DNA from: Raillietiella orientalis | Taxonomy: Eukaryota | DNA: 64,000 bases | Direction: 5' to 3' | Assembly (NCBI GenBank): GCA_036172245.1 | Contig: JAYWIR010000011.1 | Location: forward strand, 1,426,001-1,490,000 | Shown: positions 1 through 64,000 of the stretch, in pieces | Position numbering within the stretch: the first letter of the stretch is position 1 | Layout: every line of letters starts with the position of its first letter | The notes under the pieces: generated by a model | What the model was told of the DNA's origin: nothing | Databases searched by the model: none | What the model saw: the letters and a program-made list of their open reading frames with translations, nothing else | Made by a program: the position numbers and the translations under genes

Positions 1-2162
1 TGGAGCACTTGTGGTGAGGAACATCTTTGGGGTCACGGGAACCTCCCAAGACATTCCCTTGCCCAGAAAGCCCTCATTTTGCGTGGAGCGCGTATCGGCG
101 TCCCGAACAAGGCCGTGGTAAGCATCGCAAGTCTTCCCCAACTCTGAGTGCGTCTTCGAGTTTTCTCCGAATCTCACGGCAATGACATGGGATGAAAGTG
201 TGCACTTGGCACTTCTTGTTGGCCCTTTGGCTACATACTTCCCATACATTCATTTCCCTATTTCAGATCGAGACCTTTTCGGTCAACTGAATTCCGTGAC
301 AGGGTCACGAGCAGGAACTCTCCGAGGTAGCACGGATCGCATCAGTAGGGAGATTGCAGCTGTGCAGCGTGCCTGCAACTGGAGACCGATCTGGAAACAT
401 CGCATGCCGGGAAGAGCTTCAGCAGCCGATGACCAACGTTGCGATGTCAGGCCATTGCTGGGTGGAGTCAGCGTTCATGGTCAAGCAGTTCCACGAGGAT
501 TCGCAGCCGAGACTGTAGCGTTTTCCTCTCACACAGTCTGCCTGCACAGTTTTTTTCACTGGATCCGATCCATAGGGTAACGGAAAGAATGCAAGGAACC
601 GTCTCCATAGGGACAACCGATACGAAAATCGCGTTTGAAAAGTAACGTCTCGTTAAAAGCTTCACTCGCACACACAGTTAATCCAGCAAAACGTAAAAAC
701 TAATAGGGCTCGACAGATGAGAGATTCTTTCTTGTTTCTTGGATAGGAACCGGAAATACGCCGGGCTTTTCGATTTTACGAGCAAGTCGTATTTCAAGGC
801 ACGCGCCCGGTCACTTAGCAGGTAGAAACAAACAGCTTTCCCCATTGGGAATGACGCAGTTGCCTAAGGTCGTGCACGAACCTCATCGATGGAGCATCAA
901 TAAATATCGTGCGATCAGTCTATGCTATCTGCATGCACATAAGAAGTGATTTTTGCGATCCTGGATCAACTCAAAAGATGGGATACTCGTCGCTACCCAT
1001 AAGGCCACACCCACATACCTCGATACCCATACGACCACACCCACAAACCACTGTTCGCATTCCCTATCAAGATCTCCCCTGTATCTTGAACTTCTTGCCT
1101 TCGAACCACCTCAAGTGGTTTGATCTTTTTCGATCCATGTTGCACCGTGGCATCTCCGCTGTGCCGCAGCTCTCGTTCACGTGCTGTAGCTTCCTCTCCG
1201 GAACGCCCAGCTTCTTGCCCAGCGTCTCCATCCTCAGTCCGTAGAGCGCCATGACGTTGTCGCTCTTGGAGTTTTGCAGCGATTGGTTGAGCACCTGGTT
1301 GCGCGCACCGCCATTAGGCAGTGTCGGTCGCTCTCCTGCCGGTCGCGGTACAGGATGACCTCTTTGCGAGCCTCGTTCAGTCCCTCGGCGAGTTCCACGT
1401 GGTGCTGCTTAATGAAATTGATGGGCGTCGAGACCTAGCCGAGATTGAGGTCGACCTTGGCAAGTTGCCCGCTAGAGTCGCTTATGCCGACGTCGACTCT
1501 GTCCCCGCCCTCGGACAGCAGCTTAAAAAGCCCCAGGGTGGACTCGTGCAGCATCACCAGGCCCGTGATGACCGAGCTGAGGCTACTCTGCTCGTTGGTG
1601 TTGATGAGCACCGACTCTTCGACCTTGTTGAAGCGTGGTGCCAGCTGCTCAAGGGCCTCTCTCAACGAATGTCCTGAAACATTGAAGGCTTCCTTCATTC
1701 AACTTGTTAAGAGAGTTTGACGTATATCTGCGTTTTGCAGAGGCGCCGCTGTGATGCGTTTGACGAATAGAAGGCACAGTGTGGAAAAAAAATTGCGCTT
1801 TACTATGAAAATACGTAAGTTTAGGTAAAAGTTCAAACAAACTCATTTATCTATTTATAGTATTTTACTTACATGTTGATCAGGACTGCAACGTGCAGCG
1901 ACCTTATTAATCTTTTATGAAAACATGTTTGGAGTGATGTGAGGAATGCCGAACAAAGAAAAAATTCTCTTCACAATGGATTTGTTTACATACTCTTCCA
2001 CATAATCGAAGCTCTAATTGGGGTAAATAATAATTTTTCTCAATTAAAGCTTCAATTATTTTCCTCAATTCAGGCTTCAAACGAGTAGTTTTGGCAAAAA
2101 GTGATCTATGTAAGATATAAGCGTCATTTCAGTCTTTTCTGGCAAGCCCCGTCAACAGTTCA

Positions 2163-2550
2163 ATGTACCTAGAAAATCAAGAAAGAAATGCTTACTTTAA
2201 TTCTATAAAACCTTTGGACAAGAAACTTATATCCATAGATGTGAAACAGACTAATTTGTATGCAAGGCAATATATTGAAATTCATTCTTTGAGGAAACGA
2301 CCAAGGATGAGAAATTTTCATCCAACAAGCAACACAGAAATAAAATGTTTTATTTCAATATCGATATAGCAAGGCAATGTCAGAAAGCCAGAACTTGAAC
2401 TGCATGTGTCTAAAAGAGAAAGTATATCCACTCCTATCTTTAGCAAAGTGATGTCTCATCACAGATGTTTGCCACTTTGCAAATTGATTCTTTTCGAAGA
2501 TAACGAAAGCACGACTTCAAGAAGCAAAATTTCCAAAATTGAAACTGTGG
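2163..2550 (+). mobile_element. Degenerate piggyBac (PGBD-like) transposase fragment
   Basis: Translated pieces KLISIDVKQTNLYARQY...FHPTSNTEIKCFISISI*...KP...STPIFSKVMSHHRCLPLCKLILFEDN follow the order and spacing of the piggyBac N-terminal motifs (IV..TN.YA.Q / PT...EI..F / TP.F..VMSR.RF..I...L.F.DN). Interrupted by a stop; truncated. Confidence 0.75.
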
Positions 2551-3493
2551 CTCCTGTGGGGGTCCTTCTTTCTTCTCAAACCGTGAATCCATTAGTAGCT
2601 CGCGCTTCGAACGCCAGCCGTCCCCGACCAAGTACAGTTTCATCGGACGTCTCCCGAGGGATAGCGGGCGCCGGTCGAGGCAAAGAGCAGCCGCGCCCTG
2701 CCAATCGAACAGGTGGAGGCCCCGGGACAGAGGTGACCCTTCCTGCTCAGAAACGAAATCCGCGCGCATGCCCGAACAGCGCAGCCACCTGCCGCGCGAA
2801 CCGAACGGCAGCCCGCGCCACAGGGGGTCGCCCTGCAGCCGGTAATCCGACTGGTCACACCTAAGACCTGCATGCAGGGGAATGTTCGTAGGAAGGGCGG
2901 CCCGTAGAGGCCATCCGCAAAGGTCAGGATAGGCGTACCATAATGGCGGAAATGAGTCCGGATGGACTGGAGAGACACGTCGGGCCAATATCCCAACTCG
3001 GGAGCGCGCCCCCGGTTGCCAGGCACCTCCGGATGTCTTTGAAGAACAGCGGGAGGAAGGAAAGGGCTCGCGATCGATCGCGTTCCGCTGAAACGCGGTG
3101 GGCGCGTAGGCCACTCGGTGAGAACGGCCAATGAGAGCTGCCGAGCTGTAGGAAGCAACCGCACTTCCAGAGGAGGACAGAGCGGCGGAACGATGCTTCC
3201 TCGGCTCCGTGGACCTCTCCGCGCACCGATCGAAATCCCAGCGAAGCGACGGGCCTCACCTCCAGGGGGACCTCCTCTCTGACCGGACATCGTGGGAACA
3301 TGGGATTTTCTAGGAGGCGTGGTCCTCCCGGAACGCAGCAGGACGAAGAGGAGCTCGCTCGAAACAGGAAGAGCAGCAAAGGGCAGCGCGGGAAGGCGCA
3401 GGCACGACGCTTGGCGCGCTCGAGGAACAGGCGCGAAGGGGGCGAGCCCCCTGGTTCAAGGGACCCAAAAGCATCGTTAATGGGAGGTGAGTC

Positions 3494-3613
3494 GTTCACG
3501 GCCATACCACGCTGAAAGCACCGCCTCTCGTTGGATCGGCGAAGTTAAGCAGCGTCGGGCCCGGTCAGTACTTGGATGGGCGACCGCCTCGGAACCCCGG
3601 GTGCCGTGAGCGA
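3494..3613 (+). rRNA. 5S rRNA: 5S rRNA gene (eukaryotic)
   Basis: GTTCACGGCCATACCACGCTGAAAGCACCG...GAAGTTAAGCAGCGTCGGGCCCGGTCAGTACTTGGATGGGCGACCGCCTCGGAACCCCGGGTGCCGTGAGC matches the metazoan 5S consensus. Helix I pairs (3494-3502 with 3603-3611). Followed by a TTTTT Pol III terminator at 3617-3621. Confidence 0.93.
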
Positions 3614-4199
3614 CCCTTTTTGGCCGGCAGGAGCGTCGCCCAGCAAGAAGAGTTGCAGCGGTGACTGTCGTTCCAGCGTTTCGGGTCAACAACCCCTCCG
3701 ACGTTCGCTTTCCCTTTTGCTAAGCATCCCTCCGTTGCCGGGTGACCGACAAGCACGCCCGTGCCACTGTTGTGACGGCGTGGCCTTGGGGGCGCGGCGG
3801 TTCAAGTGAAAGCACCACCCCACCCGGCCGGCGCTTCCCTGCGACGGCTGCTTCTGAACCGAGGCCAGCGGACGTGGAGCGGCCCCAAAGGGCGCTCTTC
3901 GGACGACCGACTCGCCACAAAAAGAGAGGTCGCTGATGCCAGCGGGCATCCACCCCCTTCCAGAAGAACCGCTTGGGAGTTGACCCCAAGTCCCGAATGA
4001 GGTTAAAAACGCTTGTGGATTGCATGTGCTAACGCGTGCACTTCGCATGAAGACGAGGAAACGCGTTCATTCAAATGTATTCTTTGTACAGATGTGATGA
4101 GTACGCTGATGCTCATACGTATGGCGTTTGATTCTGATTTTCCAGCTCCTTCTTGCCGTAAGATTGCAACTACAAGAATTACTATGGAAACGGAAGCTG

Positions 4200-5960
4200 C
4201 TCATTATGAGCTCATTCATGCCACTTTGCAGAGAAGAGGCAACAGAATCGTACTTGAAGCTGACGTAGAGGCCGTAAAGTCATTACTTGATGAAAATCAT
4301 GAATTGAGTCATCAAGGGTAAAGCATTGTCAGAAGGAAAAGTAGCAAACAGTATATTATTTGAATTAAACTTCAATGATGAACGTCATCTACCACGTGAA
4401 GGCACAGATGTGATCTCGGATTGGAAAGTAACACCACCAAATACTACGAAGGCCTTCTGATGTCATCGTCCACCTTCATTACATCGCATTTGACGATGCA
4501 GAGCAATTGAGCAATGAAGTAAAAAGCTCTGCCAAAGCTAAAATACCATTATGGCATGTTGGCAATGACTGTTAAGCGAGGGTGATGAAGAAGAATGGCA
4601 TAGATTTATACAAACCTCAGCGTTTAAGTTTAAGCCCATTTTTCCAGAAATCGATTTAAGCTATGACTGTTCTTGCCCAATTTTAAAGACCTCAGAGCTC
4701 ATATGATCCTCAGATACTCAGACCTCAAAAGTCAGATGAATGTAAAAGTAAGTAGTATAAGGATACTCATAAAGTAACTGTGACTCAGCTGGAAAGTGAA
4801 CGGGTCATTAAAGCAACTAATGCGGATAAAATAGAGAAGATTATGGTGACAAAACCCCATAAGGCAGAAGATGAACTGCAAATAATCTGACGTTCAACCG
4901 TTACTTAATCGCTGGAAGGAATGCTTCTGCAAAAGGAGGTGCGAAAACAAGTATCTGCGGTTAGTCAAAGCCAAGTTCATTATCAAGTTGAAATGCCCCA
5001 TAGAATCCTTATTTATCTTAGATAAATAAGGATTCTATGGGGCATTGAAGATCAAGATATCGAATCTGGTGACTCGGAGAATCCTTCTATTCATCCATAT
5101 TATAAAAGAGTAATGGGGCTTCGAAGTAACGAGTTTCCAATCACTGAGATCAAGAAGGTAAATGAGACTGTTTAGAAGACAGTTGCTACCACTCATGGCT
5201 CATACTCTCGACTTCTTGTTCCTATAACTGACTCTGCAATCCTGGAGATTATCCATACAAAACATGATGGTGTTATTCATCGAAATAGTGCAGATTATAA
5301 ACTAAACGCACGAAACGTGGATTGGTCATCACGCCAGCGTGTAGTTATCAAAAAATTTATCGTTGTCGGACTCATGCAAGCCCTCAAGATGCGAATGAAG
5401 AAGGATGCCAAGTATGAGGAGAAGTTGATGAGAGTTTGGTTCTGACCGATTCTACCTAAAAAGATGCCCCACTGTGATTGAATCACCATAGATGCGAAAG
5501 GGGTGGAGAATAAAGGGAGTTGCGCATCCCTGGAGACCATCATGAATGCCAAAAGCGCCGAAGCTCCTAGCGGAAAACTGCTACTTTGCTACACTCATCG
5601 AACGTGGAAAGGTGAAAAGATAAAAGTAGTGAATCATGCCATTCATGTAGTACCGATGAACGAGTTGGACGCGATGAAATGGGGCACGAGTGGCCTTCAT
5701 GCACCAGTTGTCGAAGAACGTCTGCGTAATGGCCGAAATTCAAGAGAACTTACAACAACTCAAGGAGCATTCGTTGGTTCCTCCTTTGACCACGATATGT
5801 GTGTGATCAGCAGACATAAAACAGTCTGCAGCAATTGCGAACAGGGAAATAATTCTGCCGACTAATGTAACAGTGGTTGATATGGATGGAAATGGTAAAA
5901 GAGCTCATTCATCACCGTATGAGCCGGTATTGGAGCGGTTCACACAGACTAATGAAGTTA
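4200..5960 (+). mobile_element. Degenerate DDE integrase fragments (LTR-retrotransposon/Ginger-like)
   Basis: Two zinc-binding-like H-x-H segments (LLDENHELSHQG; LLVPITDSAILEIIHTKHDGVIHR), then PILPKKMPHCD*ITIDAKG and SSPYEPVLERFTQT, resembling integrase core motifs. Many stops and frameshifts; boundaries approximate. Confidence 0.5.
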
Positions 5961-7049
5961 AGGTGAATGCGTATCAAGAGTTTGATCTTGTACCGGCAAA
6001 AGCAACTTTCAATACGAACATCGAGAAGCAGTACAGGATTTTTAAAATGGAAGTTGTTGAGCCAGTGAAAAGTTTAACGAAGTAAAATTTGTGGCATTTT
6101 TATTACAGCCATAGATACGTATCGAAAGCACATTGGTCGGTGAGCAGCATTTGGCCCATCTCGGTCGAGGCGCACGTGTTGACCGCATCTCAAAACAGAT
6201 TTGTATCTCCTTATGTCATTTGAGAGTGCTAGAGACAAAATAAATATGCGTGCTCTCAATCCGATACTAGCTGAGAGTACGTGGTGGCATTTCCTCCTAA
6301 TCATTTGGGATGGGTAGAATTCCCTAGTCCAAATGTCGTTGGATTTATGTATTCCTGCTGTACTAGATGATCCTCTAACTGTTCGCGTCGTCCAATTCTC
6401 CTCGTTTCGAGGTTTCACTACTTTCCCTATCGAGAGAAGCAATATTCCCACAGTCATAAGTTGTGAATATCCATTTCGATAAAAATAGGTAGATTCTTCT
6501 ATGGTAATTTTTCGTCTTCATAAATCCTCGTTTTCAGTACCAGTAGTGAGAGACGGAATACCCTCAATGCCTTTCTCTAATGATAGTAGTCTGTCGTGGT
6601 CGATCAAGGGATCGTAGTCATGCATCAGGGATGTGTTTTGAACCCGTCTTTACAGGTTCCTCACCCCGTTGCTCCGGGGTGTTTGTTTAACAAAAAGAAA
6701 ATGACGTAGATAAGATATGAAGCTTCACGGAGTTCCACATTCATAGAAGGCGCCGAAGGAGTCACTGCTGTTGTGGACTGCCGCCACTCCTCCATGAAGG
6801 CTCACTGCGGCTTCTGCGACTCCCGAGGAGCATGGGAGGAGTTGAGGGACGACCTACCGGCATCCGAAACGTCCCTGCCCCAAGAGTGCGGAGGTAAGAG
6901 GACTTCTGCTCCATCAAGATCATTCGAAATGTCGCCTCTCGTCGCTTGCGCAACGGCTGTTGAAACGTCGACGGCCAGAATCGGCGCGCGGTAGCGGCAA
7001 CACTGCACTCTTTCGACCTCTCTCTCTGCTTCCGGAGACGTTCCAGAAC

Positions 7050-7400
7050 TCCCAGCAGAAGGTCGCGGACATCGAGAGATGTGAACGAGGAAAGCTACAT
7101 TTGCGGCAGCGCACAGCGCACTCGCGCAAATAGGCCTTTTGTTTCAAGCCTTCCGTGGAATGCGCCGTGCTCGAGGCGCGTTTCGACGAGGAAGGTCGAG
7201 TGAGGCAGCTTCTTCTGAAGTGGTCCAACGCAATCGACCTCGTCGTCACAAGCATCTACGTGCCCAGAGCAAGCCTTCGCCACAGAACCAGGACGCAACG
7301 TTTGTGCGACCTCCGTAGTCGGCGGCTGAACTGTGCAAGCACCAGCGTCGCTGATCTGACAGAGGAAAACTTCATCGGGCGGACGTGTCTTTCGGTCGCT
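7050..7400 (+). mobile_element. L1/Tx1-type LINE ORF2 APE-endonuclease remnant
   Basis: RFDEEGRVRQLLLKWSNAIDLVVTSIYVP matches the D..GR...L.......NIYAP endonuclease motif. Surrounding sequence is degenerate. Confidence 0.6.
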
Positions 7401-9470
7401 CCGTTCCGCTGCTCACAGGCTGTGCTTCTTGTTGTGCATGTGGCAAAAATGGCAACACTCAAAGAAGAAATCAAGGTGAGCGAGGAAGTCGTGCCCGCCG
7501 CTCCTGTGGTGGAACGGACTGCTGCCTCCACTTGTACTTCTTCGCCACTGGCGAGGAGTTTCGCCAAAGTCACTGCAGTGGCAGCGACTCGGGGGGAGGC
7601 GCCGGACTCAATAGAGTTGCGTTTCCCCCCGACTTCCCAGTGGGCTTGTCTCTTATGGAGTGGAAAGGGGCTAGAGGGCAAGGAGGACAGCATATGCGAA
7701 GGCTTCAGCGGGGGTGAACGCGTGGCAAACGTCGCAAGGTTTCCGTCGTGGGTGGGGCCTCCTTGCCAGCGTGCCAGCGGATGTCTGGTGCTCTGCGAAG
7801 ACGTCCGCGGTGTTCCTTCCGAGTTGCTGACGTTCCTTCACTGCTGGAAGGGGAGCGAGAACGAAACAGCCGGTTTCGGAAGAAGCAAAATTCTTCGATG
7901 GAGTCTTCTTGAAGGGCGTCGCCCAAACAAGCCTCACCCAATGGAAAGTGCAGGAGGCTCCACCTGCACTTGTGCTGTAGCCGCGGTGGAGATTGGAAAA
8001 GATTCCGGTTACCCACCTTTGATGGCTACGGTCCGAGTGGTCTTAATGAGGAGCGAGCCTCTAGGCTGAGAAGCGGAGCAGAAGCAGGCCTTCACTGAGC
8101 GGGACGCTGTGGGGCTTTGGAAGGTGCGGAGGTGCCAGGCAAAGCGCTATCTTACTTCTCCGACGCTTCCCTGTGAAGCCTGCGAAACGATGGCCACCCT
8201 CCATGGTGAGGCCCCAAAGGGCGTTTCTTGGACCGTCGTAGCCGATCTGGCTCGCCACAGGAAAAGAAGCCGTCCCCGAAGTCCCGTTCCTTTCCAGAAG
8301 AACCACTTTAAAGTTGATTCCGATTCTAGCACGATGTTAAAATCAAACACATGTGTTGATGGTATGGTATGGTATGTGTGCACGAGTATACTGATATGTG
8401 AGTTCGGATGAAGATGAATCAACGCATTTCGTTGAGCGAAATATTGTTTTAATAATCCATGATTGACTGAAATGAGTTTACATCTTTATTCGGTTTATAT
8501 ATGTGTTGAATATATGTGAAAGGAATGCGGAAGTTTCGAATTTTGACGGGTAAGAAAGAATAATGAAGAAGGAAACTGCTGGGAAAAACGCAAAAGAAGC
8601 AAACGGATGAGAAATAAGGAAAAAGAAATCTGGCACTTCCGTTTGCCACCATTTGGAGCACTCAACAATGGGTACATGAGACTTACATTTCTATGACGTC
8701 GCCCTGGCTACAAATCGGTCTTCAGAATTGGACGCTCACCTTTTCGTTTCGTGCATATTTCTCATGATGACCAATCGATGTCATTACATAGGATGGACAC
8801 ATGTATGTATTTCTCACAATCTTCTTTATATATGTATTTATGCTACGGATGAGTGAATATTCAGTTCCCAATAGATTTGATGTTTATACCTTTAATGGAC
8901 ACGTGTATCAGTATGCAGAAATGGAATATGTACCTATATGTATTTGGAAATGAGGAGATTATGTATTTTGATGCATATTTGTGCAGGGAGACACGCATGA
9001 ATTTTCTATAGTTTTCATTATATGTATTTTCCCTAAATGTAGATGTGTGTGACAAACATCATGACATGACATGACATGACAGGTACATGCTGATATTCCA
9101 GTACATGTCATCACATAGAAAGAAGATACGTGTTTATTTTGTGTAATCTTTGTAATACATATCACTCTGTGTATGCTTACTGGTGATGCAGAAGAGACTC
9201 ATTCTTAATATTATGACATGAGATGAACGTCATAAAATGGCATATTCATCTCATGAAATGTGATTTTATAAACATTTATCTTGGGATATCAGCCAATAAA
9301 TACTAGTATTTGTTAGTTGATATTCCAAGTTCCAGAACTTGTAAGAAAGAAAATGGAGAATCTCGTAGAATGGACATCCTTTTCCACTTTGGACTGTCCT
9401 TGAGAACAGCTTTGGGCTGCTAATACGAGGTGGACGGCCTCATGGAAAGTCGCGCCGCCCAGCTTACAGG

Positions 9471-9531
9471 TCGTGGTTGCTGGGCATCGGAGCTATCTCG
9501 TGGTTGCTGGGCATCGGGGCTATCTCGTGGT
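9471..9531. repeat. 27-nt tandem duplication (~2.3 copies)
   Basis: TCGTGGTTGCTGGGCATCGG(A/G)GCTATC occurs twice, plus a partial third copy. Confidence 0.9.
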
Positions 9532-10399
9532 CAGGGTCGCCTTCCGGAGTGAGCATTTTCTTCGTGAGGTGGCGTGCACACTGTTGCGCGTTCGCCCCTC
9601 GATGCACTGAAATCGAAGAGACAAAAGAGTTGCAAACACTTCTATTGAATCCAGTGTTCCATGGAGGCGATGTGCTTCTGAGCTGAAACACGAGCCATCT
9701 CGTTCAAACTTCGGTGCTGCATTTTTGTGTCTCTCTACTTTCGCTTTATCCTCAGAGTCTCTGGAACCAATTAACCATGCTGGGGTTCCATTCAACACAG
9801 AACTCAGGTTTCCAGCTCGTATTCAATTTCTGCCTTCCAGTGACGTAACATGCGCATTGGATAAGCGGAAGTCATGTGCCGTGGGGCGGAGCTTTGGCTG
9901 CTCACGTTGACCGGCATGTGGAGCACTTCAACATTTGACCTGAAATGAGTGTAGTGAAGGACAGGAAGATAGGGGTACAATGACGGAAATCATTTCGCGT
10001 AACAGCTGTATTACTTCGATCCTTTTGATCTGTTTTTTCTTTTTCTTTTTTTTATCGAAAAGGGTGTTTATCATCACATTATTTGTTTAGATGAGATCTG
10101 TTGCAAGTCGCAACCGAATAATGGAAGACTTAACTTTCCCTGAATAACACAATGGCAATTTAATTTAGGTTAGGTTGCACTACATGTCTGAGTCTCTGGA
10201 AGGGCATTTCTTTCTGACGCCTAGGGGTGGTGCCTGTCTCCCTCGTGCGAGAAGCACTCTCTAGGCTGACTAGATTCTCGGAGCAGTTCACTCCGGTGCG
10301 GGAATTGTGTACAGAGGCGGTGTATCAAGCTCCGTGGAGAACAGCTCAGACATTGGGCTCGCGACCTCTTGGTCAGCTGATGCTTCGAGTAGGGTGACT

Positions 10400-11300
10400 G
10401 GCTGTGGGGCTGTCTTCTCACGCGGAATCGATCGACAAGACGAATCGTCAAAGGATCAAAGTCCATTTTTGATTCGATTGCTGGAACAGAAAAGTGTGGA
10501 CACTTCCATTAGAACTTTCATTTGGCTTGGGGGAGTAGGCATTACGCATATACGATCGTCATGTTAATTTCTGAGACGTATATTATGTCCCAGAAATTGA
10601 CCAGCTTCTTGGTCTACGAATTCAGCTCTAGGTTGTCCAGTCAAATATCGGGCACCTATGTGTTAACGAGCTGATGCCGACATCGATTTGCGATATTGCA
10701 ATCTCAGCAGACTCATTTCTGACACTCTAGGGCAATGCCATGGCATATGGTGAAGCCCACAAACGTCGGAAGGCTTGAAACTTCACAGCATGGCGTTAGG
10801 AGCCCGCTGGAGCTGAACAAAAAGTGTGGACCTCGAGAAAGGCGCTCGCGGGTCGGCTGAGAAGCTCCTGAGGGATAGGGCGAACACACGCACGCGGACC
10901 AAGCTGCACGCCCTTGCTCGACAGCGAAAGCATCGCCGTCCTCTCCCGCAGGCAACCAGACATCTCTTTCAGAAGTATGCCTTTTCCACACCATGACATC
11001 CAAAGGATCCTCCGTCTCCTCCTTTCATCCCGAGTCCAGGAATCCCAGAGTCCATCCACCGTGCGCTGCTCAGAACGGACAGCAGAACGCACCTGAAGAA
11101 GAAAACGGAAGCAGTGCAGCCCTCCCTGTGACCCTATTCCCCATAATCTCGCCATTTCTGAGACATTCCCCTTTCCATTCCATCCTCCTTTTTTTAAAAT
11201 GCCTGTGGCTGAAAACGAAACGACCATTCCGGTCGAGCGAGGTCGCTTGGATGCCCACTCCATAGGAAGACTCCATGTTGAGCAGCAGGCAGGACCGTTG
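10400..11300 (-). mobile_element. LINE endonuclease remnant (degenerate)
   Basis: Minus-strand GVGIQATSLDRNGRFVF and LWDSW segments resemble APE endonuclease motifs. Heavily frameshifted; boundaries approximate. Confidence 0.4.
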
Positions 11301-12859
11301 CCAATCCGACGTCGCGAATACCCACTCGAATAGGCAGACCACGAACCACGAAGCCATTTTTTTTTTTTCCTTTTTGGCAATACCGGTTTTTGGCAATATT
11401 GTTCCTCTCCATCGATAGATACCAGCGAACAGAGAGCCCCATTTCGACATACCCGTTCCAACTCCACCCCGCTTCCGTTCACAGACATAGTTCACGAACA
11501 GCTGCTTTTCCTCCCTTTGCATTCGTGTCGTCGCTGGACACGGGGACGTTTCCCTGGCGTTCCAGATGCGTCGCTCTCTTCGGTGCCCCGCTGTTTCCCC
11601 CGGCAGTGGGGTGCCAGGCCGCCTCCAGAGAGTGTTCGCTCGCCTCGGCGAGTCTCCTGAAAACTGGCCACCTGTGGTGGTTTCCGTTTCCTCCAAGCGG
11701 GAAAGTTCGCCTCGTTACGGTGTGAATGGGTTTCACGATGAGTGGCTGAACGTACGAATGAGGTCACGTGTGAATGGTTGCGAGTGTCGTTTCGTTCCGG
11801 CAGATGCAAGATCAGTGTGCCTGGAGTTCTGGTGATGCCGAGTTGCCACTGCTATCCCCCGTCGCTAGTGGCACCACCTCGGCTCGCGGACTGTCCTGGG
11901 AAACGTGAGCCGTCAAAAGAAAAACAGACAAAAAAATAAATATAAAAAGAATGAAAAGTAAAAAAGAGTCGAAAAAGGTAAAAAAAAAATAATAGAACGG
12001 GAAAAAAATGAAAGAGAAAAAAAAGAAAAACAACGATCACAAGTATGAAAGCACTGTTGCTGGAAAATAGGCGGAAGGAGATTCACTTGGCTGTGGCTTC
12101 CCTGGTGTTGATGGACGCCCCATTGTTTTTTTTCCTGTGAGCGCTCTCCGTGGTTCGTGTGCTGTCGTGGTTGTCGATCGCAATGAACGTTTCGCCAGAT
12201 GGGTGTTTGCGCTTTTTTTTGTTTTCGAACTCGGTTGCTGTGGCTGCTGAAGTGGTTATGGTTTCACCCCTGTCCGCTTGCCTGTTTGGTGTTGGTCCGT
12301 TCTTGCTGTATCATGTGGGTGCTTTGGATGCTGCAGAAGAAAAGACGAAAAAAAATGAAAGAAAGGAAAAGAAAAGGAAAAAAAGAGACAAAAAAATGAA
12401 AGAAAACGAAAGAAAAAAAAAGAAAAGGAAAGCACAGGAAAAAAAAGGAAAAAAAACGGTGTTGACTGTGGTCTATATTTGCAACATGGTTGTTTTTTTC
12501 CCCATTTTGTGTTCCCTATTTCCCTCTTCCCCTCCCTCCCTTTCCCATTTGTGTATAGATGCAAAGGAGCAAAGGATGCTCCCTGCAGTGTTGGAACCTG
12601 CCTTGCAGTTGGCTGATCTCCGTCGACTCTGACCGCAGGAAGGGGCAGGACCTCTAAGTGCAGCGGCGTAGTCTTGCAATTGGCCTGAGGCCTCGCGCGA
12701 CACTCGCGAGGCAGCGGATCGCCACGCGCTCGCTGCAGCACCCTGCATCGCGAGCGCAGACGCAGAAAGGGCGAATCGTGGAAAGAAGTGACCTTTCCGA
12801 CAGCAGAGTTCAGCCCGCGGTCCGCCACCTTGGGTCGACGGGTCCGCATCGCGGGTGAC

Positions 12860-13900
12860 GTTGCCCGAGCCTAAGGGTGACGCCCCGAGAGCCAGGCTCG
12901 TTCTGGAGTTTTTTTTACTCAATAAAATTTGGTGTGAGGTTTGCCAGGGTCGCTGTGTGAAGGAGAATTTCTTTCTTCAAGGAGTGCTTTTGAAAGGAGC
13001 TGTGGGCGGGAGCGTGGCAAGGAGCGATGCCGTTCCTCTGGGGTGGCTCAGCCTGGCTTGCCTGCAGGGTTTTTCGCTGCTTGCGTCGATGGTCCCGGAA
13101 TGCAGCCGCATCAACCCGGGCTCTGACGTTGAGTTCGATCGCAGCCGCTGGCGCAGCGCCGTCTTCTTTTCGAATCCTGGTCGAAACCGCAGATTCCCTG
13201 AATCTGTGGGAGTGTTCCGATTGGGTGCGCCACGTGAAACCAATGATCTGGGAATTCCTGCTTCCAGCCCGAGCGGGATTAAACTCCTGGATGAGATGCA
13301 AGGTTTTCTTTCCGCGAACGTTCGACAGGAAACTCGGGGGCTCGAGGTGAAGTGGGAAGCCAGGAGCGAGGATCAGTGGAAGCAAAACCTGGAAGCGTCC
13401 TTCATCTCCAGGGGAAGAAGCTCTTGGGAGAAAGTGAAAGCACAGCAGCAAATGTCTTCCTTGGGGAGCAAGAGGGGAGTCCGCGTTCTTGGAGACTCTT
13501 CCGTTGTTTTCCCCAGTCGCGCCGCGCTTTCTTGAGCGAAGAGTTTTTACTCCCAGTAGTGCTCCTGCTGGAGTCAAGTGTCCTCGAGGAGTTCTGCTCA
13601 AGGACCCCTGACCTCCTCGAGAACATCTTTCGTTCATCCTGAAATGTGCCTGAACGGCAGCCGGCCGAAGAAAGCGGGCTCAGCCAACACCTAAGAGCGA
13701 TTGGCCGATGAAGTCGCCCGGACTGCGGGCGCGTGCAGGACTTGGGACGAACCTGACGCCGATCGACCACCTGCTGCACTCGCAGAGCTTCCACAATCCA
13801 GAAGATCCGAGAACTGAACAGGGATCTCGGACCACCCTTGCTTACGCTCGGGATGCAGGCGAGAAATCCCAGGAGGGAGCAGGCGAAGCCCCGAGTGGCA
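12860..13900 (+). mobile_element. L1/Tx1 ORF2 endonuclease-to-RT linker remnant
   Basis: IKLLDEMQGFLSANVRQ...W...W...F.S....WEKVK and ARDAGEKS resemble the Tx1/L1 post-endonuclease tryptophan-rich linker and the GEK motif. Confidence 0.4.
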
Positions 13901-14239
13901 CTCCCCGGTATGCTCGAGTGGTATTGATTCCCAATAGGCTTGTTCTGAAGCACACGTCAGAAAGCAAGTGAGAGTTTCTGGAAAACCAAATGCATGTACG
14001 GTTCACACAAGGTGTTGCATCTGTCTCAATGCGAGTGGAGTCGTGTTCTCTCAGTCTTACGCTGAGTCTAAAAATAAACCGTGCAAGTGGTCATGCATAA
14101 ATGGTCCTTCCTTACTCGCGATTGCCAAATGATGAGAGTGATTGACGTGACAAGTTTTCACGAATATGTATATACATGTATGTATGGATGCGTGTATATG
14201 TATATAGTGATCCGAAACCAAGACAGAAAAGTCTCAGCT

Positions 14240-16160
14240 GTACGAATGCTGCGCTCCGTACCAGCACGTCGTGGAGATCATCCTGTCCACAGCCACCTTC
14301 GAGAGGGTAGACTACTGGGACGCCTTCAGGCATGTGATCCAGCAGTACGACGACAGGGACTACACTCAGAGGCGTACAGGGACAATGTTCATCCACAACA
14401 CTCCCTCTCTAAGTTCTGGGAACAGTACGCGAAGCGCTTCCAGGATCGCGACGAGAAGGACATAGGATGGCTGTAGAGACACAGCCTTCAATCCGACATC
14501 TTTTACGTCCACTACGACGGCCGAGAGTGCGGAACCTCGGAGGAGATCCTGGAAGCTTTCCCTCGCCACTACACCGAGCTCTTTCTCAAGAAGAGTCTGG
14601 ACCAGGGATCTTGAGAACGCATCCGTGGCAACCTGAATAAGTGCCTGAGTTTCCGAGAAATCAAGGTAATGCGCGCTGAATTCTCTCTGGACGACATCAG
14701 GACGGCTCTCGAGCAGCTGAGCAAGGACGCGGAGGCGGGTCCCGACAGCGTGTCCGTCACGCACTACAGGCGGCTCCTGCCCTCCTACCCCCGCCTCTTC
14801 CGCCAATTGCTGAACTGCGTCGCCAGGAAACGACGAGTGCCCGCCTCCTTCCACCGATGGATGATGCAGCTACTCTCATAGTGTGGCGGTGGGGACCTCT
14901 TCACGGCCAACCAGTGGAGGCCCATCTAGGTCCTGAACTAGATTGCGAAGTGGATGGCCAAGTTCTGGGCCAGAGGACCACAAGATCGGTGCTTTCTCCG
15001 ACGCAAACGTGCTCTGTGCCTGGCAGGCGCATGTTGGATAACATCAAGTGCGCTGGAGACCATATGGGATACAACGATGTCCTGGGAAACGACCTGGTGC
15101 TGGGCTTCACCGACATCGAGAAAGCCTTCGATTCGGTGGACCACAACATGCTGACGAACATCCTTCGCAAGTCGGCCTCCTGAAGCAGAAATCCTGCAGC
15201 ACGCGGAACGCACCCTCGAAGGATCCAGACTCCGACTGCACTGGAACGGACAGACCACAGAAGACATCAGCATGGAAAGAGGAGTCCGCCAGAGGGACGC
15301 CTTGAGTTCCATGTTGTTCATCATCAATATGGAGGTATTGATTGCCCTCGTGACCAACGAGTGACGTCTTAAAGGCATCACTCTACAAGAAAAATTCACG
15401 AGAACGCACCTGGTCTCATCACACTGAAAGGAGAACGGGATCCAAAGGCATTCCAGCTACATGGAAGGCCTCAGAAATGGCTAAGGGTGCCTCAGAAAAC
15501 AGCTTCCTATCGCCAGTGGATTTAATCCACTAGCGATTGGAACGGTGCTCTGAAGTGACCTGCCACCGGACACTCAGGATAACCACCTAATGTTTTACCA
15601 TGGAGCATCCTGAGTGGATGAAGAATGAAGCTATTCACGAGAAGAAGAGAAGAAATCTGCAGAGCATGTGGTGGCATCGATACAAGACTTCATGTTTTGA
15701 TCTGTCCCACAATGCAAACAGAGTGGCATACCCTGAAAAGGGTTATTGGGCTGCCCAACACCTCAACTATGGCGATCTTGACAGGGATGTTCCAAGGAAA
15801 TGGAACTGTTCCCTGCTATAATCCCATGGTAAGAGTGACCATCACCCTCTTCATCACCTCCATCCTTGTGCGGTGGTAGAAGATGAAGGCCACCAGGAAT
15901 GCCGTATCTCTGAAAGGGCTGATCCAGAAATAGATCGGCATCAGAAACTGCGGAAGAGTCCAGGCCTGGAACTACCGTCACATCCTGAGAAGGATTGAAG
16001 GCAGCATCCAGGCTCAAACGACGCCCAGGTAATCAAGTGCAGCAAACTTTTCAGAGACCCAAAGAAGTACACTTCAAGTGAGCAATAGTGAAGTGAAGTG
16101 CAGTTCTTTTGAAATTTTTATGAATGAGATTGTAGTGTGAATGCAAAAAGAAAAATAAAT
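14240..16160 (+). mobile_element. L1/Tx1-type non-LTR retrotransposon: RT and C-terminal zinc finger, pseudogenised
   Basis: RT domains in order: FSLDDIRTALEQLSKDAEAGPDS, QWRPI*VLN, QTCSVPGRRMLDNI, DIEKAFDSVDH, RGVRQRDALSSMLF. An internal deletion follows, then CRACGGIDTRLHVLICP...W and an A-rich 3' end at ~16145-16160. Confidence 0.9.
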
Positions 16161-16164
16161 CCAC

Positions 16165-16860
16165 CCCACCCCTTGTGGGACTTGGGGAAAACAAGGCATT
16201 CCTGTACATCCTGCGGGCCATGGAGCGCAGACTCGGACCGAAGGTGAATCCAGACAATTCCTGCCTGCTGGCCGTGGGAATGCCGGTCTCCTCTGTCCTT
16301 CGACTCACGGATTCCTCATCGCCGACCAAGCCAATTACTCAGGAGTGCTCATCGGCGACGAAGGCACGGCAGAGAATTCGCAACGGCACAAAATTCTTGC
16401 CAAACTGAGCGAGCAAACCAACCAGTGCAGGGGAGCCAAACTCTGCTTCAGAAAAAAAGGCAACTGGAACGGAACGATTGCGCGAAAGTTTCTATTCTCG
16501 GCATCCTTCGCGAAAATCCCAGTGAGAGTGCCCACGGAGTTCGAGAACATCCAACGAGAGTTGATCTGAAGCGGGAAGAAACCAAAGGTGAAGATGAAGA
16601 ACTTCTGTCGTCCGAGGGCGCAAGTGGACACCGGCATGCAGCAAATCTCCAGCGCCAACAAGCTCAAGGACCTGAAACACCTGGTTCGTTACGCCAGCGA
16701 GTGGGACGAAAGGCCGTTCGTATTCCACAGGACCTACACGAGGATGGCTCTCGGAACGGACGGCCTCATGTCTGCCATGTCGCGCGAATCCGGGCGTCGG
16801 AAAGTCGTCGACGCCATCTGCCCGAGTTGCAGAACCTTGCGAAGACGCTGAAGTTCAAGA
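16165..16860 (+). mobile_element. LINE ORF2 post-RT fragment
   Basis: A GLG-like thumb-distal segment followed by DAICPSC (start of a zinc finger); frameshifted. Confidence 0.35.
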
Positions 16861-17849
16861 CCGTCCCGAGAAACAGAAAACCGCATACCGCCCCCTGCGG
16901 CTGCTCCCAAGAGGCCACCGTCCTCCCCCCTGGGACTGAAAGCTGAGGGTAGTTGAGGTGAGTGAGAGGACCGCCCTTTGGGGAAGCGTAAGATCCCGCG
17001 TTCTTCCCTCTGGCAGTGGACATCCGGAGCAGCTCCGAGGTCCCGCGAGAGGTGCGTAACTCCGGGAATAAGTTTTCTTATTCCCGGAGTTACGGGAATA
17101 AGAAAACTTTCTTTGGAGCCGCTGCCGGCTAACTGGATCTGTCAAGAGGCCAGTAGGATCACAAGGAACCAGTTTCTGTTTTATAGGGATGCTGATGGGG
17201 CATGTGGAAACTACACAAACCGAGTAAACTTGAAAATTGGGAGTCCGTTCGCGAAATCGAATGGCTCTTGCTTTTGCCTGAAAATTCTTTCCGTTTGTAT
17301 CGAAAACACGTTGGTAATAGGGCTCTCCGTCGTTGGCGGAGGGCGTGCGCGCCACACACTGCGGCGCTGGCGAGAAACAAAGCTGCTGCGGAACGGCGGC
17401 CGTGAGCAGCTTGGAGTCTTCTGCCAGCGGGAATCCCAGCGCGGAAGGCTCGCATCATGCTGACAGCGCCCCGCCCTATCCCAAGGCGATGTCCGGGATC
17501 CGGAAATTTTTCCGTAGGTTGTTGGTTTGCGTTCCTCCACGGTGTCGCCATCGGAGATAAAGAAATTCCATGAATAAAATTATAAAGTCCAAACTCCTAT
17601 TCCTCGTGTGTTATGCGGGTTTCGAGTGCAGGTTTGGTTGGTTTGGTGAGCGCGGGGCATGTCGTCGCACCGTCGTTTGCCGCTTCGTGCATGCGCTTCC
17701 AGTGTGCCCCCAACGGCGCTCACCACGATCGGCATGCTTTGGCCGTCGAGGTTTCCTTCGCAGACAACCAGACTGGAGGTTCCCTTCCTGGATGCATCCC
17801 TTGTCGTGAGAGGAAGCGATTATCTTCTCAGGAGTCCTTACTGGATTCA

Positions 17850-19300
17850 TAGGTTGGCTTTCTCACAGGATACTTCCACAGCGCTGGGCGCACTCACAGC
17901 GCTGCGCTCCAGGCGACTCCCAGTCTGTGCATCGAACGGAGCGGGAGTACTTCCCCGTCTTTCCGTTCGCGCTCCCGGAATTCTGGGTTGCTGCGGGATG
18001 CGTTCGGGAGCCGCATTCACTGCAGACGGAGGCCAGCTGCTCCGCACGTGTAAGCTGCTTTCCCCAGCATGAGAAGGTCGGTGCTGGAGGCTGCTTCCGT
18101 TCATGAGATGGAGACCTCCGCTTTCACTGATGTGCCTCTCCTTGCTGGTGGCGAGTTTCGTCGGAGTCACTGCCGCTGTCGCAGCGCTAGCTGGTGCTCT
18201 CGACAATCCGCAGTTGCGGGCGTATGTGGCCTGTGGTGACGATGTCGCACTCCGGCACAAGGTGAGTCTCGGCGCTCATCGGGTGCGAGACAGAGGAGGA
18301 GCTCCATCGAATGCTCATTCGTACGGAGGTTTTCCTCTTCCTCGAGTCCATCAGTGGCTGCTGCTGCTCGAAACTGTCCTGTAGGCACGCTTTACTGACT
18401 CAACGGAGGCAGCATGCGCCGTTGACCAAGGAGGAAAGGTGGGTCGTCGCGACAGCTGAAGGCCTGTCTTTCGTGGACCACTGAGGTGGAGTCGAGACGC
18501 ACATTACGGACCGCGAACTGCTTGGTGTCCTGGCAGAGAGTTCGTCACCTTCCACGCTCTGTGGAGAAAATCGAACCCTCTGCAGAATAGCTCTGCAAAG
18601 CGGGCTCGCCTCAGCGCAAGTGGTGGTGGTGAAACGCGCACAATCCCGGTCCAGATCCAGGTGGATAAAATAACGGATCGACTGCGGTTTTCCTAGCAAC
18701 CGCGCGCGTTTCGCCAAGGTGAAAAGGAGACACCACATGATGAGGTGTCCCTCGGTGGATTGCCTCTGTTGCTGCGAGCGCGGTCACACGAAGATGTTCC
18801 CGGAACTCGTGCCAAAGCGGGGGAAAACAGGAAGTAAGGTGAAGGGCAAAACGCGGAAAGCGTGGTGGCAAAAAGCTCGAAAGAGCGGAAACCTTGCGTT
18901 GGGTTGGCGTTGCGAGAGGAAGAGAAGCGGCCGCCGCCATCCCGCGAGAGTCCGTACGATAGACTGCAGAGCCGAATGGTGAGAAACGGGAGGGGCAGAC
19001 TTGGCGCGTCTGCGCGGAGCCCCAGCCTCGCGTCCACGTTATGACCTACGCCTCGTTGTGATCCAGCACGCCTCCTTGCTTGCATTGCAGCGTTCTGCGT
19101 GCGACTGGTCGCTGGCTAGCCATGTCTGGGCCCTTTCGAAGACCAACACCGCCAAAGGGTTGCCGTGGTCCAGGAGAACCTCTGGATCTTCTGCCTCCCC
19201 GCCAACCGCACCAACTGGTTCCAGGAGTGCATCTTCGAGCATGAAAAGATCCACCGCATGTGCGCAACCCACTCAGGATGCGGTTGGCCTCCTCTCTTCC
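17850..19300 (+). mobile_element. Older LINE RT remnant
   Basis: PPLSLMCLSLLVASF followed by AYVACGDDVAL correspond to the QG.PLSP.LF and YADD RT motifs. Extent approximate. Confidence 0.55.
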
Positions 19301-19989
19301 TTGTCCCTCATGAGCGCGAGGGACAGCGGAATTCCTGCAAGATGGGAAGAAAAGTGCTGCATGTTGGCTGAAGAGCATTCAATCTTTACTAGTTAGAATC
19401 CGAATCGATCGAGCGTTCATCGAAATCCATGGTTTCTTCGAATGGTTTTGCAACATCCATCAACAGAGTGATGTACTGCCATTGATGAACTTTTTCTTTT
19501 CCCTTCTGATGAATCAAGCAACAAGAAACTTTTGGACAGCGTGCACTTCCACTCTCAATTTTCAATCTTTCATGGTAAGATCTCCATTTATTTCACTTTC
19601 CATTTCTCTTTTTAGAAAAGTGCATTTCATATACTTTTTCATCTAACTGATATATCAATTAAGTAATGATGCTCTCGTAATGATACAGAGCTTTTGACTG
19701 TATGGTCTTCTACCCAATTTGAATCACTCGAAGAGTAACCACGCCTTTTCAATGCTCTTTTGGTTATAAGTCTTGGTTTTGACACATCTTGCAAAAATCT
19801 AGCAGAAAAACAAGTCCATACTCACAGTTGTGTAAAACTACAAGCAAAATTGTTCCCTTCCATAACATGCACAGATGTTTGCATAAACGTGAAGGATAAG
19901 GATATAGTGCAGTTAAAACGAGAGGACTGGTATGACTCCTTCAAGAAAATCTGAATTCGTAGGAATCTAACGACGGAACATTTTAGGGG

Positions 19990-20678
19990 CACACTTATTC
20001 GGGGTGCCCGTTCGTATCTCACTGGAGGCATGCGATTTCGGGGCATCTTTCTTTGACGTGCTCGGTGGCCTCGCAGTTGATGCAGTACTTGCTCTTCCCG
20101 TAGTACCAGAGGTCGATGGGTTCTCCACCGACCACCACTTTATGGGACAGCCTTAACTCCTTGATGCGCACCACGTCAAGCTCACTAAGGATCCCGTCAA
20201 ATACGCAGAATCTGTTGGGCTTTGCCCAAAGCACGTGGACACTGCCGAATTTGTGAAGTTGCTCCTGTACGACGCTCGGTGACATCAGTACGGTAATGCC
20301 CCTTAGGTGGACCGCGTTAGAGTCGTCCACTGGAACGGGGAAGACCTGGTGGCCTCGACTCGGGGGTCCGCAACAGTCTTCGTGCTAGACACACCTCCTT
20401 GCAGGTCAACTCAGCGTGCTGTCCACGCTCCTGATCGTGATCCAAGTCACGTTCGATCTTTACGGATCCGCTTCGAAGGAACGCGCAGTGCGATCGTCGA
20501 AAACCCTGACTACCTTGTAGACTTCGGCCAAGGCTATGGCCGCTACAGAGGGCGCGGTGACCCCGGCGCTGTATTCCCTCGTCGGAGAGAAGAATGAAGC
20601 TCCGGAGACAGATGCAAGAGACGGTCTTCCGATACCCCCCTGGCTCTTTTTCGTGGTAGATTCAGGCACTTGCGCCAT
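19990..20678 (-). mobile_element. L1/Tx1-type ORF1 (gag-like, CCHC zinc knuckle), pseudogenised
   Basis: ATG at 20678 gives MAQVP...RPSLASV (SYA.V-like). Then VHLRGITVLMSPSVVQEQLHKFGSV...GEPIDLWYYGKSKYCINCEATEHVKERC, a CX2CX4HX4C knuckle. Internal stop and frameshift. Confidence 0.75.
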
Positions 20679-21781
20679 CCACACACCACCGAAGCCCAGC
20701 GACGACACCAAGTAAAGCAGGGGGTCGGGAGCGCTAACATAACACCTCCGAGTACGACCGCAAGTACGACCGCATGGAGAAAGGAATTCCCCTTCTTGTT
20801 GTTGTTTTCGCTTTTCTTCGAAATAAGAGAACGGTCGAGTGTGGAGAACTTCAGCTGCGAGTTCCAAACTTTCCACCTGTCCATACTCATCTTGTCGTAA
20901 TTTGGTTCCCAATTTGAGAAAACAATAATGTGAGGTGGTTGGAAGTACTTGATCGATCCTTGATATTTTGAGGCAAACATGATGCCGTTCTTCATGGTTT
21001 CTATAAACCCATACTGGACGATCTCCTGGTTGTCCCTTGTCAGGTCGACGACGATGATGTGTTCTCCGTTATAAATGTGGGCGGCATCAGCCTTCTTGCA
21101 GCTGTGCATGTATATGGCGCCCTTCTTTAGGTAGAGAAATTTGGCAAATGTGGTTTTGCCGTGTCCACCTTCGGGATCGAAGTACCAGTATATTTTTCTG
21201 GCGTCAGGGTTTGTTCTGATGAGTTTCAGTATGTCCATCTGCCATGTACGAAGTTGGAGGCCAGCCATGGGGTTTGGGTGTAATCTGCTTCTTGTCAATC
21301 GGAAGCATTCTTTGACGAAGTTTATGTTTTTGCTGTAGAACTTCGTATGGTTTTCCAAGATGTCAAGCTCTGTGGCTCCGTTTTTAATTTGCTGGAGAAT
21401 CTGGAAGATATTGGAATTATTATCATTATAAATTATAATTACCATGTCCTGGTAGTCGGTTGTTTCTTTGTGTTGTTGTATGAGGCCGTATGTCCATGCT
21501 TCCTTATCTTCTTTTGTGCAGTACCGTAAGTTGCTTTCGGGTGATCCTTTTGCTCGTTCGAGATGTGCTTTGTCGAACGGCGGTCGTTTGAGGCTTGGCA
21601 AGGTGCGTGGATCACGCAACTGGAAATAGCCTTGCAGGTGAGGTGTTCCTGTTGTAGCTGTTTCTTTGCCAATGACTGCGTAGGTGCATTGGCGTCTGCA
21701 CCATTCTTTTATTTGTTGGAGTTCTTCTTCGAGATAATTGCAGAGCGTGAAACACCAATACAGAAAGTGTCCGTAAGGCAT
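20543..21781 (-). CDS. rep: CRESS virus replication-associated protein (HUH endonuclease + SF3 helicase); viral part 21781-20866, then read-through into flank
   Basis: Motif I WCFTLCN, motif II TPHLQG, motif III YCTK, Walker A DPEGGHGKT, Walker B IIVVDL, motif C VFSN, Arg finger MDRW; no internal stops. Candidate 42-nt intron at 21401-21442. Confidence 0.96.
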   Translation of the reverse strand: MPYGHFLYWCFTLCNYLEEELQQIKEWCRRQCTYAVIGKETATTGTPHLQGYFQLRDPRTLPSLKRPPFDKAHLERAKGSPESNLRYCTKEDKEAWTYGLIQQHKETTDYQDMVIIIYNDNNSNIFQILQQIKNGATELDILENHTKFYSKNINFVKECFRLTRSRLHPNPMAGLQLRTWQMDILKLIRTNPDARKIYWYFDPEGGHGKTTFAKFLYLKKGAIYMHSCKKADAAHIYNGEHIIVVDLTRDNQEIVQYGFIETMKNGIMFASKYQGSIKYFQPPHIIVFSNWEPNYDKMSMDRWKVWNSQLKFSTLDRSLISKKSENNNKKGNSFLHAVVLAVVLGGVMLALPTPCFTWCRRWASVVCGWRKCLNLPRKRARGVSEDRLLHLSPELHSSLRRGNTAPGSPRPL

Positions 21782-21846
21782 GATGTCTTCAGAAATTCTG
21801 TCGAGGTGAGACTGGTGTATGCCTCATGGTGTGGTGACTGCGTAGA

Positions 21847-21882
21847 AGATGCTATCTGGTTAGTATTACCCAGATAGCATCT
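21847..21882 (+). promoter_or_regulatory. Rolling-circle replication origin stem-loop with TAGTATTAC nonanucleotide
   Basis: AGATGCTATCTGG-T-TAGTATTAC-CCAGATAGCATCT: perfect 13-bp stem, nonamer at 21861-21869, lying between the rep and cap starts. Confidence 0.96.
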
Positions 21883-22125
21883 AGCTTATTCGGCAAAACC
21901 TTGGAAATTGTGTCATGTTTCAGTTTTTTATGAGGGTGTCTGGTTAATGTCCGCAGTCGTGAAGGGCTTAGGAATGCGGAACAAGATGTACTTGTCCACG
22001 TGTGCAGGTCGTGGCATGATCCGACCTCGTGGAGGGCTTAGTAAGTCGGATGGCGTGTCTGCCACCAGCCTCAGATGAGAGGGAGGGAGGGGCTCGGTGA
22101 CGTCAGTCTTCGTTGAGTCATCGGG

Positions 22126-23044
22126 GTGGCTGCACGTGGCGGTCGCCGCGCTCGTAAGAGATATGCTGCGAAGTCTCGCGGGTTTGTTGGAGAGCGTAGG
22201 CGTGTAGCTGTTAGCGGCTATTCGACTTGCAAGAAGCGAAGACGTCCGTCGTCGTCGTGTGTTGCGATTATATCGGAGGCCGCGTGGTCGTTTGTCTAGG
22301 GCGAGACGCGTTGTGAAGAGGGATGTAATGTTAAATGCTGTGCATTATTCGTCGTTGCGGTCAGCTGATGGAGATTCTGTAAATTGTTCGTGGATGTTTA
22401 CTTACGTGGAGAACGGATGGACTTTGGCTAGCGTATTGTCTGAGCTAAATTTGTCTGAGTTTGCTCGTTATTATCGTTATGTGCGATTTCGTGGAATGGC
22501 TATGAAGATAGAGCCGATGTCATTAGGTTTGACTATCGGAAATATGGCTGAAGAGTTTGGAATGAAGGTGTCATATCGCAATTTGTTGTTGTATCAGGCG
22601 TCTGCTCAAGGTGAATTTTTTTCGTCGTTGGCTGGTATGCCTTACCATAAAGTGGAGGATGTTATAAGTGGACATAAGGAGACGAGTGGTTGTATGGCTC
22701 GTTATTTCGGTGTACGTGGCATTCGTGTGTACTCGAAGGCTTATGTAAGGAAGGATATGGAATGTTTTGGTGGACAGCTGAAACGTTGGATACGATGCCC
22801 TTGGATAGATTGTGGAGAGGGTACAGGTCTTGATCGAGAGTTGAATTGTACAATGTTTGTTGGTCGTATGCATGTACTGAAGCACATGTCTGGAGTGGAC
22901 ATACCTGATTCGATAAAGGCTAGTTGCCAGTCAGGTGTATGTCCTAAAAACGGCTCGATGACTCAAGGGTACCCAATATTCAGACTGACTCGAACATTCT
23001 ACTTAGAGTTCAAGCATCTGAGAGACCCTTCCTTGTATAATTGA
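22126..23044 (+). CDS. cap: CRESS virus capsid protein (start uncertain; main frame open 22208-23044)
   Basis: Arg-rich N-terminus (VRRRRVLRLYRRPRGRLSRARRVVKR), circovirus-type jelly-roll signature SEFARYYRYVRFRGMAMKIEP and C-terminal TFYLEFK. Position opposite rep fits. A further Arg-rich segment lies in another frame from GTG at 22126. Confidence 0.85.
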
Positions 23045-26000
23045 ATACAGAAAAAACTGTTTCTACCAGGTTTTCCCCTTGCTATCATGGAACGTCATCA
23101 GCAAAATCGCCGGATCAATGCTGAATTGTACTGATTGCGTCAGCAGCATTGAACTTGGAAGAAGAAAGATTCCCTTATGTGAACTGCTTTCCAGAGTGGC
23201 TTCAGTGGATTGATGCAGTTTTTAATGCTTCAGTGCCGCTTTGCAAGATATCTCTTGTAGTAGAAATTTCTCAGTTTTCATCATGACAGGAATTAGCTCA
23301 GTGAAGGAGGGCAGAGCTTGTTTTTTTTTTTTTTTTTCTTCCTCCAAATGAAAACCCAAGGGACTCTTTGTAAGAATTGTCATTTTTTATTTCTGTACCA
23401 ACGATTTCCACATTGTTCAGTTTTCATATGCAGAACTGTAGGAAGCACAGCGGCAGCATTGTATGCACGAGCCAAAAAGTCTCAGGAAATAGGTAGGAAA
23501 TACGACAGCAAATTTCAGCAAATTTCTTTATTTGGAATGAAGATTCCAGTTGTTCATGGAAACAAAGCGCATAAGCTACTGTTTATTCTGTAAACATTTT
23601 GCATTCTAGGGAGTGTCAAGTCACAAGGTACTCTTCCAAAGTAACTTGCCATCTGTCAGCAAACCTAGAAAGAATTCTTGCTAGGTTTGCTGGCAGATGC
23701 TTGGCAATCTGCTTCTGTCATTCTAGATCTTCCAGTGCACCAAAAATAAGGATCGGGCTGAATGTTCTACATTCGGAGATGCTGCACAAACAGGTCTCTT
23801 CGTCCCAATCCACTCAAGAGAGGGGAAAGACATTCCGCAAAGCGTAATGCGCATCGATGTAAAACAAGCATGGAGCACCAGGTAAAGAGGAAACTTGGCT
23901 GTCAAACGAGAGAAGAAGAAGCGCACAGGAGAACGAAAGTGGTCTCTTTTCAGCGGTGAGCAAGTGGCTGTCATCTCGACAGATCCCCCCAAGAGCCCAA
24001 TCCTTGTTCTCATCCACAGCAAAAGTAGCCTCAAACTCAACGAGCCGACTCAGAAACAGAGGCCAACCAGCGGCTCACGAATCACTTGCAACCGAAAGTC
24101 ACCTCGAAGCAAAAGAGGTGGAGGACTAAAAAGGACGAGGGAATGGTCTCGGTCTCATGGATCGCAGGTCACCTTCCAAGTGAAAAACAACATTGTGAGA
24201 AACCCGCATGCATAGGGAAGCACGTCTCACAAATTCCAAGAGAAACTACTGAGAATTTCTTGTTCGTGCTCGAGGCAACCCGAATCTGAATGTTGAGAGC
24301 CGATGCGATGCGTGCATCAAGTGGAGGTCATAGAAGGCGCGATCCGATAACTCAGCGAGATCAGCGCATCCTCCATGAAGGCAAGCACAAGAGTGGGCAG
24401 TCCTGGGTCTTGGCAAGTGATCGACGAGCTCGCCGTCTGCCGTGCAGACAGCGCACGCCCAGAAGAACGCTCCTTCTTTTGAAAGAGTCCATTTTCTGAA
24501 TGATGGAGTGTCTTCATTAGTTTCTTCTCACCATTCATGGTTCAATCCTTCATTCTGGAAACTCGTACTGATAGGTCTATAAATGCTTTTTACTCTTCAT
24601 TGCTATTGTATAATGTTTACAACGGTTTCTTGAAATAGGGGCTTGAAAAATATCGCAATTATTTTCCTGTTTTAATTTCATATTTGTATGCAATATCTCG
24701 TGTAACGACGTGAGCGCAAGGGCGCCGCAGATTTCAAGGCTGAGGGACGCTGTCTTTCAAACTTTGGCCCCATCAGAAACCGAGCTTTGATGGCACCCTA
24801 CTAACGAGTCCCTCGAACAAACCTGCATTTCTTTGCAGCCAGTTCGAAGTCTTAGAGCTCCTTCGCCTTGCAGCAGGTTAGACTTATTTCATAGTACTGT
24901 GAAGAAGTGCGATATCCATTTATTGTGTTCCAGCATAACGGAAGCAGTTCAGCCGTTGTCGCTTCCCTCGGGTGGAATCTTATATCAGATTTTGACATCA
25001 TCAACAGCTTCGATGGTGATGCAAGAGTGAGCTCTTCCCTTCTCTTTCCCCTTTGTTTTATCATCCTTCTGGAACTCAATCCAACAAGGAAAAAAGGAGG
25101 TGGAACATGCCAATCTCTCGGGCTGATATAATCCTTTCATGGCATTCCAGACAACGAATAGATCTTGTTAGCTCAGTGCATGACTTGCGATTTTTGCCTC
25201 TAAATGGAAACACGAAGCATTCGAATTTACACCCATATTAAATTTTCATTCGTTGAATTTCCGTTTGTGAAATCCGAGCTCCTCTTTAGCATACTAATTA
25301 AAAAGAGATCAGTTCCATGGTTCTTGTGTGCCTTTATCCGATGTTGTTTTTGTCGGCTTCCAAGTCTCAAAATTTCTAATTTGTTTGGCTGGTAGCTAAC
25401 TCGAGTGAGTATCCTGGTAGCTCCTCTTCAGTTTTATTTCGTATTTTTTCCCCTTTGTTCATGCTGCAAAATCTGCAGCCTTTTTCCACCTGAGAACCAA
25501 ATACCTGCCGACACATAGCTGCAGGGCACAAGTGCCATTTTCTATGAGTTTCTGACCTATCGGGTTCGAATGCTTGACTTTTCTCGAATAAACCGATCTG
25601 AACGATTTCTTGCCTGAGATTTATTCGAACCTTCCGATGGGATGAAAAGTTGGAATGCACTTGAAAGGAAAAGAAATGCCGCACTGAATTCTTCGGGAGT
25701 TGTTGACATTTGTGCTGTGTTCTTGAAGAAACGGAAGCATACGTGTCGGTGTCGATGACGAAAACAGGCGAGTAATGTAGTACTCATGTCAATCATGCAA
25801 CTTTCATGTTCGTCACCGTTACTGTCCGCTGTAGTGTGGAATTGATGCTTAAAACTGGATCTACTTGGATGAACCCATTTTCAGTTTTCCGATTTTGTGT
25901 ACTTTAATCATGAGCCCATCCAATGTACTCTTCGGTTCCAGTGAAGAAGGCACTTAGCAGTGTTAAAAAGGGACTGTTTGCTGTCTTTGAACGCAAAATT

Positions 26001-28858
26001 ACCGATACCAACGTCAAGCTTCATTCATTCCTTCGCTCTGGATGATTTTCTATTGAAAAGCTGGATTTGTTCTTCATTAAACATTCATGAATTAATTTTA
26101 TTTCGTAATCCTGTGATTCATCAAGCATGGCTCTCCAGATATTTTAGCATCATTAGTTTGCTGGGCTCTTTTTCTTGTATGAGCTGGTTGCCCTTCGTGG
26201 AAGAATGCATGGGGTCATTCACGAGTTTCTCTTGGTCTTCATGGTAGGAAGAATATGCCAGTTCGACGCACGGACCCGCTGATAGCTAATCATCATTCTT
26301 AATGACGCGTCTTGAATATGAAGTGATGTTTCGATTTTGTCTAACGACGTGCAAGCTTCCTGCAAAACCAAGTATACGAGATCGTAAAACAGTTATAGGG
26401 ACTTTCTGACATGAAATCTACGTCTCCACCATTCAACTGAACTCCGATTTCTGATTTTCTCTCTGTACTTCTATGTTTCGTTTGCAGATCAGAACGAAAC
26501 TCTTTGGTGGCAGTAGCAGCAATGTATTTTTCGTTTGTTTAGTTCATTTACTCAGTTTTGTTTTTGTTTTTTTGCTATCCACTATCGTGATCTTCTGATT
26601 GGAATGCATGTCTTAATTTGATTTAAAATCATAAGAAAGGTAATAGGACAAAAAAGGCATCTACTATTTATCGTATGTTTCCTTGAATAGGTAGGAAAAT
26701 GGGTGGTTCGACAGCCATTACATATTTTAAAAACTGGGTATTCATATAAAAAGTAACTGGTGATTGTTTTCTTCAATATTTTGTTCGTTTGTTTGTTTGT
26801 TTTTCTAAGATTACCCAAGGATTTTTTTCCTATAGGATTTCTGCTTTATACTGATAAATAAAGTACGATAGACAAGTTATGAGACCTACTTTCCATCATT
26901 TGAAATGCTGAAGCATTCGAGATGCTAAATTATTGTAGCAGTCATACCAAAGTCAGAATAAAAGAATGGCATAATGTTGAAGATGAAGATGACGGTTCAA
27001 ACATAAGAAATGAATACTCTAAAAACAACACCATATTATGTAAGTAATATGGTCATTGCTGATCATCTTTTTCCTGCATTCAGTGAATCAAATAACTCAA
27101 ACACATATTAATACTGTTTCATATTACTTACCAGACGATAATTATTTTTCAGTCCTTCATTTATGCTGTTTTCCTTACAATAAATAGAAATAAATTCATT
27201 ATTTAGTTCTATTTTTTATTTTTCCAGTAACTTTGGAAAATTCATATTTCCGTTTAATTTTCCAAAGTGAAACTGTTTGTTCAATCCAATCTGCTTTTTC
27301 GAGGAACATCATTAGTGGTTGTGAGAGATGACAATTTCTACATACACCGATGATTCTTGAAGTTAATGTTTGGTTTTGAGGTGAAACAACTTATGCTGTG
27401 TTGCTGAATTCTTGTATTTGCAATTTCAAAATCCAAATGTCGTTCCACATTAGCAAAGTTATTAGATGACTAATTAAGCTTACAATTGGTAATTATGAAC
27501 ATAGAAATGAAGGAGTGAAGTATCCATCGTTTCATCCTTCCTACTTGAACAAGAACTGTTTTAGTTTATCGCTTCAGTATTCCTATTTTCGAAACTAATC
27601 ATTCTGATATCACTAAAAAATAAAGTGATTTCTATTTGTAAAAATTTTGAGAGGATTGTTAATTAAGGAAGCTATCTGACAGAAAATGCTATCAAATCTT
27701 GCCAAAGAATTCATCACATTTACTACATTATGTACAATGTTCTAACACCATATTCCCTTTAATGCCTCCATTTCACTTACGTCTTTTTTTATTTCTCCAA
27801 TCATTTCGATCATTTTCACTGCTGTTTCTCTTCTGTTTTTAATTTTAGGATAACTCCTCCTACAAAATCTAGATTTCCACCTTATATTCATTCATATTGT
27901 TTATGAATTTATTCCATACAAAAGATAGAACTGTTATTTAAAAAGCACTTTAACTAGTCCTGTATGGTGTATATAATACTGATAGAACTCGAGTACCATC
28001 TTCTTCGTTTTGAAGCTCATTCTAAAAGAATTCCATGTGAATGAAAATCAGATATTTATTGTTTTCATTTTAGTTTAAAATTTCACTTAACAGTTAATAG
28101 ATATTCATAAAACTGAAAAAATCACCCTGATAGGCAGCTGCTTCTCAAGTCGCCTTCTCTATGTATTGGCAATATGACACAGATTGCAGCATGCTCGTCT
28201 GTTTAATCTGCCTCAAACACTATCTTTTCACCTGTTTTTCATTTCGTTTGACATTTTTTTCTTTTTGTCAACAACACTTAAACGTGAAATCCCAAAGCTG
28301 GCGTCTACATGCTTGTGCATATATTTTTCTTCACGTACTCACCATTTTGAAGAATGATTACAAATTCGGTGGAGCTGATGGCTTCCTCTTTGCTTAGATT
28401 GCATTTGCATCAAGCTCCCAGAGAAATAAAGAAGCCAATATGAGAGCCAATGTTTCAAAAGCCAACATGAGAGCTACGCTTCGGAACATCTAATGTCAAA
28501 TATTTTTCAAGACAATTTTGAAGGAAACAATCGGCATTACAGGGATTGGACGATTTTTCAAAGTGTGTGTTTCCGATTAGTAATTCTTTAAGGTTGTAAT
28601 TCTTTCGTCTTTGGAAATGAGTACTGTCGGATGAGATTCATTTAAAATTCAAGCCAATGTTAGTTGGTCATTCTGCTTCGCCTTGCGCAACGTAATCGTG
28701 AAGAGTCAATGGAATGGAGCAACTGCAGCATGTTGCCAAGTTGCTGCACACTTGCATTCAGTGGTCAAACGTGTTAGCAAATGTGATCGTATGTTTTTTC
28801 CAGTTTTTATCGATACGCTTGTTTTTAAGCAGTTTTATTGTCGTCTATGTGAATTAGC

Positions 28859-31733
28859 ATGGCAGACTGGGAAGAGATAAGAAAACTTGCTGCAGACTTC
28901 CAAAGGGCTCAATCATCAGGTCCAACCCAAAAGTAGGTCCACTGTGTTCAAACTTGATGTGACCTTACTGCTAATTAAATGGGGTTTTGCAGGCTATCTG
29001 AAAAAAACTGCATTGAAGTTATAACCAAATTGCAACAGCTGAAGTTGTTAGAAGTATATTTTACTGTTGATGGCAAAGAATATGTGACTCCTAAACAGTT
29101 ATGCAAGGAAATAAGAGATGAAGTATATATTCAAGGTGATCGGAAAGAAAAGTTTTGAAAATGTTTTATGAGTAATGTCCAGGCCGAATCAACATAGTAA
29201 ATTTAGCCAAGACTCTAAATATTGATTTGAGCTGCATTGAAAGTCGTGTACCTGAAATTGTTAAAATGGACCCTAAAGTACACTTTGTTTTGGGACAGTT
29301 TGTGCATGATTGTTATTTGGATCGCATTTCTGAAGAAATTAATGAAAAGCTCCAACAAGAAGGCCACTTGTTAATAACTGACCTTGTCAAATTATATGAT
29401 TTTCCACTGGATTTTGTTCAGCAGGTTTGCATCCACTGATACTCATCTGGGGAACTTTCAGTTTAAAAATCGTACAGATGCTAAATAGCAGATTGAATCT
29501 AATTGTGCAAGGCCGAGTGGATTCCTCTTCTAACATCATCTTTACAGAAGCTCATTTATCCAGAAGTCAGGCTCATATCCTTGGTAGTTTGTCAGCTGTA
29601 ACTCGTCCAATTTCTTGTGCATATCTTATAAATTTGTATCATTTCCAAGAAAGGATTTTTTTTAGTAAGACCTCAAAATATAATTCAACATTTAATCCAT
29701 GTTATCTTCAGATATTGTAGATGAGCTGATTTCTTCTGGTAAATTAGCTGGCAGCTTAGTAGGAGGTCGTCAGTCAGTGAAAGCTGTATATGTTCCCGAG
29801 TTATATTCTCGTGCACAATCTGAATGGGTACTGCACAATCTTCTGCAGAATGGTTGTGTAGGCAAGTATTTGTTTTCAAAGTGTGAAAAGGATGGTATTT
29901 ACAGTGTATGTCCAGAATACAGTGCTTTGGGGAAACTGGGAGTCAGTGATCCAGAAGCTTTCATCAAAAGGTTGAATCCTGGGAAGGACATAGTTTATTT
30001 GTCATGGTGTTGTCTAGGCAGCTCTTTGCTGGTTCAAGTTGAAGCCTGCATTGAAGAGGTTGCCAATGAAGGTAGTGCTTGGCTTGATGTTCTGGTAAGC
30101 ATGAAGATTAGCAGTGTTATCCTAAGAAATTTTGTAGCCTGTTTTCCCAGCATCTTTCACTCCTAAGGATGTTGAGAATGTCATCAAGCATGTGCTTCTA
30201 CATATGCAAGTGGGAGCTCAGGTTGATCTTTATCAGCATTCCATTGTGGTGAACAAATCAGTTCTTGCGGAAATCTTTAAGAGATTGGAAAATGGGATGC
30301 AGGAGAGAGCTATGAAAGTGAGTTCTGTTTAAAAATTGCAAATCTGCTGATACCTGTCAAGGTAGCTCAACACAATCAACTGTACAGCAGTCAGTCTCAT
30401 GGAAAAGCACAGAAACCACAAAAGGTGGTAGAAAAATCCAAAACAGATAAGAAAGAAGAAAGACGTCGCCGAGCCATTACAGGTCATCAGGGAGGCCATC
30501 AAGGAGGAAACACAAAGGTCAGTAACTTTAGTGAATGAATAGTATTTTTGAAATTATAGTGTGCTATTATGGCTTTTCATTTTAGGGTAGAGAATCTAAG
30601 ACGAAATCAACGAAAAAGAAGACATCACATGAAATTCAAGATACTGAGGAAGAGTTAGTAAATGAAAATGTTCCATCTTTATTTACTTATATGTCAGTTG
30701 ATGAACTGCATGCCTTTTTGAAAGAGGAAACTGATTTATGTGATGCTCCAGAAAATGTTCTTCATGATGTCTCTCACACTATGTGGCCTTCTTTGTGTGC
30801 TACTTATCAAATTGTAGCCCGAGAAGCAGCTGAAGCTGCTTTATCTGCAAGTGTTGAAAAGCGACGTCAGCAACATTATCAGCTTCAAGAGCGACTGAAT
30901 ACCCAAGTTGCTATGCTGCATCTATACAAAAAAGGAATTGAGCAATTTGAGAGTGATCAACAACAGAAAGAGCTAACTTTGTACCTTTTGCGCAATGTGG
31001 GTGCAGATCTAGTGGGTTTGATTTTGCTACATTTGTCTGAAGCAGAAGCATTAGCCCTCCCTAACTCAGAGGTATTAATTCTCACTTACATTTCTTGTTT
31101 AATGTTTTCACATAAGCAACGTACCAGACTTCTTCATCAGCTTGATCCTGGACTTCAGAGTGATCTTCTCAAAATGCTTAAATGCACCTGCTTAGAGGAA
31201 TTTTTTCCTCTGCTGAATCTTTTTCTTGAAAAACCTGAGTGTGACTTGATGCTGAAAAAAATGGATCAGAGGAGAAACAAGTACGTGTGCCCTAAAAGAC
31301 TCACTTCATACAGTGTTTCTTGATAGAGAGATCTTGCAGGATCATGTAAGAGGTTTACAGGAACAACTTGAACATTCACATGAGGGACCAAATATTTTGC
31401 TTCTTTCATGCCTTCTCCTGTTCCAGTTCTATACAGGATTCATGTTGTGTGCTTCTGGGAAATTCGTTACTAATATTTTACATTTGCTAAACTCATTCAT
31501 ACCAGAAGATGTTTATCAGCTTCTGGAAGACTGTCGAGGTTAGTAACAATAATTAAAAACAAGCATTGTGTTTGTTGATAGAAATTGTAATCAAATGTGT
31601 TATGGAACAAGGAGATCCAAATAGCCATAGTGTTTCTGAAGAACAGCTACTTCGCCTGTCTTCCAGAGTGAGGACAACTGTGATTAATCTTGTGAAATCT
31701 GGAGATACTGAGAAAGCTGATAGCCAAAGATAG
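28859..31733 (+). CDS. UFL1: E3 UFM1-protein ligase 1, 12 exons, ~774 aa
   Basis: N-terminus MADWEEIRKLAADFQRAQ...KLSEKNCIEV is the UFL1 signature. Exons 28859-28932, 28993-29135, 29183-29424, 29478-29664, 29712-29861, 29916-30094, 30138-30317, 30362-30517, 30586-31071, 31117-31280, 31327-31538, 31582-31733 sum to 2325 nt in frame and end in TAG. Confidence 0.95.
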
Positions 31734-32290
31734 TTTCCATAAGGATGGGATTTTTAGTTTGAGTGGTCATAAGTGTACATTGGCTTACATGATTGTTTCA
31801 TCAATCCTTTATCTAAATTCATTGTCAAAGAAACAAGGACAATTGCTATTGCTGTTGACTTTGGGAGTACCTAAATGTATTTGCAAAACTGTTGAATAAT
31901 TCAGATGAAGAAACACTTGACCATACAGATGTTTTCATTGCCGGGCACATGTTGAACAATTTCTGTATGCATCAAGATGGGATTTGCTGGCATAAGTAAT
32001 TTATTATTATGTGAAAACTATATCAGCATTTGAATGAGTGTGAACCAAAATATTGCCATGTTTATAATAAAGGTTGCTACAATCTCGGTGGCTAAACTTC
32101 ATGAAAGTAATGGTCTTTAAACAAATGTCAGAGAAATGATCACAATGCATGGAATCTCATGAAACTTCAAACTACATGTCAGGGACCCCGAAGTTGTCAG
32201 TTTTTATCCAACGTGCAACCGGTCAGGTTCGCATGGGCAATATGTCCATCAGTGCAGCTCCAATCAAAATCCCCAGACATAAAAAAAGGT

Positions 32291-32631
32291 AAACGTGTGT
32301 GCTGATTCTACACACACGAATATCCAAATTTATGTTAATTTAATTTATTAACATGCATATTATTCACAGTAATTTTATTGGAACAGATATATTCACTGAC
32401 ACATTTTATTGATTAATTTTATCAAATTGACAAGTTGATTATGTTGTTGATGCATGTTTTAAGGATTTTAAGGAGTATATGTGAACATTCATAATGAGCA
32501 TGTGTATTTTTTTTTATGATGAATATAGACATCAACAATATAATCAACTTATCAGTCTTATTAATAAAAGTGTATGCCTCTGAATCTGCTCCAGTAAATG
32601 TGTGCATGTGGAAGGAATAAGCACGCGCTTT
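32291..32631. mobile_element. AT-rich MITE-like element, copy 1
   Basis: Imperfect terminal inverted repeats AAACGTGTGTGCTGATTC... / ...GAATAAGCACGCGCTTT. Internal blocks (ACAGTAAT..TAT.GGAACAGAT; ATTTTATTGATTAA; TAATCAAC...TTATTAATAAAA) are shared with 45393-46250. Confidence 0.6.
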
Positions 32632-33649
32632 TTTTTTTTTGTGCTCTTCCGGGATGGACCTCCGCGCGTTGCCGCAGTGACCTCACGAAACTGAAATGCA
32701 AGCCCGCTGTTTCGGTGATGGCATGGGCTGATGATCACTTTCGAATCCCAGCCGGAAATCCAAATGACCTACCTCTAATGTAAACAGAGTGGACCCCGCC
32801 CATTGGACCGATTCGCTGCAGCCTGTCGCGGGTGTGGATCAACTGCCATGGTGTTTCTGTTCGATCCCGGTTTTTCTAAGAGTACTAAGAGTGCCACATG
32901 GTTCCGCGCTTCTCCTGAGGCTATTTTCCCTGCAGGTGTTGATTTAGTCGTGTCAACTGGTGTCCGCTCGTTTCCACAAACAAGTCTAAGACTCTTTGGA
33001 AGTTGGATGAGATCCATGACCTTGGCCACGCGTGTTCTTCTGTTACGAGGTTCCGAGTCGCCGTGTAATGTGTACTCGCTGGTGAGGTTCCCTGAAGGTA
33101 GTCATCTGGTGGTTTCGCAGGTCATCAGGCAATTTTAGACGCTGGCATCCAAAACCTCAGAGGTGAGCACCTACCAGAAACCTCAGCACAGCTTTCCAGT
33201 CCACTCGCATCTAGTTCATAATTCGCTGCTGCCATCTTCCCGGTTTTGTTGTCCCGGGCTCCTTCCGATTTCACTGGAAAGAACGCACCACACTTACGTT
33301 TCTTCGCAATAAACGCTGGTGGCAATGAAAAACCGATGGGGTTCTCCGAAGGCGCAGGCCAATTCATGCGGGGCTGTCTCTGCATGCTACCTTCGAAAAA
33401 GTGCCTCCAAGACGAGGTGCAGTGGTCGGCCGGCAGCATGGGAGTTCTCCCACATTGTGGCTGCATGGGGAAAGCTGCTCTTGGTTCCCGGTCGTCGGAC
33501 CAATTAGAGGATGTGGCAGCCTGGGTTCGCTGCGGCAAAGGACTGCTTCGGCGGGAGGATCTGCTGGGTCCCAGACGGACTCGCGATTTCCCCCTCCCCC
33601 CTCCTCCCTTCCCCTTCCGATCAAGAGCGGTTCCGTGCCCTCCCACAGG

Positions 33650-34095
33650 CGGCAGCACACGGCGGTGTTCTTTCCCGTGCAACTCCTGAACGAGGGTAAG
33701 TCCATAACTTTGTCCCGGGTGTGGGGAAACAGAATCGCACCCGCACCCTGTACACTGCAAAGCTGTACCCGATGTCTGGCGGCAGTCCTGCCTCCAGACG
33801 GGGTTCAAGGATGTCCTTAGAATGCTGCAGCGGCGCCTCTTCCACGCAAGACGATCTCTCAGTCGGCAGCGAGCGCGGCAACGAGTTGCGTCGGCAGTGT
33901 AGGAGTGTCGGCTTGCCGTGCGGCGGACCCGCTCTTGCAACCTCGGCAAGCCGTTTGTTTGCATCACCCCTTCCAGGCTGATGTTATCGTGCCGCCTGGA
34001 CAAGAACTGCAGGACGTCGCCAGGACTGCAAACTGGAAGGCGCGGTGCAGTTAACCTCTCCCCATCCAATAAATATTTTGAAATAAAAATAAATA
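33650..34095 (+). mobile_element. LINE 3' end (C-terminal zinc finger, A-rich tail)
   Basis: LCPGCGETESHPHPVHCKAVPDVW (CxxC..E..H...C....W), followed by AATAAA and an A-rich end at ~34068-34094. Confidence 0.6.
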
Positions 34096-34720
34096 TTTTT
34101 GTTGCCCTTCTCTTTCCCAGTCCCGTTTGCTTCGGTCGCCCTGTGAGCCGGCGTCTCTCGTCTTCCGGACCTCCCGGGGTCTTGCAAGAGGTACCCACCC
34201 TTACGCACGTGCGTTTGTTGATGCGAATTAACGCCGCCCCGGCATGGCCGGGAGATGGGAAAGCCCTCGGAGGTGGTTCCAAGAAGATACTCCCCATCAC
34301 TGCTCTTTGCAGTGCTGTGCTCTTTTGCGGGGAGGGGGGGGGATGCGTTTCCGTGGACCTGATCGGAAGTGTCGAGAGCATGAGGCTTTTTTGGGAAACA
34401 AAAAAAAACGCTAGAATTCCGTTTGATCTCTTCCAGATCTCCTCCTTCTCGCCGCAGCACCACGGAGGGTGACGTGTCTCCATCAGATACGATGCATTAT
34501 GATGAATTTTCGGTAATTTCGACAGCTGTTCGATTCTGAGATTCAGGGAATGAAAGTGGTCGTGAGTGATTGCCTCATCTGGTACGTCAGCGTGTTTCTT
34601 ATCTGAAATAAGAGTTTTTGCTGCTCGATTGTAAGATTGCCTACAGAGTTCCGTGGATTTAGCAATGATTTTCTCCAATGTTCCGATGAAACGCTGAAGA
34701 GAGACCACCTGAGTTCTTTC

Positions 34721-34722
<2 letters not shown>

Positions 34723-34776
<54 letters not shown>
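34723..34776. repeat. (GT)27 microsatellite
   Basis: Read directly from the sequence. Confidence 0.97.
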
Positions 34777-34781
<5 letters not shown>

Positions 34782-37267
34782 TCTTCTTCTTCGCGTTCAC
34801 ACACACTTTTTTTCCCCATTAAGGTCCGGTGTCTTTTTTACGCGAAAGCTTCCTTTATAGGGCCAAGAGCAGCCAAGCAAGTAGTTGAAGCTCCGCCGTA
34901 TAAATCGTATGAAACCATACACACGTGTAGAGAGGGATGCGCCTTCCTGGTTCTTCTCAGGATACAGGAGCAGAAAATTCAGCATCTCCAAGTGGTGAAC
35001 TTGAGGGAGGAAAGTTGGGAAAGAAGTGTCAAAGTGCCACGCCCGTTTCGTAGGGTGGACTGAGCATGCCTGGCCGTCGCCGTGAATACGTGTTCTGTCT
35101 GCCCGACGCGTTCTCTGCGTGCCTCGATGACGCACGTATTGAAGGGTCGCCCCCCCCCTCCTTCCTTCCCACCGCTGCTTTCCCGTTTGGCAAAATCACC
35201 CTTTGGTTCACCCAAAGGTCGGCACGAGGAAAAAAAAGTCTTTTTGGACTGCCCTCGGGCCGGGAACCCTCCCCGTCCGCGCAAGTCGGCGTTTCCGGGA
35301 TTCTTCAAAAGGAGGCTGCGAGCTCGCGCTTGCCCGTGCCCAGTTTCTATTTCGGGGTGTGCTATAATTAGACGATGGCTTCCTGGTGGGCCGCTCGCTG
35401 GCATTGTTGCGTAAGAGCTCGGGCAAAGTGTTTCCCTTCTTCCGCCGCCCCCGAGCCCGTCCGGAAGCGGGGGCCGAGTGTCGTGGAATCCCGGCGCGGG
35501 AAAGCGGGGTGGGCCTTTCGTTCCCCCGTCGAGGGAAGGAAGGAAGAGGGGGAACGGGTTAGAGGATCCGCAAAGGGAATCTCTGCGCGAAACGGGCAAG
35601 AAAAGAAAAAAAAAACAAAACGGACCGTGCAAGAACGATCGGCGCTCGTAATCGCAGGCACGAATGGATCGTAGCTTCTTGCTAAGCCCGATCTTTACGA
35701 TGGATTTCTCAGAAGCAGCATCAAGCACCAAGGTTTCGGAAAGAGCATAAAGGGGCCGCCGCGGGGAAGGGGAGAGAAAGGATGTAGAGGGAGGAGGAGG
35801 GACGGGGGGGGGGAATTCCTGCCTGCCTGCACAGGGGCCGTCCATTATTTATCTTTATTTTATCGGTAATTTTATTGTTGGTCTGACGATTAACGGACGT
35901 CATCAAGCAGCGGAGAATGGACCCTCACGTGGGCAGACGCTCCTCGCTCCTCTCATTCTCGTGTTGGCTCTCGGGCATCCCGAGAGCCAACACGAGGACG
36001 ATTCTCTGCCTCTTTTGGATGCTCTTGAGATGGCCGATTGCACTTCCGGGATTTGGGAGGCGCCCCCGCTTGCCTCCGTTATTGCCGCGCCAGGCCATCG
36101 GCGACCTGGAAACCGTCAGACTGTAAGGGAGGGGGGGAAAGGGGACGGCTTTTTTTAAAAAAAAAAAAAAAAAAAGGGATTGCTGCGGCGGACACCCGAA
36201 AATCCCTCTCAGAGATGCGGGAGCGGTGGACGCGCCGAGAAGAAAGCGCAGAACCGCCGTCCGCAGCCCTTCGGCGCCGTTCGGACAGGCAGAGCTCCGT
36301 TTCTTCTGGAGTGCTTTCTCTCCTCTTCCCCTCCATCGCCTTGGCTGCTCCCGTCGGGTGCGGCAGGGAGAGGGACTCGTCCCCCTTGCCCCCGCGCGGG
36401 AAGGGGCAGACCCTCGACCTCCGAGGTGATTCGCAGAGGGTCCTGCAGCTGCGAGGGCTGGAGGGAGCTACCAGCTGGCTCGCTAGCCGACGCCTTCCCT
36501 CCCGCGCCGTAGGGTGACCTCGCAGGGCGCCCGGAGACCCACGTTCGATCCGGAGAGCGTCGAGCGCCCGGGAGGCTACCATCTCTCAGTTCTCCACGAT
36601 GACCTCCCTAAAGTCGGTCGAGAGATCTGCGGGCGGTCCAGCGGGACGAGGAGGAGAAGGGAATGGCGGGAGGGGTCGCGCTCGCCTACTCCTCGTTCCA
36701 GCGGCGGAAGCGCCGCCGCGCCGGGAGCTGCTCGGCCTCCTCCCCTCCCTTTCATCTGGAAAGGGAGGAGCCGAGTAGGCGTCTTTGGCCCTCTTCCTCT
36801 CTCAGGATCTCCTTTCCTTCTGGGAGCCGCTGATCTTCCGGGAGCGCCTCAAGTTATTCTGCCCTCCTCACCTTCTCGACGGCTTCGAAGGGACAGGGGT
36901 GCTCTGGTCCTTGCTGCGCTCCTGCGGGCACGAACGCCGGTTTAGGGGAGCGTCTCCCGTCGATCGATCGCGTGCTGAGGAGAGGGGGGCGCTCTGGCCC
37001 CTGCCCTCTTCTCTCCCGCAGGACCCTCGCCGGCGTTCCCGGGACGCCCCTTGCTCGTTAGCGTGCCCCTCCTCAAATCGAATTCGCACGTGCGTCCGTC
37101 CGTCCCTCCCTCGCGTGCGGCCGTCCGTCTCGCGGAGGGTGCGCGCGTTACTCCACGAGCCCTTCGCACGTCGTAGAGGCGCAACGCACGTTGCGCGGTA
37201 ACGTCTTCGTGCCGTCGCCTCGACGGTGCCCCTCCGGGGCGGTTTGAAACTCGGTCACGCCAGGGCG

Positions 37268-38800
37268 TTTATTTATTAAAAACAAAACTTAGACGTCAGC
37301 GTCAAGATGCGTGATTCTTCCACGTGACAAAATGTACAACCGGGAACCGGAGCGCAGGTCGGAGAGGTTCGCCACGGCAGCACCGGGGAAGGGAAGACAA
37401 ACAAAAAAAAACAAAAAAACAAAAAAACAAAAAACATACAGTCAAAAAAAAAAAAGGGAGGGGTGGTTTTTGGAGGGGATCACTGTGTGCTGGAGGGCGT
37501 CCTCTTCATCCTTGTAAGTTCCGGCAAGTTCCTGTTTCGGGGTTCCCAGTCGGGACCATCTTGAGGACAGCAATATAGACGGCGTCCGTGTCGTTCTGGC
37601 CTCCTCTGGCTTTGCTCCATGCAGCCACGATCCATACCGCGTGGGCAGCACAGTGCTGCTAGGGATGCGGCCGGTGTGAGGGCGTCGCGCGAGAATAGGA
37701 GCTTCAAACGTTTCTGGGGTTGTCCTCGGAGATCCGCAGGGACTCAGTGAAGCGTTCCCACATGGGTTGGGAAGCGACACACTCCACGAGCAGGTGCGGG
37801 AGGAACTCTCTCTCGTCGCAGCTGCCGCAGTTTGGACTCACCTCCTCCCCCGGGTCCGATGGTGTTGGCGGGCGTTCCACGGAACACCCCATTGCAACAG
37901 CAGGATCGCCGACTGCTTCGGGGGGAGGGCCCGGCTGTTCTTCAGCGCTGAGGGCCATTCGAGGTTCCTGTAGGATTCCTAGCAGCTCACCCCAGCTCAA
38001 TAGTCCTTCCGGTTAGGCACTTGGGGTTGCAGCATCCGTGAGCTGGCCCACGGTCCAACCTCATAGTTCCTTCGTCCGAAGACCTATCGCGGGAAGCCCC
38101 AGTGCAACAGCAGGGTCGCCGACTCCTGCCACTTTAGGGGAAGGGTAGCATTGTTCCAACACGCTGGGGGCCACCCTACCTCCTCCAGAGGAATTCGTAG
38201 CAGCTCTCCCCAGCGAAGCAGTCCTTTTGGTGGGACACTCGGGGTCGCGGAGTCCGCCAGCTCCCGAATTGTCCACGCACCCAGATGTTTTTTCCTGCTC
38301 CCTATCACGCAGGACGCTTCCCACCTCGCTGGCAGTTGACTGTCCATTGCTCTCCTTAGGGAGGGCAGCACTGGAACGAGGGAGATGAACGAGGCCCGCA
38401 GCAGGTTCCTGGTGTTGCCCCAGGATCCCTTTCAGCGGAACGATCGGTCGCGGTGAGGCACGGGCCTTCCCCTTTGCCCAGGGATCTCCGCGGTCGTCCA
38501 AGTCACGTCCTCCGCGGCTTGGCTGGGGTCACATAGCTGCTGACCGTCTCGCGACGCCGTCCGAGGAGCCTGCTGTCTTTTCCTCGTGCCGAGGACGTGC
38601 CCGCCGCGCTCTGTCCCGCTGGGTCTTCCGCCCGCCGCCGACCTCTTCCGCAGGGCATCCCCGGCAAGCGAGGCGCAGCCGCCAGCGTTCTGGAACGCCG
38701 CGTGAACTCTCGGGTCGCCTAAAGGGACGGATGGGAGCGCCGCATTCGCCTCCTTGAGCCAATCCCACCTCACCTCCTCCAGTCGCCGCGGAAACGGGAG
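37268..38800 (-). mobile_element. L1/Tx1 LINE 3' fragment
   Basis: Minus-strand PNCGSCDEREFLPHLLVECVASQPMWERF zinc-finger motif, a T-rich 3' UTR (A-runs on + at ~37400-37455) and AATAAA at ~37268-37277. Confidence 0.65.
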
Positions 38801-41800
38801 GAAGTGCCAACGGAAGCCTCAGGCCGTCTGGCAGGCGCGCCCCTCCGTTGGCGGCGGCGGCGAAGGCTGCGTCCACTTCCGTCGCTCAGCGCCGCGGCGC
38901 TGCGGTCTCGCTGAGGGCGCGCGTGATGGAGGGAGGGCCGGCTGTCCGGAACGTCCCTCCGTCCTGGCTGCTCCGAGGACCTTTTTTTCTCCTCCCTTCC
39001 CGACGGTCGTTCTCCGGCAAGAGATCCCAGGGACCGCCCGGATCTCTCTTGGCCCCTTCTTCAATAAAGAAGGTGCAGCCGCTTCCCTCCCCCCCCCCTT
39101 GCCCTTAGGGATGAAGTCACCCTCGGTCTGGGCGGGAGCGGACGCTGAGGACCGCCTTATGTACTCAGCTGCCGCACATTCACCAGGTCCTCTCCTTATT
39201 TATTTCATTTCTATTTATTTCTATCTCTGCATCCATTACAAATTGAATGAATCTATTTATGTTCGCGGTCTCTTTATTTATTGATTTCCATATTCATTTG
39301 TTTTCTTATGTATTCAGCTCTTTATGTATTCAGCTCTCGATGCATGCATTCTTATTTGTTCACTTTCTTATTTATTCGGCTCCTGAGGTATTCGCTTCCT
39401 TATTTATTCGTTTCATTTTCCGTTGGTTTCCTCATTTATTCACTTCCTTATGTGTACGCGTTCATTTCCCTCTTCCCCCATGTGCTCGCGGGTGCACATG
39501 CCCGACCGTTCCCGCGCTCCCTCATGCGCACACTCGGCGGTGGCATGGTGGCGCACCCGCGCCCGTACGCCTCCGCGAGAGGCGTACGGCGGGGCCACAG
39601 GCAGAAAGGCTCTCTTCCTTCCGCGCCTCGTTCCCATGGCGCCCGCCGTCCGCCACCGCTCACGCTGCGTTTCCTCCCCGGGTCCCTCGACGTCTGCAGC
39701 ATCCCGCGGGACTGGCTCCCTCCCTTCCCGAGTTTGGTGATGAAGAGGCTGGCGGCGGCGTTGGCGCCTGTCCCCTCTCCGTAGCGGCAGCCCCTCGCCA
39801 GATGAGCGCTGCCGCCGCCGCTGGGCATCCGTGGCTCCGTCCATGTCGATCCCGAGGAAGCCGCAGGAAGGGGGATGGGGAGAGGGATCGCCCCGTCGGT
39901 CCAGGACAGCCCACTCGTGAGCGTCGCTCTCCCTCCCAGGCTTTCCCGCCTCCCCTCATGTCCTTCCACTCTCTCTCTGTCCGCTCGGTACGGACTACAT
40001 TGGAAAGCGCGCGCACGCGTAACCCACGGCAACGAGGGGAGGCTCCGCGGAGATGAAAGTACAGTGTACCGCCATCCCGGTAGCTGCAGTGCCGATGGCT
40101 CCCTTCCCGCCGGCTGCTGCAGGGATCCTCCTCTCGGGTACCCGCCGCCGCTTCTTGCGCCCGACGGCTGCTGTCAGTAGTGGTGACTCCTCGGCATGAG
40201 CGCAGGCTGGATGCACCCCGGAAGGCCGGACGCGCCAGGAGAGTGAGGTAACTGCCACCATGCGGCCCGGCGGCGAACTTCCCGGAGGCAGCGGATCTCC
40301 TCCGGGCTGTTTTCTCTCCCTCCTCTTTTTTTTTCCCCGGATTCAGGGGAAGGGGTCCCAGCCGGAAAAGGAGGAGAGAGGGATGAAGGGGAGTTCGATT
40401 CTGAGCGTCCCTTCCTTCCCGCCTCTCTTCCCCTCTTGCATAGGGGGAAGTGGGGAGGGGAAGAGGCGCCCTGAGGAAGGAAGCTTTTCCGTCCCTCTTC
40501 CCATTCTTCCTTTCGATCCCCACCCCCTCCCCTCTCTCTTCATCCTCCACAGCCCTCGAAGCCTGGCGGACGCCTGTGCCAACCGGTGGCACGCCGTTGC
40601 GCCCTCCAGCGGTGGCGTGCCTTCGCTGGCGTAGCGGCGTCGGCGGCTCTCCAGCATCCCACGAGCCACCACCTCGCCTCCCGCTTCGCAGGCACCACCA
40701 AGAGCACGGAGGAGGAGCAGGAGGGAAAGGAGGAGGGGAATTAGGGGGGAGAAGGCGTGCGCTCCCATTCGGGATAATCGCCATCCCCGACTCGGTTTTA
40801 TGAGCGGCAATAAAAAAGGAAAAACGCCGGTGGGAGGAAAGAGGGGGGGGGAGGAAGAGACCGGCTTCTGCTCGTCGCACCCTCCCCCCTCTCTCGTGCT
40901 CCCGGGACTGAGAACGCGCGTGCTTCAGAGATGCAGCCGATAAAGGGAGCCTGAGAGATTTATGGGGAAGATAAAAACTCCGGTTGCGGCGATAAGCTCT
41001 GGCGGCCGACATGGGTGGCATCTAGCGGAAAGCAGGGGTAGGCGCGTCTCGAGCCTGGCTGATAGGCGCACGAGAAGAGAGGTCGCTGCCCGCAACGACC
41101 AGGACAAGGGAATCCGCACGTGGGGGGGACGGACCCACGAGCCCGCGTACGGTCCCGATGGGGCGTCTTTCGAAGGGGTCATCCCCGTTCTGCCTCCAGC
41201 TTGCACATTTCTCTGGATTATTGATGGAGCGGAGGCAGGAGCACCGAGATGATCCCTCTGCGTTAGAGAAAACCCCGCAATCATGCGGCGCGCATCTGAA
41301 AGAAGGGGTCCGTCTCTCCCGAAATTCATCATTCTTTCCGTCTTCCGATCCAGCGCTCTGCGAGGGGTTCGAACAGTGGAGGAGCGTGTCCTTATTCCCG
41401 TGAGGAAGGGGGGCAGGGAGTATTCCCCCGATCCACCTCCCCAAAGCATTCGGAAGGAGATAGCGTGGCACTCCACATACGAAACGAGAGAGGGTGGGGT
41501 TGCAGTGAAAAGAAGGGAGGTGAACCGTGGATGCCTCTGCGTCCCTCAAGTGAGCGACAGCTGTAAAGCTCCATGCTCTGAAGTGCGACTGAGCAGGGGA
41601 CGTGGTCCCTGCCGTCGGTTGCCTTCAGAAACGTTGGACGGAGGCAGACCCCATGGGCAGGGAAACCGGGAGAGGGTGGAAGGTGTCGGCCTTTTCTTCC
41701 TACTCCTCCTCCCGCACTCCTCTTCATCTCCTCCTTCCCACCCTCTTTCGTCTCACCCGCTCCTCCGGTTCTCCTGTTCCTGTCATCTCCGGGCCATATC

Positions 41801-44800
41801 CTCGTGTTCTCCTCCTCCTGTTCTATCCTTACTGTCTACCTCTTGTTCTGTCGTCCTCGTCAGCATCTTTGCTTCTTCCTCACTTTCCCCTCCTCCTTCA
41901 GCCCCCCGTCCTTCTTCCTCCCCTCTTTCCTCGCTTGCTAATTTTATGTTGCACTCGCGTGCCAAGGATTGTTTATTATGGTCGAAGATCAACTTTCACT
42001 GCATCCAACGCCACGGTCCTGGAGAAGCCTCGCGGTCCAGGGATTTAATGGCGCGTGTGTGGCGGGTCCGCGGAGAGACGGATGCGCGTGCGGCGCGTCC
42101 GCTTATCGTCTCGAGCGTGGAGGATCCGCTTCGCCTGCGGCTCGTCCGAGCGTGAACGCCGCGGACGAGTGTGGAGTCCTCGGTCCCCCGCGGGGAGGAA
42201 GAGAATCAGGGCAGAGAAATACACCCTGCCGTGTTTCCGAAGAACGGACAGACGTTCTTCGGTCAGATGTTGGCGACCCCGTCCGCCAGCTGCGCCGTAC
42301 CTGTGCTCTGGGAAGAACACCGGAGGGCTCGCTCTCCCTTTGACTTCGGACAGGTAGCGATACGCGGGCGAGACCTCGTGCAAGGCAGGAGTCCAAGGCG
42401 TGGTCCACCGGCCTCCCGGCGCTCCTGGAAACATGTACCCTACTCGTCAGGAAGGGAAAAGGAGAAAAGCGCTGGGACCAGAGAGTCGTCCCTCCGTCCA
42501 GGAGGAAAGCGACTCCTGAGAGGACTCAGCAGGACTGCCTTCTTGCATGCAGGCCAGCAGCCTGGACGCTATCCAGCAACAGCCAGTCCCGCATTCCAGC
42601 CCCCGAAGGGATAGCTGGTCTTTCTCATTCTGCTCTCAGGGAACGCTTTCGAGGCACGGCAGCACAGCGTGGACCCTCTCCAGGAAAAAAGTAAAGGGGG
42701 AAGAGGAGAAAGGTGGAGTCCCTGCAGAGGATTCGAGAACTTTCCTGAGCCAGCTCCGCAGAGCGCCTTCGTGAGGCTGGGATCTCAGCGACTCTGTTTT
42801 CAACTCTACTCCTCTACCGATAGCACAGCTCCCCGCTTCTAAGAAGAAGGAGGAAGAGACCTGCGCCTCTGTCCCTCTCTGCGCGGCGAAGGCTCTCGGA
42901 CTCCGGGAGAAAAAAACCTTTTCGCTGGCCTTGCGCGTCTTCCCCGCAGTTGCCGGTCGAGCGAGTGGGCGGAAGGGCGTCCCTATACGCCGCCGCGCCA
43001 GATTGGATCCGCATAGGATGCATCGTGCGTGCCTGAGGTCCGCCTTCGCAGTCTGATGCATGAGGGCCGGTCCTATCCCATGCCTCTTCCCTCTGCCCAC
43101 CCGAATGCACTGGACGCACTACAGATGGCTGCTGGCCGGCTGCCTTTCTAACGAACGATGCTTTCCCTGCCTCTCCTAGCTGCCTTGGGACGCGTCCAGG
43201 AAGGAGAGAGGGAAGAGGAGACCCTTCTTGTCCCCCATATTTCGGGAATGGGAAAAGCCCCTCCACCCAGATGATAGGGTTCTTCCATGAAGATTCTTCC
43301 TGCCTTCCAAAGCGAGCTCATCCGGGTGACGGCGCAGGCGCCTATTTGGTCCATCCCTCTGCATCGGAGTGAGAGGACGAAGCAGGTTGCGCTTTGGCGG
43401 TTGTCTGGCGTGGGGATGACAGGAGGGGACCACTTGCACTCCGACTCGGACGGGTGGATGTAGAACCTGGACTAGTCCCATGATGAAAGAAGGGCGGGCC
43501 AACGGGGGCCTCTCGTTCCCGCCAGAATCCTCCCGGTGACGGACGAGACTGATGCAACATCGCCGTTTCTTCTCGGACATTCTCGCAGTTGTGGGTCGAA
43601 GCGCAAGCGGGGAAAAGGACCTGAGAGATTAGGAATGTAGGATCTGAGAAGGATCCTGCTGGATGGAGGAGGGGCACGTTGCGCACGGGGGAGACTGGCT
43701 TTTTTGAGACTTGTCGCTTTTGCGCCCACCTGACGACTTTTCCTGAATGCTCCGGTCGGACGTCCCAATCAGCGGCGACCCCCTTTCGCAAGAGGAAAGC
43801 ATGCTCGTCCGTGCTCATCACCTGCGCCCCCCGCTCCTGGGAGCAGCCGCTGAGGCAGAAGAGAGTTGTTTGCGCATGCGCCCTCCCGCGTGCGGGTGCT
43901 TTCCCACGCGCTCGGCGGGAAGGCCGAGCTCCAGGAGGTCCACCCTCCTGTGAAGCTGCTGCGCTGCAGACGGGGATCCCTCGAAAGACCGGCGGCGACC
44001 ACATGCCGCGACCCCCCATCCTCATCTCACTTCCGAAGGATCGTTCAGGAGAGAAGATGGCGGGTACGTGTCCCTCGGCCGCAGCAAGCGGAGCAGGGTT
44101 GGTGCGAAAGCAGAATCGCACGTGATTCCGCTCAGTCCGTTTCCCGGCAAGAATGCCAACCGGAAGCCATCAAGGAACCTGGGACTCGGGCATAGCTATT
44201 CTTGGGCAGGATGGTGCGCAGAAAGCGGAGTATGCCCCTTCGCGCCTCCATTTGATTTCATTTTTTGTCTTTTTATTTTATTCTATTCCATTTTATTTTT
44301 TTACCGATAGGCTCCCCGTGTTCGCTTTTGGAGACTGTTCACACAGCTGGAGTTTCCTTCGGGTGCTGCAGGGCCGCCAGGGAGCTGCTTCCGCCTCTTG
44401 CAGCACGCGAGGATCGCCTCCACTCCGCGGCCTATTCCATTCTTCGTTAGTTAGTAGTGGGTAGATCCCACTATCCTTCTTCCTTCGAGGAAGGAAGAAG
44501 GATAGTGGGGTCCTGAAAGGTACAGGGAGAGTTCTCAGTCGCAAAGGGGAGCTCTTTCACGGATGCGTTCACATAGAAGTAAGGAACGTGCGCATATCTC
44601 GAGCATCGGTAATATATTTAATGCGCCATGAAGCGCGACCGGAGAGGACGATGTGCAGCAGCACGATGTGCTTATGGACCTCTTTTCGGCAGCGTCCGCT
44701 CTCGCATTTATCCCGCAGGATACTTGAGAGTCATGCACGCGGAACTCTGGAGGAACCTGAATGGGACGGATCGACTCCGGAGCCCTGAATGACGTCTCCT

Positions 44801-45392
44801 TCCCCATCCCCCACAGATAGATTTATTTTGGCATTCATTCCCGTTATCTAACACGATTCTGTTTTTCTTTTTTCTTTTTTTTTTTTTTCTTTTTTGCTCG
44901 TCTGAGATCTCTCCTGCTCGCCTGGTGCTGTTCGAATTCACATTCCCTGTTCTCGAATTCTTCGGGACCGGCAGGGGAACCGTGATGCGAAACGATCCCG
45001 CGTCATCTTCTCATTTCCGAAGAGATGCAACGGATGCCTAAATCAAGAAGCCTGGAGCAGGAGAAAACGCGGATTGCCGCGGCATCCGTCAAGCAGCCAG
45101 TGCGGGAAAGCCCGCATTACGAAACGAGAGAAAGTGGACTGTGGACGTCTTTCCCCCCCTTAACCGCGAGCCTTCCGAGGCACTGATTTGTCACTTTGCT
45201 TGATTAACACTCGCGTCCACCCGGCGGACGTCCCCTGTCCTCCCTCGTCCTCAGCAGCCCTCCGGGCGAACCTGGTCTCGCCCTGCCGGCGATCTTCCCG
45301 GCGGCCCCCATCAGCCGGCGGTGGCCAACGTCCATCCTCAAGAGGGGGGGGACTGATCCCGACCGCCGAAATCCCCGGAGACCACAGGGAAT

Positions 45393-46250
45393 AAACACGC
45401 GTGCTTATCCTACACAGTTTATACTTTAACGTGCATGGCTGCTTTGCTATTTAGTAACAAACACGTTATTGACAGTAATACTATCGGAACAGATGCATTT
45501 ATTAAGATTCAGTGATATAAATTTTATTGATTAAATTAATAAGCCGCTTATTGCGTTGTTGATATATATTGATTTCTTGCAATGTTTAATATATATGTCA
45601 ATACACATATGAATCTTTAATATGTATATATTAAAGATTACAAGCAATGGCATTTATTTTTAATATATGTATTATTTATTTATATGAAAATTAATATATA
45701 TCATGAAGATTATTAAAAAATAAATATATGTGCTTATTATAGATATCCATATATATTAAGTGAATATCGAATTAAAAAAAAAAAAATGATTGCGACGAAA
45801 ATAGTGGGAAAAAAATAACAATTTGATATCCATGTATTCGTTACGTGTATATTTCTCATATATAGAAACATATCCATACAAATATATACATATACATATA
45901 TTGCATGTATATATAAATACACACATACATATATAGAAATACACATGCACCTGCATTTCTATGTATGTATGTGTGTGTGTGTGTGTAAAGATATATATAT
46001 ATATATATATGTAAATATCGATCTATTTAATAGGCATATGTAGTTATTTTTTATAACCTTTAACGCATCTGTCAGCAATATAATCAACAGCTTATTCATT
46101 TTATTAATAAAATGTGTGTCAATGAGTCTTAATAAATATGTTTATTCCGATAATATTGCTGCCGATCATGTGTATGCTAATAAATATGAATGACTCAGTA
46201 CCTGAAAGTACATTTGTACGCTGATCTCTGTAGAACAAGCAAACATGTTT
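45393..46250. mobile_element. AT-rich MITE-like element, copy 2, with internal microsatellites
   Basis: Ends AAACACGCGTGCTTATCCTACA / TGTAGAACAAGCAAACATGTTT are imperfect inverted repeats. Abrupt AT-rich island in GC-rich DNA; shares internal blocks with 32291-32631. Confidence 0.65.
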
Positions 46251-49200
46251 GCAATGTTTCAAGATGGCGTTCGGGATTTGGATCGGGGCGGACTCGGCGT
46301 TCGCCCCCTTTCGTCCCCCTTCTGCGGGCATGATCCCGCGGGAGGGCAAATTTCTCAAATCTGCATGCCCTCTGCGACAGCAAATGCACTGGAGAGGGGA
46401 AAACGCTTTGCTTGGGGTTTGTGGGAGGCAGCGTCCCTCAAAATGGGAGGAGCGCCTGTTCACTGTGGTCGCCTCCCCGCTTGCAAGACTGACACTGCAG
46501 CTGGAAACGCAGCAGCGATTGCAGCTCTCAGCCCGTGGACGCTTCCCAGCGGGGAATGCTGTCAGCCCAGTGGCCAGTCGTGGGTCAGGAGCTTGCATAC
46601 CTACGGTGGCATGGCTTCGAGAAAGAGGGGGGGGGAAGCGGGTTCCCAGCCACAAGGGATGGTGCCCTCGCCGTCGCCCTCCGTCTCCCTGAGAGATAGC
46701 TTGGAAGCAGGAAGAAAGGGAGAAGAAGGGAGGAGGGCTGTCAGGCAGCCTGAACCCCCTCCTCCCCCGTCTTTCGTGACACCGGACTCGTCAGAAAGGG
46801 GAGGGGAGGGAGTGGGAAGCTCTTTCTCAGTGGGAATGTCAAACGGAGAGGACCAGCAACAGCGAGGGGAAAGGAAAAGGACTGTCTGGAGAAAGCTTCG
46901 TCGAGGGAAGAAGGGTCGGGAGAGGATGCAGCTCCGGAATGCGGGAGCGAGGAGCATGGAAAGGGCAGGGAGAGGCAGGGGAGGGGAGGAAGGGAACCCT
47001 GTAGTTCCCTTCTCTTCCTCTCGGGAAAGCGTGCAGCAGGATCAACTCCTGCTTGCCAGGGCAAAGCCACACGACTCGTTTCGTCACGTCACAAGAGTCA
47101 CGCCAGCCACTTCGAAGCCTCGCGTCTCTCGCTTCCGGCTTGCCTTCCGCCCCAGCACGCGGTGGGGTTTTTTCTGTTTGTTTGCTTCGAGGACCTTCGT
47201 CTCGGACCGGAGACGCGGGATTATCTCCTGATCTCCTTTATGATCCCGGGTGAATTAAATGGACCGAATGCCTGGGATGCCACACAGGTTGCAGATAGCA
47301 CGAGATATCGGCGGGCTCGATAGCGGGAGCAGCAGCATGAGGGGGCGAATGCGAGAGGGGGCGAGAGAGAGAGAGACAGAGACAGAGAGGAAGGTTGGTC
47401 TTGGTGGTGGTTGTTCTTCTTGGCCGCTCATCCAGCAGCGTTCGGTCCACCGTTGCGGATGCAGGGCTGCGTCATCTCGCTCTCTGGGATCCTGGATCAG
47501 GTCCCTCGATCGTCCGAGCGACCCAGGAGGGAGGCAGGCGACCCAGGTTGGAGGAATGCAATCCACCATGGTCTCCGGGTCTCTGTGGGTCAGCGGCCTC
47601 CCGCACTGCCTGACGGCTGACATCGAATCGCCGACTCCCTTCAACCCTTTTCCTTCTGGCTCCCCCTTCAGGGCATTCCGTCGTAATCCCGGGCAGGACC
47701 TTGAGGGGATGCGACCCGCCCTGCAAGGTGCTCGGATGGCCGGAAGGCCTCCAGGAACTGATCCCGGCTGCCTCTCCGCCCTTCTTCAGCAGCGTCCGCT
47801 CTTGGCGCGCGCGTCCCCCCCTCTTCACCGTCCTCCAGCGCTGCCGGTGCGAGCACGCGCGACCCCGGGTAGCAGCCGACCTGGGTAGCAGCTTCGAGCC
47901 GACCTGTGCTCGGCTCGAAGCTCCAAGGAGACGCCCTGAAGTTTCTCGACGATCTCGAAGGGCTCCGCGGGGCGTACGCGGGCTCAGGGTGAGGGGTCTC
48001 TCTCCAGGAGGCCCGGGTTGACCCCAAAGAGCTGCTGGAACGCAGCGGCAGGCCCATCCGAGCCCAGAGCTGTTGTGGGCGGCCCACTCGAGCATCTGGG
48101 AGGGCTGCCCGCTTGTGTGGCGGTGGCGACAGGCGTGGCCGGAAATCCTGAAGGGGTGTGGTGGAGACGGGGCCGTTGCAGGAGCTGCAACCTCCCCTTC
48201 TCTCCTCGAAGGGAGCCGACCCCAAAGCAAGCAGGGACTCTGCGGTGTGTATTTTTCGGGAAAAGGAAGCGTTCCCAGGGGACACCTTCCCTTCGGGCGT
48301 GCCCCTTCCCCGATGTGTGTGTGTGTGTGTGTGTGTGTGGGAACACAGAGGAACGTTGCTACGGCAACGACGATCCTGCGACGGGTCATTTGAGATCGCG
48401 TGCTTCCGGCGATTATCCTCACGAGGAAGACGCAGCAGGGCGGAGAATTTCTGAGGCCCTGGAGAGGGGGCGAGCCAAGATGAAGAGCTCTAGGGAGAAG
48501 AAAGGTTCCCCTCTCATCCCTTACATCGTGCCCCTCTCCGGGCTCTCACACCGACCAGCGTGCGATCCTGGAGACGCCACTGGCCGAAGGAGGGGTAGGG
48601 AGGGGCGGCGCTTCATCCCGCGAGCCTCTCCCGCTGGCGGCCCCCAGTCAGCATTCTCCTCTTCTTCTTATCCCCTCTTCATTTTCCTCCGACCCCCCCT
48701 CTCTCTTGTCTTTCGTCGTGAGCTCTTTTGAGACTGCCGTTTACGGTCTTCACTTTCGCGGCTGGGATCCTCTTCGTCACCTCCCGGTATCCAGGGGAGA
48801 TCACCGGTTGTCCCCACAGTGGGTAGGAAATCCTGCGGATAGCTTCCCAATCTTCCCACCCGAGGGAATTTTGCGACTTGTCTGATGTGCTCCAGGAGTA
48901 AGGAGGAGCAGCGAATTCGGTGGCTCCGGGTGCGTTCGTCCGTCCTCCGGCTCGCAGCGGGTGCCACTTTGCATTCCGGGAAGGGAAGAGGCGGGTCGGT
49001 TCTTAAGATGGCGGCAAATAGACGCATGCCGGGGATCGCGCCGGGTTATCCCACCCATTCATCCACTTCCTGCTATCCCTTCTCCTTCGGACGACTCTTC
49101 GAAGCACCCTTCAAAGCCCCCGAAGGTGGGGGTGGCACTGTTGCTGGCGACCGCCGCCGAGAGCCCATCTCACCTCCTCGGAATGAATAGGAAAATGCAC

Positions 49201-49760
49201 GGCGCGTGGTGGTCCCATCAGGATCGGATTGTGCTGCCTCCCTTCTCCTCCTCCTCCTCCCCGCTCCTTTCACGCATTCGGTCGCGGCGACCTAACCTGT
49301 AGGCGGGAAGACCACCGCGCTTCCCGCCGGGTTCGGACGCCTGGCGGCAAGGGGAAACAGAGTGCGAGACACTACGATGGCAGGTTGATCATCTCCAGGG
49401 AAAGTCCAGAATGGGATGGCACCAGGGAGGAAGAAAAATATTCCAAATTTCTCTGAGGAGACGCTCCGCCAAGGGAGCAGCGCGCTTCTTAACACCCTGG
49501 AGAGGCAACCACCCTAGGAAAGAAGGGAAGGGGGTATCAACCAGCTCTATGGTAAGCGATGGAGGATGCCCCCGAGGGGGGAGGAACAGCTCCATGTGAA
49601 CAACCAGAGGGGAAGCCTGAAGGGAACCGATTCTTTGATTCCGGGAAGGACCCCGGAGAGTCATCTTCCAACCCTGACCAGTCAACAGGAGCATCCAGGG
49701 GTTTCCGGATTCCACCGGTGCCCCGCCCAAACAGAGGCCTACTAGCGTCATCTTGAGGGG

Positions 49761-49872
49761 GTAACACGAAACCACGAAGCACCCACTTCTCCGCGTCGAC
49801 CGGGTGGGATTCGAACCCGAGACGCTCGGTGCGGAATGAGGAGACCGCAACCGCACGGTCGCCAACGTGGAC
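49761..49872 (-). mobile_element. tRNA-derived SINE-like head (minus copy)
   Basis: Minus strand has the perfect B-box GGTTCGAATCC (49807-49817) in a T-arm-like stem, followed by TCGACGCGGAGAAGTGGGTGCTTCGTGGTTTCGT. No intact cloverleaf. Confidence 0.6.
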
Positions 49873-49888
49873 TTTCACAGCTGCTGGC

Positions 49889-50016
49889 GTCGGCGCGCCC
49901 ATGTGGTTGAGGTCTGCTTTCCGTGTGTGCCGCGTGTGGTGCCAAGCGTCGCGGGTTCGAATCCCGCCCGGAGAAGAATCGACGCCGAGAAGTGGGTGCG
50001 TCATGGTTTCGTATCC
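49889..50016 (+). mobile_element. tRNA-derived SINE-like head (plus copy)
   Basis: GCGGGTTCGAATCCCGC T-arm (B-box 49954-49964), followed by TCGACGCCGAGAAGTGGGTGCGTCATGGTTTCGT, homologous to the adjacent minus copy. Confidence 0.6.
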
Positions 50017-50799
50017 TCCGCCGTAGGACAACGGTTCTCTTCAGAGGAGTTACAAGAAGCGTTCCCCTTGCGGATGCCTTCCGGAGAAGAAATTCCAGGA
50101 GAGAATCCTTTTCGATTTCCCTCCGAAGAAACGAGGAGTGGTCCCCTGAGGAGATTCCCTCCGGAAGAGTTTAATACGGAAGAGGTTCTTCTTTGTGGTT
50201 TCCTTAGGACAAAACCAGGGCGAGGGTTTCCTTCGTGGTCTCAGTGCCAAGTTCGAGAGGAACGAACTCCTTCCTCCGGAGCCCTTTCTGGTTCCCTGAC
50301 GGGGACACCCCCTAACATGCACCCTTGAGTGATGCGGAACAGTCTGAAAGACCTTCGTGAGCCCCTAATCGATCTGCTTAACAAGCCAGAAAGAAAAAAG
50401 AAAACCGAGGATAGCTGTACGTCGTGGGACGTACAGCGGCAGAGAGAGCTGCGATCCACCTCTACGCAGCACTTGAGGGGCGACTTCCCCAGTTCCTCAG
50501 AAGGTGGGAGGCTACTGTATGCACAAACCAATTACGAGGAAAGGGCAGCACATGAAGAAAAAGAGTTCTCTGGTTATCAATTCTCAAAGGTTATCTCCAC
50601 GGTCACGTCCTGTGTCGTTTTGAGGACGGTTGTTCGCGGTCCAGTATGCATCTTCGATTTTCTTCAGGTTGTCGTGGCAGCTCCATGAGGAGAGATCCCT
50701 GATGTCAGTTGCTTTATAGTGGTCCCATTCATAATGCTGAACGTCACTTAAGGGCACTGAACAGCCGCAGCCTTTTTCCTAGTTACGCTCCGTGGCGTT

Positions 50800-52600
50800 T
50801 ACTGTATCTTTCCTGACCTCTAGCGGAAGGAAACGTAACTCTGGGAACGATTCGATTTTTAGACGTTTGAGGGAACCACGGATACGCCCACCGTCCCGCG
50901 TTCGTGCACAACAAACGAACGGTTGCCTCTTCAGCCAGCTCCATCAGGGATGCAAGCGGCGCAGCGGAGAGCTGCTTCTGGACACAGCAATTCATTATTC
51001 CGAGGGCCATGTGAGGAGGATGCTGTCGTCTCACCGAGGGCATCCTCCAGTGGAGCTCCTTTGGACGTGCTTGGCGGTGCTGGGTTTTATATTTCTCGGA
51101 ATGCACCTGCACGGGGACGAGTTCAGCAGCCTCACAGGAGGAAGGAAGTGAAGGTAGCAGCAGAAGAAAGAACGACTTCGCTGAAATGCGCTCCCGGAGC
51201 ACACCTTCACCGAAGTCGTACCAGACAGCCGTAGCAACAAAAAGGAGGACATGGGATCCGCTAGCCACTGAGATGAGTTCCTTGGTGATCCCCATCCGAC
51301 CTGAGGGATTATCGAGACTGAAAATTTGCAACGACCAAAAGATCTCCTCGCTTCAGCGAAGGATACGGCAGTGCTGCTACATCCGGTCGACGGATGCTGG
51401 GACTTCCCACAGGATCCCTGCAATAGCTGGACGTCAGGTTCGGCTCCTCGGCTTCGAAGCCACAAAGACTTTCATGCAGAGCGCGCGCGCTCATGGATCT
51501 GCCTTCCTTGCTGTTGCCCAGACTCCCCCGTGAAGGGAAAGAGGACTTGGGTCACTCCTCCCTTCCTGGGAAGTGGTGTTGATGCACCGGGCTACCGCAG
51601 GAATCCGCAGAAGCAGGAGGAAGACGGCAGAAATGAGACTGGAGACGACGGGCATTTCGTCAGGCTTCGGCAACCTCCAGCTCAAGTCAGGCCAAGGGGA
51701 TAAGCTCGATCGGCCTCCTCTTTTCCTCCCTCCCCCTCTCGCACAAGACGGGTTTACGGCAGCGCCATCTCCTAGAAGAAACACTAACCAGAAGAAGATC
51801 TGTAAGCCGACGCTTGGAGAAAGCTGCGAGTGGAGCCGAAGGTCGGTGGGTCGCATTACGAAAACTCCCGCTCATTTCGTGGGCCCCATGCGCGCCTTCT
51901 GCCACGTGCTCTCAGGCAAAGAGATGTAAGGAGAGAACAGGAATATCTGCAGCGAACTTGGCGGGGAAGCTGTGCTGGAGAGGTGGTCTCGGGGGGCTGG
52001 AGGTGGCGGCCGGTGGCAGGGGGCAGTGCCCCAGTTTTCTTAAGAGCGGACACGATGAATTTCTTTCCAGGAGCTCTTTGAAGGATCCCCGAGCATCTGG
52101 ACAACAGGAGAGCGCACGCTTGTGACGGGGTAGGAAAAGCAACCAACCCGCACGACGGTTTGGTGATCTCGAAAGGAAACACCGCAGTGTCCCAGAAGCA
52201 GCAGTAGTCCGTTCGTCCAGGTGAGAACAGGTACTCGTCCACCTTTACATGCCCCCTATTGGAGATCAAGGTCTATTCTTTGCTGATTCGTGGAGCATTC
52301 AGCCTACCGGTGCTCCTAGGTGCTTTTTTGAATGACACAGGGGGGGTGGTAGTGAGGAGGATCGAACTCTCTTGCACTCCGTAGTAGTGTCTCCTTGAGC
52401 AGTCCGTGCAGCTTTTCCGTGGCCTCAGGCTAGCACGGCGAAGAGAAACCTCCTTCCACCCACTCTCTCCTGAGAGATCTGTCCAGTTGAGCCTGTGCGT
52501 CCTCTTGGAGGACCGGGCGCGCAAGGAACTGCTTCGCTTGGGCGACGGTCCATTGGATAGTATCTTTCGATGACCGCTGCCTGCTGGAGCATCGCGAGGG
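50800..52600 (-). mobile_element. Highly degenerate LINE ORF2 remnant
   Basis: Minus-strand RSLRREWVEGG, FSPGRTDYCCFWD and HRPSAPL appear in the order expected for the R...W.E.GE, SPG.DG...FW and YRPI.L motifs. Weak. Confidence 0.35.
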
Positions 52601-55600
52601 GCTTTCCGGAGTCTCACGTCCTCTTCCTGGCATCTCCTACCTCGTTAGGAGCATTTCGAGAGGGTGGTGAAAATTCTAAGCAGGCGCGGGACTTCTCCGG
52701 GGCTGCGACGCTCTTGAAAGACCCAGAAGAGGAGCGGGAGATGTCAGTTCCAAAGCCCATACGGATTCTCCCAGTCATGTCTGTCAGGGACGTGACGACA
52801 CATCTCAGGTCGCAGGACAGACTTCTCCGCTGTCTCAAGTTGGCAGCAAAACGGCAGACCAACACGAATGCGAGGAAGGGGAAGAGCTTCTGCGGAAGAT
52901 TGGGAAATGTGTGCGCACAATGACAACGAGGGTGACCGTACAGCTGGAGTTGCGGGGTAATGGTCAGCCGTTTCGTTAGGCAAAGCAGGCGCTGGCACAG
53001 ATTCAAGAGTGGTGCAATTGTCTCCCTTAAGTCTGCAAACGCATTCACCCCTCCCTCCCCTCATTTCGCTTCCTCTTCTCCCCTCTAAAGGGAAAAAAAC
53101 AAAAAACAAAAAAGCAACATGAAGGAAACAGAAAAACAAGGGAGGAAAAGAAACCCGGCAAAAAAAACAAGAAAGATGCCCTTCTCTTTCTTGGAAACAG
53201 TTCCAACGATAATCAGGAAACGTCTCTCTAACCGTGTTCGAAGATTTTTCGATTTCCCTCGAGATCACAGGAGATTTGTTTTTTTCGGGGACCGCCAGAG
53301 AGCTGCCATCTCCCTGCCGCAGCAAGGCATTTGCGCACAACCAGATTGAGGTTCCTCGGATTCCAGGAACGCGTCGGATATTGCTGAGGGGGTTCCCGAT
53401 GGACTCGCACGCGAGCAGCGGCGGCATCCTCGGCACAGGAAGCGCACTGGCGGCGCGCGTTCGCGTCAACCGACACGTAGGCTTACGGCGCTGGCGGGCC
53501 GTTGCGGTATTGTTAACAAAAATCTATATTTAGCTCGTAACCTTGGGAACCGACAGGTAATCTTGCATATTCCTGCGGCCATTGTTTGGGAATTCATTTC
53601 CCAGCGTTTACGGTCGGAACATTATAAATAACGCGCGCGTTGCATTAGCGCGCAGCGGCACGAGAGTTCTCCCATCCTCGGAGGCAGAAATCTGAACCAC
53701 GCGAGGGAACGGACTGTGAAGCGGAAGCCAGCACCCTGATGTGCGATTCATTCCTCGGTCCTCCCCCACTTCTGGTCGCCACTGACCCTCTTTGTGTGCC
53801 GAAGGGGAGAGGGAACCGTAGCTGAGGGGAAGCTGAGGGTTTGCAGCCACGTTGCGAATGGACCCGCTTGATCGACGGGTGCCGAGGACGGGAACGGGAG
53901 GAAAGGGTGGCGATGCACGCTGTGGTGCGCACGCCCTGCCTGGCAAAGGCGAGTGCTCACTGTGCACGAGATTTCGCCAGCGGACCCAGAGGCTCCCAAA
54001 CACTGGGAGGTACGTCCCAACAGGCACGGCGATTTCCCCTCCGCAGTTTCTTCGAAGGGATGAGCGCTCCGTGCTGATTTGCGCCCCTCCATGCGTGCAT
54101 GCTTTTGGTGACCTGCAGGTCCCCGGCACTGGTCAGATTCCTCTGGGTTCGGTGGAGGCGAACCACACTGCCCCCAGTGATCACGCGCGCGACCACTGCC
54201 TCCAGACGCGCGCATCGCCGGAATAACCCTCGTGTGAGAGAGAGAGAATCGATCGGTGTCTCTTGGAAACCACCACCACCTCTCTCTCTCTCTCTCCTCC
54301 TTCTTCCCTTGTTGTTGACTTTCCCTTCTGAGCAGGGGAGGCAAAACGCTGCCAAGATTCCCTCCTGCAGGAGCAGTTCAAGCCGTATTCCTGCCACTAG
54401 AGGCTCCGAGGCGCGCGCGCCCTGCTAGCGGGAGGATGAACAGAAGACAGGAATCAGTCGGTGCATTTCGGGATGCTCAGCCTCGGGTCGCTTAGCGATA
54501 GTCGTGGCGATTCGTCGTGACAGCATGATTCGCCGCAGATGAACACCTCCCCCCCTCTTCCCTCCTCTCTCCCTCCGTCCTCCCCGATCTTAAGCCAGAG
54601 TCTGGTCCTTTCCTAGATCGTTTCAAACGTAGGGCGTGTGTAGGGCCGCTTCAGGAAAGCGAAAGGAAGAGAGGAGATCGAAATTGGGTTGACTGGAGCT
54701 CGGCCTCCGGGAAGCGGGCGGGAACATCCAGGCCGATCAGGGATGGGGGAGACGATAACGAGAAAGCCGACGGCCATAAATTCCTCGGGAAGTGCGCGAG
54801 CTCCTCGAGCGCCCGGCGTCGTTCGTGGAAGCTCCTTGCTCGCCTGCACGTCGTTCCCTAGGAACCCCGTCTGAAGAGAGGGAAGCGCCCATTTGGGGGA
54901 GCTTTCGATCCCGGATCTGCGCTCCCTTCCCGCCCAAGACTTACTTGTCCCTCCTCGGAATCCAGCTGCAGAGGAAGGGAGGGGATGGAAGGGTGGCGAA
55001 AAGACTGGGAGGGTCAGGAGACAATTGGGGTCAACTGCCAGCATGTGGAAGAGGCGGACCGGGAGTGGTAGAGAAAACGAGGATTTGCGGCTCCTAGCCA
55101 GGAGGTGCGGCAAGAGGACGCTCGCCGCTCCCGGGGCTCTGCTTCCGTGGGGTATTCTAGGGAGGAGGGCGGGAGGGAGGATGGGCTCCTGCTTCGCTCC
55201 TGCCCCCGCGAAACCTAGCTCCACAGCTGCCTTTCCGCATCGTCCTGCCGTCCCCCCCCCCCCGCGTTCCCCCTCCGTGGCCTGTTTGGGCGCACGGCGA
55301 GGGCGCACGTGAGGCGAAAAGGGGAGAAGGATAGTAGCAGCAGATGGCCTCTGTCCGGCCCCCCCTCCCATCGTCCGGTAGTCGCAAAGAGTCTCCGGAA
55401 CCGCGGCCGGCTGCAGCAAGCGGACCCCGGATGAGGAAGAGGAGGAGAAGGGATGGATTCCCATGGGCACACGCAGCCTTGGGACAGTCCACTTTCGACC
55501 CCACTCCACTTTGGAACGAGCCGGGAACTTGCTGGTGCTCCACGAAGGAGAGGAACCGGGACCTGGGACTCCAGGGATGAGTTTCCTCCGGAGGCGTCGG

Positions 55601-57066
55601 GAGCAAAAGGAACAGGACGGTCGTCCTATGTCCGGGATTGCCCAAGGGAGTCGGAAACGCCCTTGGGACCCCGATCGGGGAGGAGCCCGTCGCCAAGCGA
55701 GGAAAAAAGGGAGCCGCTGAGTCCCTCTTCTCCCAGGTGGAAGGCGGCGGAGACCGGCAGCATTCGAGAGCAGAGGTCACATGGAACGTGGACGGAGGGT
55801 CAAGCCCTCGTCTCCTGCGGAAGAAGGGAGGAAATGCGACTGTCGCCCAAGATGGTGGCGTCCCTTCCGGTGTCCTGTGCGCCCTCCTCAGACATCAACG
55901 GACCATCGGGCTCGTCCCTGGTCCGAGGCGACCTCTTCAGGTCTTCCCACCTTCCTCTCACCCTCTTCCTCCTACCTCAGATCTTCTCTCTACCCTTCGG
56001 TTTGGAATGGAATGTGAGGGAGGAAGGTGCCATGCACACGGAGGGATGGGCCTCGCGCTAGGTCCTAGTTCGGGAATGAGGATGCTGCCGCCGCCTCCTC
56101 CTCCTCCTCTCTCTCTCTTTCCTCCCTGACTTCCCCGAAGGTGGACTGGAAGGGTCGCCCGCGCGGTCCACGCCCCTGAGAAGCAACTCTCCACCTCCAT
56201 GGCAACCGTATTCCTCTCCCTCCGCTTCTTCCCAGCCTCCCGGGGATCTGCTGGCTGAGGGCGGCGGTGCGACCTATCCTTGCTCTCTGGCTGCAGACGC
56301 ACCCGTTGCTGTAGGGCCCTTCTACCTCCCTTAGGTAAGGGGGCCCACCAGCCGATCCACATGGCAGCCTGGGAAGCGCGTGTCCAGCTATTTTTAGCTG
56401 TCCGTAGCGTGTCGGTGGCTCCCGCAGGGAAGGCGGCCGGTTGTCTAGGCAGCGGCAGGTGTAGTGAGGGGCAGCGGAGGGGATTCCTTCTCAAGGAGAC
56501 GGACAGTTTTGAGCAGAATAGAAAATGAAGCGCTTCGTTGCCCTTACTCGCGGCCAGTGTTTCCCCGGGGACTTTCCCTCCCTCGGCGGTTTCCAAGACG
56601 TGGCAGGGCGGGAATCCGTGATCGAAACCTACAACCCTCCCAGAGTTTCCCCAGGGGAGTGCTCCATCCTTCGAGCTGCCGGCGGATGAATCCTTCTGCG
56701 AGAAGTCCACATAAGGGAGATGGAAGGTGGCAAGAGGGAGCGAGGCCGCGCCCCATTTCCGCGGGCGAGCACTGGAAAGCTCCCCGCACACTCCCGTGCT
56801 CCCCGAGACGGCAGTGGCGGAAGGGCAGCGACCCGCCGGACCACGTTGGGACCAGCTGAGTCCAGGGCTCCCTTGGAGCGTGCGCGCTCGCCTGACCCCG
56901 CCCGGGGAACGACAGAGGCGGCAGTGGGGCTCTCGCGGTCGAGCGACAAGCGGACGAAAGGGAAGCGGTCTCTTCCTCTTCCTTCCTTCTCCCCCCCCCC
57001 TCCACCCTTCCGCCCCTCTGCAGCAGCGCTCGCTCTCCCGTGAGCTCCTCTCCGTGTGCTTCCCAG

Positions 57067-57717
57067 GCTGGTCCAGGATGTAGGCAGTTCCCGGAAGGAA
57101 TGAGGCCCGCAAGCTCGTACCAGAGGTGCTGGCTGCAGGGTTGCCCTGGCGACGGCGACCACGATGGCCAGGGACGGCCTTTCGGCACGGCGACGGTGCG
57201 CTGGCTCCGGGGAGCGCCGCTGTGGGTGTCATTCGACGGCTCCATTGGCACGGGGAAGGAATCGTCAGCAGCATCGGCCTCCCACGAGGACTGGGACGAG
57301 GAAGAGGAGGAAGAGGAGGAAGGGGAGGAGGAGGAGGAGCGCGGCACGGAGGCGGCGTCTCCCTGCGCGTGCGCTCGGAGAAGCCGCGACTGTGGCTGCT
57401 GCTGCCGCGGCGGCTTCGGTGGCGGCGACGGCGACGGCGGCGGCGGGGAGCGGAGGCGCTTGCCGCCGCCAGTGCCCGCCGCCGCGCCGCGCCGGAACGC
57501 CGTCGTCAGACAGCACTCCCAGCCCGAACCCTACTTGTACCGCCACAGGCTGCACGAGGCGCAGCAGCAGCAACAGCGGCAGCAGCAGCGACCTCCGCCG
57601 CCCACGGCGCACCGGCCGCAGCACGCCGTCGCCCGCGACAGGGAGCTGGCCGAGTCCATTGCGGACATCGCCGCCGATTCCCTGCGGGTGAATGGAGTCA
57701 TCCTGCCCTTCAGACAG
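57067..57717 (+). CDS. SK: SK channel N-terminal exon (5' boundary uncertain)
   Basis: VVRQHSQPE...IADIAADSLRVNGVILPFRQ|gtcagt resembles the arthropod SK N-terminus. The phase-0 donor at 57717 joins in frame to LRKPVS at 58453. Confidence 0.75.
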
Positions 57718-58452
57718 GTCAGTGATCCCTCCCGGATAGCCCCGAAAATATCCCCCTCGCTTTCTCCCGCATGTCCTTTCCTCCTCTCCCGTCCTCGGCG
57801 TTCCCCCCCAGGACAGAGGAGGTGTGTGTGTGCGTGTGTGTGAAGTGCAGGGGGGGGGGGGAGGTTCGATCCGGTCCCCTCCTTCTCCCTCCCTTCTCCC
57901 GTCTTTCGGGCGTTCTCCCGGGACGGCGAGTCTTCCCGACCGATGCCCGCTGGAATGCCGCTGCCTCCCCTCCCCTTCTCGCTGGAGAGGGGTGGTGAGG
58001 CTGAGCGCGCGCGCAGGCCTTGCCTCCAGGAGGCGACGGCACCTCACCCTGCTGGAAGAGTTGGTGAAGGCAGAGGCGGAGGTGCACCAGCCAGCGCCCG
58101 CGAAGGCTTTGCTCCCCTCCCCCCCCCCCTTCCCTCCCTCGCGCTGGCACAGGCCGCTGTCAGCGGGAGCAGGCGGGCGTAGGTCCAGGATCCGGGCACC
58201 GCTCCAAGCATCCCTCCCTCCCTCCTGTTTTGGCAAGCTCGCCGTCGCCTCCGCGAGATGGCGAGGAAAGAGGGGGAAGGGGAAGCGGGTGGCCCTGAGG
58301 GCGATGCGTCGTCCGGTTTTCCCGGGGTGGCGCACCGCCTCCCTTCCTCCCCCGTCCCTCCCTGCGCCTGGGTATACGCGCGAGCGCACCTTCTTCCCCC
58401 CTCCCCCCCGCCCCGCACCCCCTCAGCAGCGCCGCATCTTCCTCTACCGAAG

Positions 58453-58770
58453 CTGCGGAAGCCGGTGTCCAGCCCCTCCATCCCCGCGTCTATGAAGGAG
58501 CGGAAGCGGGAGAGCAGCGCAGAGGATGCCGGCGCCTCGCTAGTCGGAGTCCGCGCGGAGCACCCCGACTCACGTGAGGAGAGGAAGCAGCAGCAGCAGC
58601 AGGGACGGGCGAAGGCGACCAAGCCGAACATCGGGTACCGTCTGGGCAGGCGCAAGAACCTCTTCGAGAAGCGGAAGAGGATCAGCGACTACGCCCTGGT
58701 GATGGGCATGTTCGGCATCGTCGTCATGGTCGTCGAGAACGAGCTGTCCAGCGCAGGCGTCTACAGCAAG
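58453..58770 (+). CDS. SK: Small-conductance Ca2+-activated K+ channel exon (pre-S1/S1)
   Basis: [15 protein letters not shown]...[50 protein letters not shown]|gtaggc is the KCNN/SK signature. Confidence 0.95.
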
Positions 58771-61700
58771 GTAGGCCGGGTGGCGGCGCTGCCGCTCGCT
58801 CCATGTCCCCCCCTCTACACGGAGCTGCCGTTGCCGAACGGCTGCTCCCGGCCTTCCCGGTCAAGGGAGAGCATTCCTCCCTCCCTCCCTCCTTCCCTCA
58901 TTTCCTCCCTCCCTCCTGCAGGCCATTCGCCGCCCGACCTCTCCCGGGTCTGAGCGCGGCGAACAGCGGGGCGCGTCGCCCTTCCCGCCAACCCCACGCG
59001 CTTGCGCGGAACCCGAGGCAGGCGGGGAGGCCGATCCCGGCCGTCTGAGCCTTTAGTGTTCGTCGTCGTCGCCGCCCCGCCCTTTTGCCCCGCGACCACA
59101 TCAGCCCGCAGCTTTCCGCGGTGGGACGCCCTCGAGGCGCGGCTCGCATCTCGCCGGCCGATCGATCTCCACGGCCGATCGCCGGTGCGGGCCGGCTGGT
59201 CTATCTTCCCGCGCGATGCGCGCGCGCCCTGCGAGGCGGCGCGCCTTCGCTCGCGGAGACGGGAGGCGTTTACCACTGCGCGCACCGAATCCGTTCCTAC
59301 TCTTCCTGTTTTCGTTGCGTCACGTGGCGAAGGGAGGAGGGCAAGCAAAACCGCGAAACCATTCTCCGCCCTCCTCCTCCTTCCCTCCCCCCTCCACGTT
59401 CTTCTTCCCCCATCGAGGGGTAAAAAAAAAAAAAATGGAAGAAAAAGAAAAGGAAGGAAGGAATTCCGCTCACGAGAAAAGCGAAGGGGCGAAATTCCTC
59501 TCTCATTTTTCTCCTCCCCTCGCTTTTTTCCCAGCAAAGCGATCACCCCTTTTGCGAATGAAGTCGACCGCCGCACGTGACCGCGCGCGGGCAGAGAAGA
59601 GGAGTGAGGAGGAAGAGGAGGAGGAGGAAGAGCAGAGCGACGTAGAGGAGGGGACTTCACCTTGCGAAGGAAACGAGCAGCTCTCCGAGCAGCATTTCCA
59701 CCCTCCCTCCCCCTCCTTTGGAGTCTGTTGGCAAGGGAGGAAAAGCCAGGAAGACCCCAAGACGAATTGCTATCTGGCTGAGGTTCCCGAACCAACGAAA
59801 CGGAACGCCGCCATGCGTCCTGCTCTTCCCCGCGGATGTGGTAATGACGAGGAGGAGGAAGCAGGCGGGCGATCGAGATGGCGCAGAAGAGTTCGGCAAA
59901 TACGAAGGGTCGTGGGGAGAGAGAGAGAGCTCCGTGCTAGTTCTCCCCCCTCCCTCCCTCCTCTTCCTCTTCCTCCCTCTCAGGGCGGACGTCCGGGCGC
60001 CCGACAGGAAACCTTCCACCTGCGCCCCTTCGCTTACTGCGCGCGGGGAGAAAAGAAATGCTGCGAAGGGGGAGGAGATAGAGGAGCACGCCAGCCGGCC
60101 CCCGACCTTCCCCGGCCGTGGCGCTCGCACCCCGCGGGCATCGCGGCGCGATCGGTTTTTTGCAACCTCGTCGAGGGACCCCGTCGTTAAGAAGGTTTTC
60201 CAGTCCTTGACAACGGAGACTGCTGCAACAATGATCAGCGTGGTTGGAAACCAACTCTCAACAATAACGGAGTCTACCATTGGTATTGTTGCTGCCGGGG
60301 CCGTGAACGGTGGGGGGCAACCATTGTTGCCGTTCCGCCGGCGCGCGTCATCCGGCCACGTACGGCCCCGATCCCTGCAGCTGTGCCGTGAGGTGGGCAC
60401 CTATCAAGTAGGTCCAGGGGAGTGGAGCACGAGCCACGGTCACATGACTGAGAAGGTGCCGCTAGCCCAGCGAGGTTCCCATCGAAAACCCGGGAGGTAA
60501 AACACGGGGTCAGTAGGATGGGCCCAGAGCTCTTGCGCAGCGGGTGGGTGGGGGAAATGAAGGAGGAAAGGAAAGGGGTGGCCGCGATAGGGATCATCTC
60601 TCCGAACGGCTTGGGGATGCAAGGGAGACGAGGGACACTCGTCAGGGAGGGGGGAACCTGCATGGAGCGAACACGTGCAGAGGAAAACGGGATGGATGGA
60701 AAGCGTGCCGGTTCCGTGGCAACGGACCCGCTACCGCGCGTCGTCTGTCTGTTCAGTCGGCCGAACAGACAGACGCCGGGCGGACTGCGCCCCCTCCACG
60801 TTGTCGCTCGGAGGCTCCACCTGTACCGCTCTTCCTTCGTTCCGCCCCTCTCACCCCGTGGTCTCTCCCTCTCCGAGCTCCTCCCTCGTCGCATCACCTC
60901 TCAGGACCACTCGCCATGGCAACGCCCCGAAGGCTCCTCCCGTTTCCCTGACGAGGGGCGGTCCAGCCTCCCGTCGGTCGAGGGGAACGTTGCGACCTCC
61001 CTCGTCGGGAGGGAGACTGATCGTCGGGCAGAGACAGGGAGGAAAGGACTCCGACGCTCCCCCTGGGACTCCCGAGGTACCGCCACTCCTACTCTGGGGA
61101 AGATGGAGAAAGAGAGAGAGAGCGGAGGGACATCGTGTCATTCCGCTGCGGCTCCTCCCGCTTTTCTCCGGAAACCCCCGACGTTTTCCCCCTCTCCCTG
61201 GGGATCCATCAGCAGCGGCAGAGGAGGGAGAGCGAGTTCTTCCCGAGTCGTCCGCACGCGTCCTGCCTTTGGCGTCACCCCCTGGCACAAGGACGGAGGT
61301 GGCCTACAGGAAGGACGCGCGGACGCTCTGTTCCACTTTCCCTTTCCCCTCCTCTTCCGCCGCCTTTTTTTTCTGGGGGGGAGGTTCTCTGAGAAAGCAG
61401 GGAGTGGAAGGAAGAGAAAAGGGGTGGAAGAGGAGGGTCGAGCAGCAGCTGAAGAGCGGAGGAACAGAGCAAACGAGTAGGGGATGGAAAGGAAGGAGGA
61501 GGAAGAGGATCTCTTTCACGAGCTGCCGGCTGGTCACCAAGGCAGACCCATGGTCGTTTCGCAGCGCGTGCTCACTCTCAGCAGCCTCCGGCGGCGGGAC
61601 CGCGACTCCGCACCCGAGGGGGAAGCATGGAAGGAGCACTCTGCCAGCGCTCCTCTGGGACATTCGGAGTCACAGGGTCGCCCGAGAAGCAGTGAAGACG

Positions 61701-62270
61701 CCTTCTCTTCTTCCCTCTCTCGCCGAAGAGGAGCTGCCGCCCTGAGAGTGTCACGCCCTCCCACCCCGCAAAGGGCGGTGCCTCGTCCTCACTGCAGGAC
61801 CGGCGTGACGCGGACGCCTCTCGCGACTCGCCGTCCCCTTCCGCAGTGCCGTCCTCCGCCGGCATCCAGAAATCTCCCCCTCCCTTCCTCCCCCTCCAGT
61901 CCTCCGCCGACTCCGAGCGTCGTTGCTCCGTCTTCCTGGAGACGCTCTCCGCCCCCGCTCCGGAAGGCGCGCGCGCGGGACAGAGGAAGATCTGGAAGCT
62001 TGGATGCGAGCTGAGAGGAGGGAAGGATGGCAGCGGCGGCAGGAGGGGCCCGAGACGATCGGAAGAAGGAGGGAGGGGAGAGGAAATGGGGGAAAGGGCG
62101 CGCCGCCACCTCCGTCCTCCGCGCGACCCGCGGAGGCGGCGGAACAGCGGCGACAACGACGACGGCGAAAAGGAGCGCCCCGCCACCCCACCTTCCTGCG
62201 AGCGAAAGCGCGTCTCCAAGGAGACTCCTGCCTTCACCCCGCCCCCACCCACCCCCGTCTTTTCTTGCAG

Positions 62271-62366
62271 GCCTCCTTCTACTCCATGGCCCTGAAGACT
62301 TTGATCACGGTGTCGACGCTGTCGCTGCTGGGCTTCATCGTGGCTTACCACGCCCTGGAGGTCCAG
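62271..62366 (+). CDS. SK: SK channel exon (S2); gene continues beyond the window
   Basis: tttcttgcag|ASFYSMALKTLITVSTLSLLGFIVAYHALEVQ|gtaaag; 96-nt exon, phase 0 at both ends. Confidence 0.95.
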
Positions 62367-64000
62367 GTAAAGGCTGCTCCTCTCCCTTTCTCCTTCCCCA
62401 CCCCCAGCCCTGTGGGTGAAGAGAATCGCGCGGCAACGGCGTCTCCCGCCAGCCGGCTGCACACCTTTCCCTTCACCGCCTTCGAAGGGGGCCATCGTTC
62501 GTCGGGAAAAACGGAACGCCTAAAGGGAAAGGAGCTCTCAATCTCCCAACCCGCCGCCGTGACCACCCTTTTTTCAGGACGGGCATCCGGGCTGCGCGCT
62601 CGCGCCGACCGATCTCCTGCAGCTCGCTGAACGCTCAAGCGGACTGCAACCGGGGGATCCCTCCAGGAGGGTTTCAGGAGCGGGGAGGGAAGGGGACCGC
62701 ATCCCTCGGATCCGGGGTACTTGCCAGTACCCTAGGCCATCACACGGGATCCGGAGGCGGGATGATCGCGGCACCGCCGCCGCCGTCCTCACTCCTTACC
62801 CCCATTCCTTGGACACTTCTGGGGTTTCAGAGCCGCCCGTGGTCCCTTAAGGGCGCCTGGCTCTTCACTCTTTCCATTTCCCCCCTCCCCCTTCCGCTCT
62901 CGACCGGAGGCGGACCGCCGTCTCCCCCTCCTCGGAGGGAAGGACCAGAAGGGCGTGAAGCTCGCGTCCCCTCCTCCTTCCCGGGAGCATCACCCCTCGT
63001 GATACTTCCGGGAAGATCCGTACTCCTCGCCTCCTCCATGGGACCCGGATTTCGAAGCTCTTCCGGGATTTGCGGCAGAGCTCCAGAGGAGGGAAAGGCT
63101 CGGGGATATGCGAGGAGGGGAGAAAGAGGAGTGGGAAAAAGGAGGCTCCCCAAAAACGCCATCTGGCTACTTCCCTCCTCCTCCTCTGCACGCCCCGAGG
63201 AGAGCGAAGCAGGAGCCCTCCCTCACCTCTCTTGAGGAACGGATCCCACACCAGGGGCCGTCTCCGCGGAGACGGAGATGGGACCCCGTCTTAGGGACGG
63301 AAAAGCTTCAAGAGGGGCGAGCTAACCTCTGACCTTTAAGGATTCCCCTTTCCCTCCCTTCTTCGCCTCTTCATTTTCTCATCCGAAAGCACGTGAGGAG
63401 AAGTGCTACTAGCGGGCATCGGCAGCGGTGGAAGCCTCCAATCCAAGGACAGATGAAGGAAGAAAAGGATAGGAAACGGGATGCAAGGAAAAACTCAAAC
63501 TCCTCGTCACCACCACCCCCCTTTTCTCTTGATCAAGAGTTCGAAGCTCTCTCCCTTTGTTCTCTCGAGCTCATCGCTTGAAAACCTCTCCCCTGTCCTC
63601 CGGAAACGATCAAAGAACGACGCGCGCGAGCTTCTCCTTTGTGATCTCGCTATCCTCCTCTTCCTCCTTTCCCGTCTGCTGAAGGATGCTGTCCAACGTC
63701 CTCCTTAGTCAGCGGAAGTGAGGCGGGACGGCCGAGCCGTGGGGAGGCACCCCTGCTGCAAAGTTGACTCTGCTGGAGTTTCCTCCAGCAGAGCCAGCTG
63801 GCGCTTCGTCAGGTGGGCACGAACCCTGGCCCGAGCGCGATTCTCATCTTCGTCTAGAAAAGTCCGGGAAGTTTTGAAGTCTGGGAAGTTTGAGTTTGGG
63901 AAGTCTGGGAAGAGGGAGGAAGAGAAACGAAGCGGATTTTCCGGTCGCCCCTTCGGATCGAACGAAGACCAAGGAATTGCGCTCCTTGCACACGCGTTTT

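Follow-up and report, generated by a model that had tools for sequence, protein, structure and literature searches.

A probable endogenous, near-complete copy of an undescribed CRESS-DNA virus in an arthropod chromosome

In the assembly as given, a block of about 2.3 kb carrying rep, an origin of replication and what is probably a coat gene lies within an arthropod chromosome. The window, i.e. the whole stretch of 64,000 nucleotides analysed, contains no N (count 0), and the block is located 20 kb and 41 kb from its two ends, bordered on both sides, again without N, by host-like sequence including arthropod genes and retroelement traces. CRESS-DNA viruses are circular single-stranded DNA viruses encoding Rep, and the earlier note had read positions 20866-23058 as an apparently complete genome of this kind. 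The stop-free Rep with its motifs, the perfect stem-loop and the long open plus-strand frame were all confirmed.

The Rep reading frame is on the minus strand and runs from an ATG at 21781 to 20543 over 412 codons with no internal stop, as had been claimed; its virus-derived part spans 20795..21781 (329 codons), and the frame stays open into the flank to 20543. Rep matched Pfam Viral_Rep (E 9.7e-16) and, weakly, RNA_helicase (19.8 bits, cut-off 21.5), and a profile from 10 relatives matched it at E 3.5e-103. The best solved-structure matches were PDB chains named Rep or Replicase by their depositors (E 2.7e-14 to 1.5e-9), which we take to be circovirus proteins. The full rolling-circle and helicase motif set is present in this one protein, all on the minus strand: the HUH-type endonuclease motifs I (CFTLCNY, 21734-21754), II (PHLQG, 21629-21643) and III (YCTKE, 21509-21523), each aligned to invariant columns in the 10 relatives, and a superfamily 3 (SF3) helicase with Walker A (GGHGKT, 21152-21169), Walker B (IIVVDL, 21041-21058) and motif C (VFSN, 20912-20923), in which the same alignment shows G205, G208, K209 and N290 as invariant and D246 as almost so. 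Walker B and motif C (VVDL and VFSN) presumably differ from the circovirus consensus. Helitron proteins carry a Pif1-type helicase, and a Helitron was rejected on the basis of the SF3 helicase of the block Rep. Likeness to other Reps stops at DRWKVW (~20864) and the next in-frame stop is found only at 20543; Rep is therefore without a stop codon of its own inside 20866-23058 and reads on into the flank. Six-frame translation of the window gave one Rep-like ORF only, and no further copies of the block or of its flanks were found within the window. A candidate 42-nt intron (GT...AG, 21401..21442, minus strand), with a GC content of 19% versus 44% for Rep, begins on a codon boundary and matches the site of a 15-residue insertion relative to the 10 relatives. 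Its unspliced state had been put forward as evidence of DNA-level integration, but this is a weak argument because the candidate intron is in frame and stop-free.

An origin-type stem-loop (21847..21882, plus strand) combines a perfect 13-bp stem with a 10-nt loop, TTAGTATTAC, and presents the nonamer TAGTATTAC at 21861-21869, on the strand opposite to Rep and the same as the cap frame; both the perfection of the stem and the placement of the nonamer on the cap-coding strand thus stand as first described. The fold (-12.9 kcal/mol, z = -4.7) was equalled by none of 200 shuffles. Two copies of TAGTATTAC occur in the window against 0.05 expected; the second (45475-45483) was dismissed as a second element, since the sequence around it is AT-rich and simple and neither a stem-loop nor a Rep lies nearby. 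The rest of the intergenic region (21883..22162) contains two imperfect 31-nt direct repeats (21950-21980 and 22020-22050), which are 77% alike and have inverted ends in each copy, and the fold of 21940-22060 (z = -3.4) was again matched in 0/200 shuffles. Cycloviruses carry the nonamer on the cap-coding strand. Scanning viral contigs with a single Rep protein returned 3 distant loci only and an alignment-based scan returned 80, with contigs of 1.7-4.4 kb at 78 of them; the nonamer-on-cap-strand orientation was present in 26/80 and the opposite one in 34/80. Ambisense genes with the nonamer on the cap strand are a Cyclovirus feature that is present in the block but not genus-specific.

The putative Cap frame (22163..23044, plus strand) begins with an ATG at 22163 and continues through an in-frame TAG (22205-22207), an arginine-rich stretch (22208-22327) and the next ATG (22328) to a stop at 23042-23044. 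The long open cap frame of the earlier note was upheld in so far as 22208-23044 is open for 278 codons, a length open in 0/20,000 shuffles, and is coding-like, but it is not cleanly open from an ATG, since the TAG severs the upstream ATG at 22163 and the first ATG inside the open stretch is that at 22328. The codon-position composition test gave p = 0.003 for this frame versus 0.21-0.86 in 7 flank controls, and the frame is really coding. Its product is probably the coat (capsid) protein. The language-model (atlas) features were nearest to ssDNA-virus capsid clusters (score 0.94), and Pfam Circo_capsid (PF02443) was reached at E 0.15 and 12.7 bits, below the cut-off of 36.2. No match at E <= 0.001 was found among 1.84 billion representatives, the best phmmer hit among 602 ORFs of 83 related contigs had an E of only 0.22, the best against profiles of 8 cap clusters built from related contigs an E of only 0.09, and a single-sequence AlphaFold2 model had a pLDDT of 31, too low for a usable fold. 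The in-frame TAG need not reflect decay, as translation from an unconventional start, or splicing, could avoid it. Another arginine-rich frame (22117-22299) was weighed as the genuine start of cap, but it has no ATG and would also require a frameshift, and the one-stop reading was preferred.

At least 2,193 nt separate the point where Rep similarity ends from the stop of cap, and the boundaries of the block more likely lie at ~20782/20795 and 23067/23080 than at 20866-23058. There, an imperfect 13-nt direct repeat (11/13 identical) has its left copy at 20782..20794, proposed as the left junction or as microhomology, and its right copy at 23068..23080, the proposed right junction. The copies bracket 2,286 nt, and no other pair of 13-mers across the two end windows matches better, but the repeat by itself is not significant (equalled in 21/300 shuffles). 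In the Rep frame the left copy reads K-G-N-S and the right copy side KGKTW*, with a stop one codon beyond the right copy, at a distance of 18 nt from the stop of cap. With the repeat fixing the register, this Rep-frame stop falls at 23063-23065, on the minus strand of the spacer that follows the cap stop (23045..23067), and it was sought only after the repeat had been found. The gap between the two convergent stops in relatives ranges from -19 to 578 nt (51 pairs) and is <=15 nt in 9/51 pairs. The GC content falls from ~0.6 to ~0.45 near 20770, the proposed left junction has an exact 12-nt tandem duplication 8 nt away, and no terminal redundancy was found between the block ends, where the best local score (25, a T-rich run) was within the shuffle range. 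The stop after the right copy in the Rep frame suggests that the circle was opened within the last Rep codons and that about one full unit is present. It is proposed that a double-stranded replicative circle was opened once, in the last few codons of Rep and opposite the origin, and that illegitimate or microhomology-guided repair, rather than Rep nicking at the nonamer, then linked it to the chromosome. The result would be about one unit (~2,286 nt) in circularly permuted order, i.e. Rep tail, Rep, origin, Cap and a short spacer with the displaced stop of Rep; the permutation is deduced from the repeat and the in-register stop in what is seen as a linear integrated copy. The earlier description of a complete genome is weakened, since it depends on the imperfect repeat and on the in-register stop.

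The flanks bear on the host. Exons of UFL1 lie 6.6 kb and those of an SK channel 35 kb from the block, the SK exon being 90-94% identical to insect proteins whereas a database search with a UFL1 exon gave no hit, and CpG observed/expected in the flanks is ~0.95; the genes and the CpG content point to an arthropod, in agreement with the animal host first proposed. An ORF outside the virus (20022..20384, minus strand) encodes a retroelement-like CCHC zinc knuckle (weak Pfam zinc-knuckle match, E 0.0067), its atlas features being nearest to arthropod CCHC and PRE_C2HC clusters (0.91-0.93). The surrounding sequence had been described as transposons full of stops, for which this ORF and one sub-threshold reverse-transcriptase trace offer some weak support, but 0/81 flank ORFs reached a Pfam cut-off. 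An episomal or contaminating CRESS genome wrongly joined into an arthropod scaffold would account for two genes and an origin that are nearly untouched, for the single copy and for a composition differing from that of the flanks. Such an assembly artefact is nevertheless rather unlikely, given that the block is flanked on either side by unique sequence resembling that of the host, with no N, and consists of one permuted unit without the overlapping ends usual for an assembled circle. Furthermore, a Rep without its stop and a TAG before the arginine-rich start of cap would be unexpected in an abundant replicating virus, and the 12-nt tandem duplication is what a repair scar might leave.

The locus is best read, with reasonable though not full confidence, as an endogenous near-complete copy of an undescribed CRESS-DNA virus that was inserted at the DNA level into an arthropod nuclear chromosome. 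The earlier claim of DNA-level integration is supported by the presence of two divergent genes together with the origin and by a breakpoint located across the circle from that origin. A retroposed copy, in which a LINE would have reverse-transcribed a Rep-strand transcript that ran around the circle for more than one genome length and the 13-nt repeat would be the target-site duplication, could draw on the direct repeat itself, on an A-rich stretch of the Rep strand (20795-20822) adjoining its left copy, and on the nearby LINE-like CCHC ORF and reverse-transcriptase trace. However, the A-rich stretch belongs to the open Rep frame and does not form a poly(A) tail. Two mismatches among the 13 positions of the repeat, next to ~600 intact codons, are a misfit for an initially identical duplication, and the AT-rich candidate intron, the origin and the antisense cap are all retained, making this route extremely improbable.

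The database searches and Rep phylogeny proposed in the earlier note were run and revealed no near-identical described virus. Identity of Rep to any database protein was <=39% over most of its length (34-37% for the best full-length matches, the 39% maximum being that of the tree alignment), and in a tree of 109 Reps, drawn without named reference taxa, the window Rep had an end branch of 0.79 versus a median of 0.38 and joined no well-supported clade. Together with a Cap that has no match among the representatives searched, this bears out the claim of an undescribed virus, and no exogenous counterpart was found in protein-database and viral-contig searches. As in Cyclovirus and Circovirus (Circoviridae), divergent genes flank a stem-loop with TAGTATTAC, and Rep has HUH motifs and an SF3 helicase; unlike these genera, the block measures at least 2.19 kb (2.29 kb in the model) against ~1.8-2.1 kb (PMC6069186), its Cap falls below the circovirus capsid family cut-off (PF02443), and its Rep stands on a long lone branch at <=39% identity. 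That most endogenous CRESS elements are rep fragments, as had been stated at the outset, agrees with PMC6069186 and PMC6372831, where most endogenous circoviral elements are rep-only. Whole-genome insertion of CRESS viruses is not unprecedented, being known in fish and protists (PMC6372831, PMC7493932). Cyprinid fish germlines harbour tandem complete circovirus genomes (Dennis et al. 2019, PMC6372831), which like the block extend beyond rep; these are multi-copy tandem arrays that date back >39 million years and share ~70% identity with a known virus, whereas here one unit is present, the host is an arthropod and no relative is known. Entamoeba and Giardia contain integrated whole CRESS genomes (Kinsella et al. 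2020, PMC7493932), where Rep and Cap likewise occur together inside host contigs and provided the basis for host assignment; in contrast to the block, the hosts are protists, and matching exogenous viruses exist at 73-84% nucleotide identity. Cyclovirus-like rep elements of arthropods and helminths (Dennis et al. 2018, PMC6069186; Rosario et al. 2018, PMC6186406) are also CRESS-derived and located in invertebrate chromosomes, some with rep intact. The elements reported in 2018 in PMC6069186 are, however, all rep-derived with no cap, and a tapeworm element (PMC6186406) has a near-full rep fused in frame to a partial cap, whereas the block retains a cap frame of full length in addition to rep and the origin.

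The intact state of both Rep and the stem-loop makes a young insertion probable. The recent date given in the earlier note has this intactness as its whole basis, and host selection is an alternative cause of intact ORFs. An older insertion could have been kept by the host as a co-opted Rep or as a locus giving rise to small RNAs directed at related viruses. Co-option has been proposed for intact, expressed rep elements in an ant and a fish (PMC6069186, PMC6372831), in Entamoeba CRESS elements are matched by small RNAs (PMC7493932), and Rep is open throughout its 412 codons while the cap frame carries a stop. Selection on Rep alone would not explain a perfect non-coding stem-loop or a cap frame otherwise open over 278 codons, and such retention is considered unlikely. 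On the favoured reading of a fairly recent insertion, the copy has probably become defective or inert by now, because an in-frame stop precedes the arginine-rich start of the coat frame, because Rep is present in a linear form without its stop, and because a single copy of the origin is present. It is very unlikely that the locus is instead an active, germline-carried CRESS genome, in which Rep, expressed from its own promoter, would act on the adjacent chromosomal origin of a vertically inherited, latent provirus-like copy, with splicing or an unconventional start circumventing the apparent stop in cap.

Most CRESS viruses are known from metagenomes only and have no assigned host. The near-complete copy described here links a very divergent lineage, including a coat gene without a recognisable relative, to an arthropod host, and it supplies a full gene set with which the exogenous virus can be searched for. 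Rep-mediated nicking is the route of entry assumed in PMC7493932; a breakpoint opposite the origin bears on how such genomes enter the germline, and would favour host end-joining over Rep-mediated nicking.

The Rep gene, which would direct rolling-circle replication, runs on the minus strand from an ATG at 21781 to 20543 and is open for 412 codons, which bears out the earlier note's description of a rep free of internal stops. Rep residues 1-91 match Pfam Viral_Rep (E 9.7e-16), and residues 203-290 show a weak similarity to the SF3-type Pfam family RNA_helicase (19.8 bits, below the cut-off of 21.5). The endonuclease motifs CFTLCNY, PHLQG and YCTKE and the helicase motifs GGHGKT, IIVVDL and VFSN are all present, in columns that are invariant or nearly invariant in an alignment with ten database relatives. 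A profile built from these ten relatives only recovered the Rep ORF at E 3.5e-103 and no second Rep-like frame better than E 9.9 in the six frames of the window, and the nearest solved structures are chains named Rep or Replicase by their depositors (E 2.7e-14 to 1.5e-9). Similarity to Rep ends at DRWKVW (about 20864), the frame continuing beyond that point without a stop. Within Rep, a 42-nt GT...AG segment (21401-21442, minus strand), in frame and set on a codon boundary, has a GC content of 19% vs 44% for Rep and falls where the protein carries 15 residues absent from the ten relatives. Its length is short for an intron; introns in Rep of arthropod CRESS genomes are reported in PMC6186406, and genuine splicing of this candidate is a tentative possibility.

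An origin-type stem-loop (21847-21882, on the strand opposite Rep) lies 65 nt upstream of the Rep ATG, the perfect stem-loop of the earlier note, with a 13-bp stem free of mismatches and the loop TTAGTATTAC; its folding energy of -12.9 kcal/mol (z = -4.7) was equalled by 0/200 shuffles. The nonamer (21861-21869) was found twice in the window, with 0.05 occurrences expected; the second exact copy, TAGTATTAC at 45475-45483 (minus strand), lies in an AT-rich simple repeat with no stem-loop or Rep-like frame nearby and is attributed to chance. The origin nonamer shares the plus strand with the coat frame, as the earlier note had it, an orientation found in 26 of 80 relatives, with the other in 34 and no stem-loop found in 20. 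An exact 11-nt direct repeat, TGACTGCGTAG, occurs inside rep (21673-21683) and abutting the stem-loop (21835-21845), and could be a Rep-binding repeat or a product of chance. Between the genes there are also two imperfect 31-nt direct repeats (21950-21980 and 22020-22050), each with inverted ends, in a region that folds better than 200/200 shuffles (z = -3.4).

The putative coat frame (22208-23044, plus strand) is open for 278 codons. It is coding sequence, since none of 20,000 shuffles of the interval stayed open and its nucleotide composition differs between codon positions (p = 0.003; p = 0.21-0.86 in seven flank controls). Arginine makes up 37% of its first 40 codons, a likeness to the coat proteins of ssDNA viruses. 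These 40 codons contain no ATG; an in-frame ATG upstream (22163) is followed 14 codons on by a TAG (22205-22207) and the next ATG (22328) is beyond the arginine-rich part, so that translation begun at an AUG would have to read through a stop to include this start. The long open cap frame described earlier was thus recovered, but cut off from its upstream ATG, and this arrangement could mean that the frame has begun to decay, that its start is unconventional or that splicing is involved. Another arginine-rich frame, 22117-22299, also lacks an ATG. The coat protein had no relatives at E ≤ 0.001 when 1.84 billion representatives were searched; the 602 ORFs on 83 related viral contigs, and eight profiles of the coat clusters in those contigs, gave none either. 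Pfam Circo_capsid reached only E 0.15, and single-sequence AlphaFold2 gave no usable fold (pLDDT 31). The sole positive lead came from an Atlas feature search, in which ssDNA-virus capsid clusters were nearest (0.94-0.92). Together with position, size and the arginine-rich start, this makes a capsid the likely product of the frame.

Among 153 matches from 5.8 billion protein clusters, the top full-length Rep identity was 34-37% (E 2e-50) and the highest identity, 46%, covered 41% of Rep only; the closest of 80 IMG/VR loci was 35% identical. A tree of 109 Reps gave the window Rep an end branch of 0.79 against a median of 0.38 and placed it in no supported clade. The proposal of a probably undescribed virus therefore holds, on this low Rep identity and a coat protein without relatives. 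The virus differs from Circoviridae in two of the features tested, genome size (a 2.29-kb unit) and coat family, and is for these reasons left unclassified among CRESS viruses.

An imperfect 13-nt direct repeat (20782-20794 and 23068-23080; 11/13 identical, 2,286 nt apart) is proposed to mark the junctions. No other 13-mers in the two end windows match as well, but 21/300 shuffles equalled it, and no long redundancy is common to both ends. The left copy reads K-G-N-S in the Rep frame, which then continues, and the minus strand of the right copy, read in that register, gives K-G-K-T-W-stop, so that stops for Rep and cap would lie 18 nt apart; the stop-to-stop gap in 51 convergent gene pairs of relatives ranges from -19 to 578 nt (≤15 nt in nine pairs). 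GC drops near 20770 from about 0.6 to about 0.45, and the 2.29-kb unit is in keeping with contig sizes of relatives. We lean modestly towards a viral circle opened within the last codons of Rep with roughly one full unit present, and no further, because the in-register stop was sought only after the repeat had been found. Of the apparently complete genome claimed before, both genes and the origin are in place, but a full unit depends on this short repeat and the stop in register with it. An exact 12-nt tandem duplication (AGTACGACCGCA twice, 20751-20774), 8 nt left of the left copy, could be an end-joining or repair scar.

Two divergent genes, the origin and an AT-rich stretch left unspliced all lie in the block, which points to insertion of the double-stranded replicative form at the DNA level. 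The earlier argument for such entry stands as regards the divergent genes and retained origin, its intron part being weak because the candidate is in frame and stop-free. A retroposed read-around transcript, for which the A-rich stretch adjoining the left repeat copy might be taken as a tail, is an unlikely source, this stretch being no tail but part of the open Rep frame. Rep-mediated entry is assumed for CRESS integrations in PMC7493932; here the circle would have opened across from the origin rather than at the nonamer, a position that favours illegitimate or microhomology-guided joining by the host. The repeat copies differ at 2/13 positions despite about 600 intact codons, and virus/host microhomology is therefore a better fit than a target-site duplication.

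About 4-5% of substitutions create stops, and indels add further. At such rates a 334-codon Rep would rarely be open beyond a few percent neutral divergence, and because Rep is still open, the insertion is, as a rough inference, young or its Rep is under selection. Of the recent whole-genome insertion proposed earlier, preservation, approximate unit length and novelty were upheld, but youth and Rep selection both fit.

The flanks carry two long exons of UFL1 (E3 UFM1-protein ligase 1; 29696-31323, plus strand; Pfam E 2e-8 and 1e-18), divergent enough that a word-based search for longer relatives gave no match, and an exon of a small-conductance calcium-activated potassium (SK) channel (58597-58776, plus strand), with a likely further exon at about 62.2 kb (plus strand) recognised by eye only. 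Insect proteins match the first SK exon at 90-94% identity, and a tick protein matches it at 78%. The 30 kb around the SK exons has 58-69% GC and many long chance ORFs. CpG observed/expected is about 0.9-0.95 at 51-59% GC (1-20500 and 33000-64000), with no vertebrate-type depletion; the GC is unusually high for an arthropod. Based on the SK identities and a CpG level unlike that of vertebrates, the host sequence is that of an arthropod, nearest to insects. The flanking transposons described before are reduced to traces: none of 81 flank ORFs passed a Pfam cut-off, the only transposon-like domain among them being a degenerate reverse transcriptase (14680-15180, plus strand; RVT_1 E 0.008, below cut-off), and one CCHC ORF has arthropod retroelement-like features.

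Endogenous circoviral elements are mostly rep-only according to PMC6069186 and PMC6372831, which support, for such elements, the earlier statement that most endogenous CRESS elements are rep fragments. Complete circovirus genomes in tandem are described in cyprinid fish (PMC6372831), whole integrated CRESS genomes in Entamoeba and Giardia (PMC7493932) and a tapeworm element with rep and partial cap (PMC6186406). A non-exhaustive search of main texts turned up no arthropod element in which rep, origin and cap are kept together as a single unit. Judged from sequence and with the integration as assembled, the block is a real, well-preserved CRESS insertion of about one genome unit, representing an undescribed lineage in an arthropod chromosome.

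Follow-up and report, generated by a model that had tools for sequence, protein, structure and literature searches.

A segment of 42 nt in the rep gene of a circo-like viral unit, located at positions 21442..21401 on the minus strand of the analysed 64,000-nt stretch of DNA (the window), starts with GT, ends with AG and resembles the very short introns of a neighbouring host gene. Judged from the sequence, the chances are evenly balanced that it is a real, host-sized U2-type GT..AG mini-intron. The intron would have been part of a circo-like CRESS-DNA virus, a near-complete genome of which now appears to be integrated in an animal chromosome. The spliceosome of the host would join the codon of M113 to that of I128 or, less well, to that of Q131 via an AG 9 nt further downstream. 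This would remove an A+T-rich spacer at the place where the flexible nuclease-helicase linker meets the first helix of the oligomerisation region. Since the length of the segment is a multiple of three (3n) and the coding frame runs through it without a stop, a message that retains it would yield a Rep of full length plus 14 residues, so that incomplete splicing would not be fatal. Splicing itself, in the free virus or in the present locus, is what we infer from the features described below; the sequence alone would read the same for a spliced and for a translated segment.

The viral unit and its genomic surroundings

The first-pass annotation had called the gene a viral rep and had placed the segment in the linker between nuclease and helicase, and both points were upheld by a Pfam match and an AF2 model. 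The coding region that can be aligned to CRESS-DNA Reps spans positions 20840..21781 (-) and comprises an HUH endonuclease, a linker with oligomerisation helices and an SF3 helicase (Pfam, HMMER, AF2). The ORF matched the Pfam families Viral_Rep (9.7e-16) and, weakly, RNA_helicase (0.0012). CRESS-DNA Reps are recognised by motifs I-III of a Viral_Rep nuclease domain and by a P-loop in the helicase; both are found, and the query has all of the motif columns FT.., PHLQ, YC.K, G..GKT and DR, which are invariant or nearly so. An exhaustive HMMER search yielded 13499 relatives at E<=0.001, and the best full-length ones are about 34-42% identical. One of these is the Rep of Dragonfly larvae associated circular virus-10, an unclassified CRESS-DNA virus; the nearest named Rep, with 37% identity, belongs to an unclassified virus. 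The AF2 model had a mean pLDDT of 86.8, its nuclease domain matched those of the PCV2 and duck circovirus Reps (TMt 0.86-0.89), and the PCV2 Rep' structure 8h56 was among the sequence and fold matches.

The Rep frame has no stop codon of its own. It runs on through positions 20543..20839 (-), so that about 98 further codons are read into G+C-rich flanking DNA (ORF 20543..21781). The GC content changes from 0.44 to 0.55-0.58 below about position 20850, and the Rep homologues end near residue 307-314. Therefore, the integration breakpoint is placed on the 3' end of rep or close to it, and the two virus-host junctions would fall at about 20780-20840 and beyond 23044. Upstream of rep, an origin-like stem-loop is present at 21847..21882, an inverted repeat with 16-nt arms that are 94% complementary; its loop reads TTAGTATTAC on the plus (Cap-sense) strand and contains TAGTATTAC. 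A capsid-like ORF of 278 codons from stop to stop is located at 22208..23044 (+). It has an Arg-rich N-terminus and a Pfam Circo_capsid match of 6e-06, which, with 27.2 bits, is below the curated cut-off of 36.2 bits. The first ATG of this frame is found at 22328, downstream of the Arg-rich part (22208-22330, +), and there is no earlier ATG in the open frame; a non-ATG start or a lost start could be the reason. A small intron that would give the frame an upstream ATG was considered by inspection only and was rejected, the sole readable GT..AG pair being 38 nt apart, G+C-rich and out of frame.

The Circoviridae are demarcated by ambisense rep and cap genes on either side of a stem-loop, the nonanucleotide of which is of the NANTATTAC type, and by a capsid like that of circoviruses. 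In the present unit Rep and Cap diverge, the stem-loop carries TAGTATTAC on the strand of Cap, and the Circo_capsid match stays below the cut-off. The Rep and Cap-like frames are stop-free over 314 and 278 codons, respectively, and the catalytic motifs of Rep are intact. The unit is a near-complete, little-decayed circo-like genome (Rep, stem-loop, Cap) that was opened into linear form close to where rep ends (3') and is embedded in other DNA. No further viral copies were found in the 64-kb window, and 0 of 349 tblastn matches of the homologues lay outside the Rep locus.

As assembled, the unit is placed between a G+C-rich flank with a CCHC gag-like ORF and host genes, namely UFL1, an SK channel and 5S rRNA. 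From the SK-channel domain and UFL1, the surrounding DNA is animal. Searches with UFL1 for a closer placement of this animal gave no match, and a protein atlas offered unrelated PCI-type clusters alone, with scores below 0.9. The earlier suggestion that this animal is the real host of the virus had been drawn from the intron; it is more safely based on the integration itself. The gag-like ORF comprises 88 codons (20019-20285, -) about 260 bp downstream of the end of the Rep read-through (20543). It ends with a CX2CX4HX4C zinc-knuckle pattern (CINCEATEHVKERC) like that of retroelement gag or ORF1, and it had no match in Pfam. It may be that the virus lies within or next to a transposable element.

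Several other features of the window were observed. A full-length 5S rRNA gene is located at 3494-3612 (+; 102 bits). Two ORF fragments have Pfam matches that are unusual in an animal locus, namely TcA_TcB_BD at 4007-4318 (+; 2.9e-06, 27 bits with a cut-off of 25) and DUF4815 at 5482-5862 (+; 1.3e-07, 30.8 bits with a cut-off of 30). Two exon-bearing ORFs at 58183-58950 and 61809-62627 (+) match successive portions of the domain of SK potassium channels (profile positions 1-45 and 43-78). The distance between them is about 3.5 kb, in a G+C-rich region, and therefore the host has long introns besides the 43-68 nt class described below. The GC content across the window is very uneven and ranges from 0.26 to 0.63.

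The 42-nt segment and the introns of a host gene

The minus strand reads GACATG, followed by the 42-nt segment GTAATTATAATTTATAATGATAATAATTCCAATATCTTCCAG (21442..21401) and ATT. The segment consists of 34/42 A+T (GC 0.19) and is translated into VIIIYNDNNSNIFQ (Rep residues 114-127) within a 412-codon ATG ORF (21781..20543); of its three frames, the coding frame is the only stop-free one. The adjoining 9 nt, ATTCTCCAG (21392..21400, -), close with a second in-frame AG (21393-21392) that is a possible alternative acceptor, as judged from the sequence and the acceptor score. A look for a branch point by eye gave no information either way. The GT and AG ends, the length, the A+T content, the open frame and the second AG 9 nt downstream had all been pointed out before, and all of them are present.

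Two readings of the segment have to be weighed throughout. The alternative to the mini-intron is a translated, in-frame insertion of the slippage type, with a 27-nt core (GTAATTATAATTTATAATGATAATAAT), into a linker of variable length, with GT and AG being coincidental. We regard this as a serious possibility that stays short of an even chance. SNIFQ, the last five residues of the segment, would then be original coding sequence at the beginning of the first oligomerisation helix. The insertion accounts for the fact that the segment is in frame and that the coding frame alone is stop-free.

The base composition sets the segment apart from the rest of the viral unit. Among 2164 windows of 42 nt in the unit of about 2.2 kb (mean GC 0.461, sd 0.084) it is the most A+T-rich one (z -3.2), the next-lowest non-overlapping window has a GC content of 0.31 compared to 0.19, and the A+T island in rep begins exactly at the GT of the candidate. 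The codon usage was analysed with a test on synonymous codons, which is independent of the amino-acid content. Asn is encoded by AAT in 4/4 cases inside the segment, and by AAC in 11/14 cases outside of it (Fisher p 0.011). The GC3 of the N/D/Y/F/I codons is 2/11 inside versus 50/81 outside (p 0.0087). An insertion leaves unexplained why synonymous codons ending in A or T occur against the preference of the gene itself. However, the anomaly is limited to the first nine codons (GC3 0/9), as would be expected for an insertion, and the last five (TCC AAT ATC TTC CAG, 4/5) are C-ending codons typical of this Rep. These five codons fit either a pyrimidine tract or true coding sequence. The 27-nt A+T-rich core contains an internal TTATAAT TTATAAT repeat and is of low complexity.

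The host gene UFL1 (28859..31733, +), which was recognised by E3_UFM1_ligase and UFL1 domain matches in Pfam on its exons, served as a reference set of host introns. Models that were generated automatically from frame continuity alone were too permissive, they absorbed coding sequence or picked pseudo-introns of 31-38 nt, and they were discarded. In a model built by hand, ten GT..AG introns of 60, 47, 53, 47, 43, 44, 68, 45, 46 and 43 nt leave one continuous frame of 792 codons, which reproduces the range of 43-68 nt that had been given in the first-pass annotation. The GC content is 0.24-0.42 in the introns and 0.39 in the exons. With 42 nt and a GC content of 0.19, the candidate lies just outside both ranges of this one-gene sample, and it is one base shorter than the shortest of the ten modelled introns.

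Position weight matrices for the splice sites were trained on only ten introns of this one host gene. The donor of the candidate (ATG/GTAATT) scored 6.53 bits, within the range of 2.05-7.34 bits of the true UFL1 donors that were left out singly, and only 0.8% of 238 decoy GTs matched or exceeded it. The acceptor scored 4.78 bits, higher than 8/10 true UFL1 acceptors, and 9.3% of 279 decoy AGs scored as high or higher. The alternative acceptor at 21393-21392 reached 2.63 bits, a score that 23% of the 279 decoys equalled or exceeded. Together with the sizes of the UFL1 introns, these scores uphold the view that the candidate resembles very short host introns. They argue against an insertion, for which it would have to be an accident that a donor and an acceptor of this quality stand right on the borders of the composition island.

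The ends by themselves carry little weight. Among 2457 arbitrary in-frame deletions in the linker, GT..AG ends were observed in 5 cases, with about 10 being expected, and thus such ends are no more than chance. What is unusual is that they fall together with the sharpest composition island of the unit and that, as splice sites, they score like those of the host. Conversely, the open frame has to be counted against an intron. When the bases of the segment were shuffled, the frame was stop-free in 19% of the cases, and an unconstrained intron would be both 3n and stop-free with a joint chance of about 6% (1/3 x 0.19); the same property is found in 1/10 of the UFL1 introns.

Comparison with homologous Rep proteins

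An alignment with related Reps had been proposed as a check of whether the 14 residues are an insertion. The Rep linker of the query is about 14-17 residues longer than that of nearly all relatives, and a BLASTP alignment with P0122, the best full-length homologue, has a gap of 15 residues opposite residues 114-128. In another alignment (A1), the columns of the candidate are filled in 0/25 homologues. A Rep profile was built from 265 homologues. Upon removal of the 42 nt the score rose from 346.3 bits (unspliced) to 353.8 bits, a gain of 7.5 bits, and removal of 51 nt up to the alternative AG gave 352.6 bits. Of 54 stop-free in-frame GT..AG removals of 24-150 nt in Rep, that of the candidate ranked best. 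Only 3/54 improved the score, all of them from the donor of the candidate.

The comparison was less specific with respect to the boundaries. Of the 2457 arbitrary in-frame deletions in the linker, 173 scored as well as the candidate or above it, and the best-scoring one is 45 nt long and does not have GT..AG ends. Among 319 deletions within 1 bit of the candidate or better, one GT..AG pair was seen and a number of the order of one was expected, which is in line with an insertion. The profile alignment of the unspliced Rep put an excess of 17 residues at positions 101-117, upstream of the candidate, as would also suit an insertion. Because the profile places the excess upstream and 173 of the deletions score as well, the alignment with homologues is not boundary-specific and fails to single out the boundaries of the candidate. 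The proposed check therefore gave a divided answer: the excess linker length and the BLASTP gap over the segment mark it as surplus relative to the homologues, but the profile fits the excess equally well upstream.

No Rep relative close enough for a base-by-base comparison of the 42 nt was found in viral contigs, in metagenome contigs or with the exhaustive HMMER search. The viral contigs yielded three loci with 25-30% identity, and the metagenome contigs three loci with 29-40% identity. The best HMMER identity was 42%, in two matched stretches, and belongs to P0121, the top-scoring relative; the top full-length homologues such as P0122 reached 34-38%. P0121 was tried as a comparator for the linker and was set aside as uninformative, its 354 residues forming two tandem copies of the helicase half without a nuclease domain. 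Its source is labelled as a bacterial MAG, and it probably represents a CRESS sequence that was mis-binned or rearranged.

The register of the first oligomerisation helix offered a further handle. Spacings were taken in the 149/265 homologues that have all three anchor columns. From the last Gly of the nuclease domain (G99 in the query) to a motif of the type [ST]-[DN]-hydrophobic, the distance varies from 0 to 31 residues, with a mode of 9 (51/149) and values of at least 24 in 5/149. From the motif to the next conserved Gly (G135) it is 10 residues in 127/149 homologues, 11 in 1/149 and 8 in 1/149. In the unspliced Rep the motif is S123-N124-I125, encoded by the last codons of the candidate, and the spacings are 24 and 10. 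In the product of the 42-nt splice the motif would be T108-D109-Y110 with spacings of 9 and 11, and in that of the 51-nt splice the spacings would be 9 and 8. Each reading combines one typical and one rare spacing, and the rare one of the spliced forms is located in the conserved helix.

In this respect the unspliced reading performed better than the spliced one, since it keeps the conserved helix register that is common to 127/149 homologues, and the spacings of the two splice products were each found once in 149. The wide variation of the linker, 0 to 31 residues, likewise suits an insertion, and so does the AF2 model, in which NIFQ is built without a clash into a helix formed by residues 124-133 and residues 101-120 show low confidence but no conflict. 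In opposition to this, a linker spacing of 24 is rare, and T-D-Y at the modal distance of 9 from G99 would have to be a chance occurrence.

What has been observed directly are the features of the sequence, its resemblance to host introns, the surplus length in comparison to the homologues and the Rep introns in relatives. The two readings differ in the coincidences that they demand. Counted against the intron are the 3n length with its stop-free frame, S-N-I in the conserved register, the variable length of the linker and the AF2 model without a clash. The cost amounts to a chance of roughly 6-10% that the frame is preserved and a shift of one residue in a conserved helix. The coincidences demanded by an insertion were judged to be somewhat less likely.

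It is also conceivable that both descriptions apply, in that the intron is optional. Part of the transcripts would be spliced and both messages would give rise to working Reps, in a virus tuned to a host with short introns. In both cases an [ST]-[DN]-hydrophobic cap would precede the first oligomerisation helix, as T-D-Y after splicing and as S-N-I upon retention. Such a dual use would account for a 3n, stop-free and register-preserving segment with host-grade splice sites, and we consider it an unlikely case.

The least probable explanation, to which we give very little credit, is a change (of the 42 nt or of their 27-nt core) after integration in an unexpressed locus, or an assembly error at the junctions or in the stretch itself, that left a segment without function: the Rep frame that lacks a stop and reads into the flank and the Cap frame that lacks an ATG before its Arg-rich N-terminus mean that expression of the unit as a virus may be absent, and the core is a low-complexity repeat. 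Against this, the two frames that are otherwise open over 314 and 278 codons and the intact Rep motifs speak for little decay. In a neutral insertion, a 3n length and a stop-free frame would come together in only about 6% of the cases, and host-grade splice sites are not expected in it.

Rep introns in related viruses and implications

Introns in rep genes are known from cycloviruses. The Rep of CyCV-VN has been reported to contain a GT-AG intron of 166 bp (PMC3684831). The candidate shares with the cyclovirus introns the GT..AG ends and the location in rep, in a small circular ssDNA virus with ambisense Rep and Cap genes and an origin in a stem-loop. In contrast, the cyclovirus introns have about four times its length and must be removed for the frame to be restored, and the candidate has 42 nt, is in frame and is stop-free; this comparison concerns size and frame.

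Among the distant relatives of the present Rep, a metagenomic sequence (L004, Ga0181339_1011101) has a Rep intron of 95 nt (GTGAGT..TCGTAG, GC 0.49) that is not a multiple of three. After its removal a stop-free product of 263 residues is obtained, which scores 198.9 bits compared to 105.5 bits for exon 1 alone. The nuclease domain of this relative is about 40% identical to that of the query, and its GT..AG intron falls in the first oligomerisation helix as well. However, this intron is obligatory, with stops in the read-through, it has 95 nt, and it lies 7 codons downstream: its split Gly codon aligns to G135 of the query. It is thus not a positional homologue of the candidate. In a second metagenomic circo-like Rep (L005, 560-1010) a GT..AG stretch of about 300 nt, rich in A+T and full of stops, was seen to intervene directly after PHLQG.

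Optional splicing also has precedents. It gives rise to Rep and Rep' in circoviruses and to Rep and RepA in mastreviruses, and it changes the frame or removes the helicase. As in the dual use considered above, one gene yields two Rep isoforms by optional splicing near the nuclease-helicase boundary; unlike in these systems, both forms of the present Rep would keep the whole helicase and would differ by 14 residues.

With respect to the integration, endogenous Circoviridae-like rep+cap units have been described in the genome of Taenia hydatigena and were reported to be transcribed (PMC8384839). These units are near-complete, have rep and cap in opposite orientation and are integrated in the genome of an invertebrate animal, like the present unit, and the main-text passages considered here do not mention a rep intron in them (PMC8384839). 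The likeness concerns layout and setting.

Taken together, cyclovirus Rep introns, circovirus Rep isoforms generated by optional splicing and rep+cap units in an invertebrate genome are already known. If the intron is real, the novelty would lie in its size of 42 nt at the lower limit of the host, in a design that keeps the reading frame, and in intron style as a mark by which the host may be recognised. The range of Rep introns, from about 95-300 nt in the relatives found here and 166 bp in CyCV-VN, would then extend to the lower limit of spliceosomal introns. If the segment indeed has a dual use, it would be the shortest Rep intron described, as far as can be told from a literature search that was not aimed at this point, and an intrinsic host signature in a CRESS-DNA genome. 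If the segment is instead a translated insertion, it is a warning that GT..AG ends, A+T richness and a gap in a variable linker are together insufficient for an intron call.

Metagenomes have supplied most CRESS-DNA viruses, and no host is known for these. The nearly intact and apparently integrated genome directly ties the present CRESS-DNA lineage to an animal. If the intron is a true one that matches the unusually short introns of the host, its size and the style of its splice sites could be a signature of the host that can be read from the viral sequence alone.

Follow-up and report, generated by a model that had tools for sequence, protein, structure and literature searches.

The virus-derived unit and its genes

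The window, that is the whole stretch of 64,000 nucleotides analysed here, contains a Rep gene and a putative capsid gene on the two sides of an origin stem-loop. Rep is encoded on the minus strand by an ORF of 412 aa (20543..21781) with HUH endonuclease and SF3 helicase domains. It matched the Pfam families Viral_Rep (9.7e-16) and, weakly, RNA_helicase (0.0012), and all Rep motifs are conserved in the homologue alignment. The origin stem-loop is located on the plus strand at 21847..21882 and consists of an inverted repeat with a 13-bp stem and TAGTATTAC (21861-21869) in its loop. This element also gave a sub-threshold Rfam match to ssNA-helicase RNA (RF03070; 20 bits compared to a gathering score of 41.5). 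The putative Cap with its arginine-rich arm is encoded on the plus strand at 22163..23044, starting with ATG 22163 and continuing as a stop-free frame from 22208 to 23041 up to the stop codon at 23042-23044. An in-frame TAG (22205-22207) separates this ATG from the arginine-rich arm. This codon may be removed by splicing, be read through or have arisen as a lesion once the virus had integrated. The putative Cap showed a weak Pfam match to Circo_capsid (2.5e-5; 25.1 bits, below the cut-off of 36.2), and its predicted fold was unusable (pLDDT 30). The initial annotation had assigned the hairpins discussed below to a viral intergenic region. This assignment is borne out by the Viral_Rep-containing Rep, the arginine-rich putative Cap and the TAGTATTAC stem-loop, which place both hairpins in the large intergenic region between rep and cap.

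The approximate extent of the virus-derived DNA, 20830..22900, was derived from an excess of G+T on the plus strand. In addition to a 400-nt profile, a two-change-point fit of the G+T skew was computed, the best of which set the limits at 20930-22880, with a skew of +0.25 inside and +0.01 outside. Confinement of the excess to about 20930-22880 suggests that only about 2.1 kb of the DNA is of viral origin. Since the skew ends near 20800-20930, the last 90 or so codons of Rep appear to read into other DNA, and this end of the ORF (about 20543-20820) probably represents read-through into sequence that is not viral. This reading is tempered by the finding that 3 out of 20 aligned Rep homologues are also long-tailed.

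From circoviruses and geminiviruses we take the strand carrying the nonanucleotide to be the nicked and packaged (virion) strand, with the nick after T7. As TAGTATTAC is found on the plus strand, this strand would be the one that is nicked and packaged, and cap would be encoded in virion sense. The G+T excess of the plus strand fits a packaged strand.

The DNA around the unit includes five consecutive stop-free frames (29176-31540) that match successive parts of the E3 UFM1 ligase UFL1, and an ORF with a CCHC zinc knuckle abuts the viral unit. A search with the UFL1 exons among longer proteins gave no match, and taxonomic assignment reached Eukaryota only, with scores below 0.9. The most fitting reading of the unit is a nearly complete CRESS genome, integrated in eukaryotic chromosomal DNA and opened near the 3'-ends of both genes. 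Its relatives are distant. Among 5.8 billion clustered proteins the best Rep homologue covered 71% of the query at 34% identity (E 6e-50), and the highest local identity was 45%, over 31% of the query. For Cap, no homologue was found among 1.84 billion representatives, and none in viral_contigs. A near-complete genome of an isolated CRESS lineage fixed in a eukaryotic chromosome would tie this lineage to its host.

Sequence and predicted folding of two hairpin units

Two hairpin units, HP1 and HP2, were detected on the plus strand both as direct and as inverted repeats. HP1 (21950..21980) has a 6-bp stem, TCCGCA/TGCGGA, and a 19-nt loop, GTCGTGAAGGGCTTAGGAA; HP2 (22019..22051) has a 7-bp stem, ATCCGAC/GTCGGAT, and a loop of the same length, CTCGTGGAGGGCTTAGTAA. 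In the repeat search they form a 31-nt direct repeat with 24 out of 31 identical positions (77%) and a start-to-start spacing of 70 nt. The loops have the same orientation and agree at 16 of 19 positions (84%), which makes the loop better conserved than the variable part of the stem. When the two units are aligned as two rows, all 12 stem cells are Watson-Crick; four pairs are invariant, and 2 of the 6 differ on both sides, from C-G to A-T and from A-T to C-G. Shifting the partner arm by 1-3 columns reduces stem pairing to 17-42%. A shuffle control of this alignment (126 of 500) is powerless with only two rows. Sequence and repeat search thereby confirm the two hairpins, their distance of 70 nt, the likeness of their loops and the compensatory changes in their stems, as they had originally been described.

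The similarity between the units is confined to the hairpins, and the flanking 39-40 nt align no better than shuffled sequences (p 0.63 and 0.43). Several simple origins of the repeat were rejected: a decayed 70-nt tandem duplication because the flanks are unrelated, an inversion of the loop (flip-flop) because both loops share one orientation, and a coding repeat because 70 is not divisible by 3 and the units are not covered by any ORF of at least 60 aa.

HP1 starts 67 nt after the origin stem and 82 nt 3' of the presumed nick, and 111 nt separate the end of HP2 from the likely cap ATG. The stretch from HP1 to HP2 covers 82-184 nt 3' of the presumed nick. This DNA is intergenic and non-coding, and TAGTATTAC and the G+T excess are found on the same strand as the units. 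A further small hairpin, ACAAG-atgta-CTTGT (21981..21995, plus strand), immediately 3' of HP1, was present in every fold computed.

Pair probabilities were computed in a 280-nt context (21883-22162). HP1 is predicted robustly in every fold, with probabilities of 0.88-1.0 in plus-strand ssDNA, 0.74-0.99 in plus-strand RNA and 0.89-0.99 in minus-strand DNA. For HP2 the values were 0.63-0.79 (innermost pair 0.19) in plus-strand ssDNA and 0.70-0.90 in minus-strand DNA. In plus-strand RNA they dropped to 0.12-0.15. Competition comes from an alternative 11-bp helix (21996..22032, plus strand), found in the centroid folds and in the RNA minimum-energy fold, in which CCACG (21996-22000) and AGGTCG (22006-22011) pair with CGACCTCGTGG (22022-22032). 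The probability of this helix is 0.17 in plus-strand ssDNA and 0.08 in minus-strand DNA, and 0.71-0.75 in plus-strand RNA; it outdoes HP2 when the plus strand is folded as cap-sense RNA (about 0.75 versus 0.15). As judged by these predictions, the twin-hairpin picture fits ssDNA and not cap-sense RNA. Both DNA strands are predicted to fold about equally, and all stem pairs are Watson-Crick. Owing to this similarity, the virion strand is not distinguished from its complement by folding alone.

An outer stem around HP2 had also been proposed. Its arms, GTGGCA (22011-22016) and TGCCAC (22060-22065), exist as an inverted repeat in the plus-strand sequence (22011..22065), but their pairing is not predicted: the probability is 0.01 in plus-strand ssDNA, 0.0-0.01 in minus-strand DNA, 0.0 in plus-strand RNA and 0.15-0.17 in minus-sense RNA. 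The arms stand as sequence, and the stem was rejected as a structure. A conserved structure inside the loops was likewise rejected. HP1 has an inner 2-bp extension, which a G-to-T change in the loop breaks in HP2, and HP2 has a CCTC/GAGG mini-stem; each is missing from the other copy.

The thermodynamic stability of the two units differs. HP1 alone folds as DNA with -7.3 kcal/mol (z -3.44), and none of 200 shuffles was equally stable; as RNA it folds with -13.4 kcal/mol (z -2.98). HP2 together with the outer arms was no more stable than shuffled sequences (z -0.94 as DNA, -0.29 as RNA), and the same was found for the 124-nt hairpin region as RNA (z -0.82).

Chance, constraint and searches for related motifs

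The repeated loop is rare in the window. Allowing up to 2 mismatches, a 16-nt loop motif was found at 2 sites in the 64 kb, namely in HP1 and in HP2, compared to 0.15 expected, and none of 100 shuffles reached 2 matches. A scan for twin hairpins (stems of at least 6 bp, equal loops of 10-25 nt that are at least 75% alike, at most 300 nt apart) detected a single pair among 82 CRESS sequences, namely HP1 and HP2, and none in 5 shuffles of the set. Likewise, none of 400 dinucleotide shuffles of the viral unit yielded a twin pair, and the best shuffled loop identity was 58%, compared to 84% observed.

Since a repeat arises by copying and not by chance, the sharper question is whether the fold was kept. 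In a neutral simulation of 200,000 copies of HP1 with 7 random substitutions each, the stem remained intact in 2.8%. Among these copies, 0.9% had one or more compensated pairs and 0.06% had two or more. The initial annotation had stated that the stems differ by compensatory changes, and these frequencies, 2.8% for intact stems and 0.06% for two compensated pairs, support it. Conservation of the loop between unrelated flanks indicates constraint on the HP1/HP2 unit. To judge from the two copies in this one genome, both hairpins look maintained as structures, which would imply selection on pairing.

Related viruses were collected by a Rep-profile scan of IMG/VR, in which 586 of 638 candidates were recognised as relatives. 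From these 586, the top 80 were taken as 78 loci, with Rep identities of 25-52% in the best segment, and together with 3 more loci these formed a set of 81 CRESS loci. A covariance model built from HP1 and HP2 found no further match at E<0.1 in the window and the 81 loci (261,755 bases). Its next-best match (15.9 bits, E 0.28) was located at 63040-63071, outside the virus. The fetched relatives were thus found to lack the motif, but their Reps are only 25-52% identical and their intergenic regions are unalignable, which makes absence of the motif from these distant relatives uninformative. Because the motif was found in no relative, the covariation rests on one comparison, that of HP1 with HP2.

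Pattern searches gave a similar result. The full loop pattern had no match in viral_contigs. In metagenome contigs it had 53 matches in 52 loci, none of them with a flanking stem of at least 6 bp; the best stem, of 5 bp at locus L105, is within chance. About 32 of these 53 matches represent one unrelated gut-bacterial repeat that has a CCCTCC/GGAGGG stem of its own. A looser loop pattern matched 17 loci with flanking stems of at most 2 bp. Two half-unit patterns yielded at least 119 and 88 matches, and none among the matches listed had arms in register. One chance partner occurred among the half-unit matches, at locus L207. Rfam models searched against both strands of 20300-23800 gave 5 matches with E<=10, all below the gathering score and none overlapping the hairpins.

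In those parts of the literature that we consulted, hairpin pairs between the genes of a CRESS virus were not described. The hairpin pair is unusual: it occurs in 1 of the 82 CRESS sequences examined and matches no single-strand signal described in this literature.

A candidate single-stranded signal and its alternatives

Compensated stems, a conserved loop and sharp unit boundaries point to a hairpin that forms on single-stranded nucleic acid and presents its loop. Our tentative preference is to regard HP1 and HP2 as a duplicated cis-acting stem-loop module of a CRESS-DNA virus that is recognised by a protein on ssDNA. Such a module would act on the virion (plus) strand in its single-stranded state. 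Its short stem, in which pairing would matter and sequence would not, may hold out the conserved 19-nt loop with its TCGTGRAGGGCTTAGKAA core, and this loop would be recognised sequence-specifically by a protein. The repeat, its perfect stems, the two compensated pairs, the place beside the origin and the predicted folding as ssDNA are shown here. Selection for the pairing, reading of the loop by a protein and the process that the module would serve are inferred.

Hairpins other than the origin have established roles in ssDNA replicons, namely in the initiation of the complementary strand and in packaging. By analogy, the role ranked most likely, itself an unlikely one, would be to mark, on ssDNA that has just entered or been displaced, the place where host primase or polymerase begins complementary-strand synthesis. 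For geminiviruses and nanoviruses, the part of PMC10653810 available to us describes complementary-strand priming that maps to conserved non-coding regions near potential stem-loops. Recognition by the capsid protein for packaging, which would again be a role assigned by analogy, is ranked second and considered quite unlikely. The circovirus 'packaging signals' described in the available part of a recent preprint are 3-4-nt contact sites between Cap and DNA without a hairpin (bioRxiv 10.64898/2026.03.27.714808). Another single-strand function seems very improbable.

The single-stranded module has to be weighed against the observations that only two copies exist in one genome and that HP2 is unexceptional in stability (z -0.94) and has a competing helix. 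In addition, the approximately 200 nt around the hairpins are rich in palindromic motifs of the transcription factor type, which allows a double-stranded reading of the conserved loop sequence. It is possible, if rather doubtful, that the repeat is a duplicated promoter or enhancer element of double-stranded DNA, in which the 19-nt core is a transcription factor site for the divergent rep and cap promoters and the hairpins are irrelevant. The units are located upstream of both genes, 111-213 nt from the cap ATG and 169-270 nt from the rep ATG. CACGTG is found between the hairpins (21997) and again at 22133, and the latter copy lies together with TGACGTCA (22098) and TGAGTCA (22114) between HP2 and ATG 22163, so that the cluster spans 21997..22138. 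We take these motifs to be G-box/E-box, CRE and AP-1 sites (bZIP/bHLH-like). A CGTG core is present in each hairpin loop, and the intergenic region contains six CGTG, a count reached by 75 of 2000 shuffles (11 of 2000 for a hand-picked segment). The HP2 loop also includes TTAGTAA, presumably a fungal AP-1 (Yap1) site. With 381 nt, compared to a median of 155 nt in 21 ambisense relatives, of which 5 have at least 381 nt by this crude measure, the intergenic region leaves room for regulatory DNA. However, a promoter element gives no reason for perfect arms of 6-7 bp in both copies or for compensated changes as rare as 0.06% under neutrality, the motif matches were chosen post hoc rather than from a motif library, and a spacer of 19 nt is too long for the half-sites of one dimer.

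A duplicate without function would explain the arms differently. Here a quasi-palindrome was copied once, and its arms stayed complementary by luck or by template switching within ssDNA hairpins during replication, a process known as quasi-palindrome correction. The compensated positions are adjacent (CA/TG to AC/GT) and could represent one templated event per arm. Such a by-product would also agree with the presence of two copies only, with the unexceptional thermodynamics of HP2 and with the lack of a homologue in the covariance, loop-pattern and half-motif searches (the last among the matches listed). We nevertheless consider it unlikely, as templated correction accounts for the arms and not for the conserved loop. 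Conservation of the loop (84%) and of the outer part of the stem between flanks without similarity indicates constraint on the unit, and CRESS genomes are compact, with a twin hairpin in only 1 of the 82 examined.

HUH transposases bind subterminal hairpins, and the units might by the same token be accessory recognition hairpins for the HUH endonuclease Rep that serve in its loading, in the timing of termination or as decoys. They occupy the nicked strand not far from the origin. The origin loop TTAGTATTAC begins with six bases similar to TTAG(G/T)A, a motif present in the loops of both units (we estimate the chance of such a 6-nt match at roughly a few per cent), and a 12/15 copy of the origin 5' arm is found just upstream of HP1. 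Within 479 nt, however, about 0.4 such arm copies and about 1.7 such 6-mer matches are expected by our estimates, and the arm copy was accordingly rejected as a feature. Since ATTAC, a part of the nonanucleotide, is missing from the loops, they are not expected to contain a nick site. As far as the available part of PMC10653810 goes, CRESS Reps bind short double-stranded iterons beside the stem and not distant hairpins. Altogether, accessory hairpins for Rep appear improbable.

The suggestion of the initial annotation that the hairpins form a translation element in the 5'-leader of the cap mRNA is very hard to maintain. The units are in cap sense, and HP1 folds well as RNA (-13.4 kcal/mol, z -2.98). 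HP2, in contrast, loses to the competing helix as plus-sense RNA (0.12-0.15 versus 0.71-0.75; 0.63-0.79 as ssDNA), and the 124-nt region is no more stable than shuffles as RNA. Moreover, any leader starting upstream of HP1 includes six ATGs before 22163, the promoter-type motifs lie downstream of the hairpins, and there is no Rfam match to the hairpins.

To our knowledge, it is largely unknown how CRESS viruses outside plants start their complementary strand and select ssDNA for packaging. The hairpin module beside the origin, which is small, has sharp boundaries and keeps its loop, is a concrete candidate for such a signal. For HP1 and HP2 together, a function as complementary-strand origin or as encapsidation signal of a deep-branching eukaryotic CRESS virus is, in our estimate, not likely. 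If true, a structure-defined ssDNA signal that is read through its loop would have been preserved intact in an integrated copy, and no earlier element of this sort would have had its sequence and fold defined except in plant ssDNA viruses. Should the repeat prove to be a promoter site that was duplicated, or a by-product of mutation, it would be an ordinary finding.

Comparison with known systems

Two units of about 30 nt upstream of divergent promoters and among bZIP/bHLH-type motifs recall the duplicated enhancer repeats of small DNA viruses. Those repeats, however, can do without self-complementary arms, and compensating changes are not seen in them. Like the iterons of CRESS viruses, the units are repeated directly within the intergenic region that holds the origin of an ssDNA virus with a Rep gene. 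In contrast to HP1 and HP2, each of which is self-complementary, iterons are described as short, double-stranded and abutting the origin stem in the part of PMC10653810 at hand. The difference from iterons that had been pointed out for these hairpins holds, since each unit measures 31 nt, the two follow each other at a spacing of 70 nt and the first begins 67 nt past the origin stem. Better iteron candidates are located on the other side of this stem, where TGGTGT occurs twice, followed by GGTGAC (about 21813-21838). Identity of the units with an origin stem-loop was rejected, because their loops are without a nonanucleotide of the NANTATTAC type and have only TTAG(G/T)A in common with the origin loop; the origin is the stem-loop at 21847-21882.

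The priming regions of plant CRESS viruses (the common region of begomoviruses, the small intergenic region of mastreviruses and CR-M of babuviruses) are, according to the available part of PMC10653810, also non-coding regions of the virion strand near a potential stem-loop that act in cis on ssDNA. They are defined by mapped primers and not by a repeated hairpin with a common loop, and no sequence similarity between these regions and the two units was seen.

A similar arrangement is found in bacterial hosts. The minus-strand origins and the packaging hairpin of Ff phages as well as the plasmid origins of the ssoA type are intergenic hairpins of ssDNA rolling-circle replicons beside the nick, which are read by proteins only in single-stranded form. 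These are long, imperfect hairpins, each of them unique and displaced last, whereas HP1 and HP2 are two copies of one 31-nt unit that would be displaced first after the nick. In ssRNA viruses, packaging signals consist of several hairpins with a common loop motif on variable stems. HP1 and HP2 resemble these in their conserved loops (16/19) and in stems of which 2 of 6 pairs vary, in a sample of two, and in the presence of a Cap with an arginine-rich arm. They differ in that there are only two, clustered and not dispersed along the genome, with loops of 19 nt. Judged by analogy, the closest functional counterparts of HP1 and HP2 would be the single-strand signals found in other rolling-circle replicons.

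Extent of the integrated virus

The region 20543-23044 is a near-complete CRESS-DNA virus genome within eukaryotic DNA and includes Rep, the origin stem-loop and a putative Cap. The limits of the virus core, at about 20830-22900 on the plus strand, are marked by the plus-strand excess of G+T. The Rep ORF extends about 90 codons past the end point of most homologues. This additional stretch (20543-20820), which has a GC content of 55-58%, lacks strand skew and contains an exact 12-nt tandem repeat (AGTACGACCGCA x2, 20751-20774), probably represents read-through over the integration junction.

Flanking and host DNA

Directly adjoining the viral unit is a stop-free frame on the minus strand (20022-20384), which terminates in a CX2CX4HX4C zinc knuckle. 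No Pfam family matched this frame with an E-value of 0.01 or below. The frame may derive from a retroelement; a weak RVT_1 match was found at 14680-15180. On the other side, about 600 nt past the cap stop and beyond the skewed region, a 50-nt palindrome (23650-23699) is composed of 25-nt arms that are 92% complementary and have no spacer. The Rfam miRNA-precursor match over this palindrome is sub-threshold (17.3 bits vs. a gathering score of 100).

In the gene for UFL1 (E3 UFM1 ligase, 29176-31540, plus strand), Pfam coverage is contiguous across five successive stop-free frames. The reading frame changes every few hundred bases, and very short introns or frameshifts are therefore indicated. 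No homologue turned up in a word-based search of longer proteins. Of the 15 largest non-viral ORFs in the 64-kb window, only the UFL1 exon gave a Pfam match. GC content across the window (1-64000) ranges from 31-33% at about 26-28 kb to 62-67% at 36-44 kb and 54-64 kb.

Intergenic motifs and the start of the putative Cap

A cluster of palindromic motifs, which we take to be of promoter type (two copies of CACGTG, TGACGTCA and TGAGTCA, 21997-22138), lies in the stretch that separates the hairpins from the cap ATG, and TTAGTAA is present in the loop of the second hairpin, HP2. Directly upstream of the first hairpin, HP1, a 12/15 copy of the origin 5' arm and loop start was found (21932-21950, GAGGGTGTCTGGTTA vs. 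GATGCTATCTGGTTA), and GTGTCTG recurs directly after HP2 (22055-22061). Given the size of the region, neither recurrence exceeds chance.

The putative Cap has an arginine-rich N-terminal arm, which is in frame with the ATG at 22163 but separated from it by a single TAG (22205-22207); the next ATG after this stop (22328) is already past the arm. Splicing, read-through or a post-integration lesion may account for the TAG. Removal of a candidate GT...AG intron (22173-22214, 42 nt) would preserve the frame.

Relation to other sequences

The 18-nt loop pattern of the hairpins has 53 matches in 52 loci of metagenome contigs (L082-L133, e.g. L089:3001-3178). About 32 of these matches are embedded in an unrelated repeat of gut-metagenome contigs, with identical flanks and their own CCCTCC/GGAGGG stem, and a single 51.8-kb contig carries the pattern twice at a spacing of 160 nt. 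The closest Rep homologue shares 34% identity across 71% of the query, and a search for homologues of the putative Cap found none; the virus lineage is therefore isolated.

Follow-up and report, generated by a model that had tools for sequence, protein, structure and literature searches.

In the ICTV description, the Cyclovirus/Circoviridae plan is an ambisense genome of ~2 kb in which the capsid-sense strand bears the nonanucleotide and the other strand rep, with little or no 3′ intergenic region and a possible intron in rep. The insert described here follows this plan and differs from it in the circovirus-type loop motif TAGTATTAC and in the low identity of its Rep to any named Circoviridae sequence.

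Circoviridae-like Rep sequences are known from invertebrate and vertebrate genomes (Liu et al. 2011, PMC3198968; Metegnier et al. 2015, PMC4573495), and the Rep of the insert is of this kind. The circovirus-like endogenous elements of animals treated by Liu et al. 2011 are mostly rep fragments, often degraded, and Table 1 of that paper counts 302 Rep-like against 3 capsid-like; unlike these elements, the insert carries rep, origin and capsid gene together, with all frames open. The junctions described in Metegnier et al. 2015 are given as bearing no signature of transposition or microhomology.

Integrations of whole CRESS-DNA virus genomes in Entamoeba and Giardia were described by Kinsella et al. 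2020 (PMC7493932), and the insert resembles them in that a small circular ssDNA virus lies in a eukaryotic contig with its complete Rep + Cap genome. Free viruses are in hand for those cases (84% and 73% nucleotide identity), so that the viral extent can be defined there, and the authors assume Rep-mediated integration in their account. The insert differs in that its ends lie ~1 kb from the origin and in that its Rep relatives reach at most ~46% partial or 37% full-length identity in the collections searched. An anellovirus in the SKNO-1 cell line is described as integrated by microhomology, with junctions backed by reads from many data sets, and hepatitis B virus and papillomavirus are cited as analogues of that integration (PMC13689230). 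The mechanism proposed below is of the same type, circular viral DNA being joined to a chromosomal break at few shared bases, whereas the junction evidence here consists of a single 5-nt match at chance level.

A near-complete circovirus-like genome within a eukaryotic contig

The stretch of DNA that was analysed, 64,000 nt long and referred to as the window, holds a Rep gene, an origin stem-loop with the circovirus-type motif and a capsid gene ~5.9 kb upstream of a UFL1 gene. The evidence supports this insert as a near-complete circovirus-like CRESS-DNA virus genome lying between non-viral DNA within a eukaryotic contig. Its features and landmarks are as follows.

3494-3612, 5S rRNA gene, left of the insert
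20867..21781, minus strand, Rep gene of 305 codons, beginning with ATG and running through the final conserved motif MSMDRWKV, with HUH endonuclease and SF3 helicase domains
21847..21882, plus strand, origin stem-loop, an inverted repeat with a 13-bp stem and a 10-nt loop
21861-21869, capsid-sense strand, nonanucleotide TAGTATTAC, in the stem-loop
22259..23047, plus strand, capsid gene, frame open from 22208, stop TAA at 23045-23047
From 28979, UFL1 exons, right of the insert

Comparison of the insert with the window by tblastn and blastn revealed that it matches only itself and the hairpin, which identifies a single copy without terminal redundancy; a concatemer was not seen in the same searches. 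The virus is contiguous with host DNA on both sides within the assembled window, and of the ORF pieces surrounding it, 109 on the plus strand and 75 on the minus strand, none matched a viral Pfam family. A word-limited search with two pieces of UFL1 gave no homologues. The window holds no repeats of at least 60 nt that could represent a paralogous empty site, and the flanks match only themselves and poly-T.

The Rep frame has no internal stop in translation, contains a 42-nt GT-AG segment that may be spliced, and matches Pfam Viral_Rep (5.1e-16, 59.1 bits, cut-off 26), with RNA_helicase just below its cut-off (20.9 bits, cut-off 21.5). Aligned with 23 relatives at 32-41% identity, it shares invariant columns that include PHLQ, YC-K, G-GK and S-DR, and thus has the HUH endonuclease motifs and SF3 helicase that characterize Cressdnaviricota. 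Among solved structures, those of circovirus Rep match the endonuclease domain (e.g. 7kii at 4.2e-14); since these cover the N-terminal domain only, they are no guide to the C-terminus. In the protein search the best full-length identity was 34-37%, to unnamed metagenomic Reps, and no relative closer than ~46% partial or 37% full-length was found in the collections searched. A search of IMG/VR with Rep alone gave 3 loci at 25-30% identity, JGI metagenomes gave 3 Rep-related loci at 29-40%, and a phage collection gave 2 matches, both distant.

The capsid-like ORF measures 261-278 codons. Its start was placed at the GTG at 22259, the first in-frame ATG being at 22328 and the arginine-rich N-terminus having no upstream ATG. 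The N-terminal part alone aligns with Circo_capsid (25.1 bits, under the cut-off of 36.2), and the nearest Atlas clusters in a feature search are Cressdnaviricota capsid-like proteins of 251-309 aa (score 0.95). No match to the capsid was obtained by phmmer among 1.84 billion representatives, and an AlphaFold model built from the single sequence was unusable (mean pLDDT 30).

The origin stem-loop folds at -12.9 kcal/mol (z -4.74), an equally good fold being obtained in 0 of 200 shuffles, and presents a NANTATTAC-type nonanucleotide in a stem-loop as is typical of Cressdnaviricota; the exact hairpin had 0 matches in IMG/VR. It is intact and internal, with the insert ends 995 and 1184 nt from the nonanucleotide. 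The proposal in the preliminary description that the circle had opened away from the nick site agrees with this arrangement, the opening being in the rep 3′ end, ~1 kb from the origin on either side. The insert ends are not at the nick site, and their distance of ~1 kb argues against Rep-mediated integration at the origin.

Boundaries of the insert and the proposed mechanism

The left junction lies within ~20859-20867. Homology to the 23 Rep relatives reaches the last motif and ends at Val305 (20867), close to the breakpoint proposed at first. The flanks beyond the two genes are these.

20543..20866, minus strand, Rep frame read-through into the left flank, 107 codons to TAG at 20545-20543
23059..23320, no strand assigned, right flank, CpG-poor (5 observed, 12.1 expected)

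No family match was found for the read-through, whose third residue is Ser. At this position, the third after the last Rep motif, relatives have I, L, V or M in 116/117 cases of one set and 65/74 of a second, and Ser in 0/191, these relatives being only ~30-45% identical, as are those behind the tail and gene-spacing counts given below.

The right junction lies past the capsid stop at 23047, probably within ~100 nt of it. The virus has 110 CpG where 108.6 are expected (5 and 12.1 in 23059-23320), which gives an observed/expected ratio of 1.01, as compared with 0.41 at 23059-23320 (Poisson ~0.02) and 0.55 further right at 23339-24000, so the right flank resembles the DNA beyond it, unlike the virus.

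With a probability of roughly 0.7, we read the insert as a unit-length or very nearly unit-length divergent circovirus/cyclovirus-like CRESS-DNA genome that was integrated by host end joining after one opening in the rep tail. The circular double-stranded replicative form would have been opened once, in the non-conserved 3′ rep tail beside the 3′ end of the capsid gene, and joined to a chromosomal break by host end joining, either non-homologous or microhomology-mediated; nicking by viral Rep at the origin would not be responsible for the joining. One cut in the rep tail would keep both ORFs to within a few bases of the ends with no coincidence needed, whereas a deletion would require both ends to halt just short of two genes, which favors one break and little loss. 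The analysis shows how the insert is built, how far its ends are from the origin and where it begins on the left; we infer which repair pathway acted, that the circle broke once and that little or nothing was lost.

Candidate closures of the viral circle

The following direct repeats, and the Rep tail produced by one of them, bear on the exact junctions.

20866..20870, plus strand, left copy of AAACT, adjoining the last conserved Rep codon, Val305 (20869-20867)
23054..23058, plus strand, right copy of AAACT, beginning 6 nt past the capsid stop codon
23010..23053, minus strand, candidate Rep tail under AAACT closure, a split codon, 13 codons and TGA at 23012-23010
20787..20794, plus strand, left copy of the 8-nt repeat TTCCCCTT, within a stretch 11/13 identical between 20782-20794 and 23068-23080
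23073..23080, plus strand, right copy of the 8-nt repeat TTCCCCTT, for a rival closure

A special case of the favored reading, possible though somewhat unlikely, keeps the single break without loss and sets the right junction further right, so that 23059 to ~23200 would hold what is left of the rep tail together with its stop and a short 3′ intergenic region, and the join would have a microhomology of 0-8 nt. It is attractive for the spacing of the genes: among 37 relatives with a convergent ORF, the gap between the rep and capsid stops exceeds 50 nt in 29 (median 144) and in most spans 70-370 nt, and the minimal insert has no such gap. The virus may differ from its relatives in this respect; otherwise the gap was lost or is to be sought in the right flank, where a gap of this kind would result from minus-strand stops at 23063-65, 23098-100, 23115-17 and 23140-42. 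The TTCCCCTT pair is one example, longer than AAACT, and would close a 2286-nt unit in which Rep stops at 23065-23063 and 15 nt separate it from the capsid stop; however, the native Rep would then have Ser at +3, as in 0/191 relatives, and a longest match of at least 8 nt also arose in 167/500 shuffles. On the left side, GC content falls near 20785, and codon usage in the 26 codons of flank that precede AAACT is Rep-like (+3.31, top 5% of host windows), a weak hint that viral sequence may extend leftward. Against this, Markov change-point scans of orders 1-3, uninformative in themselves with scores within a few nats and the best boundaries inside known viral sequence, lent no support to viral composition left of 20866, and the right flank is CpG-poor and host-like.

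The other special case is the one put forward in the preliminary description, in which one AAACT of a 2188-nt circle recombined with one host AAACT in a single microhomology-mediated join without loss. Both copies are on the plus strand at the coordinates proposed, and the frame arithmetic and the TGA at 23012-23010 are correct. The join would split the codon after Val305, taking one base from 20866 and two from 23053-23052, after which the frame continues for 13 codons, SVFNYTRKGLSDA, to the stop. Rep would thereby measure 305 + 14 = 319 aa, with its tail antisense to the last 12 capsid codons and a rep/capsid overlap of 38 nt. This closure is the best single candidate, not distinguished from chance, and we consider it rather unlikely to be exact.

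In its favor, the repeat adjoins the last conserved Rep codon and starts 6 nt after the capsid stop, the right flank is host-like from close to 23059, and no loss is needed. Comparison with the Rep C-termini of relatives cuts both ways. The closure places Val at +3, where read-through into the flank gives Ser and where I/L/V/M is found in 116/117 relatives, a residue of this type being met by random sequence with a chance of ~0.23. Its 14-aa tail is typical (median 11 in relatives, 10-20 aa in 30/117), and by viral usage the 13 tail codons score best of the three frames (+3.31, against +1.48 and +0.99). On the other hand, the Ser that it places at +2 occurs in 0/117 relatives, and in log-odds against the tails of relatives the first six residues of the closure tail, like the read-through tail, are no better than random peptides. 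The preliminary description had noted a typical Rep length and a short overlap with cap; the tail length is usual, but a tail-to-tail overlap of 38 nt is unusual, since rep overlaps a convergent ORF by at least 30 nt in only 2/37 relatives, with short ORFs (121 and 154 aa).

The repeat itself is of the kind expected by chance, a possibility that the preliminary description had raised. Between zones of 36 x 39 nt at the minimal viral ends, 566/1000 shuffles yield at least one 5-nt match, and the left zone 20700-20875 and right zone 23030-23250 share 31 direct matches of at least 5 nt (shuffle mean 27.2). Counted over both strands, the window contains 126 copies of AAACT, with 133.7 expected and at least 126 in 72/100 shuffles, and by eye no extended similarity surrounds the two copies (0/9 bases match upstream and 1/7 downstream). 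At least four further repeats, of 5-7 nt, begin no more than 5 nt from this left boundary (20862-20870). The restored Rep stop, offered as added support, loses its force: the minus-strand frames entering from 23053, 23052 and 23051 reach stops after 16, 17 and 13 codons, and all 31 candidate closures reach one within 46 codons or fewer, each with a nearly normal end to Rep, so that a stop does not discriminate between frames or closures. Of the single microhomology crossover without loss, the near-complete circle and the nearby left breakpoint stand, whereas AAACT is no more than a candidate for the crossover, as are the exact length of 2188 nt and the absence of loss, the pentamer and the stop both being at chance level. 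A 7-nt repeat, CTTTCCA (20869/23187), was also tried and rejected; it produces an attractive V-H-I tail after the split codon but replaces the conserved Val305, and we take it as a reminder that closures which look plausible are easy to come by.

Loss of sequence, misassembly and enzymatic insertion

That the rep tail and the 3′ intergenic region were lost is very unlikely. They could have disappeared by resection or deletion at end joining, or by LINE-mediated retrocopying of a near genome-length capsid-sense transcript that ended just past the capsid stop, in which case AAACT would be a target-site duplication. The minimal insert, with no 3′ intergenic region where 29/37 relatives have one, is in keeping with loss; a short A run at 23051-23056 at the right end before the repeat, a target reading TTCC/AAAC and weak reverse-transcriptase and CCHC ORF fragments nearby would suit a retrocopy. 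However, a deletion would have to halt within ~10 nt of both gene ends, a double coincidence by our reasoning, and an AAACT of purely host origin would mean that the host supplies part of the conserved Val305 codon. With only 3-6 nt, the A run falls short of the poly(A) tail with target-site duplication that marks a retrocopy, and the insert carries an origin and antisense rep, and so is not mRNA-like.

It is similarly doubtful that no integration took place and that viral DNA of an infected or contaminated sample was put into the host contig by a chimeric read or misassembly. The viral genes and hairpin show no visible damage, as would be the case in a free virus, and the viral CpG is undepleted, both of which such an origin would explain; but long non-viral sequence flanks the insert on both sides in one contig, the insert is a single unit rather than a concatemer, and free circles usually come out of assembly as small contigs of their own. 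We also rejected the idea that an integrase or transposase produced AAACT purely as a target-site duplication, since neither enzyme is present and part of the Val305 codon would again come from the host.

Discussion

Integrations of whole CRESS-DNA virus genomes are rare next to rep fragments, and CRESS-DNA virus integration is commonly assumed to be Rep-mediated. In the insert, the origin is intact and internal and the ends fall in the rep tail, an arrangement that speaks for host end joining, and the locus ties a very divergent virus to a host. As to how precisely the joining can be specified, the exact 5-nt crossover without loss is at present nothing beyond chance. Excision of the insert, which the preliminary description had allowed in principle, is unlikely: by what is generally known of rolling-circle replicons, a single origin copy flanked by 5-nt repeats has no obvious release route.

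The favored reading of a unit-length or nearly unit-length genome joined by host repair has a bolder form, which remains tentative and in our view unlikely, namely that an unknown cyclovirus-like lineage entered the germline very recently as a unit-length copy complete in sequence, caught in the rep tail by microhomology-mediated end joining of the host and not by Rep at the origin. If this were true, a host chromosome would keep the full genome of a virus never sampled free, and the locus would offer a clean case, open to dating, of a CRESS-DNA virus endogenised through repair.

The insert and its genes

The insert (approximately 20866-23053) is, as assembled in the contig, the genome of a small circular Rep-encoding ssDNA virus, present once in the window and without terminal redundancy. 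It lies within eukaryotic DNA.

Features of the insert and of the surrounding DNA
21781-20867, minus strand: Rep gene, 305 codons, without stop
21847-21882: origin stem-loop, 13-bp stem and 10-nt loop, TAGTATTAC on the capsid-sense strand
22208 to TAA 23045-23047: open capsid frame, arginine-rich N-terminus
3494-3612: complete 5S rRNA gene (102 bits)
14680-15183: weak reverse-transcriptase fragment
20022-20384, minus strand: CCHC zinc-knuckle ORF, ~480 nt from the insert
28979-31323: UFL1 (E3 UFM1 ligase) gene, exons from 28979 onward, introns of ~46-54 nt

Rep displays a match to Pfam Viral_Rep (5.1e-16), with a helicase match only near threshold, and solved structures of circovirus Rep match its N-terminal domain. 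Within the variable endonuclease-helicase linker, where Rep has extra residues compared with 23 relatives, sits a 42-nt AT-rich in-frame GT...AG segment (21401-21442, minus strand), the source of the "305 aa spliced" figure in the preliminary description; given the ~46-54 nt introns of the host's UFL1, it could be a mini-intron. Folding of the origin stem-loop was far better than that of shuffled sequences (z -4.74, none of 200 shuffles as good). The stretch from the origin to the capsid start contains two 31-nt direct repeats (21950-21980 and 22020-22050; 77% alike, each a small palindrome). An exact 11-nt repeat, TGACTGCGTAG, occurs at 21673-21683 and at 21835-21845, the latter next to the hairpin on its 5′ side; both pairs may represent Rep-binding iterons.

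The capsid is very divergent. Its Pfam Circo_capsid score was under threshold, a phmmer search against 1.84 billion representatives returned no match, and the single-sequence fold failed (pLDDT 30); by Atlas features it fell next to capsid clusters of Cressdnaviricota (251-309 aa; score 0.95). The frame has no ATG upstream of 22328 and a GTG at 22259, while a second arginine-rich stretch in another frame (22117-22299) follows an ATG at 22075 whose own frame meets TGA at 22114-22116. The region 22075-22328 thus points to splicing, early decay or a start codon other than ATG.

The UFL1 pieces had no homologue in a word-limited protein search, which may reflect poor sampling of the host. The Atlas clusters nearest to the CCHC ORF are mostly arthropod, comprising uncharacterised arthropod proteins and ZCCHC3-like RNA-binding proteins, and the ORF is possibly a remnant of a retroelement ORF1. 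The left flank also carries a 12-nt tandem duplication, AGTACGACCGCA in two copies (20751-20774), and the right flank a T17 run (23321-23337).

Limits of the viral sequence

Searches with Rep, the capsid and the origin hairpin across protein, IMG/VR and JGI metagenome collections gave no close free virus. Alignment with 23 relatives (32-41% identity) revealed Rep homology up to MSMDRWKV, the last conserved motif, which is present in 117 of 120 relatives among the matches listed. The tails beyond it are short (median 11 aa, range 3-153) and unconserved, except at the third residue past the motif, which is I, L, V or M in 116 of these 117 and in 65 of the 74 scorable loci among 79 IMG/VR relatives. 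Serine occupies this position in none of the 191 relatives (117 + 74). When the Rep frame is read leftward past 20867 into the flank, the third residue is serine, so the native Rep most probably ends no further than three codons from Val305 (codon 20869-20867), which supports the previously proposed left boundary to within ~9 nt. As integrated, the Rep frame stays open for 107 further codons (20543-20866, minus strand) and, if transcribed, would encode a Rep-host fusion protein. A second minus-strand frame near this junction is open for 134 codons (20864-20463). The open frames left of Rep, in the 20543-20866 region, had no family match.

On the right, the observed/expected CpG ratio falls from 1.01 in the virus to 0.41 in 23059-23320 (5 observed, 12.1 expected; Poisson ~0.02) and is 0.55 in the 660 nt beyond. 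This depletion makes it unlikely that viral sequence runs hundreds of bases rightward; an extension of 50-100 nt may still be present.

Evaluation of the AAACT junction

The preliminary description proposed that the circle had opened at AAACT, which is indeed found at both ends (20866-20870 and 23054-23058), and that joining 23053 to 20866 restores a 2188-nt circle with a normal Rep stop. Its frame arithmetic is correct: the codon after Val305 is split between 20866 (one base) and 23053-23052 (two), and 13 codons then lead to TGA at 23012-23010. The join places valine at the third position, which favours it over random joining by an estimated likelihood ratio of only ~4, based on codon counts.

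The AAACT match is not more than chance. The motif occurs 126 times on both strands of the window, matching expectation; direct matches of at least 5 nt between a 176-nt zone at the left minimal viral end and a 221-nt zone at the right one numbered 31, against 27.2 in shuffles, and even in narrow 36 x 39 nt zones 566 of 1000 shuffles hold one. The restored stop, offered as added support, proved unspecific, as each of the three minus-strand frames into the capsid 3′ end meets a stop after 13-17 codons and all 31 alternative closures reach one within 46 codons. With so many repeats near the ends, attractive closures are easy to find: five of 5-7 nt, AAACT included, begin at 20862-20870, no more than 5 nt away from the same left boundary. 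Closure at a 7-nt repeat (20869/23187) gives a tail more Rep-like in look, yet replaces the conserved Val305. The 8-nt repeat TTCCCCTT (20787 and 23073; 11/13 identical over a longer stretch) would close a 2286-nt unit whose gene ends do not overlap.

Gene spacing also argues against the exact AAACT closure. A convergent ORF of at least 120 aa, with its end no more than 400 nt from the rep stop, is present in 37 of the 79 IMG/VR relatives; the gap exceeds 50 nt in 29 of the 37 (median 144), and overlaps occur in 7, reaching at least 30 nt in only 2, both via short ORFs. The 38-nt overlap created by the closure is therefore unusual, although the relatives compared are distant. In viral codon usage, a score of +3.31 (top 5% of host windows) was obtained for the 26 flank codons that adjoin AAACT on the left, against -11.7 for the next 81, and GC content drops near 20785; these weak hints favour the TTCCCCTT closure but are countered by the serine. 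Neither the Markov change-point scans nor the log-odds of the tails were informative.

Mode of integration and significance

The geometry of the insert robustly indicates that integration was not origin-based: an intact origin lies inside the insert, ~1 kb from each end, which argues that the junctions were not made by Rep nicking and joining at the nonanucleotide. Both viral genes are preserved almost to their ends, short of a few bases at most; one cut in the rep tail and subsequent end joining would account for this without coincidence. We therefore favour a reading in which the replicative form would have been cut once, in the rep tail, and joined by host non-homologous or microhomology-mediated end joining. 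For the exact AAACT join, the coordinates and left boundary stand, whereas the repeat and the restored stop are at chance level, and we give it a probability of roughly one in four. Another join close by is slightly more probable, though still less likely than not. Loss of viral sequence or a retrocopy is improbable; a sizeable deletion would have had to end just before a gene on both sides. An assembly artefact seems equally improbable. Excision, which had been envisaged, is unlikely for a rolling-circle replicon that has a single origin copy and is flanked by no more than a few identical bases.

Integrations of whole CRESS genomes are known from Entamoeba and Giardia, where the authors assumed a Rep-mediated route (PMC7493932), and circovirus-like elements in animals are described as mostly rep fragments (PMC3198968). 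As regards junctions, a crustacean survey detected no microhomology signature (PMC4573495), and microhomology-mediated joining is proposed for an integrated anellovirus (PMC13689230). The main value of the insert lies in the evidence against origin-based integration and in its very divergent capsid.
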